Source: Pseudolysinimonas sp. | GTDB taxonomy: Bacteria; Actinomycetota; Actinomycetes; Actinomycetales; Microbacteriaceae | Assembly: GCF_049651805.1 (NCBI RefSeq) | Contig: NZ_JBASCU010000005.1 | Span: 8,280 to 72,279 of the forward strand | Direction: 5' to 3' | Length of the DNA: 64,000 nt | Part shown: in pieces, positions 1 to 64,000 of the stretch | How positions within the stretch are numbered: position 1 is the first letter of the stretch | Layout of the letters: each line of letters starts with the position of its first letter | Notes under the pieces: generated by a model | Seen by the model: the letters and a program-made list of their open reading frames with translations, nothing else | Databases searched by the model: none | Told to the model about the DNA's origin: nothing | Translations under genes and position numbers: made by a program

Positions 1-197
1 CGTCGAGGGTCTCGTGGAGCGCCGAGATCGCGAGGGTCTCGTTGGCGAGTGCCTCCGCGACCCAGCACGCGCGCTGGAGCACGAGCAGTTCGGGTGCGTC
101 CCGGGCTTCGGCGCGTGCGATGCGCAAACCGGCAAGGCCGGTGGCGTCGATCGGTGTGCCGCTCACACCTCGACGCTACTCGCGTGGGCCCGACGAG

Positions 198-647
198 TCA
201 GAGCGCCTTCGCGTAACACCGCGAGAGCTCCGAGTCGGCGTAGTAGCCGAAGTTCGGGATGGGCGTGTAGCCCTCCCGCTCGTAGAACCGCATCGCGTCG
301 GGCTGCTCGTCGCCGGTCTCGAGCACGAGCCGATCCCATCCGCGCGACCGCGCCTCGACTTCGAGGTGCCGCAGGATCGCGCGCGCCACGCCGGTTCCCC
401 GGCGCTCGGGCACGACGTACATCCGCTTGATCTCGCCGTGTCGCTCGTCGAGCGTGCGCAGCCCGCCGCAGCCGACCGCCTCGGTGCCGTCGTAGGCGAC
501 GAAGAAGATCGACATGTCGTCGGCCGACGGCTTCGGCCCGGGCTCCGAGTCGAGACGCCCGTAACGTACCGCGAGTTCGGCCTGCTGGTCGGCGCGCAGG
601 CGGTCGCCGTCGGGGTGATCCCAGGAGACCTCACGCAGTTCGATCAA
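198..647 (-). CDS. GNAT family N-acetyltransferase
   Basis: Last 149 aa of ORF 198..1130(-) carry a GNAT core (IKRMYVVPERRGTGVARAIL, FYEREGY). The upstream part of that ORF overlaps purC and is discarded. TTG start chosen just downstream of the purC stop. Confidence 0.8.
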   Translation of the reverse strand: MIELREVSWDHPDGDRLRADQQAELAVRYGRLDSEPGPKPSADDMSIFFVAYDGTEAVGCGGLRTLDERHGEIKRMYVVPERRGTGVARAILRHLEVEARSRGWDRLVLETGDEQPDAMRFYEREGYTPIPNFGYYADSELSRCYAKAL

Positions 648-660
648 CCGCAGGTCTCGT

Positions 661-1548
661 TCACGCGTCGGATGCCATGAACCGGTCGACCAGCTCCTGG
701 TAGCGCACGGCGGTGCGCTCGACGATGTCGGTCGGCAGTTCCGGCGGTTCACCCGTGCGGTCCCAGTTCGCCGCGAGCCAGTCGCGCACGATCTGCTTGT
801 CGTAGGCCTCGAGGCGGTCCGGGCCGCCGGCGGCGTAGGTCTCGGCGTCCCAGTAGCGGCTCGAGTCGCTCGTGAGCACCTCGTCGGCGAGCACCGGGTG
901 ATCGACACCGGGGTCGCGGCCGAACTCGAACTTCGAGTCGGCCAGCAGGATGCCGCGCTGCTCGGCGACCGCGGATGCCGTGGCGAAGATGCGCAAGCTG
1001 GCCTCGCGCAGCCGTTCGGCATCCGCTGCCCCGACGATCTCGACCATCCGCTCGAAGGTGATGTTCTCGTCGTGTTGCCCCTGGGGGGCCTTGAAGGCGG
1101 GGGTGAAGATCGGCTCGGGCAGCTTGTCACCCTCGGACAGCCCGGGCGGCAGCGGGAGCCCGCAGACCGTCTGCGTGGCCCGGTATTCGGCCCAGCCGGA
1201 GCCGGCCAGGTAGCCGCGCACGACGCACTCGATCGGGTACATGTCGAGGGTGTGCACGATCATCGTGCGGCCCGCGAGCTCCGGCGGCAGGTGCGCGCCG
1301 AGCGACGGGTGCGCCGCCGCCAGGTGGGTGGGCTCGCCGAGACGGCCGAACCACCACAGGGAGAGCTGGGTGAGCAGGGCGCCCTTGCCCGGGATGCCGG
1401 GCGAGAGCACGTGATCGAAGGCGCTCACCCGGTCAGAGGTGACGACGAGCAGCCGGCCGGGATGCGCGGGCGACTCGTAGAGTTCGCGCACCTTGCCCGA
1501 GTAGAGGTGGTGCCAGCCGAGGGCTTCGAGGCGGGTGTCGATGGTCAT
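661..1548 (-). CDS. purC: phosphoribosylaminoimidazole-succinocarboxamide (SAICAR) synthase
   Basis: 295-aa ORF, N-terminus HLYSGKVRELYE and overall PurC-like sequence. 4-nt overlap with purD. Confidence 0.95.
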   Translation of the reverse strand: MTIDTRLEALGWHHLYSGKVRELYESPAHPGRLLVVTSDRVSAFDHVLSPGIPGKGALLTQLSLWWFGRLGEPTHLAAAHPSLGAHLPPELAGRTMIVHTLDMYPIECVVRGYLAGSGWAEYRATQTVCGLPLPPGLSEGDKLPEPIFTPAFKAPQGQHDENITFERMVEIVGAADAERLREASLRIFATASAVAEQRGILLADSKFEFGRDPGVDHPVLADEVLTSDSSRYWDAETYAAGGPDRLEAYDKQIVRDWLAANWDRTGEPPELPTDIVERTAVRYQELVDRFMASDA

Positions 1549-2807
1549 GAGACTCTCTCTGCGATGTCACGACGGTAGTGACCGCCTTCGAGGCCGATGC
1601 CCGCAAGCGCGCGGTAGACGGCATCCCGAGCTGTTCTGAAGTCTGTCGCCTTCGCGACGACGCCGAGCACCCGACCCCCGGTCGCGAGCAGCCGGTCGCC
1701 GTCGCGCAGCGTCGCGGCGTGGGCGATCGTCACGCCCGCGGGGAGTTCGGCGTCGACGCCGGTGAGCACCCGACCGGTGACAGGCGCGTCGGGGTATCCC
1801 TCGCTTGCCAGCACGACCACCACGGCGGCGTCGGGCGAGAATTCGGGGTCGGGCAGGTCGGCGAGGCCGCCGGTGGCCGCCGCGAGCAACAGCCCCGACA
1901 GCGGCGTCACCAGCCGCGGCAGCACGACCTGGGTCTCGGGGTCGCCGAACCGGGCGTTGAACTCGATGACGCGGATCCCTGCGTCGGTGAGCACGAGGCC
2001 GCAGTAGAGCAGTCCGACGAACGGGGTGCCCTCGGCTTCGAGCGCGCGCACCGTCGGCAGGGCGATCGTGCGGCGCACCTCGTCGACGAAGGCCGCCTCC
2101 GACCCGAACTTCTCGGCGAGCCACGGCAGCGGCGAGTAGGCGCCCATGCCACCAGTGTTCGGCCCGGCATCCCCGTCGCCGACGCGCTTGTAGTCCTGCG
2201 CGGGGCTGAGCGGCAGCACGTCGTGGCCGTCGGCGAGGAAGAACAGCGAGACTTCGGGGCCGCCGAGGTACTCCTCGACGAGCACTTCGCCCTGCTGGAG
2301 GTAGTACTTGGCGTGGGCGAGTGCGGCATCCCGGTCGTCGGTGACGATCACGCCCTTGCCGGCCGCGAGCCCGTCGGCTTTCACCACGTGAGGGGCACCC
2401 AGGTCGTCGAGCGCGGCGGCAACCTCGTCGAGCGTCGCAGCATGCACCGCGCGCCCGGTCGGAACGTTCGCGACATCCATGATGCGTTTCGCGAAGGTCT
2501 TCGAGCCTTCGAGCGCCGCAGCAGCCTTGTTCGGACCGAACACCGGGATGCGGCGCTTGCGCACCGCATCAGCCACACCGGCGACGAGGGGGGCCTCGGG
2601 GCCGATCACGACGAGGTCGAACGCATTGTCGGCCGCGTACCCGGCGACAAGCCGCGCGTCGGAGGCGTCGAGCGCCACGACCTCGACCTCGGCCGCGATA
2701 CCGGCGTTGCCGGGGGCGGTCACGATCGTGTGGCCGGCGCCCTCGGCGAGCAGGGCGGTGACGATCGCGTGTTCGCGAGCGCCGGAGCCGAGAACCAGGA
2801 TGCGCAC
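1545..2807 (-). CDS. purD: phosphoribosylamine--glycine ligase
   Basis: 420-aa ORF starting MRILVLGSGAREHAI, ATP-grasp PurD pattern throughout. Confidence 0.95.
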   Translation of the reverse strand: MRILVLGSGAREHAIVTALLAEGAGHTIVTAPGNAGIAAEVEVVALDASDARLVAGYAADNAFDLVVIGPEAPLVAGVADAVRKRRIPVFGPNKAAAALEGSKTFAKRIMDVANVPTGRAVHAATLDEVAAALDDLGAPHVVKADGLAAGKGVIVTDDRDAALAHAKYYLQQGEVLVEEYLGGPEVSLFFLADGHDVLPLSPAQDYKRVGDGDAGPNTGGMGAYSPLPWLAEKFGSEAAFVDEVRRTIALPTVRALEAEGTPFVGLLYCGLVLTDAGIRVIEFNARFGDPETQVVLPRLVTPLSGLLLAAATGGLADLPDPEFSPDAAVVVVLASEGYPDAPVTGRVLTGVDAELPAGVTIAHAATLRDGDRLLATGGRVLGVVAKATDFRTARDAVYRALAGIGLEGGHYRRDIAERVS

Positions 2808-2837
2808 CCTCCGAGAGTACCGAGGCAGGATGGACCC

Positions 2838-3566
2838 ATGCGCCGCACCCTTGTCCTACTGCTCGCCGCCGGGCTGCTGGCCGCGGCGCCGGCCGGTGCG
2901 GCATCCGCGCAGGCTCCGGGCTGCGAGGTCGCGTCGGGTGTGTTGTCGTGGGGGTTCAAGGAGTCGTTCCGCGCCTACATCGACGGGTCGATCGCGAACG
3001 GCGAGTGGACGGTCGCCGACGGCGCGACCTACGACACCCCGACGTTCGCGTTTCCCGCCGAGAAGGGCCGCGTCGACCCGCGTGACCCGAACGGCTCCGT
3101 CTCGTTCGCCGGGTCGGTGCGCTTCACCGGGCACGGCGGCATCCTCGACACCACCGTCGCCAACCCGGTGCTCGTCGTGCGACCCGACGGCACCGGCATC
3201 CTGCTGCTCGACGTCAGCGGACCCACGATGGAGGGCGACGAGGTCACGGTGACCGAAGCCGAGTTCCTCGACGTCGACCTCACCGGGCAGAACCTCACGC
3301 CCGTCGACGGGGTGATCACGATCGACGCCGCGCCGACGACGCTGACCGAGGACGGCGCGGTGGCGTTCCCCAACTACGAGGCCGGGTCGGAGTTCGACCC
3401 CCTCACCGTCACCCTCGACGTCGGCGACTGCGATCTCACCGGGCAGCCGATCGGCACCGACACCGTCGCGGACGGTGGCATCCCGCCGTACGTCTTCTAC
3501 ATCGGCGCGGGGGCGGTCGGCCTCGGGTTGATCGCCGGCGCTCTCATCTGGCGGCGACGGCGGTGA
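2838..3566 (+). CDS. HtaA-domain (putative haem-binding) surface protein with C-terminal membrane anchor
   Basis: Internal ATG of ORF 1578..3566. Signal peptide MRRTLVLLLAAGLLAAAPAGAASA, HtaA-like motif GVLSWGFKESFRAYI, C-terminal TM helix followed by RRRR. Confidence 0.65.
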   Translation: MRRTLVLLLAAGLLAAAPAGAASAQAPGCEVASGVLSWGFKESFRAYIDGSIANGEWTVADGATYDTPTFAFPAEKGRVDPRDPNGSVSFAGSVRFTGHGGILDTTVANPVLVVRPDGTGILLLDVSGPTMEGDEVTVTEAEFLDVDLTGQNLTPVDGVITIDAAPTTLTEDGAVAFPNYEAGSEFDPLTVTLDVGDCDLTGQPIGTDTVADGGIPPYVFYIGAGAVGLGLIAGALIWRRRR

Positions 3567-3937
3567 GCGTGCGCCGCCGCATCGCGGCTGTCGACGGGGT
3601 TCCGGCGGTGCGGGCGATTCTCGCGGGCGCCGACGATCGTACGGCGATCGCGCTCGCCACGCGCTACCTGCTCGAACAGCTCGCCGACGAGGCAGAGGGC
3701 CACACCGTCGAGGTGCGGGTGCCGCCGTTCGGGGCGGTGCAGGCGATCCCGGGGCCGCGGCACACCCGCGGCACCCCGCCGAACGTCGTCGAGATGGATG
3801 CGGCCACCTGGATCGCGCTCGCCACCGGCGCTCTCGCCTGGGATGCCGCCCTCGCCGAGCTGCGCGTCACGGCATCCGGTCAGCGGGCGACCCTCGCCGA
3901 GCATCTTCCGCTCACGTGGGAGACAATGGAGCCGTGA
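3563..3937 (+). CDS. sterol-carrier (SCP2-like) family protein
   Basis: 124-aa ORF, GTGA overlap with the HtaA stop. Resembles actinobacterial proteins annotated as sterol carrier family; this is recollection only. Confidence 0.5.
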   Translation: MSVRRRIAAVDGVPAVRAILAGADDRTAIALATRYLLEQLADEAEGHTVEVRVPPFGAVQAIPGPRHTRGTPPNVVEMDAATWIALATGALAWDAALAELRVTASGQRATLAEHLPLTWETMEP

Positions 3938-4212
3938 GCGAATCCGAGGTCAGCATCCGTCGTGCCCCGCGGATCGGCGTCTTCCTGATCTTCGGGGCCA
4001 TGGTGGGCGCTCTCGTCACGCTGATCCTGACGAGCCTGTTCGAGCCCGACCCAGCCGTCGGTTTCGTCGCGTCCTTCGCCTACTTCTCCCTCTACGGCAT
4101 CCCGGCCGGCGTCGTGCTCGGCGGCTTGGTCGCGCTCATCCTCGACCGCGTCTCGACCCGGCGCGCCCGTACCGTCACGGTCGCGCGCGACGAGATCACC
4201 GACGGCGACTAG
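3934..4212 (+). CDS. small two-TM membrane protein, function unknown
   Basis: GTG at 3934 overlaps the upstream stop (GTGA), in frame with ORF 3916..4212. Two hydrophobic helices. Confidence 0.5.
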   Translation: MSESEVSIRRAPRIGVFLIFGAMVGALVTLILTSLFEPDPAVGFVASFAYFSLYGIPAGVVLGGLVALILDRVSTRRARTVTVARDEITDGD

Positions 4213-4224
4213 CCCGCTCGCGAG

Positions 4225-5682
4225 TCAGGAGGCCTGGTTCGACTCGACCCAGGCGAGGTACTCGGGGGTTACCGTGCCGGTGACGTAGTCGCCGGTGAAA
4301 CACGACGCCTCGAGGCCCTGGATCTCGGACCCTTCGAGGATGGCCGCCTGCATGTCGGCGACCTCCTGGTAGATCAGGTAGTCGGTGCCGAGGGCCGTTG
4401 CGATCTCGGGGATCTTCTTGCCCGCCGCGATGAGCTCGGCGCGGCTCGGCATGTTGATGCCGTAGACGTGCGGGTAGCGCACCGGCGGCGCCGCCGAGGT
4501 GAACGTCACCGAGTTGGCGCCGGCCTGGCGGGCCATGTCGACGATCTCCTGCGAGGTCGTGCCGCGCACGATCGAGTCGTCGACGATGAGCACGTTCTTG
4601 CCCTTGAACTCGCTCGACATCGCGTTGAGCTTCTGCTTGACGCTGCGTCGGCGCTGCTCCTGCCCGGGCATGATGAAGGTGCGGCCGACGTAGCGGTTCT
4701 TGTAGAACCCCTCGCGGTACGGGATGCCCAGCTTCTGCGCCACCTGCATCGCCGCCGGGCGCGACGAGTCGGGAATCGGCATGACGACGTCGATCGCCCC
4801 CGACGGGGTGTATCGCTCGATCGTGTCGGCGAGCCGGTCGCCGAGCCGCAGCCGGGCCTCGTATACCGAGATGCCGTTCATAATCGAGTCGGGTCGCGCA
4901 AGGTAGACGTACTCGAACGCGCACGGGATGAGCACCGGGTTCTTGGCGCACTGGCGGCTGAACATCTCGCCCTCGCGGGTGATGAAGATCGCCTCGCCCG
5001 GCTCGACGTCGCGCACCAGCTCGTAGCCGTCGGATTCGAGCACGAGCGACTCGCTCGCCACGATCCACTCGGTGCCGACCAGTCCGGTCACCTTCTTGCC
5101 GAGCACCAGCGGACGGATGCCGAATGGATCGCGGAAGGCCAGCATCCCGTGCCCGGCGACCAGGGCGATTGCCGCGTACGAGCCCTCGACCCGCTCGTGC
5201 AGCCGGGCGATCGCGTCGAACACCTGGTCGGGGTCGAGCGTCGTGCCGCGCACCTGCTGCTGCAGTTCGTGGGCGAAGACGTTGACGAGGATCTCGGTGT
5301 CGGAGTCGGTGTTCAGGTGCCGCCGATCGACGCTGAACAGCTCCTGCGAGAGCTCGCGGGTGTTCGTGAGGTTGCCGTTGTGCACGAGCACGATGCCGTA
5401 GGGCGCGTTCACGTAGAACGGCTGCGACTCCTGCTCCTTGTTGGCGTCGCCGCGCGTCGTGTAGCGCACGTGCCCGAGGCCCATCGTGCCGAGCAGGCTG
5501 CGCATGTCGCGGGTGCGGTACGCCTCGCGCACCTGGCCGCGGGCGCGCTGCAGGTGGATGATGCTGCCGTCGGCCGTCGCGATGCCCGTGGAATCCTGCC
5601 CACGGTGCTGCAGCAGACCGAGGGCGTCGTAGACCTGTTGGTTGACCGGGTTCGACGAGACGATGCCGACGATGCCGCACAT
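4225..5682 (-). CDS. purF: amidophosphoribosyltransferase
   Basis: 485-aa ORF starting MCGIVGIV (N-terminal Cys nucleophile), PRTase motif VLIVDDSIVRGTT. Confidence 0.95.
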   Translation of the reverse strand: MCGIVGIVSSNPVNQQVYDALGLLQHRGQDSTGIATADGSIIHLQRARGQVREAYRTRDMRSLLGTMGLGHVRYTTRGDANKEQESQPFYVNAPYGIVLVHNGNLTNTRELSQELFSVDRRHLNTDSDTEILVNVFAHELQQQVRGTTLDPDQVFDAIARLHERVEGSYAAIALVAGHGMLAFRDPFGIRPLVLGKKVTGLVGTEWIVASESLVLESDGYELVRDVEPGEAIFITREGEMFSRQCAKNPVLIPCAFEYVYLARPDSIMNGISVYEARLRLGDRLADTIERYTPSGAIDVVMPIPDSSRPAAMQVAQKLGIPYREGFYKNRYVGRTFIMPGQEQRRRSVKQKLNAMSSEFKGKNVLIVDDSIVRGTTSQEIVDMARQAGANSVTFTSAAPPVRYPHVYGINMPSRAELIAAGKKIPEIATALGTDYLIYQEVADMQAAILEGSEIQGLEASCFTGDYVTGTVTPEYLAWVESNQAS

Positions 5683-5773
5683 GGTTTGCGGTGACTCCCG
5701 GAGAGGTTGCGCGAAGTACCGGGCAGGTACGCCTTAGTGTCCCACAGGTGAACGGATGGCGTCGGGCTCGGGT

Positions 5774-6169
5774 TCAGCCGCGAGTCTGGTCGAGCATCGG
5801 GAGCACCTCGGCGATGCGCTCGAAGTCGGCGTCGCTGTGCAGCACCGTCGCGTCGGCGCGAATCGCGATGCCGGCGATCAGGCAATCGAGGAACGACCGC
5901 ACCGTCAGGCCGTTGCGGCGGGTCATCCGGCCGATGGTGGCCGCGGTCTCCCAGTCCTCGCGCTGCGTCGGGATCATCGGGAAGCCGGCGAGAGTGCGTT
6001 CGAGCCGCGCCTGGTTCCGGTCGTCGCGGGCTCCGCGGAGCAGCTCCGCCCAGACGGGTTCGCAGAGTACGGCGATGCCCTGGCGGATCGCCGCTCGAAG
6101 TGCGGGGCGCGCCGGACTGTCGCGTTCCCGCAGGTAGTCGATCCAAGCCGACGAGTCGGGCAGGATCAC
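5774..6169 (-). CDS. vapC: type II toxin VapC (PIN-domain ribonuclease)
   Basis: GTG start overlaps the antitoxin stop (GTGA). VILPDSSAWIDYL N-terminus and acidic PIN residues; about 131 aa. Confidence 0.85.
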   Translation of the reverse strand: MILPDSSAWIDYLRERDSPARPALRAAIRQGIAVLCEPVWAELLRGARDDRNQARLERTLAGFPMIPTQREDWETAATIGRMTRRNGLTVRSFLDCLIAGIAIRADATVLHSDADFERIAEVLPMLDQTRG

Positions 6170-6381
6170 CAGGCGCTCATGTCCTCCGCCGGCCGCAGCT
6201 CCTCGATGGTGGGGAAATCGGGCATGCTGCCTTCCATCGCGAGGACTTCCTCGGTCGAGTACGGGATGATCGCGGCCCTCCGCAGCGCGTAGTTCACCGC
6301 ATCGCGCTTCGTCGTGAACCCCTTCTGCCGCATAACGAGGGCACACGCCTCCTCGTCGATGTCGATGTTCGTGCGAGCCAT
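6166..6381 (-). CDS. vapB: type II antitoxin VapB
   Basis: 71-aa product MARTNIDIDEEACALVMRQKGFTTKRDAVNYALRR, typical VapB N-terminus. Lies immediately upstream of vapC. Confidence 0.8.
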   Translation of the reverse strand: MARTNIDIDEEACALVMRQKGFTTKRDAVNYALRRAAIIPYSTEEVLAMEGSMPDFPTIEELRPAEDMSAW

Positions 6382-6408
6382 ACACCGAGGATACACCTCG
6401 AGTACACC
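6381..6408. promoter_or_regulatory. three TACACC (GGTGTA on the vapB strand) direct repeats at 11-bp spacing; candidate VapB(C) operator
   Basis: TACACC at 6381, 6392 and 6403, the first overlapping the vapB start codon. Lies in the vapB/purM divergent region. Confidence 0.4.
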
Positions 6409-6454
6409 AGGTGCGGCGGACTGTCGCATCCGCACCTCCCGATACCCTGATTCC

Positions 6455-7564
6455 GTGGCCACCACGACTTCGAGCGACCCGTATGCCGACGCGGGGGTCG
6501 ACACCACCGCCGGAGACCTCGCGGTCGAGCTGATGAAGTCGGCGGTCAGCCGCACCCACGGCGCCGACGTGCTCGGCGGGTTCGGCGGTTTCGCTGGACT
6601 GTACGACGTCTCAGCGCTGCGGTCGTTCACGCGGCCGCTGCTCGCGACCAGCACCGACGGCGTCGGCACCAAGGTCGCGATCGCCCAGGCGCTCGACATC
6701 CACGACACGATCGGGCAGGACCTCGTCGGCATGGTCGTCGACGACATCGTCGTGGTCGGCGCGAAGCCGCTGTTCATGACCGACTACATCGCGTGCGGCA
6801 AGGTCGTGCCGGAGCGCATCGCGGCGATCGTGACCGGCATCGCCAACGCCTGCGCAGCGACGGGCACCGCTTTAGTCGGCGGCGAGACCGCGGAGCATCC
6901 CGGGCTGCTCGGTGAGCACGACTACGACGTCGCCGGCGCAGCGGTCGGCGCGGTCGAGGCGGATGCCGTGCTCGGCCCCGACAAGGTGCGGCACGGTGAC
7001 GTGGTGGTCGCGATCTCGTCGAGCGGGCTGCACAGCAACGGCTTCTCGCTCGTGCGGCACATCCTTCAGCGGCGCGGCGTCGCGTTCACCGACGACGTAC
7101 CCGAGTTCGGCGGCACCGTCGGCACGGCGCTGCTCGAGCCGACCCGCCTCTACACGACGCCTCTGCTGCGGGTCATCGATGAGGCACCGGATGCCGTCCA
7201 CGCGCTGTCGCACGTCACCGGCGGCGGTATCGCGGCGAACCTCGCGCGGGTCCTGCCGACGGGAGCCTGGGTCGAGGTCGACCGGTCGTCGTGGAGCCCG
7301 CAGCCGGTGTTCCGCATCCTCGCCGACTGGGGCGGGCTCGCACTCGAAGCCACCGAAGGTACCTGGAATCTCGGCGTCGGCTTCTTCGCCGTCGTGGCCC
7401 AGGATGCGGCATCCACCGTCACCCATGCCCTCACCGCCGCCGGCCTGCCCGCCTGGGTCGTCGGACGGGTCACCGTCGGCACGCACGACCTCGACGGCTT
7501 CGTGCAGGGTGCCAAGGGCATCGACGGCGGAGCCGTGCGCCTCGTCGGTTCCTACGCCGGGTAG
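6455..7564 (+). CDS. purM: phosphoribosylformylglycinamidine cyclo-ligase (AIR synthetase)
   Basis: GTG at 6455 in frame with ORF 6314..7564. DPYADAGVDTTAGD, ATSTDGVGTK and FMTDYIACGK motifs. Confidence 0.93.
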   Translation: MATTTSSDPYADAGVDTTAGDLAVELMKSAVSRTHGADVLGGFGGFAGLYDVSALRSFTRPLLATSTDGVGTKVAIAQALDIHDTIGQDLVGMVVDDIVVVGAKPLFMTDYIACGKVVPERIAAIVTGIANACAATGTALVGGETAEHPGLLGEHDYDVAGAAVGAVEADAVLGPDKVRHGDVVVAISSSGLHSNGFSLVRHILQRRGVAFTDDVPEFGGTVGTALLEPTRLYTTPLLRVIDEAPDAVHALSHVTGGGIAANLARVLPTGAWVEVDRSSWSPQPVFRILADWGGLALEATEGTWNLGVGFFAVVAQDAASTVTHALTAAGLPAWVVGRVTVGTHDLDGFVQGAKGIDGGAVRLVGSYAG

Positions 7565-7711
7565 AGAGCTACTTAGAAATGCCCGAGGGTCCGCGCGGCG
7601 GGGGCGGGGCGGTCGCAGGACCGCTCGGCTGACTGCCGCGATTATCGATTGGGCGCACGACTGGGGTCTGCGGAACCGCGCCCTCGCCCAAGCGCCGCAG
7701 GCTTGATGTCG

Positions 7712-8416
7712 TCATGGCTTCTCGACTCCTCTCTCCAAAGGAAACGGCGACGTAATCCATTCCACTACATCTTCGTCGCCGATGGCCAGCCAAACGCCTG
7801 ATGAGCCATCAACCGCCTCCCCGAAGCTTCCATCACCCTTCATTCGGTATTGCTGCTCGATGTAGAGGTCGCGGGCTTGCGGGTACGTGCTCACAAAGGA
7901 ACTCGAGCTGTACCAGCCTCCGATCCACTTTCCGTCCGCTAGTCGCACCCGAACAAACGTGCCTCCTAGCCCTGGTGCGGCACGATCCCAGGCTGTCGGA
8001 AAATTCCGGTACCCGCCGCGCCGAACCGGGCGATGAACCCAACGTGGCACCCAGCGAACCCGGACCGGTCGCCAGTCGAACCGGTAGTGGATGACAAAGC
8101 TGACGAACGCCGGCACGGCGAACCCCAACACGAGAACCACGATTCCGAGGACGTACGGCTCACGCGGCAGGAGGGCGCTCGGGTCGCCGTTGAGACGCGA
8201 CAGGTCGACGCGCGGATCGAGCAACCCCAACGCGATCAGATAGAGCGCGTCGAATATGACGCTCGTGATCACGGCACTCGCTACGCGTGAACTCAGCTGC
8301 GTGTCGTGGGAGCCGCTCGGCCCTCGGAAAGTCGCGCGGACCATGCCATAGACAAAGCCAGGGATCACCAGAACGATGGTCAGAAGCGCGCTCGCAATAT
8401 CGGTAGGAACCAGCAC
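7712..8416 (-). CDS. DUF6338-like membrane protein (N-terminal TM helices, C-terminal soluble domain)
   Basis: 234-aa ORF in a visibly AT-richer stretch. The DUF6338 assignment is from recollection of the N-terminal pattern LLTIVLVIPGFVY. Confidence 0.55.
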   Translation of the reverse strand: MLVPTDIASALLTIVLVIPGFVYGMVRATFRGPSGSHDTQLSSRVASAVITSVIFDALYLIALGLLDPRVDLSRLNGDPSALLPREPYVLGIVVLVLGFAVPAFVSFVIHYRFDWRPVRVRWVPRWVHRPVRRGGYRNFPTAWDRAAPGLGGTFVRVRLADGKWIGGWYSSSSFVSTYPQARDLYIEQQYRMKGDGSFGEAVDGSSGVWLAIGDEDVVEWITSPFPLERGVEKP

Positions 8417-8472
8417 GCGACGAACTTAACAGCCGCTGCTGTCACGCGACGCGCGGTGTGCACAAACCGCGA

Positions 8473-8682
8473 CTAAGCGGTCTTCGACTCCGGCGCGTCG
8501 AGCTCGTCGCCGTCGGTCTCGACGTCGTCGACGATGTAGTCGGCCCACTTCTCGAGGTCTTCTTCGAGGCGGGGGTTGCCGCCGAGCTCTTGCTGAAGAG
8601 CGTTGTAGTTCGTGTCAGGACTGAAGTATTTGAGGTCCCGCGCCACCTTGGTGTGCTTCGCCTTTTGACGGCCGCGCCCCAT
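8473..8682 (-). CDS. DUF3073 family protein
   Basis: 69-aa product MGRGRQKAKHTKVARDLKYFSP with an acidic tail. Conserved small actinobacterial protein normally found next to purM. Confidence 0.75.
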   Translation of the reverse strand: MGRGRQKAKHTKVARDLKYFSPDTNYNALQQELGGNPRLEEDLEKWADYIVDDVETDGDELDAPESKTA

Positions 8683-8796
8683 GCGTGACCCCCTCGATCT
8701 CAGGTTGCGAATTGGGTGAAAGACTGTCGGGAAGTGTAACACGCACGCCCTGTACGCCACTCGGGGGCGGCGCGCCCGACAGGTAACGTTGACCGG

Positions 8797-9924
8797 GTGA
8801 CCGAGAGCGACATCGACACCTCGGTCGTGGTCGTCGGCGCGGGGCAGGCGGGGCTCTCGGTGGCCTACTACCTGCGTCGCCTGGGCCTCGACCCGGGCAA
8901 CGAGTTCGTCATGCTCGATCGCGGCCCGGGCACCGGCGGGGCGTGGCAGTTCCGCTGGGAGGCGCTGCGGCTCGGCTACGCGCACAAGGTGCACGATCTG
9001 CCCGGCATGGATGAAATCGGGGTGAGCTTCGACACCGCCGACAAGACGCTTCCGGCGAAGGATGTCGTCGCCGACTACTACGCACGCTACGAGGAGCACT
9101 ATGGGTTCCAGGTGGTGCGCCCAGCGGATGTGACGCGCGTCGAGATGAACGCGGACGGCTTCGTCGTCGAGTTCGAGGGACCCTACGGGCAGCGCGAGGT
9201 CTCGTGTCATGTGCTCGTCAACGCCACCGGCACCTGGGGGGCGCCGTTCGTTCCCTATTACCCGGGCATGAACGAGTTCCGCGGTCGGCACCTGCACACG
9301 GCCGAGTACAAGGCGGCCGAAGACTTCGCCGGTCAGAACGTCGTCGTCGTCGGCGGTGGCACGAGTGCCATCGGGTTCCTGATGGAACTCGAAGAGGTCG
9401 CCGCATCCCTCACCTGGGTCGCCCGTCGGCCGATCGAGTTCCTCGAGGGGCAGGATCTCAACATCGAGGGCGGCGTCTCGGCCGTCGCGCTCCAAGATGC
9501 GGCTGCGCGCGAGGGCCGGGCGTTGCCGAGCATCGTCAGCACCACCGGGGTGCCGCGCAGTCGTCGCATCCAGGCTGCGATCGACCGCGGCCTGCTCCAG
9601 GCGCGTCCGATGTTCACCAGCATCGAACCGGATGGCGTGCGCTGGTCGAATGGAGCGTTCCGCCCCGCGGATGCGATCATCTGGTCGACCGGTTTCCGCC
9701 CCGAGCTGCGGCACCTCGCCCCGCTGAAGCTGCGCGAGAAGTCGGGCGGCATCGTCGTCGGCAAGAACGTGTCGTGGAAGAACCCCCGCCTGTTCTTCGC
9801 GGGCTACGGGCCGACGGCATCCACGATCGGCGCCAACCGCGCCGGCCGCGCCATCGCCCGCCAGGTCGTCGCGACCCTCAGCACCCTCGCGAGTGAGAGG
9901 CGCGGCGCCTCTGCCGGGTACTGA
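8797..9924 (+). CDS. NAD(P)/FAD-dependent oxidoreductase (flavin monooxygenase-like)
   Basis: Two Rossmann motifs (VVVVGAGQAGLS and VVVVGGGTSAIG); 375 aa. Confidence 0.8.
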   Translation: MTESDIDTSVVVVGAGQAGLSVAYYLRRLGLDPGNEFVMLDRGPGTGGAWQFRWEALRLGYAHKVHDLPGMDEIGVSFDTADKTLPAKDVVADYYARYEEHYGFQVVRPADVTRVEMNADGFVVEFEGPYGQREVSCHVLVNATGTWGAPFVPYYPGMNEFRGRHLHTAEYKAAEDFAGQNVVVVGGGTSAIGFLMELEEVAASLTWVARRPIEFLEGQDLNIEGGVSAVALQDAAAREGRALPSIVSTTGVPRSRRIQAAIDRGLLQARPMFTSIEPDGVRWSNGAFRPADAIIWSTGFRPELRHLAPLKLREKSGGIVVGKNVSWKNPRLFFAGYGPTASTIGANRAGRAIARQVVATLSTLASERRGASAGY

Positions 9925-9927
9925 GGC

Positions 9928-11823
9928 TCAGTTCCCGGACTGCGAGGCGCTGAGCACCGCGATCGCCGACGCGGCGCTCCACCCCTGCGGGCGGCACGCG
10001 GCCGGGTACGGCACGGGCGCGGGAACGTCGGCGGCGGCATCACCCGAATACAGCTCCGGGATGCGATAGTCGAACGCGACGGCGGCGCGCAGCAGACCCT
10101 CGGTGAGCTGAGCTGCCTCGGCGTGAAAGCCGCCGGCGACGAGACCGCGGACCGCGATCGCGGTGTCGTGCGTCCACACCGATCCGACGTGGTAGCCGAG
10201 CGGCCAGAAGCCCGACGCTCCGATGGACAGCGTTCGAACGCCGTAACCACTGGAGAGAGCCGGTGACGTCAGGTGGGTCGCGACGAGCCGCGACTCATCC
10301 GAATCGAGCAGGCCAGTGCCCAGAAGGTGGCCGACATTGCTCGTCAAGGTGTCGACCGCACGCTTGGCCCCGTCGAGAGCGATCGCCGGGTAACGCCCCT
10401 CGGGGGTCTCCACCCAGAACGAGGCACGGAAGGCATCCGTCACCTTCTTCGCCCAACCGCGCCACGGCTTCCCATCCCCGCCGAGTGCGTCGAGCAGCTC
10501 AGCGCCACCGAGCGCCGCTTCGACCGCGTAGGCCTGCACCTCGCACAGCGCTAGGGGCCCCTCAGCCAGGGTGCCGTCTCGCCACTGCACCGAGTCGCTC
10601 GAATCCTTCCAACCCTGATTCGACAACCCATGGCCGGATTCGTCGATGTACTCGAGCAGCCCGTCGCCGTCGGAGTCGCCGAAGTCACGCATCCAGGTGA
10701 GGGCGGCCTCGAGCGCCGGCCGGAACTCACGCAACCCGTCGAGCGGGTACCCCGTCTTGTGCAGATCGGCGAGGAGGCAGATCCACAGCGCGGTGGCGTC
10801 CACCGTGCCGAAGTAGCGCGGCGGGAGCACGAGCGATTCACCCGGGATGGAGAACTCGCCGCGACGTAGCTCGTGCAGGATCTTGCCGGGCTGCTCCGCG
10901 GATTCGGGATCGGTCGTAGTGCCCTGCAGCGCGGCGAGGCTGCGCAGAGTGCCGATCGGGATGTCGCTCCCGAGCGGGACGAGGAACCGGGCGACCCAGA
11001 GCGCGTCGCGACCGAACAGGGTGAAGAACCACGGTGCGCCGGCGGCGACGAAGGGGAAGTCCGGCGCCGATGTCGTCGTGAGCCGGAGGGCGTCGAGGTC
11101 TCCGAGCGACCGGTGCACCCAGCGCCGCAGACGATCGTCGGCGGCTTCGGTGGCGGGGTTCGCCCACTGCGGAGGCTCCGCGGGAGCGGCGACAACGGCG
11201 TGATCGTCGGTTGCCCGCACGTCGATCGCGATGCTCACCGCACCCTGCGGAGGTACCTCGACCGACCACTCGGCGGTGATCACTCCGGCCGCCTCGCGCA
11301 GGTCGGCACCGTCGGCCTGGAGCACGACGGCGATTCCGCCGCCACCCCAGGTTGCGCTCTCGCCGGTGACGTGCGTCGCGGGCGGGTCGCTGAGCATTCC
11401 CGACTTGACGACCTGAACCTCGTCGAGCGCGGGCTCGAGCGCGACGCGGATGGTCGCGGTGACGGAGCGGGTCAGGCGAGACGAGAGGGTGAACGTGTGA
11501 CGCGCGCCCGAAGGAGTGACCTCGCGGATGAGTTCACCGCGCACGTCGGGGTCGGCGCCCACGTCGTCGAGGCCGCGCAGAAGGCTCACGAATCTCGACC
11601 GGTCGGCCGCGTCCTGCAGGGTAGCGATGTGCTCGGGCGATGCTCCATCGACGGTGACGTCGAGGGTTCGGAGAACGCGCACGTCGGAGACGTAGACCCC
11701 GTCGATGGCACCCGCGCCCATCGATCCATCGGAACGTGACCACGCCTGAGCCGGCGCGCGAAGCGTCACGACCGCATCGTGGAGCAGCGGCTGACGGGTC
11801 GTCTTCGGCGCTGGTGTTCGCAT
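9928..11823 (-). CDS. glycogen-debranching-enzyme-like glycoside hydrolase (amylo-alpha-1,6-glucosidase family)
   Basis: ATG at 11823 is preceded by AAGGAG. The C-terminal (alpha/alpha)6-type region includes GLLEYIDESGHGLSNQGWKDS. The N-terminal 36 aa of the listed ORF are discarded. Confidence 0.75.
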   Translation of the reverse strand: MRTPAPKTTRQPLLHDAVVTLRAPAQAWSRSDGSMGAGAIDGVYVSDVRVLRTLDVTVDGASPEHIATLQDAADRSRFVSLLRGLDDVGADPDVRGELIREVTPSGARHTFTLSSRLTRSVTATIRVALEPALDEVQVVKSGMLSDPPATHVTGESATWGGGGIAVVLQADGADLREAAGVITAEWSVEVPPQGAVSIAIDVRATDDHAVVAAPAEPPQWANPATEAADDRLRRWVHRSLGDLDALRLTTTSAPDFPFVAAGAPWFFTLFGRDALWVARFLVPLGSDIPIGTLRSLAALQGTTTDPESAEQPGKILHELRRGEFSIPGESLVLPPRYFGTVDATALWICLLADLHKTGYPLDGLREFRPALEAALTWMRDFGDSDGDGLLEYIDESGHGLSNQGWKDSSDSVQWRDGTLAEGPLALCEVQAYAVEAALGGAELLDALGGDGKPWRGWAKKVTDAFRASFWVETPEGRYPAIALDGAKRAVDTLTSNVGHLLGTGLLDSDESRLVATHLTSPALSSGYGVRTLSIGASGFWPLGYHVGSVWTHDTAIAVRGLVAGGFHAEAAQLTEGLLRAAVAFDYRIPELYSGDAAADVPAPVPYPAACRPQGWSAASAIAVLSASQSGN

Positions 11824-11907
11824 CCGAGTGACGCTCCTTTGCATCGGAACCGGGAACGGATCGTCGATTGACAAGACCCGCCAGATCGGTAACATAACAC
11901 CCAGAGT

Positions 11908-11950
11908 TTGATCGTTCAAACCCCGAATCATTGGACACTTGAACGATCAA
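11908..11950. promoter_or_regulatory. two LacI-type operators (TTGATCGTTCAA and TTGAACGATCAA)
   Basis: 12-nt CG-centred pseudo-palindromes at 11908-11919 and 11939-11950. They are exact reverse complements of each other and lie in the hydrolase/lacI divergent region. Confidence 0.55.
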
Positions 11951-11994
11951 GCCAGCGGAATCCATCCGCGAGGCGACCAAAGGAGGTCTGCACC

Positions 11995-13107
11995 GTGCCC
12001 CAGCTGCCCACCGTCACCGACGTCGCACGGCTCGCGCGCGTGTCGCGGCAGACCGTTTCGAACGTTCTCAACGCTCCCGACATCGTGAAGGCAGAGACGC
12101 GCGAACGAGTTCACTCGGCGATCAGCGAACTGGGGTACCGCCCACATGCGTCAGCCCGCCGCCTGCGCACCCGGACCTCGTCGACGATCGGCATCCGCCT
12201 GCACCCCGTGGTGAATGGCATCTCGGGATCAGTGCTCGACAGCTACCTCCACGCCCTCACCGAACGCGCCGACCAGCGGGGGATGCGGGTGTCGCTCTTC
12301 GTCGCAGCCGACGCCGACGACGAGATCCGACACTTCGAGCGACTGCGCGACGGCGCCGACGTCGACGCGTTCGTGTTGACGGCGACGGAGTACGACGACC
12401 CGCGCATCGCCTGGCTCACCCGGGAACGCATCCCGTTCGTCGCCTTCGGGCGCCCCTGGGGAGCCGAAGCCGATCTCGACCCGGCACCTCTGTGGGTAGA
12501 TGTCGACGGTCGCGCGGGTGTGCACCAGGCGACCAGCCACCTCATCGGGCGCGGCCTCACGCGCATCGGCTATCTCGGCTGGCCCGCAGGCACGGGAACG
12601 GGCGACGACCGCCGCCAGGGATGGGAGGCGGCGATGACGGAGGCTTTCGGGCTGGGGCCGACCGCTCTGGCGGCTCTCGCGACCGCTACCGACGAGGGTG
12701 TGCCGCGCGCCCGGGTCGCGATCGAGCAGCTATTGCGCGCCGGCACCGATCTCGAAGGAGTCGTGTGCGCGTCCGACGCGCTCGCCCTCGGCGCCATGAT
12801 GGCCGTCCGCGAGGCCGGCCTGCCCCACTTTCCGGTAATCGGCTTCGACAACACGCCCGTCGCATCCGCCGTCGGCCTCTCGAGCGTCGACCAGCGGCTC
12901 GGTGAAGTCGCGACAGCGACTCTCGACCTCTTGATGGGGCCGACCGGGCAGCGCGTCCGCCCTCACGGTGACGACTCGGGCGAGCCGCGTCACCGGCTCA
13001 TCACCCCCCAACTTGTCGTGCGTCGGTCGAGTCACCTGGCGCCCGTCAAGGAAGAAGCCGGGAGCACCTTGCCCGGCACTCCCAACCGAGAGAAAGAGAA
13101 ATCATGA
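11995..13107 (+). CDS. LacI family transcriptional regulator
   Basis: GTG at 11995 follows AAAGGAGG. HTH TVTDVARLARVSRQTVSNVLN plus a periplasmic-binding-fold C-terminus. Confidence 0.9.
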   Translation: MPQLPTVTDVARLARVSRQTVSNVLNAPDIVKAETRERVHSAISELGYRPHASARRLRTRTSSTIGIRLHPVVNGISGSVLDSYLHALTERADQRGMRVSLFVAADADDEIRHFERLRDGADVDAFVLTATEYDDPRIAWLTRERIPFVAFGRPWGAEADLDPAPLWVDVDGRAGVHQATSHLIGRGLTRIGYLGWPAGTGTGDDRRQGWEAAMTEAFGLGPTALAALATATDEGVPRARVAIEQLLRAGTDLEGVVCASDALALGAMMAVREAGLPHFPVIGFDNTPVASAVGLSSVDQRLGEVATATLDLLMGPTGQRVRPHGDDSGEPRHRLITPQLVVRRSSHLAPVKEEAGSTLPGTPNREKEKS

Positions 13108-14321
13108 AAACCAACAAGTGGGGCGTCGCGGCGATCGCCGGCGGCGCGGCACTGGTGCTGGTCGGCTGTGCCGGCGGCGGCAGCGGTGACTCGCCCGACC
13201 AGTCCCTGACCGTGCTCATCGCCGCCAGCGGTGACGCCGAAGCCGACGCGGTCAACGCGGCGGCAGCCGCCTTCACGGAGCAGAGCGGCATCGACGTCGA
13301 CGTCGTTCTCGCGAACAACCTCAACGAACAGCTCTCGCAGGGCTTCGCCGGCGACGACCCGCCGGACCTGTTCTACATGGGTTGGGACCAGTTCCAGACC
13401 TACGCGGGCAACGGCTACCTCGAGCCGTACGCCGGTGACCTGTCGAACGCCGGAGACTTCTTCCCCGGGTTGGTCGACACCTTCAGCTACGACGGCGAGT
13501 TCGTCTGCGCCCCGAAGGACTTCTCCACCCTCGGTCTCATCATCAACACCGACCTGTGGGCCGCCGCCGGACTGACGGACGCCGACATTCCGACCGACTG
13601 GGACAGCCTCACGGCCGCGGCAACCGCGCTCACGACCTCCGAAACCGTGGGTCTGTCGTTCGGGCTCGAATACGCGCGGCTCGGCGTCTTCATGAACCAG
13701 GCCGGTGGCACGATCGTCGACGGTGACACCATCGCCGCCGACAGCGCCGAGAACATCGAAGGTCTCGAGTACGTCAGGTCGCTCTACGACGCGGGCGTGT
13801 TGCGCTTCCCGTCGGAGATCGACGCGGGTTGGGGCGGCGAGGCTCTCGGTGCCGGTAAGGCCGCGATGGTGATCGAGGGCCCGTGGATCAAGGGCATCGC
13901 CGGGGACTTCCCCGACACGAACTACGCTGCGTACGAACTCCCGGCCGGCCCGGGTGGACCGTCGACATACTCGTTCACCAACTGTTGGGGCCTCCCGCAA
14001 GGGGCGGCCACCACGGATGCCGCCGTCGAGTTCGTCGAGTTCCTGACGAGCGATGAGCAGCAGGTGGAGTTCGGCGACGCCTTCGGCGTGATCCCCTCGA
14101 CGCGGGATGCCGCAGCGACCTACGCCGAGAAGCACCCCGAGAACGCGGCGTTCGTCGCCGGTGCCGAGTACGCGGTCAGCCCGGCGAACTTCGACGGCTC
14201 CGCCGCCGTCGTGGCCGAGTTCAACGCCCGGCTCGCCGATTTCGGCAACGCGGACTTCGCAGCGATTCTCGCCGACTTCCAGGCGCAGCTCGAAGCGGCG
14301 TACGCCGAGGCCAACGGCTAA
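13104..14321 (+). CDS. sugar ABC transporter substrate-binding lipoprotein
   Basis: ATGA overlap with lacI. Lipobox LVLVGCAGG. Family 1 solute-binding pattern. Confidence 0.9.
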   Translation: MKTNKWGVAAIAGGAALVLVGCAGGGSGDSPDQSLTVLIAASGDAEADAVNAAAAAFTEQSGIDVDVVLANNLNEQLSQGFAGDDPPDLFYMGWDQFQTYAGNGYLEPYAGDLSNAGDFFPGLVDTFSYDGEFVCAPKDFSTLGLIINTDLWAAAGLTDADIPTDWDSLTAAATALTTSETVGLSFGLEYARLGVFMNQAGGTIVDGDTIAADSAENIEGLEYVRSLYDAGVLRFPSEIDAGWGGEALGAGKAAMVIEGPWIKGIAGDFPDTNYAAYELPAGPGGPSTYSFTNCWGLPQGAATTDAAVEFVEFLTSDEQQVEFGDAFGVIPSTRDAAATYAEKHPENAAFVAGAEYAVSPANFDGSAAVVAEFNARLADFGNADFAAILADFQAQLEAAYAEANG

Positions 14322-14355
14322 GCGGTAGCAGGCGAGGGAGCACGAGGAGACGACG

Positions 14356-15453
14356 ATGGCGAAAACCATCCGCGGGCCAGAAGCCCGTACCGGCTGGCTG
14401 TTCACCGCACCCGCGGTGCTCATCATCGGCGTCTTCCTCGTGCTCCCGATCGCCCTCGCGGTGTTCGTGAGTTTCAGCGACTGGAACGGCCGCGGCTCAC
14501 CCATCGGCAACTCCGAGCCGATCGGGTTCGACAACTACTCGGCGGTTCTCGTCGAGGAGGGCCTGTCGCAACGCGACTTCGGCACCGCAGTGCGCAACAA
14601 CCTGTACTACGTGCTCGCGGTGGTCCCCCTGCAGACGGCGCTTGCGCTCTTTCTCGCCGTGCAGGTCAACCGGCGCATCCTGCGGGGCCGCGGCTTCTTC
14701 CGCACCGCGTTCTACTTCCCGTCGGTGACCTCGTCAATCGCGATCACCACGATCTTCATCTTCCTGTTTGCCGGATCGGGAGCCGTGAACCGGGTCATCT
14801 CGTGGCTCGGGGCGGATGGCCCGAACTGGTTCTCCGACCCGAGCGGGCTCGGCCACAAGCTGCTCGCCGTGTTCGGCATCCGCTCGAGCGGACCGATCGC
14901 CGAGGGCGGCGCACTGGGCCTGAGCTGGTACGACTGGCTCTCCGGCCCGTCGGTGGCGATGTGCGTGCTCATCAGCCTCGCGGTCTTCACGACCTCGGGG
15001 ACGTTCATGCTGCTCTTCCTCGCTGCGTTGCAAAGCGTCAGCCAGGAGGTGCAGGAGGCCGCATCGATCGACGGCGCCGGGCCCTTTCGTACCTTCTTTT
15101 CCGTGACGCTGCCCTTGCTCAAGCCGACGTTGTTCACGGTGCTGACCCTGGGGCTCATCGGCACCTGGCAGGTGTTCGACCAGGTGTACCTGACTGGCGG
15201 CGGCGACCCCGGCAAGACGACGCTCACCCCCGCTTACCTCGCATACCAGGCGTCGTTCAAAGACCTGCAGTGGGGAGAGGGTACGGCGATCTCGTTCCTG
15301 TTGTTCGCGATCATCGTGACGTTCACGCTCATCCAGAGATGGGTCCTGCGCGACCGCGATCTCGGTCGCCCGGGCGTGCGTCGTGCAACGCGCGCCGTAG
15401 CGCGGCTGCATCGGGATGCCGCGAACGCCCGACCGAACGGAGCGGCATCATGA
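14356..15453 (+). CDS. carbohydrate ABC transporter permease
   Basis: Multi-TM protein with an EAA-type loop (AASIDGAGPFRTFFSVTLPLLKP). Confidence 0.9.
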   Translation: MAKTIRGPEARTGWLFTAPAVLIIGVFLVLPIALAVFVSFSDWNGRGSPIGNSEPIGFDNYSAVLVEEGLSQRDFGTAVRNNLYYVLAVVPLQTALALFLAVQVNRRILRGRGFFRTAFYFPSVTSSIAITTIFIFLFAGSGAVNRVISWLGADGPNWFSDPSGLGHKLLAVFGIRSSGPIAEGGALGLSWYDWLSGPSVAMCVLISLAVFTTSGTFMLLFLAALQSVSQEVQEAASIDGAGPFRTFFSVTLPLLKPTLFTVLTLGLIGTWQVFDQVYLTGGGDPGKTTLTPAYLAYQASFKDLQWGEGTAISFLLFAIIVTFTLIQRWVLRDRDLGRPGVRRATRAVARLHRDAANARPNGAAS

Positions 15454-16316
15454 GTGCTGCCGTCAGCGGCGGGCGGTACCGGCTGGGTCCCCGCGCACTC
15501 GCCGGGGTGGGCGTGGGCTACGCCATCCTCATCCTGCTCGCAGTCATCTACATCTATCCGTTCCTGGTGTCGGTGGCGGGCAGCTTCAAGACGGACGCCG
15601 ACGCGACCCAGAATCCGCTCTCGTTGTTGCCGCAGACCTGGTCGTTCGCCGCCTACGAGCGGCTCTTCACCGAGGTGCCGCTTCTGCAGTGGGCGGGCAA
15701 CTCCACCATCGTCACGGTGTGCATCACGATCGGGCGCGTCTTCTTCGACTCGCTCGCCGGATACGCGCTCTCGCGCCTGCGCTTTCCGGGTCGTCGGATC
15801 GTGTTCGCCGCTCTGATTGCGGTGCTCGCAGTGCCGCCGGTGGCCCTGCTCATCCCGCGGTTCCTCGTGCTCAAACAGTTCGGCATGTTCGATTCATTCG
15901 CCGGGATGATCATCCCGATCATGATCGACGCCGCGGGCATCTTCATCATGAAACAGTTCTTCGACTCGATCCCGGTTTCGGTCGAGGAGGCGGCCCGCAT
16001 CGACGGCGCGAGCGTGTTCCGCACGTTCTGGTCGATCGTGCTGCCGATGGCCCGGCCCGCGCTCATCACGCTGTTCATTCTGAGCTTCCAGGGCTCGTGG
16101 AACGAATTCTCGTACTTCCTCGTCGCGCGGCAGGACGCCGATCTGCACACCCTGACGACCGGTGTCGCGACGCTCACCTCGGGACAGCTCGGGCAGGGCA
16201 ATCAGTTCCCGCTCAAACTCGCCGCCGCGGTGTTGATGTCGATTCCGGTTGCAGTGTTGTTCTTCGTCTTCCAGCGGCGCATCACGTCGACTGCCGAGGG
16301 TGCCGAGAAGGGCTGA
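15450..16316 (+). CDS. carbohydrate ABC transporter permease
   Basis: ATGA overlap with the upstream permease. EAA loop EAARIDGASVFRTFWSIVLPMARP. Confidence 0.9.
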   Translation: MSAAVSGGRYRLGPRALAGVGVGYAILILLAVIYIYPFLVSVAGSFKTDADATQNPLSLLPQTWSFAAYERLFTEVPLLQWAGNSTIVTVCITIGRVFFDSLAGYALSRLRFPGRRIVFAALIAVLAVPPVALLIPRFLVLKQFGMFDSFAGMIIPIMIDAAGIFIMKQFFDSIPVSVEEAARIDGASVFRTFWSIVLPMARPALITLFILSFQGSWNEFSYFLVARQDADLHTLTTGVATLTSGQLGQGNQFPLKLAAAVLMSIPVAVLFFVFQRRITSTAEGAEKG

Positions 16317-16319
16317 GGT

Positions 16320-16670
16320 TCAGCCGAAGAACACCGGGCCGAGGAACCAGCCCGCCGTCGCGGCGGCGAGGCCCAGGGCGAGGTTGAGAGCGACGGATGC
16401 CGCCGCCGCGCGCCAGCGCCCCTGGCCGACCAGTTGCACGGTCTCGACGCTGAAGGTGCTGAACGTGGTGAGGCCGCCGGCGAACCCGGTGGCGACGATG
16501 AGGGCGAGGTCGGTCTGCAGCGCGACGCCCGCGACGAGCGAGCCGACGACATTGACGAGCAACACGGGCCACGGCCACGCCGCCTTCGCGCCCGCTCGAC
16601 CGATCAGGTAGCGGGCGAGGGCGCCGAAGGCACCCGCGGCGATCACCGCGACAGCGAGCAGCGGGGTCAT
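16320..16670 (-). CDS. crcB: fluoride channel subunit CrcB
   Basis: 116 aa, motifs VNVVGSLVAG and GGLTTFSTF. ATGA overlap with the upstream crcB paralogue. Confidence 0.9.
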   Translation of the reverse strand: MTPLLAVAVIAAGAFGALARYLIGRAGAKAAWPWPVLLVNVVGSLVAGVALQTDLALIVATGFAGGLTTFSTFSVETVQLVGQGRWRAAAASVALNLALGLAAATAGWFLGPVFFG

Positions 16671-17065
16671 TCGTCGGCTCCGATCGGCGGAGGGGCGGTC
16701 GCGCGAGGGGCGCCGAAACGGATGCCGAGAGCGGCCGCCGTGATGCCGCCGACGAGCGACGCGACGACGTAGACGGCCGCCGTGACCCCGGCACCTTCTG
16801 TCGTCAGTTCGACAGCCGAGACGGCCAGCGCCGAGAAGGTCGTGAACGAGCCGAGCAGCCCCGGGCCGAGGCCGACGCGCAGCCACTCGGGTGCGACTGG
16901 CCACAGCCGTGCGACGAGAACACCGAGCGCGAACGAGCCGACGAGGTTGACCAGGAATGTGCCGATCGGGAGGTCCGCGCCGCCGTGGGGCAGCAACAGG
17001 TCGACCGTGAGCCGAGCCCCGGTGCCGACGGCTCCCCCGGCGAGCACAGCGAGCACGGTCTTCAC
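16667..17065 (-). CDS. crcB: fluoride channel subunit CrcB (second paralogue)
   Basis: VNLVGSFALG and GSFTTFSAL motifs. GTG at 17065 preferred over the ORF-track start at 17119. Confidence 0.85.
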   Translation of the reverse strand: MKTVLAVLAGGAVGTGARLTVDLLLPHGGADLPIGTFLVNLVGSFALGVLVARLWPVAPEWLRVGLGPGLLGSFTTFSALAVSAVELTTEGAGVTAAVYVVASLVGGITAAALGIRFGAPRATAPPPIGADE

Positions 17066-17109
17066 GCCCTCAGTCTGCCGCCTCCATCCCCCGGACCTAT
17101 GATCTAGCG

Positions 17110-17748
17110 GTGATGACAACCCGGCGGAGGCGATGGCCGTGGGTGGTCGCGATTCTGCTCGCTTTGGTCTTCACCGGAATCGGAATCGTGATCGTGCCGA
17201 TTCTCACGCACGTCCCTCAGGGTGAGTCGAACCAGCAGGCTCCCGACGAGGAGTGGCCGCTCGAGGCGTCCGCGACCGGAGACGACGGGCGCGAGCGCAG
17301 CATCCAGATCGTGTCGGTCGAACCGGGCGGAACCGTCGACACCTCGGCCCTCGCGCCGGGCGACCGGTTCGTGGTGAGCGGCACCGGGTACGACCCCGCG
17401 CGCGGCATCTACGTTGCGATCTGCGCGATTCCCACCGAGCCGACGCAGAAGCCGGGACCGTGCCTGGGCGGCGTGCCCGATCAGGAAGCCGTCGAGGTCG
17501 AGGACGGCACGATCCAGTTCGCGCCGAGCAACTGGATCAACGACGACTGGGCCTGGCGGCTGTTCGGCGCACGTTCGTTCGACGACCGCGACTCCGGAAC
17601 CTTCACCGCCTACCTCGAGGTTCCGCCGACGGCCGACGAGAACGTCGACTGCCGCGAGGTCGCGTGCGCGCTCTACACCCGCAACGACCACACCGCGGCA
17701 AACGACCGAGTGCAGGATGTCTACATCCCGCTCGGGTTTGTTGGCTAG
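17110..17748 (+). CDS. membrane-anchored secreted protein, possible neocarzinostatin-like Ig fold
   Basis: N-terminal RRRRW plus a TM helix. VSGTGYDP..GIYVAICA and VDCREVACALYT Cys-pair pattern resembles the NCS-family fold; weak, judged by eye. Confidence 0.4.
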   Translation: MMTTRRRRWPWVVAILLALVFTGIGIVIVPILTHVPQGESNQQAPDEEWPLEASATGDDGRERSIQIVSVEPGGTVDTSALAPGDRFVVSGTGYDPARGIYVAICAIPTEPTQKPGPCLGGVPDQEAVEVEDGTIQFAPSNWINDDWAWRLFGARSFDDRDSGTFTAYLEVPPTADENVDCREVACALYTRNDHTAANDRVQDVYIPLGFVG

Positions 17749-18371
17749 CCGCGCAGCTGCTGCACCAGGCGGCGGCGCAGGTCGTTCAACCCGTCAGTGA
17801 GCAGCGTCACCGTCTCGGGGGCAAGGATCCCCGACGACGCGGCGGATCGCAGCTCGTCGCGCACGTCGCTGCGGAACTCGCCGAGCGCCGCCTCGGCCTC
17901 GTGCAGTCGGAGCCGGGAGGCGACCCGCGGATCGTCGGTCGCGTTGCGTGTCGCTTCGCGTGCCGCGCCCTGCGCCTCCGACCGCGCCTCGCGGGCCGCC
18001 GCGGCGAGGTCGGCGCGCAGGGTGCGCATCGCGTCGTTGACGGATGCCCGCACCTCGTCGGCGAGGCGGCGCACCGAGTCGGTGAACTCGGTCTCGATGC
18101 CGTCGAGTTCCGGCTCCCGGGCGACGAGTTCGGCGCGTCCGGCGTCGGTGATCGCGTAGACGGTCTTGCGGCCGTCGGCCTCCTTCGTGACGAGACCCTC
18201 CTCTTCGAGCTTGCCGAGGCGCGGGTAGATCGTGCCTGCGCTCGGCTGGTACGTGCCGCCCGACTGGTCGGCGAGGGCCTGGATGATCTCGTAGCCGTGC
18301 ATCGGGCGATCGACGAGCAGCCTGAGCAGGTAGAGCCGGAGGTGCCCGTGGGCGAAGACCGGCGGGCTCAC
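17745..18371 (-). CDS. PadR family transcriptional regulator
   Basis: GTG at 18371 overlaps the upstream stop (GTGA). Winged helix LRLYLLRLLVDRPMHGYEIIQAL...GTIYPRLGKLEEEGLV. Confidence 0.85.
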   Translation of the reverse strand: MSPPVFAHGHLRLYLLRLLVDRPMHGYEIIQALADQSGGTYQPSAGTIYPRLGKLEEEGLVTKEADGRKTVYAITDAGRAELVAREPELDGIETEFTDSVRRLADEVRASVNDAMRTLRADLAAAAREARSEAQGAAREATRNATDDPRVASRLRLHEAEAALGEFRSDVRDELRSAASSGILAPETVTLLTDGLNDLRRRLVQQLRG

Positions 18372-19183
18372 GGGTTGGGCGTCTCGGCGCGCGCGACATG
18401 CAGCACGCTCACGTCGCCGCTCACGGTGTTCACGCGGAAGTCGGTCCAACGACCCTCGAGCACGCCGGTCTTGCCGGTGTACTTGCCGCGCACCCGCAAC
18501 GAAGCGTCGTCGAGCTGGAGCCGGCCGCTGACGGTGTTGATCGAGTACGAGGTCGCGACATCGGCTTCGAGCCGGGCGGTGACGTTGCCGCTCACCGAGT
18601 TGACCTTCACCACGTCGGGAATCTCGGCGAGGTCGAGGAACACGTTGCCGCTCACCCCGTCGCTCGTGTACGAGAGCACCGCGCCAGTGGCGGTGATGTC
18701 GCCGCTGACGGTGTGCGCGAAGATCCGGCCGTAGTGGTTGCGGGCGCTCAGCTCACCGCTCACCGAGTTGAGCTGTAGGTCGCCGGCGATGCCATCGGTC
18801 GACAGGTCGCCGCTCACGGTGCTGAGGTCGGCATCCTCTTGCAGGCCGCTCACCAGCGCGGTCGCGCTGACGACGCCGAGCTTCAGCGAGACGTCGCGCG
18901 GCACGAGGATGCTGACGTCGGCCCGCGCCGCGCCCGGACGGAAGTTGCGGAACACGTCGAGCCAGTTCTCCCAGGAGAGCTGGGCGTGGTCGATCTCGAG
19001 GGTCTCGCCTTCGGCGGTGATGCGCAGGTCTTTGCCGCTCACGCTGTGCACCTCGACACGCACGACCGGCTCGTCGTGCGCGATGACGTCGACGTGACCG
19101 GCGACGAGACCGACCTTCAGCTTGCGGATGCCGTCGATCTCGATCGTCTTCGGCTCACTGAGGAGCCACTTCTGCTGGGACAT
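18368..19183 (-). CDS. DUF4097 family beta-strand repeat protein
   Basis: Repeated SGD/SGN-containing strands (VSGDL, VSGEL, VSGDI, VSGNV). Typical partner of PadR. Confidence 0.8.
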   Translation of the reverse strand: MSQQKWLLSEPKTIEIDGIRKLKVGLVAGHVDVIAHDEPVVRVEVHSVSGKDLRITAEGETLEIDHAQLSWENWLDVFRNFRPGAARADVSILVPRDVSLKLGVVSATALVSGLQEDADLSTVSGDLSTDGIAGDLQLNSVSGELSARNHYGRIFAHTVSGDITATGAVLSYTSDGVSGNVFLDLAEIPDVVKVNSVSGNVTARLEADVATSYSINTVSGRLQLDDASLRVRGKYTGKTGVLEGRWTDFRVNTVSGDVSVLHVARAETPNP

Positions 19184-19198
19184 CGCCCCGTCCTCTCT

Positions 19199-19235
19199 CG
19201 CGATATATCGCGTTGCCTAGTCACGATATATCGCG
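19199..19235. promoter_or_regulatory. two AT-centred palindromes, candidate PadR operators
   Basis: CGCGATATATCGCG (19199-19212, perfect) and CACGATATATCGCG (19222-19235), 16 nt or more upstream of the DUF4097 ATG. Confidence 0.5.
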
Positions 19236-19263
19236 AATGACGGGGTGGTCAACACCCGGGTGC

Positions 19264-19371
19264 CTTTCCGTTTTCAGGAGGTTGTGTGGCGGATGTCCGG
19301 AACCAGCCCGATTCGAGGTGACACGGGTCACATCAGCAACTCCTTCCCCTCACCTTCCTGAAAACGGTAAG
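19264..19371. repeat. MITE-like inverted-repeat element, family 1, copy A (intergenic)
   Basis: Starts CTTTCCGTTTTCAGGA and ends CCTGAAAACGGTAAG. Shares termini and a GTGGCGGA(T/A)GTC core with 51428-51536. Confidence 0.6.
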
Positions 19372-19385
19372 TCGGCGGCTAGGCG

Positions 19386-19416
19386 TTGACATTGACGCAA
19401 CGTCAAGTTCTAGCGT
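19386..19416 (+). promoter_or_regulatory. MerR-type promoter with 19-bp spacer containing a dyad
   Basis: TTGACA (19386-19391), dyad TTGACGCAACGTCAA (19392-19406), TAGCGT (19411-19416). Confidence 0.6.
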
Positions 19417-19423
19417 GGACGGC

Positions 19424-20092
19424 ATGGAGTGGAGCATCCAACAGATCGCGAAGTTGGCCGGTACCACGAGCCGCACGTTGCGTCACTACGACGACACGGG
19501 CCTCGTGCCGCCGAGCCGGGTCGGCGCCAACGGGTATCGGTACTACGACGCCGATGCCCTCGTGCGCTTGCAGCGGGTGTTGCTGTTGCGCGAACTCGGA
19601 CTCGGCATCCCGGCGATCGCCGAGGTGTTGGCGGGCGAGCGCGACGACCGGCACGCGCTGACGCTCCACCTGACGTGGCTTCGCGAGGAGCAGCGTCGGC
19701 TCGACCGGCAGATCGCCAGCGTCGAGACCACGATCCAGACCCTGAAAGGAGGTGAGAAACCGATGGCAGAGAACATGTTCGACGGCTTCGACCACACGCA
19801 GTACAAGGAAGAGGTCGAGGAGCGCTGGGGCAAGGATGCGTACGCGAAGTCCGACGCCTGGTGGCGCGGGCTGAGCGGCGATGAGAAGTCAGCGTTTCAG
19901 CAGACCGCGGCCCGGCTCGGTGCCGACTGGGCGGATGCCGCCCAGCGTGGCGTCGACCCGGTGAGCGACGAGGCGCAGGCCATCGCTCAGCGGCAGTTCG
20001 ACTGGCTGTGCGGCATCCCAGGCACCCCCGGCGGCGGCCAAGCCGGCCCGACGAAGGAGTACTACTCGGCCCTCGTCGGCACGCGGCCGTAG
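19424..20092 (+). CDS. MerR family regulator with TipAS-like C-terminal domain
   Basis: HTH WSIQQIAKLAGTTSRTLRHYDDTGLV, then FDHTQYKEEVEERWGKDAY. ATG at 19424 is probably leaderless; the ORF track starts at GTG 19415. Confidence 0.85.
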   Translation: MEWSIQQIAKLAGTTSRTLRHYDDTGLVPPSRVGANGYRYYDADALVRLQRVLLLRELGLGIPAIAEVLAGERDDRHALTLHLTWLREEQRRLDRQIASVETTIQTLKGGEKPMAENMFDGFDHTQYKEEVEERWGKDAYAKSDAWWRGLSGDEKSAFQQTAARLGADWADAAQRGVDPVSDEAQAIAQRQFDWLCGIPGTPGGGQAGPTKEYYSALVGTRP

Positions 20093-20172
20093 CCATCGGT
20101 CGCGACGGCGACGACGGTCGCGAGTGCGGCCCAGGCCGCGAACGCGAGCAGCGAGATCGTGATGGCGATCAT
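20062..20172 (-). CDS. possible 36-aa hydrophobic peptide translationally coupled to the yczE-like gene
   Basis: ATG overlaps the upstream TGA (ATGA). MIAITISLLAFAAWAALATVVAVATDGYGRVPTRAE. No other support. Confidence 0.3.
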   Translation of the reverse strand: MIAITISLLAFAAWAALATVVAVATDGYGRVPTRAE

Positions 20173-20825
20173 GCGGGCACCTCCTCCTCCACGATCGGGA
20201 CGGGCCGCTCCGGCACCCGCAGCAGCGGCAGCGTGACGTTGACCATCGGGCCGATGAGCAGCGCGAAGGCGAGGGTGCCGACGCCGAGCTGACCACCGAG
20301 CACGAAGCCGATGGTGAGCACGGTGACCTCGATACCGGTGCGCACGACCCAAATCGGCCAGCCGGTGCGGCGGTGGAGCCCCGTCATCAGCCCGTCGCGC
20401 GGGCCGGGCCCGAGGCGTGCCCCGATGTACAGGCCGGTTGCGATCGCCAGCAGCGCGAGCCCGCCGCCGAACACGACGCCCTGCTGCCACGGCACGGTCT
20501 GTTGGGGCACGAGCCACAGTCCGAGTTCGGCGCTAGGCCCGATGAGCAGCACGTTGAGCACGGTGCCGACGCCGGGCTTCTCGCGGAGCGGAATCCACAG
20601 CAGCAGCACGAGCGCGCCGACCAGGCTGACGACGAGCCCGAACGGGATGCCGGTCTGCCGGGTGATCCCCTGGGCGAACACGTCCCAGGGCGGAACACCG
20701 ATCCCGCCCCGCACGAGCAGCGCGATGGCGATGCCGTAGGCGACGAGGCCGATGACCAACTGGACCCCGCGGCGCACCCACAGGGCGGGGGATGAGGGGT
20801 CCGATGCGAGCATGAGGCCAGCCAA
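20169..20825 (-). CDS. YczE/YitT-like membrane protein
   Basis: 218-aa multi-TM ORF (TTG start), divergent from a MocR regulator, which is a common arrangement. Family assignment is recollection. Confidence 0.65.
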   Translation of the reverse strand: MAGLMLASDPSSPALWVRRGVQLVIGLVAYGIAIALLVRGGIGVPPWDVFAQGITRQTGIPFGLVVSLVGALVLLLWIPLREKPGVGTVLNVLLIGPSAELGLWLVPQQTVPWQQGVVFGGGLALLAIATGLYIGARLGPGPRDGLMTGLHRRTGWPIWVVRTGIEVTVLTIGFVLGGQLGVGTLAFALLIGPMVNVTLPLLRVPERPVPIVEEEVPA

Positions 20826-20874
20826 CTCCCAAATTGGCCCTTGAGCAAGGTGCCAATCCTGCTACGGTGGCTGG

Positions 20875-22299
20875 ATGGCATCCCTCTCTGCCCGCGCCCT
20901 GGCCGCCCTCATCGTCGGCTGGCGCGACCTCGCGAACGGCCCCGCCTACGCCGCACTGGCCGACCGGGTGCGGCTGCTGATCCTCGACGGCCGCATCACC
21001 CTCGGCACCCGGCTGCCGGCCGAACGCGAGCTCGCCGCGCAGCTCGGGCTCAGTCGCACCACCGTCTCCGCCGCCTATGCCGACCTCCGCGACAGCGGCT
21101 ACCTCGACAGCTTGCGCGGATCCGGCAGCGTCGCACGGCTGCCCTCCCGCGGTGGCATCGTGCCCGACGTGTTCGTCACCGATCAACTCGACTTCAGCAA
21201 GGCCGTGCTGCCGGCTCATCCGGCCGTCGCCGACGCGGCCCAGCGGGCGGTCGCCGCCCTGCCGTCATTCCTCGACGAGTCGGGCTTCGATCCGATGGGG
21301 ATGCGACTGGCCCGCCAGGCGATCGCCGACCGGTACACCGCTCGGGGACTGCCGACGGATGCCGACGAGGTGCTGATCACCGTCGGGGCGCAACACGCGA
21401 TCGTTCTGCTCGCCCACACGCTCCTGTCGCGCGGCGATCGGGCGATCATCGAATCCCCGAGCTTCCCGCACGCGGTCGAGGCCATCCGCGCCGCCGGCGC
21501 GCGGGTCGTCGCCGTGCCGGTGACGCCCGACGAAGGCTGGGACGCCTCGGCCCTCGAGCAGGCGTTCCAGCGCACCAGCCCGGTGCTCGCCTACCTCATG
21601 CCCGACAACCACAACCCCACCGGCGCGACCATGCCTCGCGCGCAGCGGGAGCAGGTCGTCGCGCTCGCCGCCGAGCAGGGCACCACGCTCATCATCGATG
21701 AGACGATCGGCGGACTCGAGCTCGACGGCCAGGCCGCGCAGCCGCCGTTCGCCACCCTCGGCCGCGCCGTCATGCTCGGCTCGCTCGGCAAGTCGGTGTG
21801 GGGCGGGTTGCGCATCGGCTGGATCCGGGCCGATCGCGAACTCATCCAACGGGTGGCGCGCAACCGGTTCGCGGCCTCCGACCTCGGCACGCCCATCCTC
21901 GAGCAGCTCATCCTCGTCGACCTGCTCGCCGACCTCGACCGCATCCTCGACGACCGCCGTGCGTACCTGCGGGCGAGTCGCGACCACCTCGCGCGGCGGC
22001 TCGCCGAAGATCTCCCGTCATGGCGGATGCCGACCGTCGCGGGCGGGATCGCCGCGTGGGTCAACATCGGGCTTCCGATCTCGTCCCAGCTCGCCCTCGC
22101 CGCCCGCAACGAGGGGCTCGTGATCGCCGCCGGTGCGCGCTTCGGAGTGGAGGGGCTCTTCGAGCGCTTCATCCGCATCCCGTTCACCTACCCGCCCGAC
22201 GTCATCGACCGGGGAGTCGACGCGCTCGCCGCCGCCTGGCGGTCGGTCGCGCGCACCCCGCTCGCGGTCACCGACGGCGACTACGCCCAGGTCGTCTGA
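20875..22299 (+). CDS. MocR/GntR-family PLP-dependent transcriptional regulator
   Basis: N-terminal GntR winged helix (LPAERELAAQLGLSRTTVSAAYADL) fused to an aminotransferase fold with a SLGKS lysine motif. Confidence 0.9.
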   Translation: MASLSARALAALIVGWRDLANGPAYAALADRVRLLILDGRITLGTRLPAERELAAQLGLSRTTVSAAYADLRDSGYLDSLRGSGSVARLPSRGGIVPDVFVTDQLDFSKAVLPAHPAVADAAQRAVAALPSFLDESGFDPMGMRLARQAIADRYTARGLPTDADEVLITVGAQHAIVLLAHTLLSRGDRAIIESPSFPHAVEAIRAAGARVVAVPVTPDEGWDASALEQAFQRTSPVLAYLMPDNHNPTGATMPRAQREQVVALAAEQGTTLIIDETIGGLELDGQAAQPPFATLGRAVMLGSLGKSVWGGLRIGWIRADRELIQRVARNRFAASDLGTPILEQLILVDLLADLDRILDDRRAYLRASRDHLARRLAEDLPSWRMPTVAGGIAAWVNIGLPISSQLALAARNEGLVIAAGARFGVEGLFERFIRIPFTYPPDVIDRGVDALAAAWRSVARTPLAVTDGDYAQVV

Positions 22300-22406
22300 G
22301 CGGCATTCATCCCTCGGGAGTACGGTCGGGTTCCCGCCGGTTGCGATACTGACTCGGGTAGCACGGCGGCGTGCCTGCCTTCCATCCCCTGCTTGAGGAG
22401 CCTGTC

Positions 22407-25400
22407 GTGCATCTGTTGTCGGTGTTCAGTCTGCGCAACCGCGCGCTCATCGCCCTGCTCACGATCGTCATCGGCATCTTCGGCGGCATCGCTCTCACCT
22501 CGCTCAAGCAGGAGCTGTTCCCCTCCATCTCGCTGCCGAGTCTCACGATCATCAGTACCTACCGCGGCGCGACTCCGGATGTCGTCGAGAACGACGTGTC
22601 GACCCCGATCGAGGCCGCGATCCAGGGCGTGGACGGACTCGAGTCGACGTCGGCGACCTCCGGTGCGGGCGTCTCGACCATCTCGGCCTCGTTCACCTAC
22701 GGCACCGACCTCGGACGCGCCGAGCAGAAGATCTCCCTCGCGATAGGCCGCATCGCCGACACCCTTCCCGACGCGGTCGACACGCAGGTCGTCGCGTTCT
22801 CGCTGAGCGACCTCCCCGTCGTCGTTCTCGCCGTCACGAGCGACCTGGATGCGGAAGAGCTCTCCGCCCGACTGCGTGACCAGACGATCGTCGACCTCGC
22901 CAACCTGCCGGGTGTGGCCGAGGCGTCGCTCTCCGGGGCGAGCGGACAGCGTGTGACGATCACGCCCGACACCGACGCCCTGTTCGCGGCCGGTCTGTCG
23001 AATCAGGCGATCCGGGATGCGCTCGACGACAACGGCGTGCTGCTCGCGACCGGCGTGATCGACGAAGGCGATCAGGAGCTCACGGTGCAGGCCGGCAGTG
23101 CGCTCACCTCGGCCGACGACATCGCCGCCCTGCCGCTGTTCGGAGGCTCGGACGCGACCACGACGATCGGCGATGTCGCGGACGTCGAGATCGTCTCCAA
23201 CCCGGTGACGGCGCTTTCACGCGTCAACGGTGACCCGTCGCTGACGATCTCGATCACCAAGGCCGCCGCCGCGAACACCGTCGAGGTGTCGCACGTGATC
23301 CACGCCGCGCTTCCGGCGCTCGCGGAAGCGCTCGGCGACGGCACCGAGTTCACCGCGGTCTTCGATCAGGCACCGTTCATCGAGCAGTCGATCGAGTCGC
23401 TCGCGACGGAGGGCGTGCTCGGTCTCGTCTTCGCCGTGGTCGTCATCCTCATCTTCCTGCTGTCGATCCGCTCGACCCTGGTCACCGCCATCTCGATCCC
23501 GGCGTCGGTGCTCATCACCTTCATCGGAATGTGGGCGACCGGCTACTCGCTCAACGTGCTCACCCTCGGCGCGATCACGATCGCCATCGGCCGCGTCGTC
23601 GACGACTCGATCGTCGTCATCGAGAACATCAAACGACACATGTCGCTGGGGGAAGAGAAGCTCACCGCGATCCGAAACGGAGTGCGCGAGGTCGCGACCG
23701 CCATCACCGCGTCGACGGCCACCACGGTTGCCGTGTTCCTGCCGATCGCCCTCGTCAGCGACGTGACCGGGGAGCTGTTCCGGCCGTTCGCGCTGACGGT
23801 GACGATTGCTCTCGTCGCGTCGCTGCTCGTGTCGCTCACGATCGTGCCGGTGCTCGCGTACTGGTTCTTGAAGGCGCCCAAGCCCGGGTCGATCGTGACG
23901 GAGGCCGACGAGCTCGACAAGCCCACCCGGCTGCAGCGCGCCTACCTGCCCGCCCTCGACTGGACACTGCGGCACCCGGTCGTCACGCTCTCGGCGGCGG
24001 CCGTCGTGCTCGTCGGCACCGCCGGGCTTTACACGCTCGTGCCGACGAACTTCGTGTCGGACTCCGGGCAGAACACGATGACGGTCACTCAGACGCTGCC
24101 AGCCGGATCCAACCTCGATCGGGTCGACGAAGCCGCGCAGGAGGTCGAGCAGACGCTGCTCGATATCGACGGCATCGACGTCGTGCAGGTGTCGATCGGC
24201 AGCGATGGCGGCTCGATCCGCTCGTTCTTCGGCGGTGGCGCCGACGCGACCTTCTCGATCACCACCGACGCCTCCGCCGATCAGGAAGAGCTGCGGCGCA
24301 CCGTCACGGCGCAGCTCGACGATCTCGACGGCGTGGGTGACGTGTCGGTGGGCTCGGGCGGCGGTGGCTTCTCGAACGACGTGACGATCGACCTGCGGGC
24401 GGCCGACGCGGACGTGCTCGCCGAGGCGACCGCGTCGCTGCTCGGCGACGTGCAGGAACTCGAGGTCACGACGCAGGCGGAGTCGAACCTCGCGGTGACG
24501 CAGCCCTATCTCGCGATCGTCGTGGATCGGAAGACCGCTGCCGAGTACGGGCTCTCGGAGATCGCGGTGGGCGGCATCGTCGCCAACTCGATGCTGCCTG
24601 CAGCGGTGGGAGAGGTGACGATCGACGCCACCGTGCTCTCGGTCTACGTCACCGACCCGAACGCGCCGGTCACGCTTCAGGAACTGCGGGACTTCGAGAT
24701 CCCGACGTCACGCGGGCTCGTCGCGCTTTCGGAGCTCGCGAGCATCGAAGAGGTCGACGCCCCCGCGCAGATCTCGACCGAGCGCGGCATCCGCACGGCC
24801 ACGATCACGATCACGCCCTCGACGCCCAACCTCGCCGCGGTCACCCCCGCGCTCGAGCAGGCGATTCTGGATGCCGACCTGCCCGACGGTGTCTCGGCGT
24901 CGGTGGGCGGAGTGGCGGCCGACCAGGCGGAGGGCTTCGGCCAGCTCTACCTGGCGCTGCTCGCCGCCATCCTCATCGTCTACACGATCATGGTCGCGAC
25001 GTTCCGCTCGCTGCGCCAGCCGTTGCTGTTGCTCGTGTCGATCCCATTCGCGGCGACCGGCGCCTTCCTGCTGCAGCTGGTCTCCGGCATCCCGTTCGGT
25101 GCAGCGTCGATCATCGGACTGCTCATGCTGGTCGGCATCGTCGTCACCAACGCGATCGTGCTCATCGACCTCGTCAATCAGTACCGCGAGCGTGGGATGA
25201 ACGTGCGCGATGCCTTGCGGCACGGCGGCGCCCGGCGACTGCGCCCCATCCTGATGACGGCGCTCGCGACGATCGGCGCGTTGTTCTTTCTGACGATCGG
25301 GGTGACGGGGCAGGGCGGATTCATCTCGCAGCCGCTCGGGCTCGTGGTGACCGGCGGCCTGATCTCGTCGACGGTGCTGACGCTGCTCGTGCTTCCCGCT

Positions 25401-25460
25401 CTCTACTCGCTCGTCGAGGGCGCCCGGGAACGCCGCGAGGCCAAGCGCGCTCTGTCCTGA
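22407..25460 (+). CDS. RND efflux permease (AcrB/SwrC-like)
   Basis: About 1017 aa, 12-TM RND pattern. GTG at 22407 is 6 nt after GAGGAG; the ORF-track start is 22371. Confidence 0.9.
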   Translation: MHLLSVFSLRNRALIALLTIVIGIFGGIALTSLKQELFPSISLPSLTIISTYRGATPDVVENDVSTPIEAAIQGVDGLESTSATSGAGVSTISASFTYGTDLGRAEQKISLAIGRIADTLPDAVDTQVVAFSLSDLPVVVLAVTSDLDAEELSARLRDQTIVDLANLPGVAEASLSGASGQRVTITPDTDALFAAGLSNQAIRDALDDNGVLLATGVIDEGDQELTVQAGSALTSADDIAALPLFGGSDATTTIGDVADVEIVSNPVTALSRVNGDPSLTISITKAAAANTVEVSHVIHAALPALAEALGDGTEFTAVFDQAPFIEQSIESLATEGVLGLVFAVVVILIFLLSIRSTLVTAISIPASVLITFIGMWATGYSLNVLTLGAITIAIGRVVDDSIVVIENIKRHMSLGEEKLTAIRNGVREVATAITASTATTVAVFLPIALVSDVTGELFRPFALTVTIALVASLLVSLTIVPVLAYWFLKAPKPGSIVTEADELDKPTRLQRAYLPALDWTLRHPVVTLSAAAVVLVGTAGLYTLVPTNFVSDSGQNTMTVTQTLPAGSNLDRVDEAAQEVEQTLLDIDGIDVVQVSIGSDGGSIRSFFGGGADATFSITTDASADQEELRRTVTAQLDDLDGVGDVSVGSGGGGFSNDVTIDLRAADADVLAEATASLLGDVQELEVTTQAESNLAVTQPYLAIVVDRKTAAEYGLSEIAVGGIVANSMLPAAVGEVTIDATVLSVYVTDPNAPVTLQELRDFEIPTSRGLVALSELASIEEVDAPAQISTERGIRTATITITPSTPNLAAVTPALEQAILDADLPDGVSASVGGVAADQAEGFGQLYLALLAAILIVYTIMVATFRSLRQPLLLLVSIPFAATGAFLLQLVSGIPFGAASIIGLLMLVGIVVTNAIVLIDLVNQYRERGMNVRDALRHGGARRLRPILMTALATIGALFFLTIGVTGQGGFISQPLGLVVTGGLISSTVLTLLVLPALYSLVEGARERREAKRALS

Positions 25461-25484
25461 CCCTCCTCGGCCCGCCCACTGCAC

Positions 25485-25534
25485 CGATTTGCGCCGAGCG
25501 CGCGGGATGAAGCAATTGCGCTCGACGCAAATCG
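25485..25534. terminator. long hairpin between convergent genes (candidate bidirectional terminator)
   Basis: CGATTTGCGCCGAGCGC pairs with GCGCTCGACGCAAATCG (17-nt arms, one mismatch, 16-nt loop). No U-tract. Confidence 0.4.
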
Positions 25535-25546
25535 ATGCACTCGAGA

Positions 25547-26482
25547 TCAGTCGTCGGCGGGTGGGGCCGGCAGACCGAGGGTGCGGGCGTAGAAGGCGAG
25601 GATGCGCGACTTGAGGTCGTCGTCGAGCAGCGCGATCGAGTGCAGGGTGCCGTCGGCGACGAGGAACTCGACGTCGATGCCTTCGGCTCTCAGGTCTTCG
25701 ACGAAGTGCTCCGACTGGTCGAGCGGGATCTTCTCGGTGGTCGAGTGGGCGATGAAGAACGGCGGATCGCTGTCGTCGATGTGGGCGTTCGGTGACGCGG
25801 GCTCGGCGGTGGCGCAGTCCGCGAAGTTGTCGCAGCCGAGGTACTCGAGTTGCAGGGGTGCGAAATCGTCGGTGAGGTCGACCCCCGTCAGGTCAATCGG
25901 ACCGCTTAGGTCGACGACGGCGGCGACCCGCGGTCCGATGCCGAGGTCACCGCTGCCCGAGGTGCCGAGCAGTGCCGCGAGATTGCCTCCGGCTGAGCCG
26001 CCGAAGACTCCGATGCGGGCGGGATCGGTGCCGAAGCGCTCGGCCCGCTCGTCATCCCGCAACCAGGTCACCGCGGTCTGCAGGTCGTCGAACCCGGCGG
26101 GGAAGACCCACTCCGGCGCGAGCCGGTAGTTCACCGAGAACGCCGGGTATCCGGCGGCGGCGAGCCAGGTGCAGACGGCCCGCCACCCGACGCTGTCTTT
26201 CGTGCCCTCGCGCCAGCTTCCGCCGTGGATGACGAGGATGCCGGGCACCGGCTCCGCATCGACGGCGCGGTCGGGCGGCAGGCAGGCGTCCAACAGCAGG
26301 GGCACCCCGCCCGCGACGCCGTACTCGAGGTCGTCGAGCACCGTCACGTTCGGGTCGGTCGCGAGATCGGTACCGACGGCGTCGATCTGTGGGTCGATGC
26401 TTCCGGCATCCGCCCCGGTCGGTCCGCATGCGGCCAGCGCGAGCGCGGCGACCGCCACCGGGATGCCGACAGCCACACGCAT
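25547..26482 (-). CDS. alpha/beta hydrolase (esterase/lipase-type) lipoprotein
   Basis: Lipobox ALALAACG, oxyanion HGGSW and nucleophile elbow GGSAGG. Confidence 0.8.
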   Translation of the reverse strand: MRVAVGIPVAVAALALAACGPTGADAGSIDPQIDAVGTDLATDPNVTVLDDLEYGVAGGVPLLLDACLPPDRAVDAEPVPGILVIHGGSWREGTKDSVGWRAVCTWLAAAGYPAFSVNYRLAPEWVFPAGFDDLQTAVTWLRDDERAERFGTDPARIGVFGGSAGGNLAALLGTSGSGDLGIGPRVAAVVDLSGPIDLTGVDLTDDFAPLQLEYLGCDNFADCATAEPASPNAHIDDSDPPFFIAHSTTEKIPLDQSEHFVEDLRAEGIDVEFLVADGTLHSIALLDDDLKSRILAFYARTLGLPAPPADD

Positions 26483-26782
26483 CCCGGAAGCCTAAGCGAC
26501 CCGGCTATCTGCCCGAGAAGGCCCCTTGCGCACGCGCTGAAGGGGCCATGTCGGGCAAATGGCCGTTCTTCACGGGCGGGATGCTGTATCGTCGGTGCGT
26601 CGGCTCTCGACACGCGCCTCAGGCGCGAAAGCAAGACTGTCAGTCGAGCGGGCCGGATCGTGACTCAGTCGAGGCACGAGGAATCCATTCAGGAAAACGG
26701 CCCCGGTCTACGTATGCCCGGGTTCTCGGCGGGTGCTTCGGCGCGCGTCGCACGCTGAACACCGAGTATCGAAAGAACCAGA

Positions 26783-28693
26783 ATGCCCACGAACAAGAAG
26801 GGCGCGCCCGTGCGCGCCGGCAACAAGAACGCCACCGGCGGAGCCAAGAAGGCCCGCTGGAGCACCGAGCAGCGCGCCGCGCAGGGCAAGTCGCCCGTGC
26901 GGCCGCGCGGCACCGCACCGCGACCGGTGCGCGAGCGTCAGGCCGACTCCTCGGAGCGGCGCGACAACGTCGAACGCGGTCAGTCGACCCGCCCCAACTG
27001 GGAACCGCGCGACAAGGCGCCCCGCACGGGTGACCGGTTCGACCGTTCCGCTCGTCCGGCGCGCGAGGGCTACGCCCCGCGTACCGACCGTGCACCGCGC
27101 GACGACCGCGGCTACGCGCCCCGTACCGAGCGCCCCGCCCGCGACGGTTACGCGCCCCGCACCGAACGCCCGACCCGCGACTACGCGCCCCGCACCGACC
27201 GTGCTCCCCGTGACGACCGCGGCTACGCGCCGCGTACCGAGCGTCCGGCCCGCGAGGGCTATGCCCCGCGTACCGAGCGTCCCGCCGGCGACGGCTACGC
27301 CCCGCGTACCGAGCGCCCGCGCTACGACCGCGACGCCGCCCCTCGGAGCGAGCGTCCGGCCCGCGACGCGTACCAGCCCCGCAACCGCGACGGCGCTGAG
27401 TCTCGCAACTACGTGCCCCGCGAGCGCTTCGACCGCGACCGCACCGAGCGTCCGGCCGCCCACCACGCTGAGGATGTCGTGCTCGCCCGCCTCGAGGCGC
27501 AGGCCGTCGACGCGACCGACATGCAGAGCAGCGGTTTCGGCGAACTCGGTCTCGGCCAGAACCTGGTGCGTGTGCTCGCCGAACTCGGCGCCGATACCCC
27601 GTTCCCGATCCAGGCCGCAACGATCCCGTCGGTGCTCGAGGGTCGCGACGTTCTCGGCCGCGGCAAGACCGGCTCCGGTAAGACGATCGCCTTCGGTGCT
27701 CCGCTTGTGGAGCGCCTCCTGCAGTCGCAGAAGGGCTCGACCGAACGGCGCAAGCCGGGCCGTGCCCCGCGCGCGCTGATCCTCGCGCCGACCCGCGAAC
27801 TCGCCCTGCAGATCGACCGCACCATCCAGCCGCTCGCCCAGAGCGTCGGGCTGTTCACCACGCAGATCTACGGCGGCGTGCCCTACGCCCGCCAGACCGG
27901 CGCGATCTCGCGCGGCGTCGACATCATCATCGGCACCCCGGGCCGCATCGGCGACCTCGTGTCGCAGGGCCGGCTCGACCTCTCGCAGGTCGTCATCACG
28001 GTTCTCGATGAGGCCGACCACATGTGTGAGCTCGGGTTCCTCGAGCCCGTGCGCGAGCTGTTGCAGCGCACGAGCGACGGTGGCCAGAAGCTGCTCTACT
28101 CGGCGACGCTCGACTCCGGTGTCGCGTCGCTCGTCGAGGAGTTCCTCGTCGACCCGGCCGTCTACGAGATCTCCGGTGAAGACCAGGCCTCGAGCGACAT
28201 CCGCCACGTGGCGTTCCTGCTCGAGCAGCGTGACAAGCAAGACGTGCTGATCGAGCTAGCCGCCGGGCCCGGCAAGAAGCTGGTCTTCGCGCGCACCCGC
28301 GCGTTCGCCGAGCAGCTCGCCGACCTCCTCGACGAGGCCGGCATCCGCGCCGAGTCGATCCACGGCGACCTCAACCAGTCACGCCGCACCCGGGCGCTCG
28401 AGAAGTTCACGAGCGGTCGCGTCACGGTGCTCGTCGCCACGGATGTCGCCGCCCGCGGCATTCACGTCGACGACATCGAACTCGTCATCCAGGCCGACGC
28501 GCCCGACGAGTACAAGGCGTACCTGCACCGTTCGGGCCGCACCGGCCGCGCCGGCAAGGAGGGCACCGTCGTGACCCTCGTGCCGCGCAACCGTCGTCGC
28601 AAGACCGAGGATCTGCTCGCTCGCGCCGAGATCACTCCCGAGTGGATTCCGGTGCGCCCCGGCGACCAGGCGATCGCCGACCTCGCCGGCTGA
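26783..28693 (+). CDS. DEAD-box ATP-dependent RNA helicase with repeat-rich N-terminal extension
   Basis: Q motif FPIQ, GKTGSGKT, DEAD-type box VLDEAD, SAT, HRSGRTGRAG. About 230 aa of Arg/Pro/Asp-rich N-terminus. Confidence 0.9.
   Translation: MPTNKKGAPVRAGNKNATGGAKKARWSTEQRAAQGKSPVRPRGTAPRPVRERQADSSERRDNVERGQSTRPNWEPRDKAPRTGDRFDRSARPAREGYAPRTDRAPRDDRGYAPRTERPARDGYAPRTERPTRDYAPRTDRAPRDDRGYAPRTERPAREGYAPRTERPAGDGYAPRTERPRYDRDAAPRSERPARDAYQPRNRDGAESRNYVPRERFDRDRTERPAAHHAEDVVLARLEAQAVDATDMQSSGFGELGLGQNLVRVLAELGADTPFPIQAATIPSVLEGRDVLGRGKTGSGKTIAFGAPLVERLLQSQKGSTERRKPGRAPRALILAPTRELALQIDRTIQPLAQSVGLFTTQIYGGVPYARQTGAISRGVDIIIGTPGRIGDLVSQGRLDLSQVVITVLDEADHMCELGFLEPVRELLQRTSDGGQKLLYSATLDSGVASLVEEFLVDPAVYEISGEDQASSDIRHVAFLLEQRDKQDVLIELAAGPGKKLVFARTRAFAEQLADLLDEAGIRAESIHGDLNQSRRTRALEKFTSGRVTVLVATDVAARGIHVDDIELVIQADAPDEYKAYLHRSGRTGRAGKEGTVVTLVPRNRRRKTEDLLARAEITPEWIPVRPGDQAIADLAG
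27068..27394 (+). repeat. in-frame tandem repeat, about 36-nt period, inside the helicase gene
   Basis: Seven clear YAPRT(E/D)R units plus degenerate copies. Copies differ at synonymous positions. Confidence 0.75.
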
Positions 28694-28777
28694 CGCGCGA
28701 GCGGCTGACGCGCGAGCGGCTGAGCATCCGTCGAAAGGCGGAGGCGGTCGGCGCGGGGATGATGTGAGGCTGGAGGC

Positions 28778-30007
28778 ATGACCGCCGCCTCCGTCACTCC
28801 CCGCCCGGCCGCACTCACCGGACGGGTCGTCGCGCCCGACCTCGCGCGCGGCGTGATGCTGTTGTTCATCGTCGTCGCCAACGCACCCTTTTACCTGTGG
28901 GGCCAGCCATCGGGGCTGACGTCGGCGCATCCGCCGGGCGCCACCGGGCTCGACCTGGTGTGGCAGACGATCTCGATCATCGTCGTCGACGGTCGCTCGT
29001 ACCCGATGTTCGCGTTCCTCTTCGGGTACGGCATCTGGCAGCTCTACCGGCGGCAGGCCGAAGCCGGCGTCGACCAGGCGACCGCACGCCGGCTGCTGCG
29101 CAAGCGTCACCTCTGGATGATCGCCTTCGGCGGGGTGCACGCCCTGCTGCTCTGGATGGGTGACGTCGTCGGTGCCTACGGCCTCGCGGGCCTCATCCTC
29201 GCCGCGATCTTCCTCGACCGTCGGGACTTCGCGCTCAAGCTCACCGCCGGCATCCTCGCGGGCCTCACCGCGATGTGGGCGCTCTCGGCTCTGGCCGCCG
29301 GACTTCTGTTGCCCGCGGTGCTTCCACCCGGCGCGTTCTCGATGCCGAGCGGTGAGGATGTCGACTTGCTGCGGTTTGCGCAGGCCGAAGACAACTACCT
29401 CATCGCGGCAGCGTTGCGCATCGGATTGTGGGTCGTGGTGACGGCGGCGCAGTTGTTGGGCTTCATCATCCCGATCGCCATCCTCATCGCCCTCGTCGCC
29501 GCCCGCGCGGGGGTGCTCGAGCAGCCCGAGAATCACCTGCCGCTGCTGCGCCGCGTCGCGATCGGCGGCATCGCCATCGCCTGGGGCACCGGCATCCTGG
29601 TCGCCCTCCAGAACGCGGGACAGTTGCTGCCCGACGAGTACGGGTGGGCGTGGCTGGGGCTGAACACTCTCGCCGGCCTGTGCGGCGGCCTCGGATACGT
29701 CGCTGTCTTCGGGCTGATCGCCGCCCGGGTCCGCGAACGCCCGCCCGGCATCGTTCGGGGTGCGCTTCAGGCGCTCGGCAAGCGCTCTCTGTCGGGGTAC
29801 CTCGCCCAGTCGGTGGTCTTCGCGCCGCTCATGAGCGCGTGGGGTTTCGGCCTCGGCACCCACCTGTCGAGCTGGTCGATCACGGTGATCGCCATCGCGA
29901 CCTGGCTGGTGACCGTCGTGCTCGCCGCGCTCCTCGAGCGCGGCGGCAAGCGTGGCCCTGCCGAATGGGCGCTGCGGCGCCTCGTCTACCCGCGGGACGC
30001 TAGCTGA
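28778..30007 (+). CDS. DUF418-domain membrane protein (YeiB-like)
   Basis: 409-aa multi-TM ORF. N-terminal VAPDLARGVMLLFIVVAN pattern. Confidence 0.7.
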   Translation: MTAASVTPRPAALTGRVVAPDLARGVMLLFIVVANAPFYLWGQPSGLTSAHPPGATGLDLVWQTISIIVVDGRSYPMFAFLFGYGIWQLYRRQAEAGVDQATARRLLRKRHLWMIAFGGVHALLLWMGDVVGAYGLAGLILAAIFLDRRDFALKLTAGILAGLTAMWALSALAAGLLLPAVLPPGAFSMPSGEDVDLLRFAQAEDNYLIAAALRIGLWVVVTAAQLLGFIIPIAILIALVAARAGVLEQPENHLPLLRRVAIGGIAIAWGTGILVALQNAGQLLPDEYGWAWLGLNTLAGLCGGLGYVAVFGLIAARVRERPPGIVRGALQALGKRSLSGYLAQSVVFAPLMSAWGFGLGTHLSSWSITVIAIATWLVTVVLAALLERGGKRGPAEWALRRLVYPRDAS

Positions 30008-30302
30008 CCCGCACCTCTTTCCAGAAGGCGACGTAGTTCGAGAAGTCGGCGCCGACGCGGTCGACCGCCGACGGGTACAGGCTGGGATACGACCACGCCC
30101 GGTCGGGCAAGGCCTGTCCGTCGACATCCACGGAGAAGTACTGACACGCGCCCTTCCACGGGCAGGTGTACGGGGTCGGCGAGGTGGTGAGAACCTCGTG
30201 CCGCACCGCCGACGGGGGAAAGTACACGTTTCCTTCGACTCGAACGATCTCGGATTCGGGAGCTTCGGCGATGACGACGCCGTTCAGTGTTGCGGAAGGC
30301 AT
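30000..30302 (-). CDS. DUF427 domain protein
   Basis: 100 aa, VEGNVYFP...TCPWKGACQYF pattern. Confidence 0.8.
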   Translation of the reverse strand: MPSATLNGVVIAEAPESEIVRVEGNVYFPPSAVRHEVLTTSPTPYTCPWKGACQYFSVDVDGQALPDRAWSYPSLYPSAVDRVGADFSNYVAFWKEVRVS

Positions 30303-30364
30303 ATCGGGGGGAACCTCTTGTCAAGACTCGGCATTCCCTGAGCACCTTCGGGTTGGCTGGCAAC

Positions 30365-31063
30365 ATGACGAGCTACGGCGACCTCTCGGCGCTCTACCTG
30401 AACTGCACGCTCACCCGCAGCCCGCACCTCAGCAATACGCACGGACTCATGGATCGCACCATCGCGCTCGCCGAGAAGCAGGGGGTGGCGGTCGAATCGG
30501 TGCGCCTCGTCGACTTCGACGTCGCGCCGGGCGTGCAACCCGACATGCGCGTGCAGGGGTGGGCAGCGGATGCCTGGCCCGACGAGCTCTGGCCGAAGGT
30601 TCGGGATGCCGACATCCTCGTGATCGGCACGCCGATCTGGCTGGGCGAGGTGTCGTCGGTCTGTCGCCGTCTCATCGAGCGTCTCTACGCGATGACCGAC
30701 GAGACCAACGCGGCGGGGCAGCCGGTGTTCTACGGCAAGGTCGCCGGGGCGATCGCGACGGGCAACGAGGACGGCGTGAAGAACGTGAACAGGCACCTGC
30801 TCTACGCCCTGCAACACATCGGCTACACGATTCCCCCGGCGGCGGAGACCGGGTGGATCGGCGAGATCGGGCCGGGCCCGAGCTACCTCGACGACGACTC
30901 GGGCGGGCCGCAGAGCGACTACACGAATCGCACCGCCACCGCGATGACGTGGAATCTGTTGCACCTTGCGCGGCTCCTGAAGGATGCCGGTGGCATCCCG
31001 GCTGTCGGCAATGTCGCCGCCCGGTGGGAGGCTGGCGAGCGTTGGGGTTTCGACGCCGGGTGA
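30365..31063 (+). CDS. flavodoxin-like NAD(P)H-dependent FMN reductase family protein
   Basis: ATG at 30365 inside ORF 30287..31063. LYLNCTLTRSP...ILVIGTPIWLG pattern. Confidence 0.7.
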   Translation: MTSYGDLSALYLNCTLTRSPHLSNTHGLMDRTIALAEKQGVAVESVRLVDFDVAPGVQPDMRVQGWAADAWPDELWPKVRDADILVIGTPIWLGEVSSVCRRLIERLYAMTDETNAAGQPVFYGKVAGAIATGNEDGVKNVNRHLLYALQHIGYTIPPAAETGWIGEIGPGPSYLDDDSGGPQSDYTNRTATAMTWNLLHLARLLKDAGGIPAVGNVAARWEAGERWGFDAG

Positions 31064-31121
31064 GGCAATCGGGGAATGGCACAGCGCGCCGAATAGTTCC
31101 GGAAGAGGGGAAGGAGCCCGC

Positions 31122-32021
31122 GTGATCGAATTTCGCAACGTGACGAAACGCTTCGGCGACGAGATCGCCGTCGACGACTTCAGCCTCGTGATCCCCCCGC
31201 GCCAGGTCACCGTGCTCGTCGGCTCGAGCGGCTCGGGCAAGACGACGCTCCTACGCATGATCAACCGCATGGTCGACCCGACCTCGGGCACGGTCGAGAT
31301 CGACGGGGAAGATGTCGCCACCGTGTCGCCGGTCGCTCTGCGCCGCCGGATCGGCTACGTGATGCAGAGTTCGGGACTGCTCCCGCACCGCCGGGTGATC
31401 GACAACGTCGCAACGGTGCCGCGGCTCACCGGCGTGCCGCGTGAGCAGGCGCACGCGCGGGCGCTCGAGCTGATGGATGTCGTGGGCCTCGACCGTGGGT
31501 TCGCGCAGCGCTACCCCGCCGAGCTGTCCGGCGGTCAGCAGCAGCGCGTCGGCGTGGCGCGAGCACTCGCGGTGAAGCCCAACATCCTGCTCATGGACGA
31601 ACCGTTCGGCGCCGTCGACCCGATCGTGCGGGCCGAGCTGCAGCAGGAGGTGCTGCGCATCCAGGACCAGACCGAGACGACGATCGTCTTCGTCACGCAC
31701 GACATCGACGAGGCGTTCCTGCTCGGCGACCAGGTCGTGATCCTCGCCCAGGGTGGACGCATCGTGCAGCGCGGCACGCCCGAGGAGATCCTCGCGGCCC
31801 CGGCCGATGACTTCGTGGCGGCGTTCGTCGGCGCCGACCGCGGCAAGCGGCGGCTGACCGTTTCGACTCACTCGGGTCAGGGCGAAGACAAGGTGCTGGT
31901 GGATGCCGGGGGCTACCCGGTCGGCGTCATCGCGGCGCCCGGGGGCAAGCTCGCCGTCGGAGATGCGAGCCCGAAATCCCGCAGCATCTCCAACAAGACC
32001 GACCAGGCGGGCGACGCCTGA
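31122..32021 (+). CDS. osmoprotectant (glycine betaine/choline-type) ABC transporter ATP-binding protein
   Basis: GTG after GAAGGAG. Walker A GSSGSGKTT, signature LSGGQQQR, Walker B LLMDEPF. Confidence 0.9.
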   Translation: MIEFRNVTKRFGDEIAVDDFSLVIPPRQVTVLVGSSGSGKTTLLRMINRMVDPTSGTVEIDGEDVATVSPVALRRRIGYVMQSSGLLPHRRVIDNVATVPRLTGVPREQAHARALELMDVVGLDRGFAQRYPAELSGGQQQRVGVARALAVKPNILLMDEPFGAVDPIVRAELQQEVLRIQDQTETTIVFVTHDIDEAFLLGDQVVILAQGGRIVQRGTPEEILAAPADDFVAAFVGADRGKRRLTVSTHSGQGEDKVLVDAGGYPVGVIAAPGGKLAVGDASPKSRSISNKTDQAGDA

Positions 32022-32698
32022 TGACCTGGCTGTGGAACAACCTGGATCTCGTCCTGGAGCTCACTGCGGAACACGCTCGGCTCTCGGCCATCCCGATCCT
32101 CATCGGTTTCGCAGCCTCCCTTCCGCTCGGCTGGATCGCGAGCCGCCTTACGTGGCTCCGCGGCATCCTGGTCGGTGTCTTCAACGTGCTCTACACGATT
32201 CCGTCACTCGCGCTCTTCGTCGTGTTGCCCGTCGTGCTCGGCACGCGCATCCTCGACGATCTCAATGTCGTCGTCGCCCTCACGATCTACGCCATCGCGA
32301 TGATGCTGCGCGGCACCGTCGACGCGTTCGGCAGCGTCTCGGGTGACGTGCTGCAATCGGCGACCGCGCAGGGCTATTCGGCGACGTCGCGATTCTGGCG
32401 GGTGCAACTACCGCTCGCCGGACCGGTGCTCCTCGCCAACCTGCGGGTGGTGTCGGTCAGCACCGTCTCCCTGCTGAGTGTCGCGGCCCTGATCGGTTCG
32501 GGTGGCCTCGGGTACCTGTTCACCAACGGCTTCCAGCGCTACTTCATCGAGGAGATCGTCATCGGCATCGTCTTCACGGTGCTTCTCGCGTTGCTCTTCG
32601 ACGCGATTCTCGTGATCGCCGGCCGCCTGCTGATGCCCTGGTCCCGACGCTCGACACCTCCGACGCGGAATGCTCTCGTGAAGGCGAGGACCGCATGA
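32021..32698 (+). CDS. ABC transporter permease
   Basis: 225-aa multi-TM ORF abutting the ATPase gene. Confidence 0.88.
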   Translation: MTWLWNNLDLVLELTAEHARLSAIPILIGFAASLPLGWIASRLTWLRGILVGVFNVLYTIPSLALFVVLPVVLGTRILDDLNVVVALTIYAIAMMLRGTVDAFGSVSGDVLQSATAQGYSATSRFWRVQLPLAGPVLLANLRVVSVSTVSLLSVAALIGSGGLGYLFTNGFQRYFIEEIVIGIVFTVLLALLFDAILVIAGRLLMPWSRRSTPPTRNALVKARTA

Positions 32699-33477
32699 CC
32701 TTCCTGCTGGAAGCGCTGGCCTTCATCTTCGATGGTGAGTCCTGGGCCGGATCCACCGGTATCGGCGCGCGACTACTTCAGCATCTCGGGATCACCGGGT
32801 TGAGCGTCCTCATCGCGGCGGCGGTGGCCGTCCCGCTCGGGTTGCTGATCGGCCACAGCGGTCGCGGGCGGGCCTTCGTCATCGGCTTCACCGGCGCCGC
32901 TCGCGCGCTTCCGACGTTCGGGGTATTGATCCTGTTCGTACTGATCGGCATCAACTTCGGGCTGGGGCTGAGCCTCGGCCCCGTGATCGCGGTGCTCGTC
33001 ATCCTCGCCGTTCCGCCGCTTCTCGCGGGGGCCTACTCGGGAGTCGAGGCGGTCGACCGCCAGACGATCGACGCCGCCCGCGCGCAGGGGATGACGGAGT
33101 GGCAGATCCTCACCCGCGTCGAACTCCCGCTCGCGCTTCCGCTGCTTGTCGGCGGGCTGCGGGCGACGACCCTCCAGGTCGTCGCCACGGCGACCATCGC
33201 GGCCTACGTCGCGCAGGGCGGACTCGGCCGGTACCTGATCGAGGGCATCCAGGTGCGCGACTACACGCGTGCCGTGGTGGGCGCGCTCCTCGTCGCCGCC
33301 CTCGCCCTGCTCCTCGACGCGCTCCTCGCCGTCGCCCAAAAGCTCGTCACGCCGCGCGGGGTGTTCCGCGGCGAGACGCGAATCGGTGCCCCGCGCACCA
33401 CAAGCACCACCGGCAGTACCGCGCAGCGGCCGTCCCGGTCGCTCGATGCCACCCGGACACCCGTCACGGAAGGATGA
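32695..33477 (+). CDS. ABC transporter permease
   Basis: 260-aa multi-TM ORF. 4-nt overlap with the upstream permease. Confidence 0.88.
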   Translation: MTFLLEALAFIFDGESWAGSTGIGARLLQHLGITGLSVLIAAAVAVPLGLLIGHSGRGRAFVIGFTGAARALPTFGVLILFVLIGINFGLGLSLGPVIAVLVILAVPPLLAGAYSGVEAVDRQTIDAARAQGMTEWQILTRVELPLALPLLVGGLRATTLQVVATATIAAYVAQGGLGRYLIEGIQVRDYTRAVVGALLVAALALLLDALLAVAQKLVTPRGVFRGETRIGAPRTTSTTGSTAQRPSRSLDATRTPVTEG

Positions 33478-34409
33478 ATCGGATGTTCTCTCGCACCATG
33501 AAGCGCGCCGCTGTCGGCGCGCTGTCGCTGGGGGTCGGCGCGCTCGTGCTCGCCGGCTGCGCGACGGCCGACCCGCTCGACTCAGGGAACGGCGGCGACA
33601 CCGGCGACACGATCACGATCGGCAACCAGGCATTCCCCGAGAGCGAGCTGCTCGCGCAGATCTACGGACAGGTGCTCGCGGCGAATGGCTATGAGGTGGA
33701 ATACGAGGCCGGCATCGGCTCGCGCGAAACTTTCATCGCCGCGCTGCAAGACGGGTCGATCGACCTGATCCCCGACTACGCCGGCAACGCGCTGGTCTAC
33801 GCGAACCCGGATGCCCAGGAGACGTCGGCCGAAGACGTCGAGGCGGCGCTCCCCGCGGCTCTCGAACCGCTCGGGCTGGCTGTCACGGAGGCCGCGCCGG
33901 GTGAGGACTCGGATGCGCTCGTCGTGACCGCGGAGTTCGCGGAGGCCAACGACCTCACGACGATCGGCGACCTCGCCCCGCTGTCGGCTGAGATCACCCT
34001 CGGCGCCAACACCGAGTTCGAGCCCCGCTGGCGCGACGGCCTCGCCGAGGTCTACGGCTTCGAGGGCTTCACGTTCAAGGCGATCGACGACTACGGCGGC
34101 CCGGGAACCCTGGCCGACCTGCTTGCCGGCGCCATCCAGGTGGCCGACATCTACACGACGACCCCGTCGATCGCCGCGAACGACCTCGTCGTTCTCGAAG
34201 ACGATCTCGACCTGTTCGCCGCGCAGAACATCATCCCGTTGCTCAACGCCGAGGTGCTGACCGACGAGATCGCCGACCTGCTCGACGAGGTCTCGGCGCT
34301 CATCACGACGGAGGTGTTGCTCGAGCTGAACGCCGAGATGGCCGGCGATGCCAAGCCCTCCGCGGCCGACGTCGCGGAAGCCTGGCTCACCGAGCAGGGG
34401 CTGCTCTAA
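33474..34409 (+). CDS. glycine betaine-type ABC transporter substrate-binding lipoprotein
   Basis: ATGA overlap. Lipobox LVLAGCA. OpuAC-like body (ITIGNQAFPESELLAQIYG). Confidence 0.85.
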   Translation: MNRMFSRTMKRAAVGALSLGVGALVLAGCATADPLDSGNGGDTGDTITIGNQAFPESELLAQIYGQVLAANGYEVEYEAGIGSRETFIAALQDGSIDLIPDYAGNALVYANPDAQETSAEDVEAALPAALEPLGLAVTEAAPGEDSDALVVTAEFAEANDLTTIGDLAPLSAEITLGANTEFEPRWRDGLAEVYGFEGFTFKAIDDYGGPGTLADLLAGAIQVADIYTTTPSIAANDLVVLEDDLDLFAAQNIIPLLNAEVLTDEIADLLDEVSALITTEVLLELNAEMAGDAKPSAADVAEAWLTEQGLL

Positions 34410-35275
34410 GCCGCGGGTGGGACTGCCAGCACGGCCGCCGAGGCGAGCGCGAGCAGCAGTCCCACCCACTGCACGGGCGCGATGCGTTCCCGCAGCACGA
34501 GAGCGGCGAGGGCGATCGTGCCGCCTGGGTACAGCGCGGCGAGCACGCTCATCACGGTGAGGTCGCCCATCCGCAGCCCGGTGAGGATCAGCACGTTGGC
34601 GGCGGCATCCGCGATTCCGCAGGCGACGATGAGCCCCCACGCCCCGCGCAGCCCGGGGAAGGCAGGCACGCTACGCCGACGCGCTCGCACCAGCAGCACC
34701 GCGAGCACGACGAGCAGGATCGCCCCGGCGACGACGCGGTTCGCGACGATCGGGTACAGCCCCGAATCGGCGGGGGCTTGGTCGACGAGGATGAAGAAGC
34801 AGCCGATGAGGATGCCGGAGAAGGTCGCGTAGACGAGCCCGCGCAGGCGGGGCCGCACGGCGCCCTTCTCGGGCACGAACCCGACGAGCACGATCGCGAC
34901 GAGCACCCCGCCGAGGGCGAGGTAGCCCCACCACGGCAGCCGCTCCCCGCCGACGAGGCCCCAGGTCATCGGCACGATCGCCGAGAGCACGGCGGTGAGC
35001 GGCGAGAGGATGCTCATCGGTCCTATCGCGAGCGCGGCGTAGAGCAGAAAGATGGCCGCCGCCCCCGTCACACCCGAGAGCCCGCCCCAGAGCACCGCCT
35101 CGTACGACAGGCGGGCCGGCACCAGCAGCGCGATCGGCACCAGTGCGGCGAGCCCGACGAGCGCGACGAACGCGGTGACGACGACCGCGGGGGTGCGTTT
35201 CGCGGCGAGTCCGCCGAAGAAGTCCGCGACTCCGTAGGTGACGGCGCTCGCCAGTCCGATGACGATCGCCAGCAC
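34406..35275 (-). CDS. EamA/DMT family transporter
   Basis: 289 aa, ten hydrophobic segments, duplicated EamA pattern. Confidence 0.85.
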   Translation of the reverse strand: MLAIVIGLASAVTYGVADFFGGLAAKRTPAVVVTAFVALVGLAALVPIALLVPARLSYEAVLWGGLSGVTGAAAIFLLYAALAIGPMSILSPLTAVLSAIVPMTWGLVGGERLPWWGYLALGGVLVAIVLVGFVPEKGAVRPRLRGLVYATFSGILIGCFFILVDQAPADSGLYPIVANRVVAGAILLVVLAVLLVRARRRSVPAFPGLRGAWGLIVACGIADAAANVLILTGLRMGDLTVMSVLAALYPGGTIALAALVLRERIAPVQWVGLLLALASAAVLAVPPAA

Positions 35276-35358
35276 CTCCCCAAGCTACCGCGACGGCCTC
35301 CATCCCCGGGTCGCGTCCCGGAGGCCGGGGGATCGGCGGTGCGTCGTAGGGTGGGCGC

Positions 35359-37185
35359 GTGACTGCCACCCCCGAAGCCCCGCTCGACGTGCTGCGCCGC
35401 GTCTTCGGGTACGCCGACTTCCGCGGCGAGCAGGCGGCCATCATCGACCACGTCGTGGCGGGCGGGGATGCCCTCGTGCTCATGCCGACGGGCGGCGGCA
35501 AGTCGCTGTGCTACCAGATCCCCGCGCTGGTCCGGCCGGGCACGGGGGTCGTCATCTCGCCGCTCATCGCGCTCATGCAGGACCAGGTGGATGCGCTCTC
35601 GGCGGTCGGGGTGCGGGCGGCGTTCCTCAACTCGACGCAAGACGCGGCCGAGCGGCATCGCGTCGAGTCGGAGCTACTCGCCGGCAACGTCGACCTGCTC
35701 TACCTTGCGCCGGAGCGGCTGAAGTTGCAGCAGACCCTCGCGCTGCTCGACCGCGTGGATGTCGGGGTGTTCGCGATCGACGAGGCGCATTGCGTGTCGC
35801 AGTGGGGCCACGACTTTCGGCCCGACTACCTCGCGCTGTCAGTGCTGCATGAGCGCTGGCCGGCAGTGCCGCGCATCGCGCTCACGGCGACGGCGACGCA
35901 AGTCACCCGCAAGGAGATCGCCGAGCGGCTCGACCTCGCGGGGGCGCGGCAGTTCGTGTCGTCGTTCGACCGCCCCAACATCCAGTACCGCATCGATCCG
36001 AAGAATCAGCCGTTCGGGCAGTTGCTGTCGCTGCTGAAGAGCGAGCACCCGGGCGACGCGGGCATCGTCTACTGCCTGTCGCGGGCGAGCGTCGAGAAGA
36101 CCGCCGACGCGCTTGTGGCGGAAGGCATCCCGGCGCTGCCGTATCACGCGGGTCTCAATGCGCAGGTACGCTCGCGCAACCAGTCGCGGTTCCTGCGCGA
36201 AGACGGCATTGTCATGGTCGCGACGATCGCGTTCGGCATGGGCATCGATAAGCCCGACGTGCGATTCGTCGCCCACCTCGATCTGCCGAAGAGCGTCGAG
36301 GGGTACTACCAAGAGACGGGTCGCGCGGGCCGCGACGGCCTGCCGTCGACGGCGTGGCTGGCCTACGGCCTGCAAGACGTCGTGCAACAGCGCCGCATGA
36401 TCGACGAGGGTGAGGGCGACCGGGCGCACAAGCAGCGCATGGGCCAGCATCTGGATGCGATGCTCGCCCTGTGCGAGACGGTGTCGTGCCGCCGGCAGCA
36501 GCTTCTCAGCTACTTCGGCCAGCAGAGTGAGGCGTGCGGCAACTGCGACACCTGTCTACAACCGCCGGAAGCATGGGACGGCACGGTGCCCGCGCAGAAG
36601 CTGCTCTCCACCGTCGTGCGACTGCAGCGCGAGCGCAATCAGTGGTTCGGGGCCGGGCAACTCATCGACATCCTGCTCGGCAAGGAGACCGACCGCGTGC
36701 GCTCGAACCGGCACGACGAACTGACGACCTTCGGCATCGGCACTGAGCTGGGTGATCAGGAGTGGCGCGGTGTCGTGCGGCAGTTGCTCGCGCAGGGGCT
36801 GCTCGCGGTGAGCTCCGACGGCTACGGAACGCTCGTCATCGCCCCCGCCGCGGCCGAGGTGCTCGATGGCTCCCGCCGGGTGATGCTGCGCCGCGAGCCC
36901 GAGCGCAAGGCCAAGGTGTCGAAGCAGCGCGCCGGGGTGGAACTGCCGGATGCCGCCCGCGGCCTGTTTGAACGGCTGCGGGAGTGGCGGGCGGGCGTCG
37001 CGCGCGAGCAGGGGGTTCCTGCCTACATCGTGTTTGGCGACGCGACACTCCGCGGCATCGCGGTGACGAAGCCGACCTCGCTCGAACAACTCGGCACCAT
37101 CAGCGGCGTCGGCGAGAAGAAGCTCGAGGCCTACGGCGACGGCGTGCTCGAGGTTGTCGCGGCGGCCGAGGTCACGGCGGCGTGA
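35359..37185 (+). CDS. recQ: ATP-dependent DNA helicase RecQ
   Basis: FGYADFRGEQAAII, PTGGGKSLCYQIP, DEAHCVSQWGHDFRP, zinc-finger Cys cluster, C-terminal HRDC. Confidence 0.93.
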   Translation: MTATPEAPLDVLRRVFGYADFRGEQAAIIDHVVAGGDALVLMPTGGGKSLCYQIPALVRPGTGVVISPLIALMQDQVDALSAVGVRAAFLNSTQDAAERHRVESELLAGNVDLLYLAPERLKLQQTLALLDRVDVGVFAIDEAHCVSQWGHDFRPDYLALSVLHERWPAVPRIALTATATQVTRKEIAERLDLAGARQFVSSFDRPNIQYRIDPKNQPFGQLLSLLKSEHPGDAGIVYCLSRASVEKTADALVAEGIPALPYHAGLNAQVRSRNQSRFLREDGIVMVATIAFGMGIDKPDVRFVAHLDLPKSVEGYYQETGRAGRDGLPSTAWLAYGLQDVVQQRRMIDEGEGDRAHKQRMGQHLDAMLALCETVSCRRQQLLSYFGQQSEACGNCDTCLQPPEAWDGTVPAQKLLSTVVRLQRERNQWFGAGQLIDILLGKETDRVRSNRHDELTTFGIGTELGDQEWRGVVRQLLAQGLLAVSSDGYGTLVIAPAAAEVLDGSRRVMLRREPERKAKVSKQRAGVELPDAARGLFERLREWRAGVAREQGVPAYIVFGDATLRGIAVTKPTSLEQLGTISGVGEKKLEAYGDGVLEVVAAAEVTAA

Positions 37186-37745
37186 TCCGCACCGCACGGC
37201 TCGTGCTGCGCAATTGGCGCGACGCGGATCGCGACGACTGGGCGGCGATGAACGCCGACCCGCAGGTGATGGAGTTCTTTCCGTCGACGCTCGACCGGGT
37301 GCAGTCAAATGCCTTGTTCGATCGGTTCCAAGCGGCGGTGACGACGCGTGGCTGGGGGCTGTGGGCTGTGGAGCACGAAGGCCGGTTCCTCGGCTTCACG
37401 GGGCTCAACCCGGTGGGGTTCGAGGCGCCGTTCACCCCGGCGATTGAGATCGGCTGGCGGCTGCGGCGGGATTCCTGGGGCCACGGCTTCGCGACCGAGG
37501 CGGCCGTCGCCGCGGCGAGTTTCGCGTTCGACACCCTCGGCGTCCCCGAGCTGGTGTCGTTCACGAGCGTCGGCAACGCGCGGTCGCGCGCCGTGATGGA
37601 GCGCCTGGGCATGACCTGTGATCCCATCGACGACTTCGACCACCCGAACGTCGCGATCGGGAGCCCCCTGCGCCGCCACGTGCTGTATCGGCTCGAGAGC
37701 AAGAGGCTCGCCAGATCGATGACCCCCGATAGCGTTCCTTCATGA
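37182..37745 (+). CDS. GNAT family N-acetyltransferase (RimJ/RimL-like)
   Basis: GTGA overlap with the recQ stop. IRTARLVLRNWRDADRDDW N-terminus. Confidence 0.8.
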   Translation: MIRTARLVLRNWRDADRDDWAAMNADPQVMEFFPSTLDRVQSNALFDRFQAAVTTRGWGLWAVEHEGRFLGFTGLNPVGFEAPFTPAIEIGWRLRRDSWGHGFATEAAVAAASFAFDTLGVPELVSFTSVGNARSRAVMERLGMTCDPIDDFDHPNVAIGSPLRRHVLYRLESKRLARSMTPDSVPS

Positions 37746-38611
37746 CCTTCAACGACGACGCGAACATCAGCGGCGGGCGCGTCTCCCGGCGCGGGCGCAA
37801 CACCGCCATCGGCGCGGGTGGTGGCGGGCTCGTCGTGATCGCGCTTTTCGTCGTCTCGCAGCTGACGGGCTTCGACCTCTCGGGGCTCGCGCCCTTCCTC
37901 GGCGGCGGCGAGCCGACAGTCGAAGAGACGTCGCTCGACTACTGCGACACAGGCGAAGAGGCGAACGAGATCCTCGACTGCCGGATGAAGGGGGCGGCGA
38001 CCTCTCTCGACCTCTACTGGGAAACCCAGGTCGAGGGTTACGTTGCACCCCAGCTCATCCTCTTCAGCGGCTCCGTCGGCACGGGATGCGGCAACGCCAC
38101 GAGCGCCGTCGGCCCGTTCTACTGTCCGCCCGACCAGACCGTGTACATCGACACCGCGTTCTTCGACCAGCTGCAGACGCAGTTCGGGGCGACCGGCCAG
38201 AGCCTGGCCCAGATGTACATCGTCGCCCACGAGTGGGGCCACCACATCCAGAACATCGTCGGCACCATGAACGGGCTCGACCTGCAAGATCAGGGACCGA
38301 CCTCCGACGGGGTGCGGCTCGAGCTGCAGGCGGACTGCTACGCGGGCGCCTGGGTGGCCGCGTCGAGCGACACCGAGGATTCGAGCGGCATCGCCCTTCT
38401 GAAGGAACCGACGGATGCCGAGATCGCCGATGCACTCAACGCGGCGGAGGTCGTCGGGGATGACTACATCCAAGAGAACCTCGGCAGTGGCCAGGTGAAC
38501 CCCGAGACCTGGACGCACGGCTCGAGCGAGCAGCGCCAGTCGTGGTTCCGCACTGGATTCACCCAGGGCGTCGGGGCCTGCGACACGTTCGCAACGGGAG
38601 TGCAACTGTAG
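37742..38611 (+). CDS. membrane-anchored neutral zinc metallopeptidase (YpfJ-like)
   Basis: ATGA overlap with the GNAT gene. N-terminal TM helix and HEWGHH zinc motif. Confidence 0.8.
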   Translation: MTFNDDANISGGRVSRRGRNTAIGAGGGGLVVIALFVVSQLTGFDLSGLAPFLGGGEPTVEETSLDYCDTGEEANEILDCRMKGAATSLDLYWETQVEGYVAPQLILFSGSVGTGCGNATSAVGPFYCPPDQTVYIDTAFFDQLQTQFGATGQSLAQMYIVAHEWGHHIQNIVGTMNGLDLQDQGPTSDGVRLELQADCYAGAWVAASSDTEDSSGIALLKEPTDAEIADALNAAEVVGDDYIQENLGSGQVNPETWTHGSSEQRQSWFRTGFTQGVGACDTFATGVQL

Positions 38612-38739
38612 AACTGCTCCGAACCTGAGCAGCCCAGCTTGTAGAGCATCGACAACTCTCGCGGCTGCCCGACGCGGTCGGTTCGTAGCCCTCGACGACG
38701 ATTCCGCGCGCCTCGGCACCCCCGACGTACCGTGAGAAC

Positions 38740-40773
38740 ATGACGGATCTTACTGACCGCGCTGCCGCGGTGACTCCCGGTGGACAAGTGCGTGTCGATG
38801 TCGCTGCGTTGGGTGAGACCCTGCTCGGCCGCTGGAAGGACGTGCGCCTCGCATCGCGCGAGCTGATGAAGCGCGACGACTTCCACCAGATTCCCGGGCA
38901 GTCGATGGCGGAGCACCGCGAGCGCGTACTCGGCCAGTTGAAGAAGCTGGTCGACGAGCGCACCGTACTGCGGGCGTTCCCGAAGCGGCTCGGCGGGTTC
39001 GACGACCACGGCGGCAACCTGGCCCAGTTCGAAGAGATCGCGATCGCCGACCCGTCGCTGCAGATCAAGTCGGGCGTGCAGTGGGGCCTCTTCGCCGCCG
39101 CGATCATGCACCTCGGCACCGAGCACCACCACGACAACTTCCTGCCCGGCGCGATGAGCCTCGCCGTGCCCGGCGCCTTCGCGATGACCGAGACCGGTCA
39201 CGGCTCGGATGTCGCGAGCATCGGCACGACGGCCACCTACGACCCCGAGACCGACGAGTTCGTCATCGACACCCCGTTCCGCGCGGCCTGGAAGGACTAC
39301 CTCGGCAACGCGGCGCTGCACGGCCAGGCGGCGGTCGTGTTCGCCCAGCTCATCGTCGGCGGGGTCAACCACGGCGTGCACGCCCTGTACGTGCCCATCC
39401 GCGACGGCAAGGACTTCCTGCCCGGCATCGGCGGCGACGACGACGGGCTCAAGGGCGGGCTCAACGGAATCGACAACGGCCGGCTGCACTTCACCGGCGT
39501 GCGGGTTCCGCGCACCAACCTGCTCAACCGCTACGGCGACGTCGACGAGAACGGTGTCTACACCTCGAGCATCCCGAGCGCCGGTCGCCGCTTCTTCACG
39601 ATGATCGGCACGCTCGTCCAGGGCCGGGTCTCGCTCGACGGCTCCGCGGTCGTCGCGAGCAAGCTCGCCATGAAGATCGCGATCACCTACGCCGGCGAGC
39701 GGAGGCAGTTCGCCGACGGTCCGCACGGCGAAGAGATCGTGCTTCTCGACTACCAGCGCCACCAGCGCCGGCTGCTCACCCGCCTCGCGACGACCTACGC
39801 GATGTCGTTCGCCCACGAACGGCTGCTCGAGTCCTTCCACGCCGTCTTCAGCGGCGAGAAGGCGACGGATGCCGACCGCCAGGAGCTCGAAACCCTCGCC
39901 GCCGCGCTGAAGTCATTCTCCACCTGGTCGACCCTCGACATCCTTCAGGAGTCGCGCGAGGCGTGCGGCGGCGCCGGGTTCCTCGCCGAGAATCGGCTGA
40001 CGCACCTCCGGCAGGATTTCGACATCTACGTCACTTTCGAGGGTGACAACAACGTGCTGCTGCAATTGGTCGCCAAACGCCTGCTCGCCGACTACGCGAA
40101 GGGCTTCAAGAACGCGGATGCCGCAGCAATTGCCGGCTTGGTCGCCGCGCAGGTGGGCGAGGTGGCGATCAACCGTTCGGGTCTGCGGTCGTTCGTGCAG
40201 AGCTTCGCCGACTTCGGATCCCGCGCCCGGTCGATCGGGTTCGTGCGCGGCCCCGGCGCCCAGCGGCAGTTGCTCACCGACCGGGTGCACACGATGGTCG
40301 CCGAGATCGCCGGCCGCCTGAAAGGAGTCGCGAAGCTGCCTCCACTCAAAGCCGCGGCGCTTTTCAACGCGAACCAGAACGAGCTGATCGAGGCCGCCTA
40401 CGCGCACGCCGAGCTGCTCGAGTGGGAGGCGTTCACCGACGCCGTCGACGCCACCACCGACCCCGGCACCAAGCAGGTGCTCACCTGGCTGCGCGACCTT
40501 TTCGGGTTCACGCTGGTCGAGAAGCATGCGGCCTGGTATCTGATCAATGGGCGGCTCTCAACGGCCCGTGCTGTCGCGATCACCGACTACATCGACGACC
40601 GCCTGCTGCCGAGGCTGCGCACGCACGCGCTCGATCTCGTGGATGCCTTCGGCTTCGCGCCGGAGCACCTGCGTGCGCCGATCGCGACCGGCGCCGAGAA
40701 GCAGCGGCAGGATGAGGCGCGCGCCTACTACGCCGACCTGAAGGCGTCGGGCAAGGCCCCCGCATCGGAGTAG
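38740..40773 (+). CDS. acyl-CoA oxidase/dehydrogenase family protein
   Basis: 677 aa. FAMTETGHGSDV motif and an ACOX-like C-terminal extension. Confidence 0.85.
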   Translation: MTDLTDRAAAVTPGGQVRVDVAALGETLLGRWKDVRLASRELMKRDDFHQIPGQSMAEHRERVLGQLKKLVDERTVLRAFPKRLGGFDDHGGNLAQFEEIAIADPSLQIKSGVQWGLFAAAIMHLGTEHHHDNFLPGAMSLAVPGAFAMTETGHGSDVASIGTTATYDPETDEFVIDTPFRAAWKDYLGNAALHGQAAVVFAQLIVGGVNHGVHALYVPIRDGKDFLPGIGGDDDGLKGGLNGIDNGRLHFTGVRVPRTNLLNRYGDVDENGVYTSSIPSAGRRFFTMIGTLVQGRVSLDGSAVVASKLAMKIAITYAGERRQFADGPHGEEIVLLDYQRHQRRLLTRLATTYAMSFAHERLLESFHAVFSGEKATDADRQELETLAAALKSFSTWSTLDILQESREACGGAGFLAENRLTHLRQDFDIYVTFEGDNNVLLQLVAKRLLADYAKGFKNADAAAIAGLVAAQVGEVAINRSGLRSFVQSFADFGSRARSIGFVRGPGAQRQLLTDRVHTMVAEIAGRLKGVAKLPPLKAAALFNANQNELIEAAYAHAELLEWEAFTDAVDATTDPGTKQVLTWLRDLFGFTLVEKHAAWYLINGRLSTARAVAITDYIDDRLLPRLRTHALDLVDAFGFAPEHLRAPIATGAEKQRQDEARAYYADLKASGKAPASE

Positions 40774-40778
40774 CAGCG

Positions 40779-41468
40779 TTACGCCGGCAGGGCCGCCGCG
40801 ACGAGGGCGGCGAGTTGTGCCGGCTTGCTCAGCATCGGCCAGTGCCCGGTCGGGAGTTCGACGATCTCGAAGTTCTTCACGGCGGCGAGTTCGGCGACGT
40901 AGGGATGTTGCTTCGCCATGAGCTCGCGCAGGGTCGCCTCCGACATCTCGCACGTGATCACCGTGACCGGCACGTCGTAGCGGCGGGGATCGGAGAGCAC
41001 CTGCTTCTCGGTCGCCACCTTCTCGGGGATCGGCAGCGCGCGCGCCGCGAAGGCCGCCCAGCGCTCATCGTCCATGTCGACGACCGTCTCGTCGTCGAAT
41101 TCTTCGCGGGGCGGCAAGGGCACCATCCCGTCGACGGCCGTGAACTCGTCGTTGATCAATCCGCCGTCGCCGAGCGGCCCCGAATCGACGTAGATCACCT
41201 TCGCAATACGCTTGGGTCGCGCATCCACGACGGCGTGCGCAACCGCGCCGCCACCCGAATGCCCGACGAGCACGACCGGGCCGGTCGTGGCATCCACGAG
41301 CCCGATGACGAAGTCGACCTGATCGCGCAGCCCCACCTCGGGGTCGGCGGGCTTCAAGCCCGGCAGCGTGATGGGTTTCGGCTCGTGACCCGCCGCGCGC
41401 ACGGCGGGAATGATGTCGTCCCACGCAGAGGAGTCGAGCCAGAAGCCGGGAATGAGGATGACGTCCAT
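40779..41468 (-). CDS. alpha/beta hydrolase
   Basis: 229 aa, nucleophile elbow GHSGGG. Confidence 0.8.
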   Translation of the reverse strand: MDVILIPGFWLDSSAWDDIIPAVRAAGHEPKPITLPGLKPADPEVGLRDQVDFVIGLVDATTGPVVLVGHSGGGAVAHAVVDARPKRIAKVIYVDSGPLGDGGLINDEFTAVDGMVPLPPREEFDDETVVDMDDERWAAFAARALPIPEKVATEKQVLSDPRRYDVPVTVITCEMSEATLRELMAKQHPYVAELAAVKNFEIVELPTGHWPMLSKPAQLAALVAAALPA

Positions 41469-41503
41469 CGCTCCAGGGTAGGCAGCACCCCCGTCACGGG
41501 CCC

Positions 41504-41548
41504 TTGACGGTCTGACGCTGCCGCCTTATAGTTCACACTATTGTGAAC
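41504..41548 (+). promoter_or_regulatory. promoter (TTGACG-17-TATAGT) and 18-bp dyad overlapping the ArsR start codon
   Basis: TTGACG 41504-41509, TATAGT 41527-41532, dyad GTTCACActatTGTGAAC 41531-41548. The GTG start at 41543 lies inside the dyad. Confidence 0.5.
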
Positions 41549-41908
41549 CATCAAGAGGACGACGAGAGGCTCGACGCCGTATTCGCGGCGCTGGCGAGTC
41601 CACATCGTCGCCGCGTCGTCGACGTGCTCGCGTCGCAGCCCGCTTCGATCCAGCAGGTCGCCGAGCAGGTGGGGCTCTCGTTGACGGCCATCAACCGCCA
41701 CCTCGCCGTCCTTGAGGCCGCCGGGCTCATCCGCCGACTCAAGAGCGGACGGGTCAACTTCCTGGCCGTGCGCCGCGAGGGGTTGCTCGCCGTCCGCCGC
41801 TGGCTGGACGGCTACAGCCCGCACTGGGGCTCGGACACCGAGACCCTCGAGAACTACGTGGCCGCGATCACGCGTACACCGGCGAACAAGAAGGAGAGCA
41901 CCCCGTGA
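41543..41908 (+). CDS. ArsR/SmtB family transcriptional regulator
   Basis: LASPHRRRVVDVLASQPASIQQVAEQVGLSLTAINRHLAVLEAAGLI winged helix. Confidence 0.85.
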   Translation: MNHQEDDERLDAVFAALASPHRRRVVDVLASQPASIQQVAEQVGLSLTAINRHLAVLEAAGLIRRLKSGRVNFLAVRREGLLAVRRWLDGYSPHWGSDTETLENYVAAITRTPANKKESTP

Positions 41909-42195
41909 AGAAGTTCATGTTCCTCTACAAGGGTTACGTGACCCCGACCCCAGAGATCGGTGACGCGTGGATGTCGTGGTTTGCGTCGATGGGTGACCGG
42001 ATGATCGACAGCGGCAATCCCATGAGCGGTGGAGCGGAGGTTACCCCGCAGGGGGTCCAGCCGATCGAAACGGGCCTCGAGTCTCTGTCGGGCTACTCGA
42101 TTCTCAACGCCGAGTCAGCCGATGAGGCGATCGCCCTCGCGAAGACGAACCCGATGATCACCAGCGTGATCGTCTACGAGCTCGCGCGGATGTGA
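41905..42195 (+). CDS. small YciI-like/dimeric alpha-beta-barrel-type protein (uncertain)
   Basis: 96-aa ORF MKKFMFLYKGY with a 4-nt overlap to the ArsR gene. Family call is weak. Confidence 0.45.
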   Translation: MKKFMFLYKGYVTPTPEIGDAWMSWFASMGDRMIDSGNPMSGGAEVTPQGVQPIETGLESLSGYSILNAESADEAIALAKTNPMITSVIVYELARM

Positions 42196-42213
42196 GCGCA
42201 CCGACCGATCCGG

Positions 42214-42930
42214 TCAGACGACGCCGGACACTCCCAACAACGTTCCGATGAGGAACGTCGCGCCGAGGGCGAGCGCCCCGCCGATCACGACCCGCAGGGT
42301 GGGCCGCAGCCACGGACTGCCGCCGATCCACGCGCTCACGGCTCCCGTGGCGGCGAGGGCGGCGAGCACGGCGACGAAGGTGAGCGGGATGCGCACCGGC
42401 TCCGGCAGCAGCAGGATCGCGGCGAACGGCAGCAGACCGCCGACCGTGAACGCCGCCGCCGAGGCGCCCGCAGCCTGCCAGGGACTGACGACATCCTCTT
42501 CCCGGATGCCGAGCTCGGCGTCGAGGTGAGCGGCGAGCGCGTCGTGGGTCGTGAGCTCGATCGCCACCTGCCGGGCGGTCGCGGGGGACATGCCCTTGGC
42601 GGCGTAGAGGCCGGCCAGCTCGTCGAGCTCCTCGTCGGGCATGTCGCGCAGCTCGCGGGTCTCCTTGGCGATGAGCGCGCGCTGGCTGTCGCGTTGGCTG
42701 CTCACCGACACGTACTCCCCGAGCGCCATCGAGACGGCGCCGCCGACGAGGCCGGCGGCACCGGCGGTGAGAATCGGGGCGAACGCGGGAGTCGCACCTG
42801 CGACACCGACGACGATCGCCGCGACCGACACGATGCCGTCGTTCGCGCCGAGCACGCCGGCGCGCAGCCAGTTGAGGCGGCTCGCGAGTCCGTTGCCGTG
42901 CGGCTCGTCGGGATGCTGGGCGTCGTGCAT
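42214..42930 (-). CDS. VIT1/CCC1 family iron/manganese transporter
   Basis: RLNWLRAGVLGANDGIVSVAAIVVGVAGA motif and C-terminal TM bundle. Confidence 0.88.
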   Translation of the reverse strand: MHDAQHPDEPHGNGLASRLNWLRAGVLGANDGIVSVAAIVVGVAGATPAFAPILTAGAAGLVGGAVSMALGEYVSVSSQRDSQRALIAKETRELRDMPDEELDELAGLYAAKGMSPATARQVAIELTTHDALAAHLDAELGIREEDVVSPWQAAGASAAAFTVGGLLPFAAILLLPEPVRIPLTFVAVLAALAATGAVSAWIGGSPWLRPTLRVVIGGALALGATFLIGTLLGVSGVV

Positions 42931-43063
42931 CCGCCCAGCACACCACGTCGGGCACGACCTCGCTAGCTCGGTGCGAGCCGCCGCGCAAGCCCTTCTGTGC
43001 GTCAGCAGGCCCTACGTACCGTGAGGTCTCCGGCCTTTCATCGACGAGAGACGAGGTAGCGCC

Positions 43064-43567
43064 ATGACCGACACCCCACTTCGACGGGCGAAGCGACCCG
43101 CCACCCCGATCGCGGGGCCGTACGGGCATCCGTTCCATCCGATGCTCGTCACGGTGCCGATCGGGGCCTGGCTGATGGCCGTGATCTTCGACATCGTCGC
43201 CTTCGCCGGCGACGACCCCGCGGCGTTCACGACCGGCGCGCGATGGCTCTATGGCCTCGGGGTGCTCGCCGCCGTCGTCGCGGCCGTGTTCGGGCTGCTC
43301 GACTACACGCGCCTCACGCCGGGAACCCGCGCTCGCAAGATCGCCACCACCCACCTGGTGCTCAACCTCACCGCCGTCGTGATCTTCACGGCCGCGTGGG
43401 CGGTGCACCTCGGCAGCGACGACCCGTCCGCGCTCGGACTCGTGCTGGGCATCATCGGACTGCTGGGTCTGGGAGTCTCCGGGTTCCTCGGCGGTGAGCT
43501 GGTGTACCGACACGGCGTGCGGGTGGCCGACGAAACGGATCAGGCCGGCGCTCACGAGTCGGCCTGA
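43064..43567 (+). CDS. DUF2231 domain membrane protein
   Basis: HPFHPMLVTVPIGAW motif, four TM segments. Confidence 0.7.
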   Translation: MTDTPLRRAKRPATPIAGPYGHPFHPMLVTVPIGAWLMAVIFDIVAFAGDDPAAFTTGARWLYGLGVLAAVVAAVFGLLDYTRLTPGTRARKIATTHLVLNLTAVVIFTAAWAVHLGSDDPSALGLVLGIIGLLGLGVSGFLGGELVYRHGVRVADETDQAGAHESA

Positions 43568-43569
43568 GC

Positions 43570-44460
43570 ATGCGCCGACGCCTCGATGCGTCGACGGTCG
43601 TCGTGATCGTGGGCGCATCGAGCGGCATCGGGCGGGCCGCCGCTCTGCGGTTCGCGCGTCACGGGTGTCGCCTCGTGCTGGCCGCGCGGAGCCGGTCGAG
43701 CCTCACCGAGGTGGCCGATCAGTGCGTCGGATTTGGGGCCGAGGCGGGCATCGTGGTGGCCGACATCACGCGACCGGGTGAGGTGGAGCGCATCGCCGAC
43801 GAGGCACAGCGTCGGTTCGGTCGCATCGACGTGTGGGTGGCCGCCGCCAGCGTGTTCGGCTACGGCGAGATCGACCGGATGCCGGCCGCCGAGGCCCGCG
43901 CGATCATCGACACCAATCTGCACGGCACCATCGACCAGGTGCGGGCCGCACTTCCCGCCCTCCGGGGTTCCGGTGGGGTGGTCGTGATCGTCGGGTCGGT
44001 GTTCTCCGCCCTCGCCAGCCCTTACGTGTGGGCGTACGTGGCGAGCAAGCACGCGGTCGCGGGCTTCGCGGCCTCGGTGCGCCAAGAGCTGCGTCGCGGC
44101 CCACATCCGGTGGATGTGGCGATGATCTGGCCCGCAACGACCGACACCCCCATCTACCAGCACGCTGCCAACCGCACCGGTCGCAGCATCCACCCCATCC
44201 CGCCGGCCGTCGAACCCGACCGCGTCGCGCGTGCCATCGTCCGGGCGTCAGTGCGCCCGCGGCGGCGGCGGGTCGTCGGTATGGTTCAGGGGTCGTTCCT
44301 CGCTCTTCACGCCGTGGCCCCTGGCGTCGCCGACCGGGTCCTCGCCGTCACGATGAGTCGCCTCGGGTTGCGCCGACCGCCGATGCCTCCGACCTCGGGA
44401 ACGGTGGAGGCGCCCGACCCGCGGTCGAATGCGATCACCGGGGGGTGGCGCCAGCGGTGA
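43570..44460 (+). CDS. SDR family oxidoreductase
   Basis: VGASSGIG cofactor motif and YVASK catalytic motif. Confidence 0.88.
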   Translation: MRRRLDASTVVVIVGASSGIGRAAALRFARHGCRLVLAARSRSSLTEVADQCVGFGAEAGIVVADITRPGEVERIADEAQRRFGRIDVWVAAASVFGYGEIDRMPAAEARAIIDTNLHGTIDQVRAALPALRGSGGVVVIVGSVFSALASPYVWAYVASKHAVAGFAASVRQELRRGPHPVDVAMIWPATTDTPIYQHAANRTGRSIHPIPPAVEPDRVARAIVRASVRPRRRRVVGMVQGSFLALHAVAPGVADRVLAVTMSRLGLRRPPMPPTSGTVEAPDPRSNAITGGWRQR

Positions 44461-46480
44461 GGTCAGCCTCGCGAAACAGCGGAAGCTCGACGATCGCCGT
44501 CGTTCCGGTGGTGCCGTCGCTCCGCAGCTCGACCCGGCCACCCATGCGGGTGACCAGATCGCGCACGATCGGCAGACCCAGGCCCGTGCCGGGCACGAAG
44601 TCTTTCCCTGCCGCCACGCGATGGAAGCGCTCGAAGACTTTGCCCAGCTCGCTTGGCGGGATGCCGCGCCCGGTGTCGGTGATCTCGACGTGGGCGAAGT
44701 CGCCGACCGCCGCGGTCGTGATGTCGATCCGCCCGCCGGGCGGGGTGAACTTGATCGCGTTGGCGAGGAGGTTGACGAGGATGCGGTCGAGACCGAGACG
44801 ATCGGCCGCGACGACGCGTTGGCCGTCGTCGACCACTGCGACGGTGACGTGGGCGCGCTCGGCGATCGCGCTCAGGTCTTCGACACACTGCTTGATCGCC
44901 GCGCGCAGGTCGACCGCGTTTGCTTCCCCACCCGACTGGCCCGCTTCCCGGGAGACATCGAGAAGATCTTCGACCAGGTCGGCGAGCCGGCGCGCGTTGC
45001 GCATGATGACCTCGACGCTCCGCCGTTCGCTCTCGGGGAGGTCGGCTTCGGCCAGGTCTTCGGCGTAGCCGAGGATGCTGGTCACCGGCGTGCGCAGCTC
45101 GTGGCTCACCGACGATACGAACTCGTCCTTCTGAGCGGCGAGCGCGCGGAGGCGATCCGCCGCTTCCCGCTCGTGCACGAACGCGTCGGCGAGAGCCCGC
45201 GCCGCTTTGGTCTGTTCGGTGACGTCGATCGCCTGGATCAGCAGCAGCGTCGCGTCGCCTGCGACGACGTTCACCGAGATTTCGAGGTGGTGGCCGTCGG
45301 GGAACGCGACGTCGGTCATGACAGGGTCACCGGTGGACTCGGCGAGTTCCGCCAGCCGCACGCCGTCGACGAGCGTCCTGTCACCGTCCCGGCTGAGCCA
45401 GGAGGCGAGCATCCGTTCCCCGTTCGGGTTCGACTCCACGACGAGGTGGCCACCGCCGTCCTCTCGGCGCACGACGATGAACCCGGCGTCGGAACTGATG
45501 ATCGCACCACGCAGCAGCTGCTCGCGTGCACTCAACCGCAGATAGAGGTCGTTTCGATCGTCCTGAGCCACCGCGAGCGGCAGCAGGGACACACCGAGGG
45601 CGAGGGTGAACAGCTGGATTAGTCCGATGAGCACCTCGCCATTCCCGTCGGCGAAGACCGCGAAGGCCCCCCCGCCGAGGAAGCTCAGCATGGTGATCGC
45701 GAAGCTCACCAGAGTGATCTCGATCAGGGTCACCCCCGCAGTGAACCGAAACGCTGCCCACGCCATCACCGGGATGATCAGGAACGCCACCGGAACGTAT
45801 TGTCCCGGCCCGAACGCGACGACGACGGCAGCGGCCAGCAGGGTCGCCTGAAGGAGCAGTTCGAACGCGCGGCGCGGGATGAACGAGGCGCGCGGGATGA
45901 CCCCGAGCGCGCCGAGCAACAACACCGAGCTGCCGTGCGAGGCGGCGACCTGAGCCGCAGTACCGAGGAGGTCGCCTTCGTTCAGCGCCACGACGAGCCC
46001 GACGAGCAACCCGGCAACGGCGGCTCCACCGCCGGTCGCGATGACGTACTGCGCGGCATCGGGGTGTCGAAAGCGGTGACCAGGGCGGCGTCCGTACCGG
46101 GTGATCGCCGGTACCAGCCAAGCCTCGGCGGCGTTGGCGATGCCGAAACCGATCGCTACCCACCAGAGGGTGCCGGCGACGAGATTCGCGGCCGTCGTGA
46201 CCGCGACGATCAGCCCGGCGACCGCAACGCCCCGACCTCGGGCGGCGAACACCGCGATCACCGAGATGCCGGCGGCCGGCCACCACGGGGCGGTCGACTC
46301 GCCCGGAAACCGGAGTTCGGCCGAGATGACGCTTGCGAAGAAGACGAGCACGAGCATCAGCGCGATCGACATCCAGTAACGCGGCGTCGTTTGACGGCGC
46401 ACCGCTGCCGTCAAACTGTCGCGGTACATGACCCCTCCCCACGCCCTGTCGCGGAATATACTGCGACCGTAGTCGCGCAT
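44435..46480 (-). CDS. sensor histidine kinase with multi-TM (MASE1-like) N-terminal domain and PAS-like linker
   Basis: H-box SHELRTP, N and G boxes (NLLANAIKF, DTGRGI, GTGLGL). Start uncertain (46480 or an internal Met 17 codons downstream). Confidence 0.85.
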   Translation of the reverse strand: MRDYGRSIFRDRAWGGVMYRDSLTAAVRRQTTPRYWMSIALMLVLVFFASVISAELRFPGESTAPWWPAAGISVIAVFAARGRGVAVAGLIVAVTTAANLVAGTLWWVAIGFGIANAAEAWLVPAITRYGRRPGHRFRHPDAAQYVIATGGGAAVAGLLVGLVVALNEGDLLGTAAQVAASHGSSVLLLGALGVIPRASFIPRRAFELLLQATLLAAAVVVAFGPGQYVPVAFLIIPVMAWAAFRFTAGVTLIEITLVSFAITMLSFLGGGAFAVFADGNGEVLIGLIQLFTLALGVSLLPLAVAQDDRNDLYLRLSAREQLLRGAIISSDAGFIVVRREDGGGHLVVESNPNGERMLASWLSRDGDRTLVDGVRLAELAESTGDPVMTDVAFPDGHHLEISVNVVAGDATLLLIQAIDVTEQTKAARALADAFVHEREAADRLRALAAQKDEFVSSVSHELRTPVTSILGYAEDLAEADLPESERRSVEVIMRNARRLADLVEDLLDVSREAGQSGGEANAVDLRAAIKQCVEDLSAIAERAHVTVAVVDDGQRVVAADRLGLDRILVNLLANAIKFTPPGGRIDITTAAVGDFAHVEITDTGRGIPPSELGKVFERFHRVAAGKDFVPGTGLGLPIVRDLVTRMGGRVELRSDGTTGTTAIVELPLFREADLTAGATPR

Positions 46481-46515
46481 GCTCTCGCCCGCGACGCCAG
46501 TACAGGGGGTCCCGC

Positions 46516-46881
46516 ATGGGCAGCGTTATCGTCGTCGAAGACGATGACGACATCCGGATGCTCATCGTGCGCAGGCTGGAGCGCGCCGGTCACGAGGTGC
46601 GTTCTGCGGTCGATGGGATCGACGGGCTCGAACAGATTCGCGAGCGGATGCCCGATCTCGTCGTGCTCGACTGGATGATGCCGCGCCTCGACGGGCTGGG
46701 CGTCGCCGAGCAACTTCTCGCCGACGGGGGCGAGCGCCCGCGCATCCTCATGCTCACCGCGCGCAACCAGCAATCCGACATCGACCGGGCGCTCGCCGTC
46801 GGTGTCGACGACTTCCTCGTGAAGCCCTTCCTCGGGCCCGACCTGCTGGCGGCCGTCGACAAGCTGGTCGCCGCGGAATGA
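46516..46881 (+). CDS. stand-alone response-regulator receiver protein
   Basis: 121 aa with EDDDD, DWMMP and a conserved K (LVKPF). No output domain. Confidence 0.9.
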   Translation: MGSVIVVEDDDDIRMLIVRRLERAGHEVRSAVDGIDGLEQIRERMPDLVVLDWMMPRLDGLGVAEQLLADGGERPRILMLTARNQQSDIDRALAVGVDDFLVKPFLGPDLLAAVDKLVAAE

Positions 46882-46887
46882 ACGAAA

Positions 46888-46921
46888 CCCCCGCGGCGTC
46901 CTGAAGACCACTGCGCGGGGG
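46888..46921. terminator. hairpin between the receiver gene and tRNA-Phe
   Basis: CCCCCGCG (46888-46895) pairs with CGCGGGGG (46914-46921). T-rich run follows on the minus strand. Confidence 0.4.
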
Positions 46922-46928
46922 CTTCGGA

Positions 46929-47004
46929 TGGTGGCTCCGACCGGCGTCGATCCGGTGACCTTCCGATTTTCAGTCGGACGCTCTACCAACTGAGCTACAG
47001 AGCC
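46929..47004 (-). tRNA. tRNA-Phe (anticodon GAA), CCA encoded
   Basis: Hand-folded cloverleaf: acceptor GGCTCTG/CGGAGCC, anticodon loop CTGAAAA, T-arm ACCGG-ATCGACG-CCGGT. Confidence 0.88.
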
Positions 47005-47063
47005 TCGGGAGGCAAGCCTCCCGATGGTGAGAAAGCCTTTCCTCGCGGAAAGGCTTCACTCCG

Positions 47064-47137
47064 CGACCCTGACGGGACTTGAACCCGCGACCTCCGCCGT
47101 GACAGGGCGGCACGCTAACCAACTGCGCTACAGGGCC
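47064..47137 (-). tRNA. tRNA-Asp (anticodon GTC)
   Basis: Hand-folded: acceptor GGCCCTG/CAGGGTC, anticodon loop CTGTCAC, T-loop TTCAAGT. Confidence 0.9.
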
Positions 47138-47170
47138 TTGCTATTGAGTTGTGGTGAAGCATCGATTGCG

Positions 47171-47243
47171 TGACCCCAACGGGATTCGAACCCGTGCTGC
47201 CGCCGTGAAAGGGCGGTGTCCTAGGCCACTAAACGATGGGGCC
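47171..47243 (-). tRNA. tRNA-Glu (anticodon TTC)
   Basis: Hand-folded: acceptor GGCCCCA/TGGGGTC, anticodon loop CTTTCAC, T-loop TTCGAAT. Confidence 0.9.
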
Positions 47244-47471
47244 GTGAAGTGCGACACGCAGGTGCGAACCGCACAGCAACCGAGGGTCAAGCATACGGTC
47301 GGCGGGTCGGAAACGCCAATCGCCCCAGATGTCGGACACCCCGCAGATGTGCCGGACTGTTCGTGCCCCCTGAACTAGGTTCAAGTCGCCGTTGAAGGTT
47401 GTTGTTAGTGTTGCCGGTGTTGTTCCTGTGACGGCGCAAGGCGCACGGTGACGGGAAGATGCGGGGAAACC

Positions 47472-48722
47472 ATGGGACGCACGTCTAGTCGGGGGGCGAA
47501 CGGCGCGCAGGCACCGTCAGGTGTTGCGCGCCGCTTCCGTGTGCTCGCTGCCACCCTCGCTCTCACACTGATTCCCGCGCTCGGCGGCATCGCGCCGACG
47601 AGCGCGTCGGTGATCGCCGAGTACCCGAGCTGGGAAGAGGTCGTCGCGGCCCAACGCAACGAAGCTCAGGCGAAGGCGTTGCGCGCCAGTCTCGAGGCGC
47701 AGCTGCAAGGGCTCCAGGACGAGGCGCAGCGCACGCAGGAGATCGCCGACGAGAAGGGCGAGATCTATTACCAGGCGCAGCAGGCGTACGACGAGCAGAA
47801 GGTCGTGACCGACGCACTGCTCGAGCAGACCGCCGCGGCCCAGGCCGAGGCCGACGAGGCCTACGCGGTCGCCGCGCAGGTCATCGCCGAGATGAGCAAG
47901 TCGGGCGGCTCGGGCGACCTCTCGCCGCGACTGTTCACCACGCCCGGCTCACCGGATGCGCTGCTCGACCGGCTGGAGCTCGGCCGCGTGATCGGCGACC
48001 GCTACGCCGATCTCTACGCGAACGCGATCGAGCTGCGCAACCGCGCCGACGCGCTCGGGGACCAGGCCGAAGTCGCCCAGGGCATCCTCGAAGAGCTGCG
48101 GATCGCGGCCGAGAAGGCGTTCCAGGAGGCGCAGGCGGCGGCGGTCGCCGCTGCCGAGAAGCTCGCACAGACCGAGCGTGACATCGTCGAGGTGCGATCC
48201 CGCATCGAGTACCTCGCCGGGGTTCGCGAAGCGACGACGGCCGAATACAACGCCGGGCTCAGAGCCCTGTGGGGCGAGAACGCCGCCGGCGAGATCAGCC
48301 AGACGGGCTGGGCTCGCCCGGTCGGTGGCTACATCACGAGCCAGTACGGCTGGCGCACCAACCCGGTCAGCGGTGCGCGCCAGTTCCACACCGGCGTCGA
48401 TCTCGCGGGCACCGGGTGCGGCGCGACCATCCGTGCGGCGCACGCCGGCGTGGTCACCTACGCCGGCTGGTTCGGCTCGTGGGGCTACTACGTCGCGATC
48501 GACAACCAGGACGGCACCGGCACCGGCTACGCGCACATCGAGGCCGGCGGCATCGGTGTGCAGGTCGGACAGAAGGTCTCTCCCGGGCAGCCGATCGCAC
48601 GGGTCGGCACGACGGGACAATCCACCGGCTGCCACCTGCACTACATCGTGCGCGTGAACGGCAACCGCGACACCACCGAACCGGTGCAGTTCATGCGCAA
48701 CCAGGGCATCACCCTCGGCTAG
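47472..48722 (+). CDS. secreted M23 family metallopeptidase with N-terminal coiled-coil domain
   Basis: Signal peptide, long Ala/Glu/Gln-rich coiled coil, M23 motifs FHTGVDLAG and GCHLHY. The ORF track starts at 47448. Confidence 0.85.
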   Translation: MGRTSSRGANGAQAPSGVARRFRVLAATLALTLIPALGGIAPTSASVIAEYPSWEEVVAAQRNEAQAKALRASLEAQLQGLQDEAQRTQEIADEKGEIYYQAQQAYDEQKVVTDALLEQTAAAQAEADEAYAVAAQVIAEMSKSGGSGDLSPRLFTTPGSPDALLDRLELGRVIGDRYADLYANAIELRNRADALGDQAEVAQGILEELRIAAEKAFQEAQAAAVAAAEKLAQTERDIVEVRSRIEYLAGVREATTAEYNAGLRALWGENAAGEISQTGWARPVGGYITSQYGWRTNPVSGARQFHTGVDLAGTGCGATIRAAHAGVVTYAGWFGSWGYYVAIDNQDGTGTGYAHIEAGGIGVQVGQKVSPGQPIARVGTTGQSTGCHLHYIVRVNGNRDTTEPVQFMRNQGITLG

Positions 48723-48732
48723 GAGCATCGCG

Positions 48733-49959
48733 ATGGCGGACGGCAAGCGCAGGCGACGCGCGGTGGCGGCGGGAGTTCCCGCGACGCTGCTGCTCGCGTT
48801 CGCCAACCCGATGCCCGCGATGGCGTTGCGCCAACCGGACTACCCGAGCTGGGACGACGTCGAGCAGGCCCGCCACGATGAGGCGGCGGCCCAGGCGACG
48901 GTCGAACAGATCGAGGGCATCCTCATCCGCCTCGAAGCCGAAGCCACCGAACTCAACCGCACCGCGCTCGAGCTGGGTGAGGAGTACGAACTCGCCGTGA
49001 TCGCGCTCGAGGCCGCGACCGCAAAACTCGACCGTCTGAAGACCCAGGCGGATGCGGCGCAGGAGCGCGCCGAGCAATCCGAGCGGCACGTCGCCGTGAT
49101 CGTGGCTCAGCTCGCCCGCAACGGCGGGGGCGACGTGACTCTCGGGCTTCTGCTCGGGTCGGCCGACGACGCCGACACGTTGCTCGCCCGGCTGGGCACT
49201 GGCGAGCGGCTCACGGCCTCGTCGGCCGCGCTGCTCGAACGCGCCATCTACGACAAGAAGACGGCGCAGGCCCTCGCGACGGATGCGCGCGCCGCCGAAC
49301 GCGAGCGGAAGCGACTCGCCGACGACGCGCAGGGGAAGTTCGACCTCGCCCAAGCCGCCGCAAGCGACGCTCAGGCAAAGGCCGACGCGCAGCGTGCCGA
49401 CATCGATCGGATGTATGCGCAGCTCAGCGTCCTCAAGGGCACCACGGAGGCGGTCGAGCGCGAATACCAGGAGGGGCTGGCGGCAAACCCGCCGGGCGCG
49501 CCGCCACCCGCACCTCCGCCGGTCACGCCGCCACCGGGCGTCGACCCTGCTCCGCCCGCGCCCGTCTCGAACTCCGTCGAGAACGCGATCGCCTACGCGA
49601 CGGCCCAACTCGGGGAGCCCTACCTGCTCGGCGGCATGGGCCCGAACGCGTGGGACTGCTCGGGTCTCACCAAGGCGAGCTACGCATCCGTCGGGGTGTA
49701 TATCGGCACCCACTCCTCGACCGACCAGTACAACTACATGGCGGCGCAGGGTCGGCTCGTGCCGCGCGACCAGTGGCAGCGCGGCGATCTGCTGTTCTAC
49801 TCCAACGGCGGATCGGCGTCGAATACCCGCAAGTACCACGTGGCGATCTACCTCGGAAACGGCAAGATGATCGAGGCGCCCAACCCCACGGTCCCCGTGC
49901 GGATCGTGAATGTGCGCTACGGAGACCTGGTTCCCTACGTGGGCAGGCCCACGGGCTGA
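48733..49959 (+). CDS. secreted NlpC/P60 (C40) peptidase with N-terminal coiled-coil domain (RipA-like)
   Basis: Signal peptide, coiled coil, Pro-rich linker, catalytic WDCSGL...HVAIYLGNGKMIEAP. Confidence 0.88.
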   Translation: MADGKRRRRAVAAGVPATLLLAFANPMPAMALRQPDYPSWDDVEQARHDEAAAQATVEQIEGILIRLEAEATELNRTALELGEEYELAVIALEAATAKLDRLKTQADAAQERAEQSERHVAVIVAQLARNGGGDVTLGLLLGSADDADTLLARLGTGERLTASSAALLERAIYDKKTAQALATDARAAERERKRLADDAQGKFDLAQAAASDAQAKADAQRADIDRMYAQLSVLKGTTEAVEREYQEGLAANPPGAPPPAPPPVTPPPGVDPAPPAPVSNSVENAIAYATAQLGEPYLLGGMGPNAWDCSGLTKASYASVGVYIGTHSSTDQYNYMAAQGRLVPRDQWQRGDLLFYSNGGSASNTRKYHVAIYLGNGKMIEAPNPTVPVRIVNVRYGDLVPYVGRPTG

Positions 49960-49971
49960 CACAATCGAGGG

Positions 49972-50754
49972 ATGCGCCGTAAGATGCTCACCCCTCTCGC
50001 CGGACTGGTCGCCGTCGCCCTCGCGGGGCTCACCGGATGCGCCCTCGGCGCCCCGTCGCCGAGCCCGACGCCGACCGCGTCGGCCTCTCCGACGGCGACG
50101 GTTCCCGTCGAGGCGGCTCCGACCGACACGCCGACGACGGTAGCTTCGCTCCCCGGCAGCGCCCTGATGCGGGTGTCGGTCACCGCCGCGGCCGCCGGCG
50201 AAGAGGTGCGCCTCGAGCTCACCTTCAACCGGGCGCAGACCGGCGTGATCGCAGTCGACGCCTTCGAGGCGGTGCAGGAGGCGTGCCCCAACGCGATCAC
50301 GTCGCAGCTCGAACTCTTCCCCGGACTCGAGCCGACCGGCGTCATCACGTCGGACCTCTCCATGGTCGGCGATTGGCCCGAGGGCATGACCGTCGCCGTC
50401 GCCGCCGGGGGAGTGATCGCGTCGTTCGGCGAGGGCCGCAGCGTCGCCGACACCCAGGACGACCCGGGAGCGTTCGGCTGCACCGTGCCGATCGTCACCG
50501 GGATGGGTCCTGCGGAGTTCACCAGCCTGCTGCTCGGCGATCCGGCGGTCACCGACCGGCTCGACCTCGAGGCTCAGGTCGCCGATGGCATCTTCGGGTT
50601 CGAATCCGACGCCGGATCAGCAGTCGAGGTGCGTTGGGTCGACTGCGTCATCCAGCTCTCGAGCGCCGCCCAACGGCTGTCGACCGAGTTCGGCTGGACC
50701 CTCCCGGCCCAGTGGGGCGACGGCTGCGTGATCGGCAACGACGGCACCGTCTAA
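49972..50754 (+). CDS. lipoprotein of unknown function
   Basis: Lipobox LAGLTGCA and a Pro/Thr/Ser-rich linker. No recognisable domain. Confidence 0.6.
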   Translation: MRRKMLTPLAGLVAVALAGLTGCALGAPSPSPTPTASASPTATVPVEAAPTDTPTTVASLPGSALMRVSVTAAAAGEEVRLELTFNRAQTGVIAVDAFEAVQEACPNAITSQLELFPGLEPTGVITSDLSMVGDWPEGMTVAVAAGGVIASFGEGRSVADTQDDPGAFGCTVPIVTGMGPAEFTSLLLGDPAVTDRLDLEAQVADGIFGFESDAGSAVEVRWVDCVIQLSSAAQRLSTEFGWTLPAQWGDGCVIGNDGTV

Positions 50755-50780
50755 GCCGAACCGCCTCTGGCGGGGCGCTC

Positions 50781-50823
50781 CCTCGGTGGTCGAGTAGCCC
50801 GCGTAGCGGGCGTGTCGAGACCC
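50781..50823. repeat. REP-like unit, family 2 (single copy)
   Basis: CCTCGGTGGTCGAGTAGC-CCGCGTAGCGG-GCGTGTCGAGACCC. Same flanks as the units at 60007-60169. Its last nucleotide overlaps the ppa stop codon. Confidence 0.6.
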
Positions 50824-51314
50824 TAGTGCGTCGGAACGTAGGCGGCGTAGGAGGCCGCGACGATCTCCTCGGCTTCGGCCTTGTCCCCCCAGCCTTCGGT
50901 CTTGACCCATTTGCCGGGCTCAAGATCCTTGTAGTGCTCGAAGAAGTGCTCGATCTCTTTGCGCTTGTACTCCGGTACGTCGGCGAGATCCTGGATGTGG
51001 TCCCAGCGCGGGTCTCCCGCGGCGACCGCGACGATCTTCGCGTCGCCGCCCCCGTCATCCGTCATCTTGAAGACGCCGACGACGCGCACGTTCATGCCGA
51101 TGCCGGGGAACAGCGGGTACTCGCCGATGACGAGAACGTCGAGCGGGTCGCCGTCGTCGGCGAGGGTGTTCTCGAAGAAGCCGTAGTCGGTCGGGTACGC
51201 CATCGGGGTGTACAGCACCCGGTCGAGCATGACTCGCCCGGTCTCGTGGTCGATCTCATACTTGTTGCGGCTGCCCTTGGGGCACTCGATGACGACGGCG
51301 TAGCTGCTGGACAT
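50823..51314 (-). CDS. ppa: inorganic diphosphatase
   Basis: 163 aa with [11 protein letters not shown]-like [12 protein letters not shown] and DGDPLDVLV motifs. Confidence 0.95.
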
Positions 51315-51356
51315 GACGCTCCTGGTTCTTCGGAAAGGCGGGTCTAACGTTAGTCG

Positions 51357-52466
51357 ATGCCTGATTCCGCTCGACCTCGGCTGACTCCCGCGGTCGCCGA
51401 TGTGCGCCGCGCCGTTCGTGCGGGTCTCTTTCCGTTTTCAGGAAACGGTGGGACAGAAGTGGCGGAAGTCACCTCAGACCTGGGTTCCGAGTCGACATCT
51501 TCCACTTCCTCCCCTCACCTTCCTGAAAACGGAAAGCCCCTCGTGCTCGTCGCGCTGTCGGGCGGGCCGGATTCACTGGCGCTCGCGGCGGCCGTCGCTT
51601 TCGAGGCGTCGCGGGTCGGGGTGCGGGCGGGGGCGGTGATCGTCGACCATCAGTTGCAGAACGGGTCGGATGCCGTGGCCGAGCGCGCGGCGGAGCAGGC
51701 GCGGGCGCTGGGACTCGATCCGGTACGCGTCGTGGCTGCGGACGTCGCGGCCGGGGGTTCTCGGGAGGCGGCCGCGCGCGACGCTCGGTACGACGCCCTC
51801 GCCGCAGTCGCTGCCGAGATGGGCGCCGGGGCGGTGCTGCTCGGCCACACCCTCGACGACCAGGCCGAGACTGTGTTGCTCGGGCTCGCACGCGGCTCGG
51901 GCGGGGGGAGTCTGCAGGGCATGGCGCCGGTGGCGGGGCTGTACCGCCGGCCGCTGCTCGGCATCCGGCGCTCGACCACCGTGCAGGCCTGCGCCGATGG
52001 GGGGCTGGAGGCGTGGGCCGACCCGCACAACGCCGCCCCCGCCTACACGCGGGTGCGGGTGCGCAACACCGTGCTGCCCGTGCTCGAAGCCGAACTCGGG
52101 CCGGGGGTCGCCGAGGCGCTCGCCCGCACCGCGGAGCAATTGCGGGAAGACGAGGATGCCTTCGCCACGATGATCGATGAGGTCGCCGAAGAACTCGCGG
52201 AACACATCGACTCCGGGATCGCCGTGCCCGTGGCCGTGCTCGCCGCGAATCCGGCGGCGCTGCGGCAGCGCATCATCCGCTTCGTGGTGCAGAGCGAGTT
52301 CGGGGTGTCACTCAGCCGCGCCCACACTCTCGAGATCGCGCGGCTCGTCACCGACTGGCACGGGCAGGGGCCGCTCGACGTTCCGGGAATCTCGATCGCG
52401 CGGGCCGGTGGCAGAATCGAGTTTCGAGCACGAGTCGCTGAGGAGCACGCGGATGGACACGACTGA
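51357..52466 (+). CDS. tilS: tRNA lysidine(34) synthetase
   Basis: PP-loop SGGPDS (51558-51575) and TilS-like body. Carries a 36-aa N-terminal insertion encoded by the family 1 element. Confidence 0.85.
51428..51536. repeat. MITE-like inverted-repeat element, family 1, copy B (inside the tilS reading frame)
   Basis: CTTTCCGTTTTCAGGAA ... TTCCTGAAAACGGAAAG, a perfect 17-nt terminal inverted repeat. Coordinates anchored by codon arithmetic from the tilS ATG. Confidence 0.6.
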
Positions 52467-53004
52467 CATCGAGGGCGACCTCACCGAAGTGCTCTTCACG
52501 GAAGGCCAGATCCACGCCCGCATCGCCGAGCTGTGCCGCGAGATCGAAGCCGACTACGAGGGCCGCGACCTGCTCATCGTCGGGGTGCTCAAGGGCGCCG
52601 TCATGGTGATGGCCGACCTCGCGCGGGAACTCAAGCGCGACGTCGAGATGGACTGGATGGCGACCTCCTCGTACGGCACGAGTACCGAGTCGAGCGGCGT
52701 CGTGCGCATCATCAAAGACCTCGACACCGACATCGCCGACCGGCACGTGCTCATCATCGAAGACATCGTCGACTCCGGCCTCACCCTCTCCTGGCTGCGC
52801 ACCAACCTCGAGAGCCGCAATCCGGCATCCCTCGAGGTGTGCGCCCTGCTGCGCAAACCCGAGGCCGCCAAGGTCGACATCGAAGCGCGCTACGTGGGCT
52901 TCGACATCCCGAATGCTTTCGTCGTCGGCTACGGCCTCGACTACGCGGAGCGGTACCGCAACCTGAGGTCGATCGGCATCCTCGCCCCGCACGTGTACTC
53001 GTAG
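52453..53004 (+). CDS. hpt: hypoxanthine phosphoribosyltransferase
   Basis: ATG at 52453 inside ORF 52177..53004. [17 protein letters not shown] motif. Overlaps the tilS 3' end by 14 nt. Confidence 0.93.
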
Positions 53005-53024
53005 GGGGTCCTCCTAGAGCCGAC

Positions 53025-53047
53025 CCGACGCCCGAGACGGGCGTCGG
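53025..53047 (+). terminator. GC hairpin downstream of hpt
   Basis: CCGACGCCC-gagac-GGGCGTCGG, 9-bp perfect stem. No U-tract. Confidence 0.35.
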
Positions 53048-53154
53048 CGCTGGGACCGCGGCGGCGGCGCGAAAGCGCCCCCGCCCATAGCGAAGTCCGC
53101 GCCCAGCGAACACCGGGGCGGCGTCCAGTAATGGGGCGATACCCTGGCTGTCTC

Positions 53155-55158
<2,004 letters not shown>

Positions 55159-55165
55159 GTCGGCG

Positions 55166-55741
55166 ATGACCGTCGATCAGGGCCGCATCGAGGCTGCCGT
55201 GGCCGAGCTGCTGGCAGCGATCGGTGAGGATGCCACGCGCCCCGGCCTGCAGCGCACCCCGAAGCGCGTGGCCGAGGCGTACGCGGAGTACTTCGCCGGC
55301 CTCGACGTCGACCCGGTCGCGATCCTGCGCGACGGGGTGGATGCCGCGGGCGACGGGGAGCGCGGAGACCTCGTGCTGCTGCGCGGCCTCGAGTTCCGGT
55401 CGATGTGCGAGCACCACCTGCTGCCGTTCCGCGGGGTCGCGCACGTCGGCTACCTGCCCGGCGGCAAGGTCGTCGGACTCGGCCGCCTCGGCACCGTCGT
55501 CGAGACCCTCGCCGCCCGGCCGCAACTTCAGGAGCGCCTCGGCGAGCAGATCGCCGACGCCCTCGACGAGGGTCTCGCCCCGCGCGGCGTGATCGTCGTG
55601 CTCGACGCCCAGCACGACTGCGTCGCCGCCCGGGATGCCCGCCAGACCCGCTCGACCACCGTCACCGTCGCCAGCCGCGGGGCGCTCACCGAACCCGCCG
55701 CGCGGGCCGAGGCGATGACCCTGATCGGAGCCGCGTCATGA
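55166..55741 (+). CDS. folE: GTP cyclohydrolase I
   Basis: GLQRTPKRVAEAY and SMCEHHLLPF motifs. Confidence 0.93.
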   Translation: MTVDQGRIEAAVAELLAAIGEDATRPGLQRTPKRVAEAYAEYFAGLDVDPVAILRDGVDAAGDGERGDLVLLRGLEFRSMCEHHLLPFRGVAHVGYLPGGKVVGLGRLGTVVETLAARPQLQERLGEQIADALDEGLAPRGVIVVLDAQHDCVAARDARQTRSTTVTVASRGALTEPAARAEAMTLIGAAS

Positions 55742-56529
55742 CGATCATCATGGGCATCCTCAATGTCACCCCCGACTCGTTCAGCGACGGCGGGCGGTTC
55801 GACCAGACGGATGCCGCCATCGCCCGCGGGCTGGAGCTTCGGGATGCCGGCGCCGCGATCGTCGACGTCGGCGGCGAGTCGACCCGGCCGGGGGCCGCGA
55901 AGATCGACGCCGTCGAGGAACGGGCCCGGGTCATCCCGGTCATCGCCGCGCTCTCGCAGGAGGGCGTCTCGGTGAGCATCGACACGATGAACGCCGCCAC
56001 CGCACTCGCCGCGATCGACGCGGGAGCGCAGTTCGTGAACGACGTGTCGGGCGGGCTCGCCGACGACGGGATGCCGCGGGTCATCGCCGAGACCGGCGTG
56101 CACTATGCGGTCATGCACTGGCGTGGCGGGGCCGACGTGACGCCGGCTTTCGGCGATGTCGTCGCGGAGGTGCGCGCCGAGTTGAAGGCGCGAGTCGCGG
56201 CCCTCGTCGTCGCCGGCGTCGACCCGGCGAAGATCGTGCTCGACCCGGGTCTCGGCTTCGGCAAGGCACCCGAGCACAACTGGGCGCTGCTAGGTCACTT
56301 CGACGAGATCGCGTCGCTCGGCCACGGCATCCTCATCGGTGCCTCGCGTAAGCGCTTTGTCGGTGCGCTGCTGCCCGACGACGCCCCCATGGAAGACCGT
56401 GACCTCCCGACCGCCGTCATCTCGGCGCTCGTCGCCCGGCAGGGGGCGTGGGCCGTGCGCGTGCATGACGTGCTCTCGACCCGCATCGCGCTCGAGGTCG
56501 CGGCCGCCGTCACCGAGGGGGCGGAGTGA
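55738..56529 (+). CDS. folP: dihydropteroate synthase
   Basis: ATGA overlap. MGILNVTPDSFSDGG and DVGGESTRPG motifs. Confidence 0.93.
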   Translation: MTIIMGILNVTPDSFSDGGRFDQTDAAIARGLELRDAGAAIVDVGGESTRPGAAKIDAVEERARVIPVIAALSQEGVSVSIDTMNAATALAAIDAGAQFVNDVSGGLADDGMPRVIAETGVHYAVMHWRGGADVTPAFGDVVAEVRAELKARVAALVVAGVDPAKIVLDPGLGFGKAPEHNWALLGHFDEIASLGHGILIGASRKRFVGALLPDDAPMEDRDLPTAVISALVARQGAWAVRVHDVLSTRIALEVAAAVTEGAE

Positions 56530-56924
56530 GCGCCCCGGCGGAGCCTCTCCTCGACGAGATCCGGCTGACCGGCCTGCGGGTGACGGCGCATCACGGGGTG
56601 CTTGAGCACGAACGCCGCGACGGGCAGGTGTTCCTCATCGACGTCACTGTGCGGTTGCCGCTCGGCCCGGCCGCAGCGACCGACGACCTCGACCGCACGG
56701 TGCACTACGGCGAACTCGCCGAAGCCGTCGTCGCCGCCGCCGAGAGCGAGCCCGTGGACCTGATCGAGACCGTCGCCGAGCGCGTCGCCGATGTCGCTCT
56801 CGGATTCGCCGCCGCTCACGAGGTCGTGGTGACGGTGCATAAGCCGAACGCGCCGATCACGGTGCCGTTCGACGACGTGAGTGTGACGATTCTCCGTCGT
56901 CGAGAGGCGGGGCGACGCCCGTGA
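56526..56924 (+). CDS. folB: dihydroneopterin aldolase
   Basis: 132 aa with GVLEHERRDGQ and TVHYGEL patterns. 4-nt overlap on both sides. Confidence 0.9.
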   Translation: MSAPAEPLLDEIRLTGLRVTAHHGVLEHERRDGQVFLIDVTVRLPLGPAAATDDLDRTVHYGELAEAVVAAAESEPVDLIETVAERVADVALGFAAAHEVVVTVHKPNAPITVPFDDVSVTILRRREAGRRP

Positions 56925-57418
56925 GCGTGCATCTGCGCCACATCGAGGCGGATGCCGTCATCGCCGTCGGCAGCAACCTCGGCGACCGCACGGAGATGTT
57001 CAACGCCACGGTGCGAGCCCTCGCCGAAGCCGACGGCATCGAGGTGACGGCGATCTCGACGCCGATCGAGTCGGTCGCGGTGCGGCCCGACGGCGACGAC
57101 GTGGATGCCCCCGCCTACCTCAACGCCATCGTGCTGGTGCGCACGACGATCGCGCCGCACGCCCTGCTGGCCCTGCTGCACGACATCGAGAACGAGAACG
57201 GCCGCGTACGCGACGAGCGCTGGGGCGACCGCACCCTCGACCTCGACCTCATCGACTACGCCGGGATGCGCTCCGCCACCGCCGACCTCACCCTGCCGCA
57301 TCCGCGCGCCCACGAACGCACCTTCGTGCTGGGCCCGTGGGCCGAAGTCGACCCCGAGGCCGAGCTGCCGGGGTACGGCCGAGTGGTCGACATCCTCGCC
57401 GCGCTGGAGGGCAGGTGA
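56921..57418 (+). CDS. folK: 2-amino-4-hydroxy-6-hydroxymethyldihydropteridine diphosphokinase
   Basis: 165 aa with GSNLGDR, RWGDRTLDLDLI and PHPRAHERTFVL motifs. Confidence 0.9.
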   Translation: MSVHLRHIEADAVIAVGSNLGDRTEMFNATVRALAEADGIEVTAISTPIESVAVRPDGDDVDAPAYLNAIVLVRTTIAPHALLALLHDIENENGRVRDERWGDRTLDLDLIDYAGMRSATADLTLPHPRAHERTFVLGPWAEVDPEAELPGYGRVVDILAALEGR

Positions 57419-57897
57419 CCAGAACCCGGGTCTCGACCCTCGTCGTGCTGCTGGCCATCGGCGCCGCCAGCGGGTTCCTCGTGCAGGTCGCGCTCGCCGC
57501 GGGGAGCTTGCCGAAGTATCAGCCCGAGTACACCCTCGCCCTCAGCCTGCTCTTCATCGCCGGAATCGCGATCGCGCTCGCGGTGCCGATCCGCCGCGCG
57601 ACGCAGGGCAAGGTGCGCACCCGCATCGACCCGTTCCACGCGATGCGGGTCGTGCTGTTCGCGAAGGCGTCGAGCCTCGCCGGAGCGCTGCTCACCGGGG
57701 CCGCCGTCGGTTTGTTGGCCGAGCTGGTGACGCGCAGCGGCGGGCTCAACACCGACTCGCTGCTGCGGTCGCTCGCGGTGCTCGGCGGGGCGATCGCGGT
57801 GCTCGCGGCCGGCCTGATCGGCGAATACCTGTGCACGGTGCCGCCCGACGACGACGACCGCGACGTGGCACCCCTGCCGGGTAGCCTGGAGCCGTGA
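57415..57897 (+). CDS. DUF3180 family membrane protein
   Basis: GTGA overlap with folK. Four TM helices. Position after folK is conserved in actinobacteria. Confidence 0.72.
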   Translation: MTRTRVSTLVVLLAIGAASGFLVQVALAAGSLPKYQPEYTLALSLLFIAGIAIALAVPIRRATQGKVRTRIDPFHAMRVVLFAKASSLAGALLTGAAVGLLAELVTRSGGLNTDSLLRSLAVLGGAIAVLAAGLIGEYLCTVPPDDDDRDVAPLPGSLEP

Positions 57898-58400
57898 CGA
57901 CTCCAGAGGCTGAGACCGCCGGCCCGATCGATCCGGTTCCCGGCGACTGGCAGCGGGTCTCGCCCAAGTACGTCGTCGTCGACCTGTTGGGCATTCTGGT
58001 GTCGGCGATCATCTTCACCGTCGGCGCGAGCATTCCGGCGATCGTGTCGGGCGTTGCGTGGCTTGTCGCGCTTCCGATCTTCATGTTCGTGCTCCATGCG
58101 GTCATCGCCGCCTTCACCCCGCGCCGGGTGCGCGCGCTCGGCTATCGGCTGCGCGTCGACGACCTGGTGTTCCGCAAAGGCATCATGTTCCTGCGCGTCG
58201 TGGCCGTGCCCTACGGGCGCATGCAGCTCGTCGACATCAACCGCGGCCCGATCGCCCGCGCGTTCGGCCTGTCGGAGCTGAAGCTGGTGACCGCCGCCGC
58301 CTCAAGCCACGTCACCATCCCGGGGCTGCCCGAAGCCGACGCCGAGATCCTTCGGGATCGCCTCGTCGAACTGGCGGAGAGCCGCCGGGCGGGACTGTGA
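57894..58400 (+). CDS. bacterial PH-domain membrane protein (YdbS-like)
   Basis: Two TM helices followed by a bPH_2-like region (VFRKGIMFLRVVAVPYGRMQLVDI). Confidence 0.72.
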   Translation: MTTPEAETAGPIDPVPGDWQRVSPKYVVVDLLGILVSAIIFTVGASIPAIVSGVAWLVALPIFMFVLHAVIAAFTPRRVRALGYRLRVDDLVFRKGIMFLRVVAVPYGRMQLVDINRGPIARAFGLSELKLVTAAASSHVTIPGLPEADAEILRDRLVELAESRRAGL

Positions 58401-59998
58401 CCGAGCCTCAGGACGGCGCCTCCCCCGAGCAGCCGACTCTGGACTCGACGGGGCTGGCGGATGGCGAGTGGCATCGCCTGCACCCCCTTACCCCCCTGCT
58501 GCGCGGCGGTCTGGGCTTCATCGCGATCATCGGCATCCTGATCGCGAACCTGCGCGAGCGGCTCATCGAATGGTTCCTGCCGGGGTTCTGCCCGCCGGGG
58601 CAGGACTGCGGGGAGGGCGACCCGTTCGGGTACATCGTCGAGAGCGGCTACGCGATCATCGGCCTGCTCGCTCTGCTGGGCGTGCTGCTGGTGTTCGTCG
58701 CCGGCTTTTACGTGTCATGGCGCATGCACACTTTCCGCATCACCGATGAGGTCGTCGAGGTGCGCAGCGGCATCCTGTTCCGCACCCACCGCAAGGCGCG
58801 GCTCGACCGCATCCAGGGGGTGTCGATCGTGCGGCCGTTCTTCGCACGCCTCTTCGGCACGGCAAAGCTGGAGGTCGAGGTCGCGGGGCAAGACGCGAAC
58901 GTGCCGCTCGCGTACCTCGGCAATGCGGCATCCGACGCGCTGCGCGTCGACATCCTGCGTCGCGCGTCGGGCGCGCGGGCGGGGCAAGCCGCCGCCGGCA
59001 GCGCCGCACCCGCCGGGTCGCTGATCGACCGGCGCGTCTCGGAGCTGCTCGCCCCCGAACTCGACCCGTCGATCGCGCCACCAGAGTCGGTCGTGCACAT
59101 GCACCCCGGTCGGCTGGTCGGCTCGACGCTGCTGAGCGGCAACACGCTCGCGCTTCTCGTGCTGGTAGCCGCAACCATCACCGGCATCGTCCTGTCGGTC
59201 ACCGGCCTCCATGCCATGATCTGGACGCTGTTCACGCTCATCCCCATCGCCTTCGGTCTCGCCTCGTATCAGGTGAACCGGGTGCTCAAGTTCCTGAGGT
59301 ACTCGATCGCGGCGACCCCCGACGGCGTGCGCATCGGCTACGGCCTGCTTTCGACGCGCAACGAGACGGTGCCGCCCGGTCGCATCCATTCGGTCGCGGT
59401 CAGTCAGAGCATCTTCTGGCGGCCGGCGGACTGGTGGACGATCCGCGTCAACCGCGCCTCGCGCCAGTCGTCGTCGGATGGGCAGAGCTCCCAGCAGAGC
59501 ACCGTGGTGTTGCCGGTCGGCTCGCGTGACGACGTGTTCCGGGTGCTCGAGCTGTTGCTTCCCGGGTTGGTCGCCGGAGATTCGGCCGAGACCGGCGCCG
59601 TGCGCGACATCCTCGAGCGCGGGCTCGCCGGGCGCGGCGGCGACGACGAGTTCACCACCTCTCCGCGGCGTGCGGCCGTGCTGCGCTGGTTCTCGTGGCG
59701 CCGCAACGGGTTCGCGCTCTTCCCGGGCGCCGTGCTGCTGCGCCGTGGCGCGATCTGGCGGGAACTGGCGATCGTGCCCACCCCGCGCGTGCAGAGCGTG
59801 GCGATCGAGCAGGGGCCGCTGTACCGGGCGATGCGCCTGGCCCATGTGCACGTGCACACCGTCGCGGGGCCGATCTCGCCCGCCCTCGGCGCGCTCGACG
59901 CGCGGGATGCCGAAGGCTTCTTCCGGGATGCTTCGGATGCCGCGGTCGCCGCCGCGGGCGCCGACACCAGTCACCGCTGGCGGTCGGGCGAAGCGTGA
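58397..59998 (+). CDS. multi-PH-domain membrane protein (YdbT-like)
   Basis: GTGA overlap. Alternating TM pairs and PH-like modules (SGILFRTHRKARLDRIQGV, GLLSTRNETVPPGRIHSV, RGAIWRELAIVPTPRVQSV). Confidence 0.72.
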   Translation: MTEPQDGASPEQPTLDSTGLADGEWHRLHPLTPLLRGGLGFIAIIGILIANLRERLIEWFLPGFCPPGQDCGEGDPFGYIVESGYAIIGLLALLGVLLVFVAGFYVSWRMHTFRITDEVVEVRSGILFRTHRKARLDRIQGVSIVRPFFARLFGTAKLEVEVAGQDANVPLAYLGNAASDALRVDILRRASGARAGQAAAGSAAPAGSLIDRRVSELLAPELDPSIAPPESVVHMHPGRLVGSTLLSGNTLALLVLVAATITGIVLSVTGLHAMIWTLFTLIPIAFGLASYQVNRVLKFLRYSIAATPDGVRIGYGLLSTRNETVPPGRIHSVAVSQSIFWRPADWWTIRVNRASRQSSSDGQSSQQSTVVLPVGSRDDVFRVLELLLPGLVAGDSAETGAVRDILERGLAGRGGDDEFTTSPRRAAVLRWFSWRRNGFALFPGAVLLRRGAIWRELAIVPTPRVQSVAIEQGPLYRAMRLAHVHVHTVAGPISPALGALDARDAEGFFRDASDAAVAAAGADTSHRWRSGEA

Positions 59999-60006
59999 CC
60001 TTCTCC

Positions 60007-60169
60007 CCTCGGTGGTCGAGTAGCGCCCGCAGGGCGCGTGTCGAGACCCTCCCCCCTCGGTGGTCGAGTAGCGCCCGCAGGGCGCGTGTCGAGACCCCAC
60101 CAGCGAGTAACCCGGCGGCGGGGTCTCGACACGCGCGCCGCTACGCGGTGCGCTACTCGACCACCGAGG
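60007..60169. repeat. cluster of three REP-like family 2 units (two direct, one inverted)
   Basis: Units at 60007-60049 and 60055-60097 are identical 43-mers. The inverted unit at 60121-60169 can pair with unit 2 to form a long hairpin. Confidence 0.7.
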
Positions 60170-60176
60170 TCAGAAC

Positions 60177-60902
60177 ATGAGGCAGCGTTCTGGGCGGCTC
60201 GGGATCGGCATCGTGGGCGCCGGACGGGTCGGGCCGGTACTCGGGGCCGCGCTCGGCGGGGCCGGGCACGCGATCGTCGGCATCGCCACGGTGTCGGATG
60301 CCGGCCGCGAGCGCGCCGAGGTGTTGCTGCCGGGCGTGCCGGTGCTCACGGTGCCCGAGGTGATCGAGCGTGCCGAGCTCGTGCTGCTGGCGGTTCCGGC
60401 CGCCGAACTCGAAGCCCTCGTGAGCGGTCTCGCCGCGACCGGGGCGTGGCAGCCCGGGCAACTCGTCGTGCACACGGCCGCCGAGTACGGCATCGGAGTG
60501 CTCGCCCCGGCGACCGCAGCCGGCGTGATCCCGCTCGCCCTGCATCCGGCGATGGCTTTCACCGGCACGAGCCTCGACCTGGTGCGACTGCGCGAGTCGT
60601 GGTTCGCCGTGACGGCTCCGACGCCGGTGCTGCCCATCGGTCAGGCCCTCGTCGTCGAGATGGGTGCCGAGCCGATGGTCATCGCCGAAGCCGACCGCCC
60701 GGCCTACGCCGACGCCATTTCGGCCGCCACCGAGTTCTCGACGGCGATCGTCGCCCAAGCCGTCGGCACCCTCACCGCGATCGGGGTCGAACGCCCGGGC
60801 AGCGTGCTCGGGCCGCTCGTGCGGTCGGCGGTCGAGAACGCGCTCGGCGCGGCGGGCGCGGCCGACGCCGCTACGATCGACGCGGAGGCACCGGAACAGT
60901 GA
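60177..60902 (+). CDS. Rossmann-fold plus DUF2520 domain protein
   Basis: GIVGAGRVG dinucleotide motif. Conserved position directly upstream of panC. Confidence 0.75.
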   Translation: MRQRSGRLGIGIVGAGRVGPVLGAALGGAGHAIVGIATVSDAGRERAEVLLPGVPVLTVPEVIERAELVLLAVPAAELEALVSGLAATGAWQPGQLVVHTAAEYGIGVLAPATAAGVIPLALHPAMAFTGTSLDLVRLRESWFAVTAPTPVLPIGQALVVEMGAEPMVIAEADRPAYADAISAATEFSTAIVAQAVGTLTAIGVERPGSVLGPLVRSAVENALGAAGAADAATIDAEAPEQ

Positions 60903-61753
60903 GCAGTCCCGTCGTCGTCGAGACGATCACCGGCATCCGGTCTGAGCTCGAGGCGCTACGGGCGTCCGGCAAGACCGTCGCCCTCGTGCCGACTCTCGGC
61001 GCCCTGCACGACGGGCACCTCGCGCACGTGACGCGGGCGCGCGAGCTGGCGGATGTCGTGGTGGTGTCGATCTTCGTCAACCCGCTGCAGTTCGGGGCGG
61101 ATGAAGATCTCGACAAGTACCCGCGCGACCTCGACGGCGACCTCGCGAAGCTTCAGCCGTTCGGCGTCGAGTACGTCTTCGTGCCGACCGCCGCCGAGAT
61201 GTACCCGGGCGGCGGCACTCAGGTGAAGGTCACCGGCGGTCCGGTCGCGTCGTTGTTGGAAGGCAGATCCCGCCCCGGGCACTTCGACGGCGTGCTCACG
61301 GTCGTGGCGAAGCTGCTGCAGATCGTGCAGCCGCAGCACGTGACCTTCGGACAGAAGGATGCGCAACAACTGTTCCTCGTGCAGCGGATGGTGCGCGACC
61401 TCAACATCCCCGTGAACGTCGAAGTCATCGAGACGGTGCGGGAAGCCGACGGCCTCGCGCTGTCGAGCCGCAACCGCTACCTCGGGCCCAACGAGCGCAC
61501 GGCGGCCCGAGCGCTCAGTCGCGCGATCGAGGCAGCCCAGTCGGCATCCGACCGGGGCATCGACACCGTGCTCGCCGCCGCGCAGTCGGTGCTGATGGAT
61601 GAGAAGCTGGTGACCCTCGACTACCTCAAGGTCGTCGACCCGAAGACGTTCCTTCCGGTCGACGACGGCTACCGGGGGCCGGCGCGGGTGCTGATCGCCG
61701 CGAAGGTCGGGCCCGCCCGCCTCATCGACACCGACTCCCTCTATCTGAATTGA
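60899..61753 (+). CDS. panC: pantoate--beta-alanine ligase
   Basis: GTGA overlap. PTLGALHDGHLAHV and SIFVNPLQFG motifs. Confidence 0.93.
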   Translation: MSSPVVVETITGIRSELEALRASGKTVALVPTLGALHDGHLAHVTRARELADVVVVSIFVNPLQFGADEDLDKYPRDLDGDLAKLQPFGVEYVFVPTAAEMYPGGGTQVKVTGGPVASLLEGRSRPGHFDGVLTVVAKLLQIVQPQHVTFGQKDAQQLFLVQRMVRDLNIPVNVEVIETVREADGLALSSRNRYLGPNERTAARALSRAIEAAQSASDRGIDTVLAAAQSVLMDEKLVTLDYLKVVDPKTFLPVDDGYRGPARVLIAAKVGPARLIDTDSLYLN

Positions 61754-63258
61754 CTCTCGTGACTGACGAACTGAGCCCCGAAGAAGACATCGCCGAGCAG
61801 AAGGCGGTGCGACTGGGCAAGCGCGCGCGGTTGATCGAGGATGCCGAGTCGGCCGGGGAGGGCGCGTACCCGGTGTCGCTGCCGATCACCCACTCGATTG
61901 CCGAGGTGCGGGAGCAGTTCCCCGACCTCGAAGTCGACGCGCAGACCGGGGTCGTCGTCGGCGTCGCCGGGCGGGTCGTGCACTCGCGCAACACCGGGAA
62001 GCTCTGCTTCGCCGCGCTGCAAGCCGGTGACGGGTCGCGCATCCAGGCGATGGTGTCGCTCGCCGAAGTCGGCGACGGGCAGCTTGAGCGCTGGAAAGAT
62101 CTCGTCGACCTCGGCGACTTCGTCTTCGTCGCAGGGGAGGTCATCTCGAGCCGCCGGGGGGAGCTCAGCATCCTCGTCGCCGACTGGAAGATGGCATCCA
62201 AGGCGCTCATGCCGCTGCCCAACCTGCACACCGAGCTCTCCGACGAGACCCGGATGCGGCAGCGCTACCTCGACCTGATCACCCGGGAGCAGGCCCGTAC
62301 GACCGTGCGCGCTCGGGCGACGGCGGTCGCGAGCCTGCGCGCGACGTTCGCGGCGCACGACTTCCTCGAGGTCGAGACGCCGATGCTTCAGACGATCCAC
62401 GGGGGAGCATCCGCTCGACCGTTCGTGACGCACAGCAACGCGTTCGACACCGAACTGTTCCTGCGCATCGCGCCGGAGCTCTTCCTCAAGCGCGCCGTCG
62501 TGGGCGGGTTGGAGCGGGTGTTCGAGATCAACCGCAACTTCCGCAACGAGGGCGCCGACTCCACCCACAGCCCCGAGTTCGCGATGCTCGAGGCGTATCA
62601 GGCTTACGGCGACTACACCTCGATCGCCGACCTCACGCAGGAGCTCGTGCAGAACGCCGCCATGGCGGTGTCGGGGTCGCACGTCGTGACCTGGGCCGAC
62701 GGCACCGAGTTCGACCTCGGCGGGGAGTGGGCGCGGCTGCCGATGTACGCGTCGCTGTCGGACGCCGCCGGCGTCGAGATCACGCCGCAGACCGAGCTGT
62801 CGGAACTCGCCGCGCTCGCTGACAAGGCCGGCGTCGAGGTGCACCTCCCCACCCACGGCAAGTACGTCGAAGAGCTGTGGGAGCACTTCGTGAAGCCCGG
62901 GCTGGTCGCCCCGACCTTCGTCATGGACTTCCCCGTCGACACTTCGCCGCTCGTGCGCGATCACCGCCGCATCCCGGGCGTCGTCGAGAAGTGGGACCTC
63001 TACGTGCGCGGCTTCGAGCTCGCGACCGGCTATTCCGAACTCGTCGACCCCGTCATCCAGCGCGAGCGCTTCGTCGAGCAGGCCAAGCAGGGCGCGCGCG
63101 GCGACGTCGAGGCGATGCGACTCGACGAGGAGTTCCTGCGGGCGATGGAGCACGGGATGCCGCCGATGGGTGGAATGGGCATGGGAATCGACCGAATGTT
63201 GATGGCGATCACCGGCCTCGGCATCCGCGAAACCATTCTGTTCCCGCTCGTCAAATAG
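61750..63258 (+). CDS. lysS: lysine--tRNA ligase (class II)
   Basis: 502 aa with class II motifs (FLEVETPML, RNEG, GMGIDRL). TTG start overlaps the panC stop; GTG at 61759 is an alternative. Confidence 0.95.
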   Translation: MTLVTDELSPEEDIAEQKAVRLGKRARLIEDAESAGEGAYPVSLPITHSIAEVREQFPDLEVDAQTGVVVGVAGRVVHSRNTGKLCFAALQAGDGSRIQAMVSLAEVGDGQLERWKDLVDLGDFVFVAGEVISSRRGELSILVADWKMASKALMPLPNLHTELSDETRMRQRYLDLITREQARTTVRARATAVASLRATFAAHDFLEVETPMLQTIHGGASARPFVTHSNAFDTELFLRIAPELFLKRAVVGGLERVFEINRNFRNEGADSTHSPEFAMLEAYQAYGDYTSIADLTQELVQNAAMAVSGSHVVTWADGTEFDLGGEWARLPMYASLSDAAGVEITPQTELSELAALADKAGVEVHLPTHGKYVEELWEHFVKPGLVAPTFVMDFPVDTSPLVRDHRRIPGVVEKWDLYVRGFELATGYSELVDPVIQRERFVEQAKQGARGDVEAMRLDEEFLRAMEHGMPPMGGMGMGIDRMLMAITGLGIRETILFPLVK

Positions 63259-63434
63259 CGGTCCCCGGGTCCTCCATTCGGCGGACAGACCCGTTGTTGC
63301 AGGTGAGGACAGCTTGAGGATAGAGTCGCGCTGACCCCTCCCCCGAAGTGGGGTCGCCAGTCCCCCCTGCATCAGAGTGGGCACCCACCGAACCAAGTGC
63401 CGTTCTCGCCCCCACGAGACCGGAGTCTTACCCC

Positions 63435-64000
63435 GTGACGGCACTGTCCGCTGCCCCCGCGCGTCGCCGCGGAGCGTTTGTCGCGCTCCCCGCACTCATC
63501 GCCGCCCTCCTTGCGCCGCTCGCCTTCGCAACGCCCGCATCCGCGGCGACCGTCGATGGCCTCGTGACCGGATTCCAGATCGACGGCAATAAGACCGCCG
63601 CGGCCGTGACGCCCGTGCAGTCGACGTTCGACTGGGGGAACTTCCTGAGCGTTCCGGCCGCCGACGGCGCGTACACCTTTACGCCGACTGGCCCGTACAC
63701 GACCGCCGGCGGCTTCTCGTCCACCGGCATCGTCGATGCGAGCTTCTATTGGGACAACGGCACCCTCGCCGAGGCCTGCGACGGCAGCGACCCGGCCTCG
63801 GCCTTCCCGGGCAGCGTCAAGCCCAAGGACAACCCGTGGGTGCAGGGCCCCTCGAACGTCAACGCGAAGTCGGACGGCTGTAGCTCGGGCGGCGCCTACG
63901 AGGTCATCACCGACGACGAGGGCGTCGACCACTACGTCTTCTACCAGTACTGGACCCGGCTCTCCGGCAATGGCGACATGAGCCTGTACCAGTTGCTGGA
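63435..64000 (+). CDS. secreted protein, 5' partial (runs off the window)
   Basis: Not in the ORF track because it is open-ended. Hand translation from GTG 63435 gives VTALSAAPARRRGAFVALPALIAALLAPLAFATPASA... with no stop up to 64000. Confidence 0.5.
   Translation, partial: MTALSAAPARRRGAFVALPALIAALLAPLAFATPASAATVDGLVTGFQIDGNKTAAAVTPVQSTFDWGNFLSVPAADGAYTFTPTGPYTTAGGFSSTGIVDASFYWDNGTLAEACDGSDPASAFPGSVKPKDNPWVQGPSNVNAKSDGCSSGGAYEVITDDEGVDHYVFYQYWTRLSGNGDMSLYQLL

Follow-up and report, generated by a model that had tools for sequence, protein, structure and literature searches.

The tilS locus and its palindromic element

The window, that is, the whole 64-kb stretch of DNA analyzed here, contains the gene tilS, which encodes tRNA(Ile)-lysidine synthetase and carries a palindromic element between its first codons and those of the PP-loop. 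The features that the argument relies on are listed below.

51357..52466, + strand: tilS, tRNA(Ile)-lysidine synthetase, 369 aa with the insert; shares 14 nt with the start of hpt (52453)
51357..51428, + strand: codons 1-24 of tilS, helix alpha1; upstream of the element, constrained and modelled as a helix
51428..51536, no strand assigned: family A palindromic element, 109 nt; residues 25-60 in the tilS frame
51428..51444, + strand: left terminal inverted repeat, CTTTCCGTTTTCAGGAA; unchanged in all five tilS copies, third codon positions included
51445..51519, + strand: variable interior, G-rich in its 5' arm and C-rich in its 3' arm, over which the hairpin continues with imperfect pairing
51520..51536, + strand: right terminal inverted repeat, TTCCTGAAAACGGAAAG; holds the Shine-Dalgarno (SD)-like GGAAAG, 7 nt 5' of GTG 51543
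51543..51545, + strand: GTG, codon 63 of tilS, an alternative start picked by some gene callers (e.g. for P0001) and rejected here as the normal start
51558..51575, + strand: PP-loop SGGPDS, residues 68-73, at the C-terminal end of strand beta1
19264..19371, no strand assigned: second family A copy, 108 nt, intergenic, between divergent genes and upstream of a MerR-like ORF

The gene product matches Pfam PF01171 over residues 63-237 (E 9.6e-35) and PF09179, the TilS substrate-binding domain, over residues 292-354 (30.7 bits vs a cutoff of 21), and scores 135.4 bits against TIGR02432 (cutoff 93.6). The neighbouring genes are ppa, on the opposite strand, and hpt and ftsH downstream, and this gene order is kept in the relatives that were fetched.

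The right terminus of the element is the exact reverse complement of the left one, with 75 nt lying between them, which confirms the 109-nt unit with a perfect 17-nt terminal inverted repeat reported in the preliminary description of this locus. The match to the intergenic copy at 19264-19371 proposed there also holds, in that the two copies align at both termini and partially in the interior. With up to three mismatches allowed, the terminus pattern occurs four times in the 64-kb window, precisely at both ends of both copies, compared to zero occurrences expected by chance (100 shuffles). Folding predictions give a long hairpin on either strand, with −53.4 kcal/mol (z −5.6) for the + strand and −62.4 kcal/mol (z −6.4) for the − strand. 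An Rfam 15 scan of the whole window at the gathering threshold returned three tRNAs only, leaving the element unmatched, and a sigma-70 promoter scan of positions 51200-51700 gave no candidate.

In the tilS frame, the element extends from the third base of codon 24 through codon 60; with two extra bases it makes up 111 nt, or 37 codons, and its end is separated from SGGPDS by seven codons (PLVLVAL). The coordinates and the ORF thus agree with the placement first given, between codons 24 and 61 and seven codons before the PP-loop motif. The accompanying statement that the element is open in the tilS frame and interrupted by TGA elsewhere stands in a refined form: two of the three + strand frames are open throughout, and a single one contains TGA. 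Because of this, and because copies outside tilS have on average 1.77 of the six frames open, an open frame in one sequence is weak evidence of translation. It is the comparative data, rather than openness in one sequence, that carry the argument for read-through.

Family A repeats in Microbacteriaceae

The interpretation of the element as an inserted repeat depends on the existence of other copies. In addition to the second copy in the window, a scan with the terminus pattern (CCGTTTTCAGGA, then 60-90 nt, then TCCTGAAAACGG) detected 23 loci in 7 MAGs, with one genome per bacterial species included; the core had to match exactly, and these counts are lower bounds. Nearly all of the 23 loci are in MAGs labelled Pseudolysinimonas, Schumannella or Microbacteriaceae, and three MAGs have at least five, at least six and at least eight exact-core copies, respectively. 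One family A copy was observed in a MAG labelled Rudaea.

The full termini common to the aligned copies are (C)TTTCCGTTTTCAGGA(A) and its complement, and no similarity extends beyond them into the flanks. The terminal inverted repeats are 17 nt long, perfect in the tilS copy and with one or two mismatches in some of the others. The copies fall into two size groups, of 98/99 nt and of 107/108/109 nt. Their interiors diverge strongly, even inside one genome, although the termini are nearly identical; when the termini are removed, the interiors still tend to fold (mean z −1.74, with z < −2 in 13 of 27 copies). No direct repeats or target-site duplications are visible around the 25 aligned copies.

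A census of the copies, including any that would be read in frame elsewhere, had been suggested as a check, and it reveals a dispersed family in which all 22 copies outside tilS are intergenic and none is within a coding region. Ten of these 22 sit 0-11 nt from the stop codon of a neighbouring gene; several fill the spacer between co-directional genes, and a few are located between divergent genes. A candidate for a second in-frame copy, L007 3269-3376, was ruled out, being a case of stop loss in trkA/ktrA with reading into the antisense strand of proC; at the orthologous locus L018, a stop codon precedes the element.

The scan of viral contigs for family A produced 0 matches, the BLAST search of plasmids with the element found no match, and neither of these searches revealed an insertion sequence with family A termini. 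In the literature, we found no account of family A, nor any report of tilS insertions or of MITEs from Microbacteriaceae.

Selection on the codons around and within the element

The same 109-nt element is present at the same site in four further tilS loci, of which L012 and L014 came from the element scan and L107 (P0002) and L108 (P0010) were found via protein homology. All five filled alleles, that of the window included, have exactly 37 codons separating L24 from L62, and neither indels nor stop codons occur there. The three segments of the gene differ in their pooled substitution patterns as follows.

N-terminal 24 codons: pooled pN/pS 0.085; variable sites at codon positions 1/2/3, 1/0/11
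Insert, 37 codons: pooled pN/pS 0.77; variable sites of the interior 10/11/16, over 24 codons
Gene body: pooled pN/pS 0.265; variable sites 68/60/181, over 306 codons

The helix alpha1 segment shows little or no variation among 23 orthologues, whether or not they carry an insert, in accord with the earlier view that the flanks of the element are those of an ordinary TilS N-terminus, and the N-terminal helix is present in all 70 actinobacterial tilS loci examined. Judging from the substitution ratios, the inserted peptide drifts almost neutrally, and its sequence is not a conserved protein feature. Conservation of the 36 residues as protein would speak against an inserted repeat. Instead, orthologues that are about 90% identical lack the insert, its pN/pS is 0.77, and its termini are conserved as nucleotides.

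These data bear directly on the location of the translation start. The preliminary description left room for initiation at GTG 51543, in which case the element together with the 24 upstream codons would become a structured 5' leader, and TilS would be made without helix alpha1. The SD-like GGAAAG 7 nt upstream of this codon fits such a start, as do the public annotations, in which the JGI and NCBI callers chose the GTG or a nearby codon for P0001, P0025, P0033 and P0068. However, L107, L014 and L108, three of the five filled orthologues, have GTC at codon 63, and no alternative start is conserved in the interval from the element to the PP-loop. Moreover, the GGAAAG of the right terminus is paired with CTTTCC in the predicted hairpin, and the insert has kept its frame and acquired no stop in five lineages. 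The upstream codons correspond by homology to helix alpha1 in every actinobacterial TilS examined, and all but one of their 12 variable sites are third codon positions. The constraint on the upstream codons and their homology to the helix, along with GTC at codon 63 and the stop-free frame, indicate that these codons are translated in the element-bearing lineages; being translated as part of TilS, they imply that the ribosome reads through the element. We therefore consider it very improbable that GTG 51543 is the normal start. Nevertheless, some internal initiation at this codon may occur in the window strain, given the SD-like motif and the public gene calls that begin at the GTG (P0001 and P0068).

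The right end of the element mimics a ribosome-binding site, and several TilS models in the public protein set (P0001, P0068 and P0029) are truncated because the callers start downstream of the element or even inside it.

Filled, empty and footprint alleles

The TilS relatives in the protein database fall into three length classes, of about 330-339, about 356-375 and about 300-311 aa, the last of which results from starts placed downstream by the gene callers. In orthologues that are about 90% identical outside the insert, the linker is short and reads LPAEG or LPADG. At the empty site of L024, the sequence is CGT TCT TCC CTC CCG GCG GAG GGG CTC GTA, encoding RSSLPAEGLV, and L025 is similar. 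The filled site has 111 nt where the empty one has 12 nt and is thus 99 nt longer; the comparison of the two identifies neither a clean junction nor a target-site duplication. A replacement of 12 nt by 111 nt that leaves no duplication is not a simple insertion, a point that counts against the model given in the Discussion.

A third type of allele, the footprint found in L112 (P0028), keeps the right terminus alone, CTTCCTGAAAACGGAAAG, in frame. This locus reads TGT CTC CTT CCT GAA AAC GGA AAG CCA CTC GTC, with the peptide LLPENGKP, and represents an in-frame 93-nt deletion derivative that is sister to the filled P0002. Accordingly, the alignment of TilS orthologues and the search for an empty site, both proposed at the outset, recovered empty alleles (L024 and L025) as well as a footprint (L112). 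The footprint L112 and the empty L024 come from one metagenome sample.

In the gene body, the nucleotide distance of the window allele is 0.115 and 0.143 to the empty alleles and 0.19-0.21 to the filled ones; over about 100 nt of 5' codons and element start, the window differs by 0.058-0.081 from the filled alleles and by about 0.15 from the empty ones. In a neighbour-joining tree of 116 TilS sequences, the alleles filled with family A emerge among the short ones at five or more positions. When the five filled lineages are compared with one another, the divergence of the insert, expressed as difference counts over 111 nt, is 0.13-0.28, compared to 0.14-0.21 for the gene body, and the tilS copies are far closer to each other than to any copy outside tilS. 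Because the divergence of the insert matches that of the gene body, the insert is as old as the filled lineages, and this match, combined with the mutual likeness of the tilS copies, makes a single old insertion likely. We thus favour, on the basis of these sequence comparisons, a scenario in which one old insertion was likely followed by loss and/or by exchange of alleles through recombination; repeated gain of the insert is also possible.

Predicted structure of the inserted segment

The AlphaFold2 model of the 369-aa protein has a mean pLDDT of 80.8. In its N-terminal part, a helix spans residues 11-27 (pLDDT 85-95). Residues 28-61 adopt no secondary structure, and pLDDT falls below 50 over residues 31-55; strand beta1 then occupies residues 62-67, just ahead of the PP-loop. 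The best Foldseek matches of the model are TilS crystal structures, namely 2e21_B (E 7.7e-17, TM 0.65/0.75), 2e89 and 1wy5 from Aquifex, 3a2k from Geobacillus and 1ni5 from E. coli. Because beta1 of the Geobacillus enzyme begins at residue 20, the insert lengthens the alpha1-beta1 connection. The added segment is rich in Ser, Thr, Gly, Glu and Pro and, in the model, is apparently a disordered loop.

In alpha/beta folds such as that of TilS, nucleotides bind at the C-terminal ends of the strands, on the PP-loop side. The insert is at the N-terminal end of beta1 and is presumably located, from general structural knowledge, at the edge of the sheet opposite the ATP site of the PP-loop. Structure prediction had been suggested as a way to see whether the 36 residues form a surface loop away from this site: a disordered loop is indeed what is modelled, and its position away from the ATP site would follow from the general architecture of the fold.

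Conservation of the termini within tilS

The termini and the interior of the element evolve differently inside the coding region. Among the 34 terminal bases of the tilS copies, only one site varies over the five lineages, and none of the third codon positions within the termini is variable, compared to about 59% in the gene body; these values are inflated by the recovery of L012 and L014 through exact terminus matches, and the conservation also holds in the three loci that were found independently. The interior substitutions mostly break pairs of the hairpin. Structure-preserving evolution of the interior is not supported by covariation among the five tilS copies, with 1 of 44 pairs compensatory. 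The combination of invariant termini with a pair-breaking interior points to constraint on the nucleotides of the termini, as opposed to the peptide or the whole stem. Such constraint could possibly result from recognition by a protein, from a role at the RNA level or from gene conversion by other copies.

It is conceivable that the tilS copy has been co-opted, such that the hairpin or the termini keep a selected, sequence-specific role, with the peptide as a by-product. Possible roles of this kind are a cis-acting RNA structure or a protein-binding site that tunes tilS-hpt-ftsH, assuming that these genes are co-transcribed. Apart from the termini themselves, this reading draws on the hairpin that the interior keeps, on the different palindromes that occupy the same linker in other Microbacteriaceae (see below) and on the defined, gene-adjacent places of family A elsewhere, exemplified by the copies that lie within 11 nt of a stop codon. 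However, the empty and footprint alleles of close relatives imply that the insert is dispensable, the interior changes are of the pair-breaking type described above, and the element has no counterpart in Rfam. Furthermore, gene conversion or recognition by a transposition protein could explain the conserved termini equally well. On balance, we regard co-option as quite unlikely, and favour an inserted repeat that the enzyme tolerates.

Other palindromes at the alpha1/beta1 linker

The length of the alpha1/beta1 linker varies from 8 to 52 aa across Microbacteriaceae. Over 70 tilS loci, all linkers of at least 34 aa contain a long inverted repeat (score 9-21), and no linker of 23 aa or less has one (score ≤7). 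The palindromes found at this position, other than family A, are the following.

L026: family B, left arm CGTCGGAAACTCAGGAGATCCGGT, span 79 nt
L030: family B, left arm CGTCGGGAGTTCAGGAC, span 88 nt
L035: family B, left arm TGTCGAAAATGCAGGAGATTC, span 88 nt
L109 (Rhodoglobus): family B, left arm CCAAATGCAGGAGATT, span 80 nt
L110: family B, left arm CGAAAATGAAGGAGAT, span 82 nt
L111: family B, left arm GGACGAATGACGGAG, span 96 nt
L029: unrelated palindrome, left arm CGTGCCGACTACATGGTCAA, span 79 nt
L061: another type of palindrome, left arm TGAGGTTCTCGAAGG, span 43 nt

The variation in linker length would also fit a lineage-specific extension of TilS that is neither mobile nor repeated and is palindromic by accident. 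However, the same termini bound the 22 copies outside tilS in several genomes, so that the copy census already contradicts this explanation, and the strict association of long linkers with inverted repeats argues against it as well; we find it scarcely credible.

Families A and B share a CAGGA/TCCTG core, which is part of CCGTTTTCAGGAA in family A and of CGAAAATGCAGGAGAT and its variants in family B. Within family B, the core is present in L026, L030, L035 and L109 and altered in L110 (GAAGGAG) and L111 (GACGGAG). The differences between the family B arms are matched on both arms (GCAGGAG/CTCCTGC, GAAGGAG/CTCCTTC and GACGGAG/CTCCGTC). All six family B loci are read in one phase, xxA GGA ... 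CCN, and in L026 and L110 the spacing to CTC GTG equals that of the window copy. Family B was not found outside tilS in about 0.9 Mb of fetched loci, which are mostly tilS neighbourhoods, and the scan of viral contigs yielded 0 matches for this family.

The tilS linker thus harbours at least three unrelated types of palindromes. Most simply, this can be read as the linker being among the few positions of an essential gene that tolerate insertions. A stronger version, which we consider rather unlikely, is that the linker serves as a landing or homing site for a superfamily of palindromes in Microbacteriaceae, or else that the hairpin has come to serve tilS, hpt and ftsH, which run in the same direction, as a cis-regulatory structure. 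The occurrence of families A and B at one position and in one phase in different genera, the scatter of filled alleles among empty ones on the TilS tree and the invariance of the termini inside tilS are all consistent with a landing site. If true, this could reflect site-directed insertion or the spread of filled alleles by gene conversion.

Discussion

Taken together, the results presented here are best accommodated by a simple model, which we consider highly probable: a family A repeat was inserted in the alpha1/beta1 linker of TilS and is translated as a tolerated, unstructured loop. Under this model, a non-coding palindromic repeat of about 98-109 nt, with the termini CTTTCCGTTTTCAGGAA and TTCCTGAAAACGGAAAG, would have entered the linker from a family with copies scattered over the genomes of Pseudolysinimonas, Schumannella and related Microbacteriaceae. 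Translation would still begin at the ancestral ATG 51357 and proceed through the element, yielding a TilS protein with an unstructured loop at the N-terminal end of beta1. The enzyme would tolerate this loop, the peptide sequence itself being free from selection. The insertion is old and polymorphic among relatives, in which filled, empty and solo-terminus footprint alleles are found. The initial proposal of a palindromic insertion tolerated within an essential tRNA-modification enzyme is supported by the conservation of the reading frame, the contrast in pN/pS between the segments of the gene and the existence of empty alleles. We infer that the TilS protein with the insert is made and active, and that the loop is harmless owing to its position. 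A predicted hairpin of −53 kcal/mol inside a coding region could hinder the ribosome, and this counts against read-through.

In-frame fusion of small palindromic repeats is already known; the element family, the host clade and the host gene are new. The closest precedent is provided by the Rickettsia palindromic elements (RPEs), palindromic repeats of about 100-150 bp without a transposase that are found in frame in conserved housekeeping genes and are translated as extra surface segments, without obvious target duplications (PMC10969869; PMC3184786). Similarly to RPEs, the tilS copy of family A is an in-frame, non-coding hairpin repeat that is tolerated in the form of extra residues. However, RPEs have entered dozens of unrelated genes, whereas tilS is the only gene hit among the 27 copies of family A. 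In addition, the RPE-encoded peptide is conserved, whereas the peptide encoded by family A in tilS drifts and the termini are conserved instead. Family A has no sequence relationship to RPEs, and its host is a free-living, high-GC actinobacterium, in contrast to the reduced intracellular genomes that host RPEs. The comparison with RPEs made in the preliminary description therefore survives as an analogy and does not extend to homology, to the range of genes affected or to conservation of the peptide.

Family A also resembles bacterial MITEs, such as Coxiella QMITE1/2, ERIC, Correia and the pneumococcal SPRITE/BOX elements, which are small, have terminal inverted repeats, form hairpins and are mostly intergenic (PMC5896051; PMC3184786). 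In some instances, elements of this type have become joined in frame to ORFs or have lengthened them (PMC5896051; PMC3184786). The resemblance lies in the small size of family A, its non-coding nature, its 17-nt inverted termini and the presence of several dispersed copies per genome. Unlike full-size QMITE2 copies, which have flanking direct repeats of 7-9 bp (PMC5896051), the aligned family A copies have no target-site duplications. Also unlike in MITEs, the interior of family A is unusually variable between copies of one genome.

REPs, another class of small bacterial repeats, are linked to RAYT transposases. Like REP and BIME sequences, family A is located mostly just 3' of stop codons or in short operon spacers. 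However, with about 100-109 nt and 17-nt termini, it is larger than REPs, which span about 35 bp (PMC3184786).

The present findings indicate that palindromic repeats can lengthen enzymes that are essential and conserved, and that this is not confined to the reduced genomes of Rickettsia and Coxiella but extends to free-living, high-GC Actinobacteria. Several aspects go beyond the routine: the host clade, the essential gene, the coexistence of three allele types, and the conservation of terminus nucleotides in a coding region combined with the recurrent use of one linker. Given that filled, empty and footprint alleles are all present in natural populations, the gain, tolerance and decay of an insert become directly comparable. 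Moreover, because the linker collects unrelated palindromes in several genera and the termini resist change within a coding region, tilS appears well suited for distinguishing between targeting, maintenance by conversion and function as explanations for such repeats.

The start of tilS

The tilS ATG is directly preceded by the sequence CTAACGTTAGTCG, which shows no difference between the window and the five loci compared with it: alleles that carry the family A insert (the window, L014 and L107), empty alleles (L024 and L025) and the footprint allele that retains only the right terminus (L112) all share it. A variant of this sequence is present in L026, where the tilS linker holds another palindrome. 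Within CTAACGTTAGTCG, the hexamer TAACGT occupies positions −12 to −7, a placement that would fit a −10 box of a leaderless tilS mRNA; a scan for the sigma-70 consensus around the tilS start found no promoter.

Public gene calls for filled alleles often begin further downstream, either with the first codon past the element or within it at a GTG or ATG, likely because the right terminus of the element, ACGGAAAG, resembles a ribosome-binding site. N-terminally truncated models account for 24 of the 116 TilS relatives (21 classed as 'trunc' and 3 as 'A_trunc'), not every one of which necessarily bears the element.

Features at the tilS start
51341-51356: CTAACGTTAGTCG, directly before the tilS ATG
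51520-51545: region of downstream start calls (proteins P0001, P0025, P0029, P0033, P0044, P0050 and P0068)

Linker residues in TilS

In nearly all Microbacteriaceae TilS alleles with an insert or a linker of medium length, a proline immediately precedes LVLVAL (xPLVLVAL); the short alleles read LPxxG-LVLVAL. Some linkers comprise 14-23 amino acids and are devoid of inverted repeats (for example, L033, L041, L043 and L046), and these may be decayed leftovers of older insertions.

Other palindromes in the window

Inverted repeats also occur elsewhere in the window. One site is a dense nest that belongs to a sequence family different from family A and is probably a further palindromic repeat family. 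Another, just upstream of the intergenic family A copy, consists of two copies of a palindrome, flanked by a minus-strand gene and a MerR-like ORF (start at 19415); these copies resemble operator sites.

Palindromes outside family A
19198-19240: CGATATATCGCG, two copies
60001-60175: CCTCGGTGGTCGAGTAGCGC and GCGCGTGTCGAGACCC, each present twice, with one complement of each

Distribution of family A

A second family A copy in L021 (3150-3233), about 1 kb from the first, lacks the outermost terminus bases, and a related element of 98 nt, GTACCGTTCTCAGGATC, was found in a more distant actinobacterium (L049, 5810-5907) in which tilS has no insert. A single copy (L005, 2641-2747; JBDUEI010000079.1) comes from a MAG labelled Rudaea sp., that is, assigned to a gammaproteobacterium; this could reflect either an actinobacterial contig contaminating the bin or transfer.

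In a Pseudolysinimonas MAG (L007, 2585-4225), a trkA/ktrA-like gene is missing the stop codon found in its Schumannella orthologue (L018, 1212-1883), and its frame continues across a family A element and on into proC, in antisense; this represents either a genuine stop-loss extension or an assembly error.

For 10 of the 22 non-tilS copies in loci L001-L023, one boundary of the copy is 0-11 nt away from an adjoining gene's stop codon, and in several cases a copy occupies the whole spacer between co-directional genes.

Examples of family A copies 0-11 nt from a stop codon (locus, position)
L008, 637
L009, 7183
L010, 3390
L017, 3797
L020, 6539
L021, 2104
L023, 1778

These placements suggest that the 3' ends of genes are a favoured niche of family A, or that the element serves as a terminator or stabiliser that lacks a U-tract.
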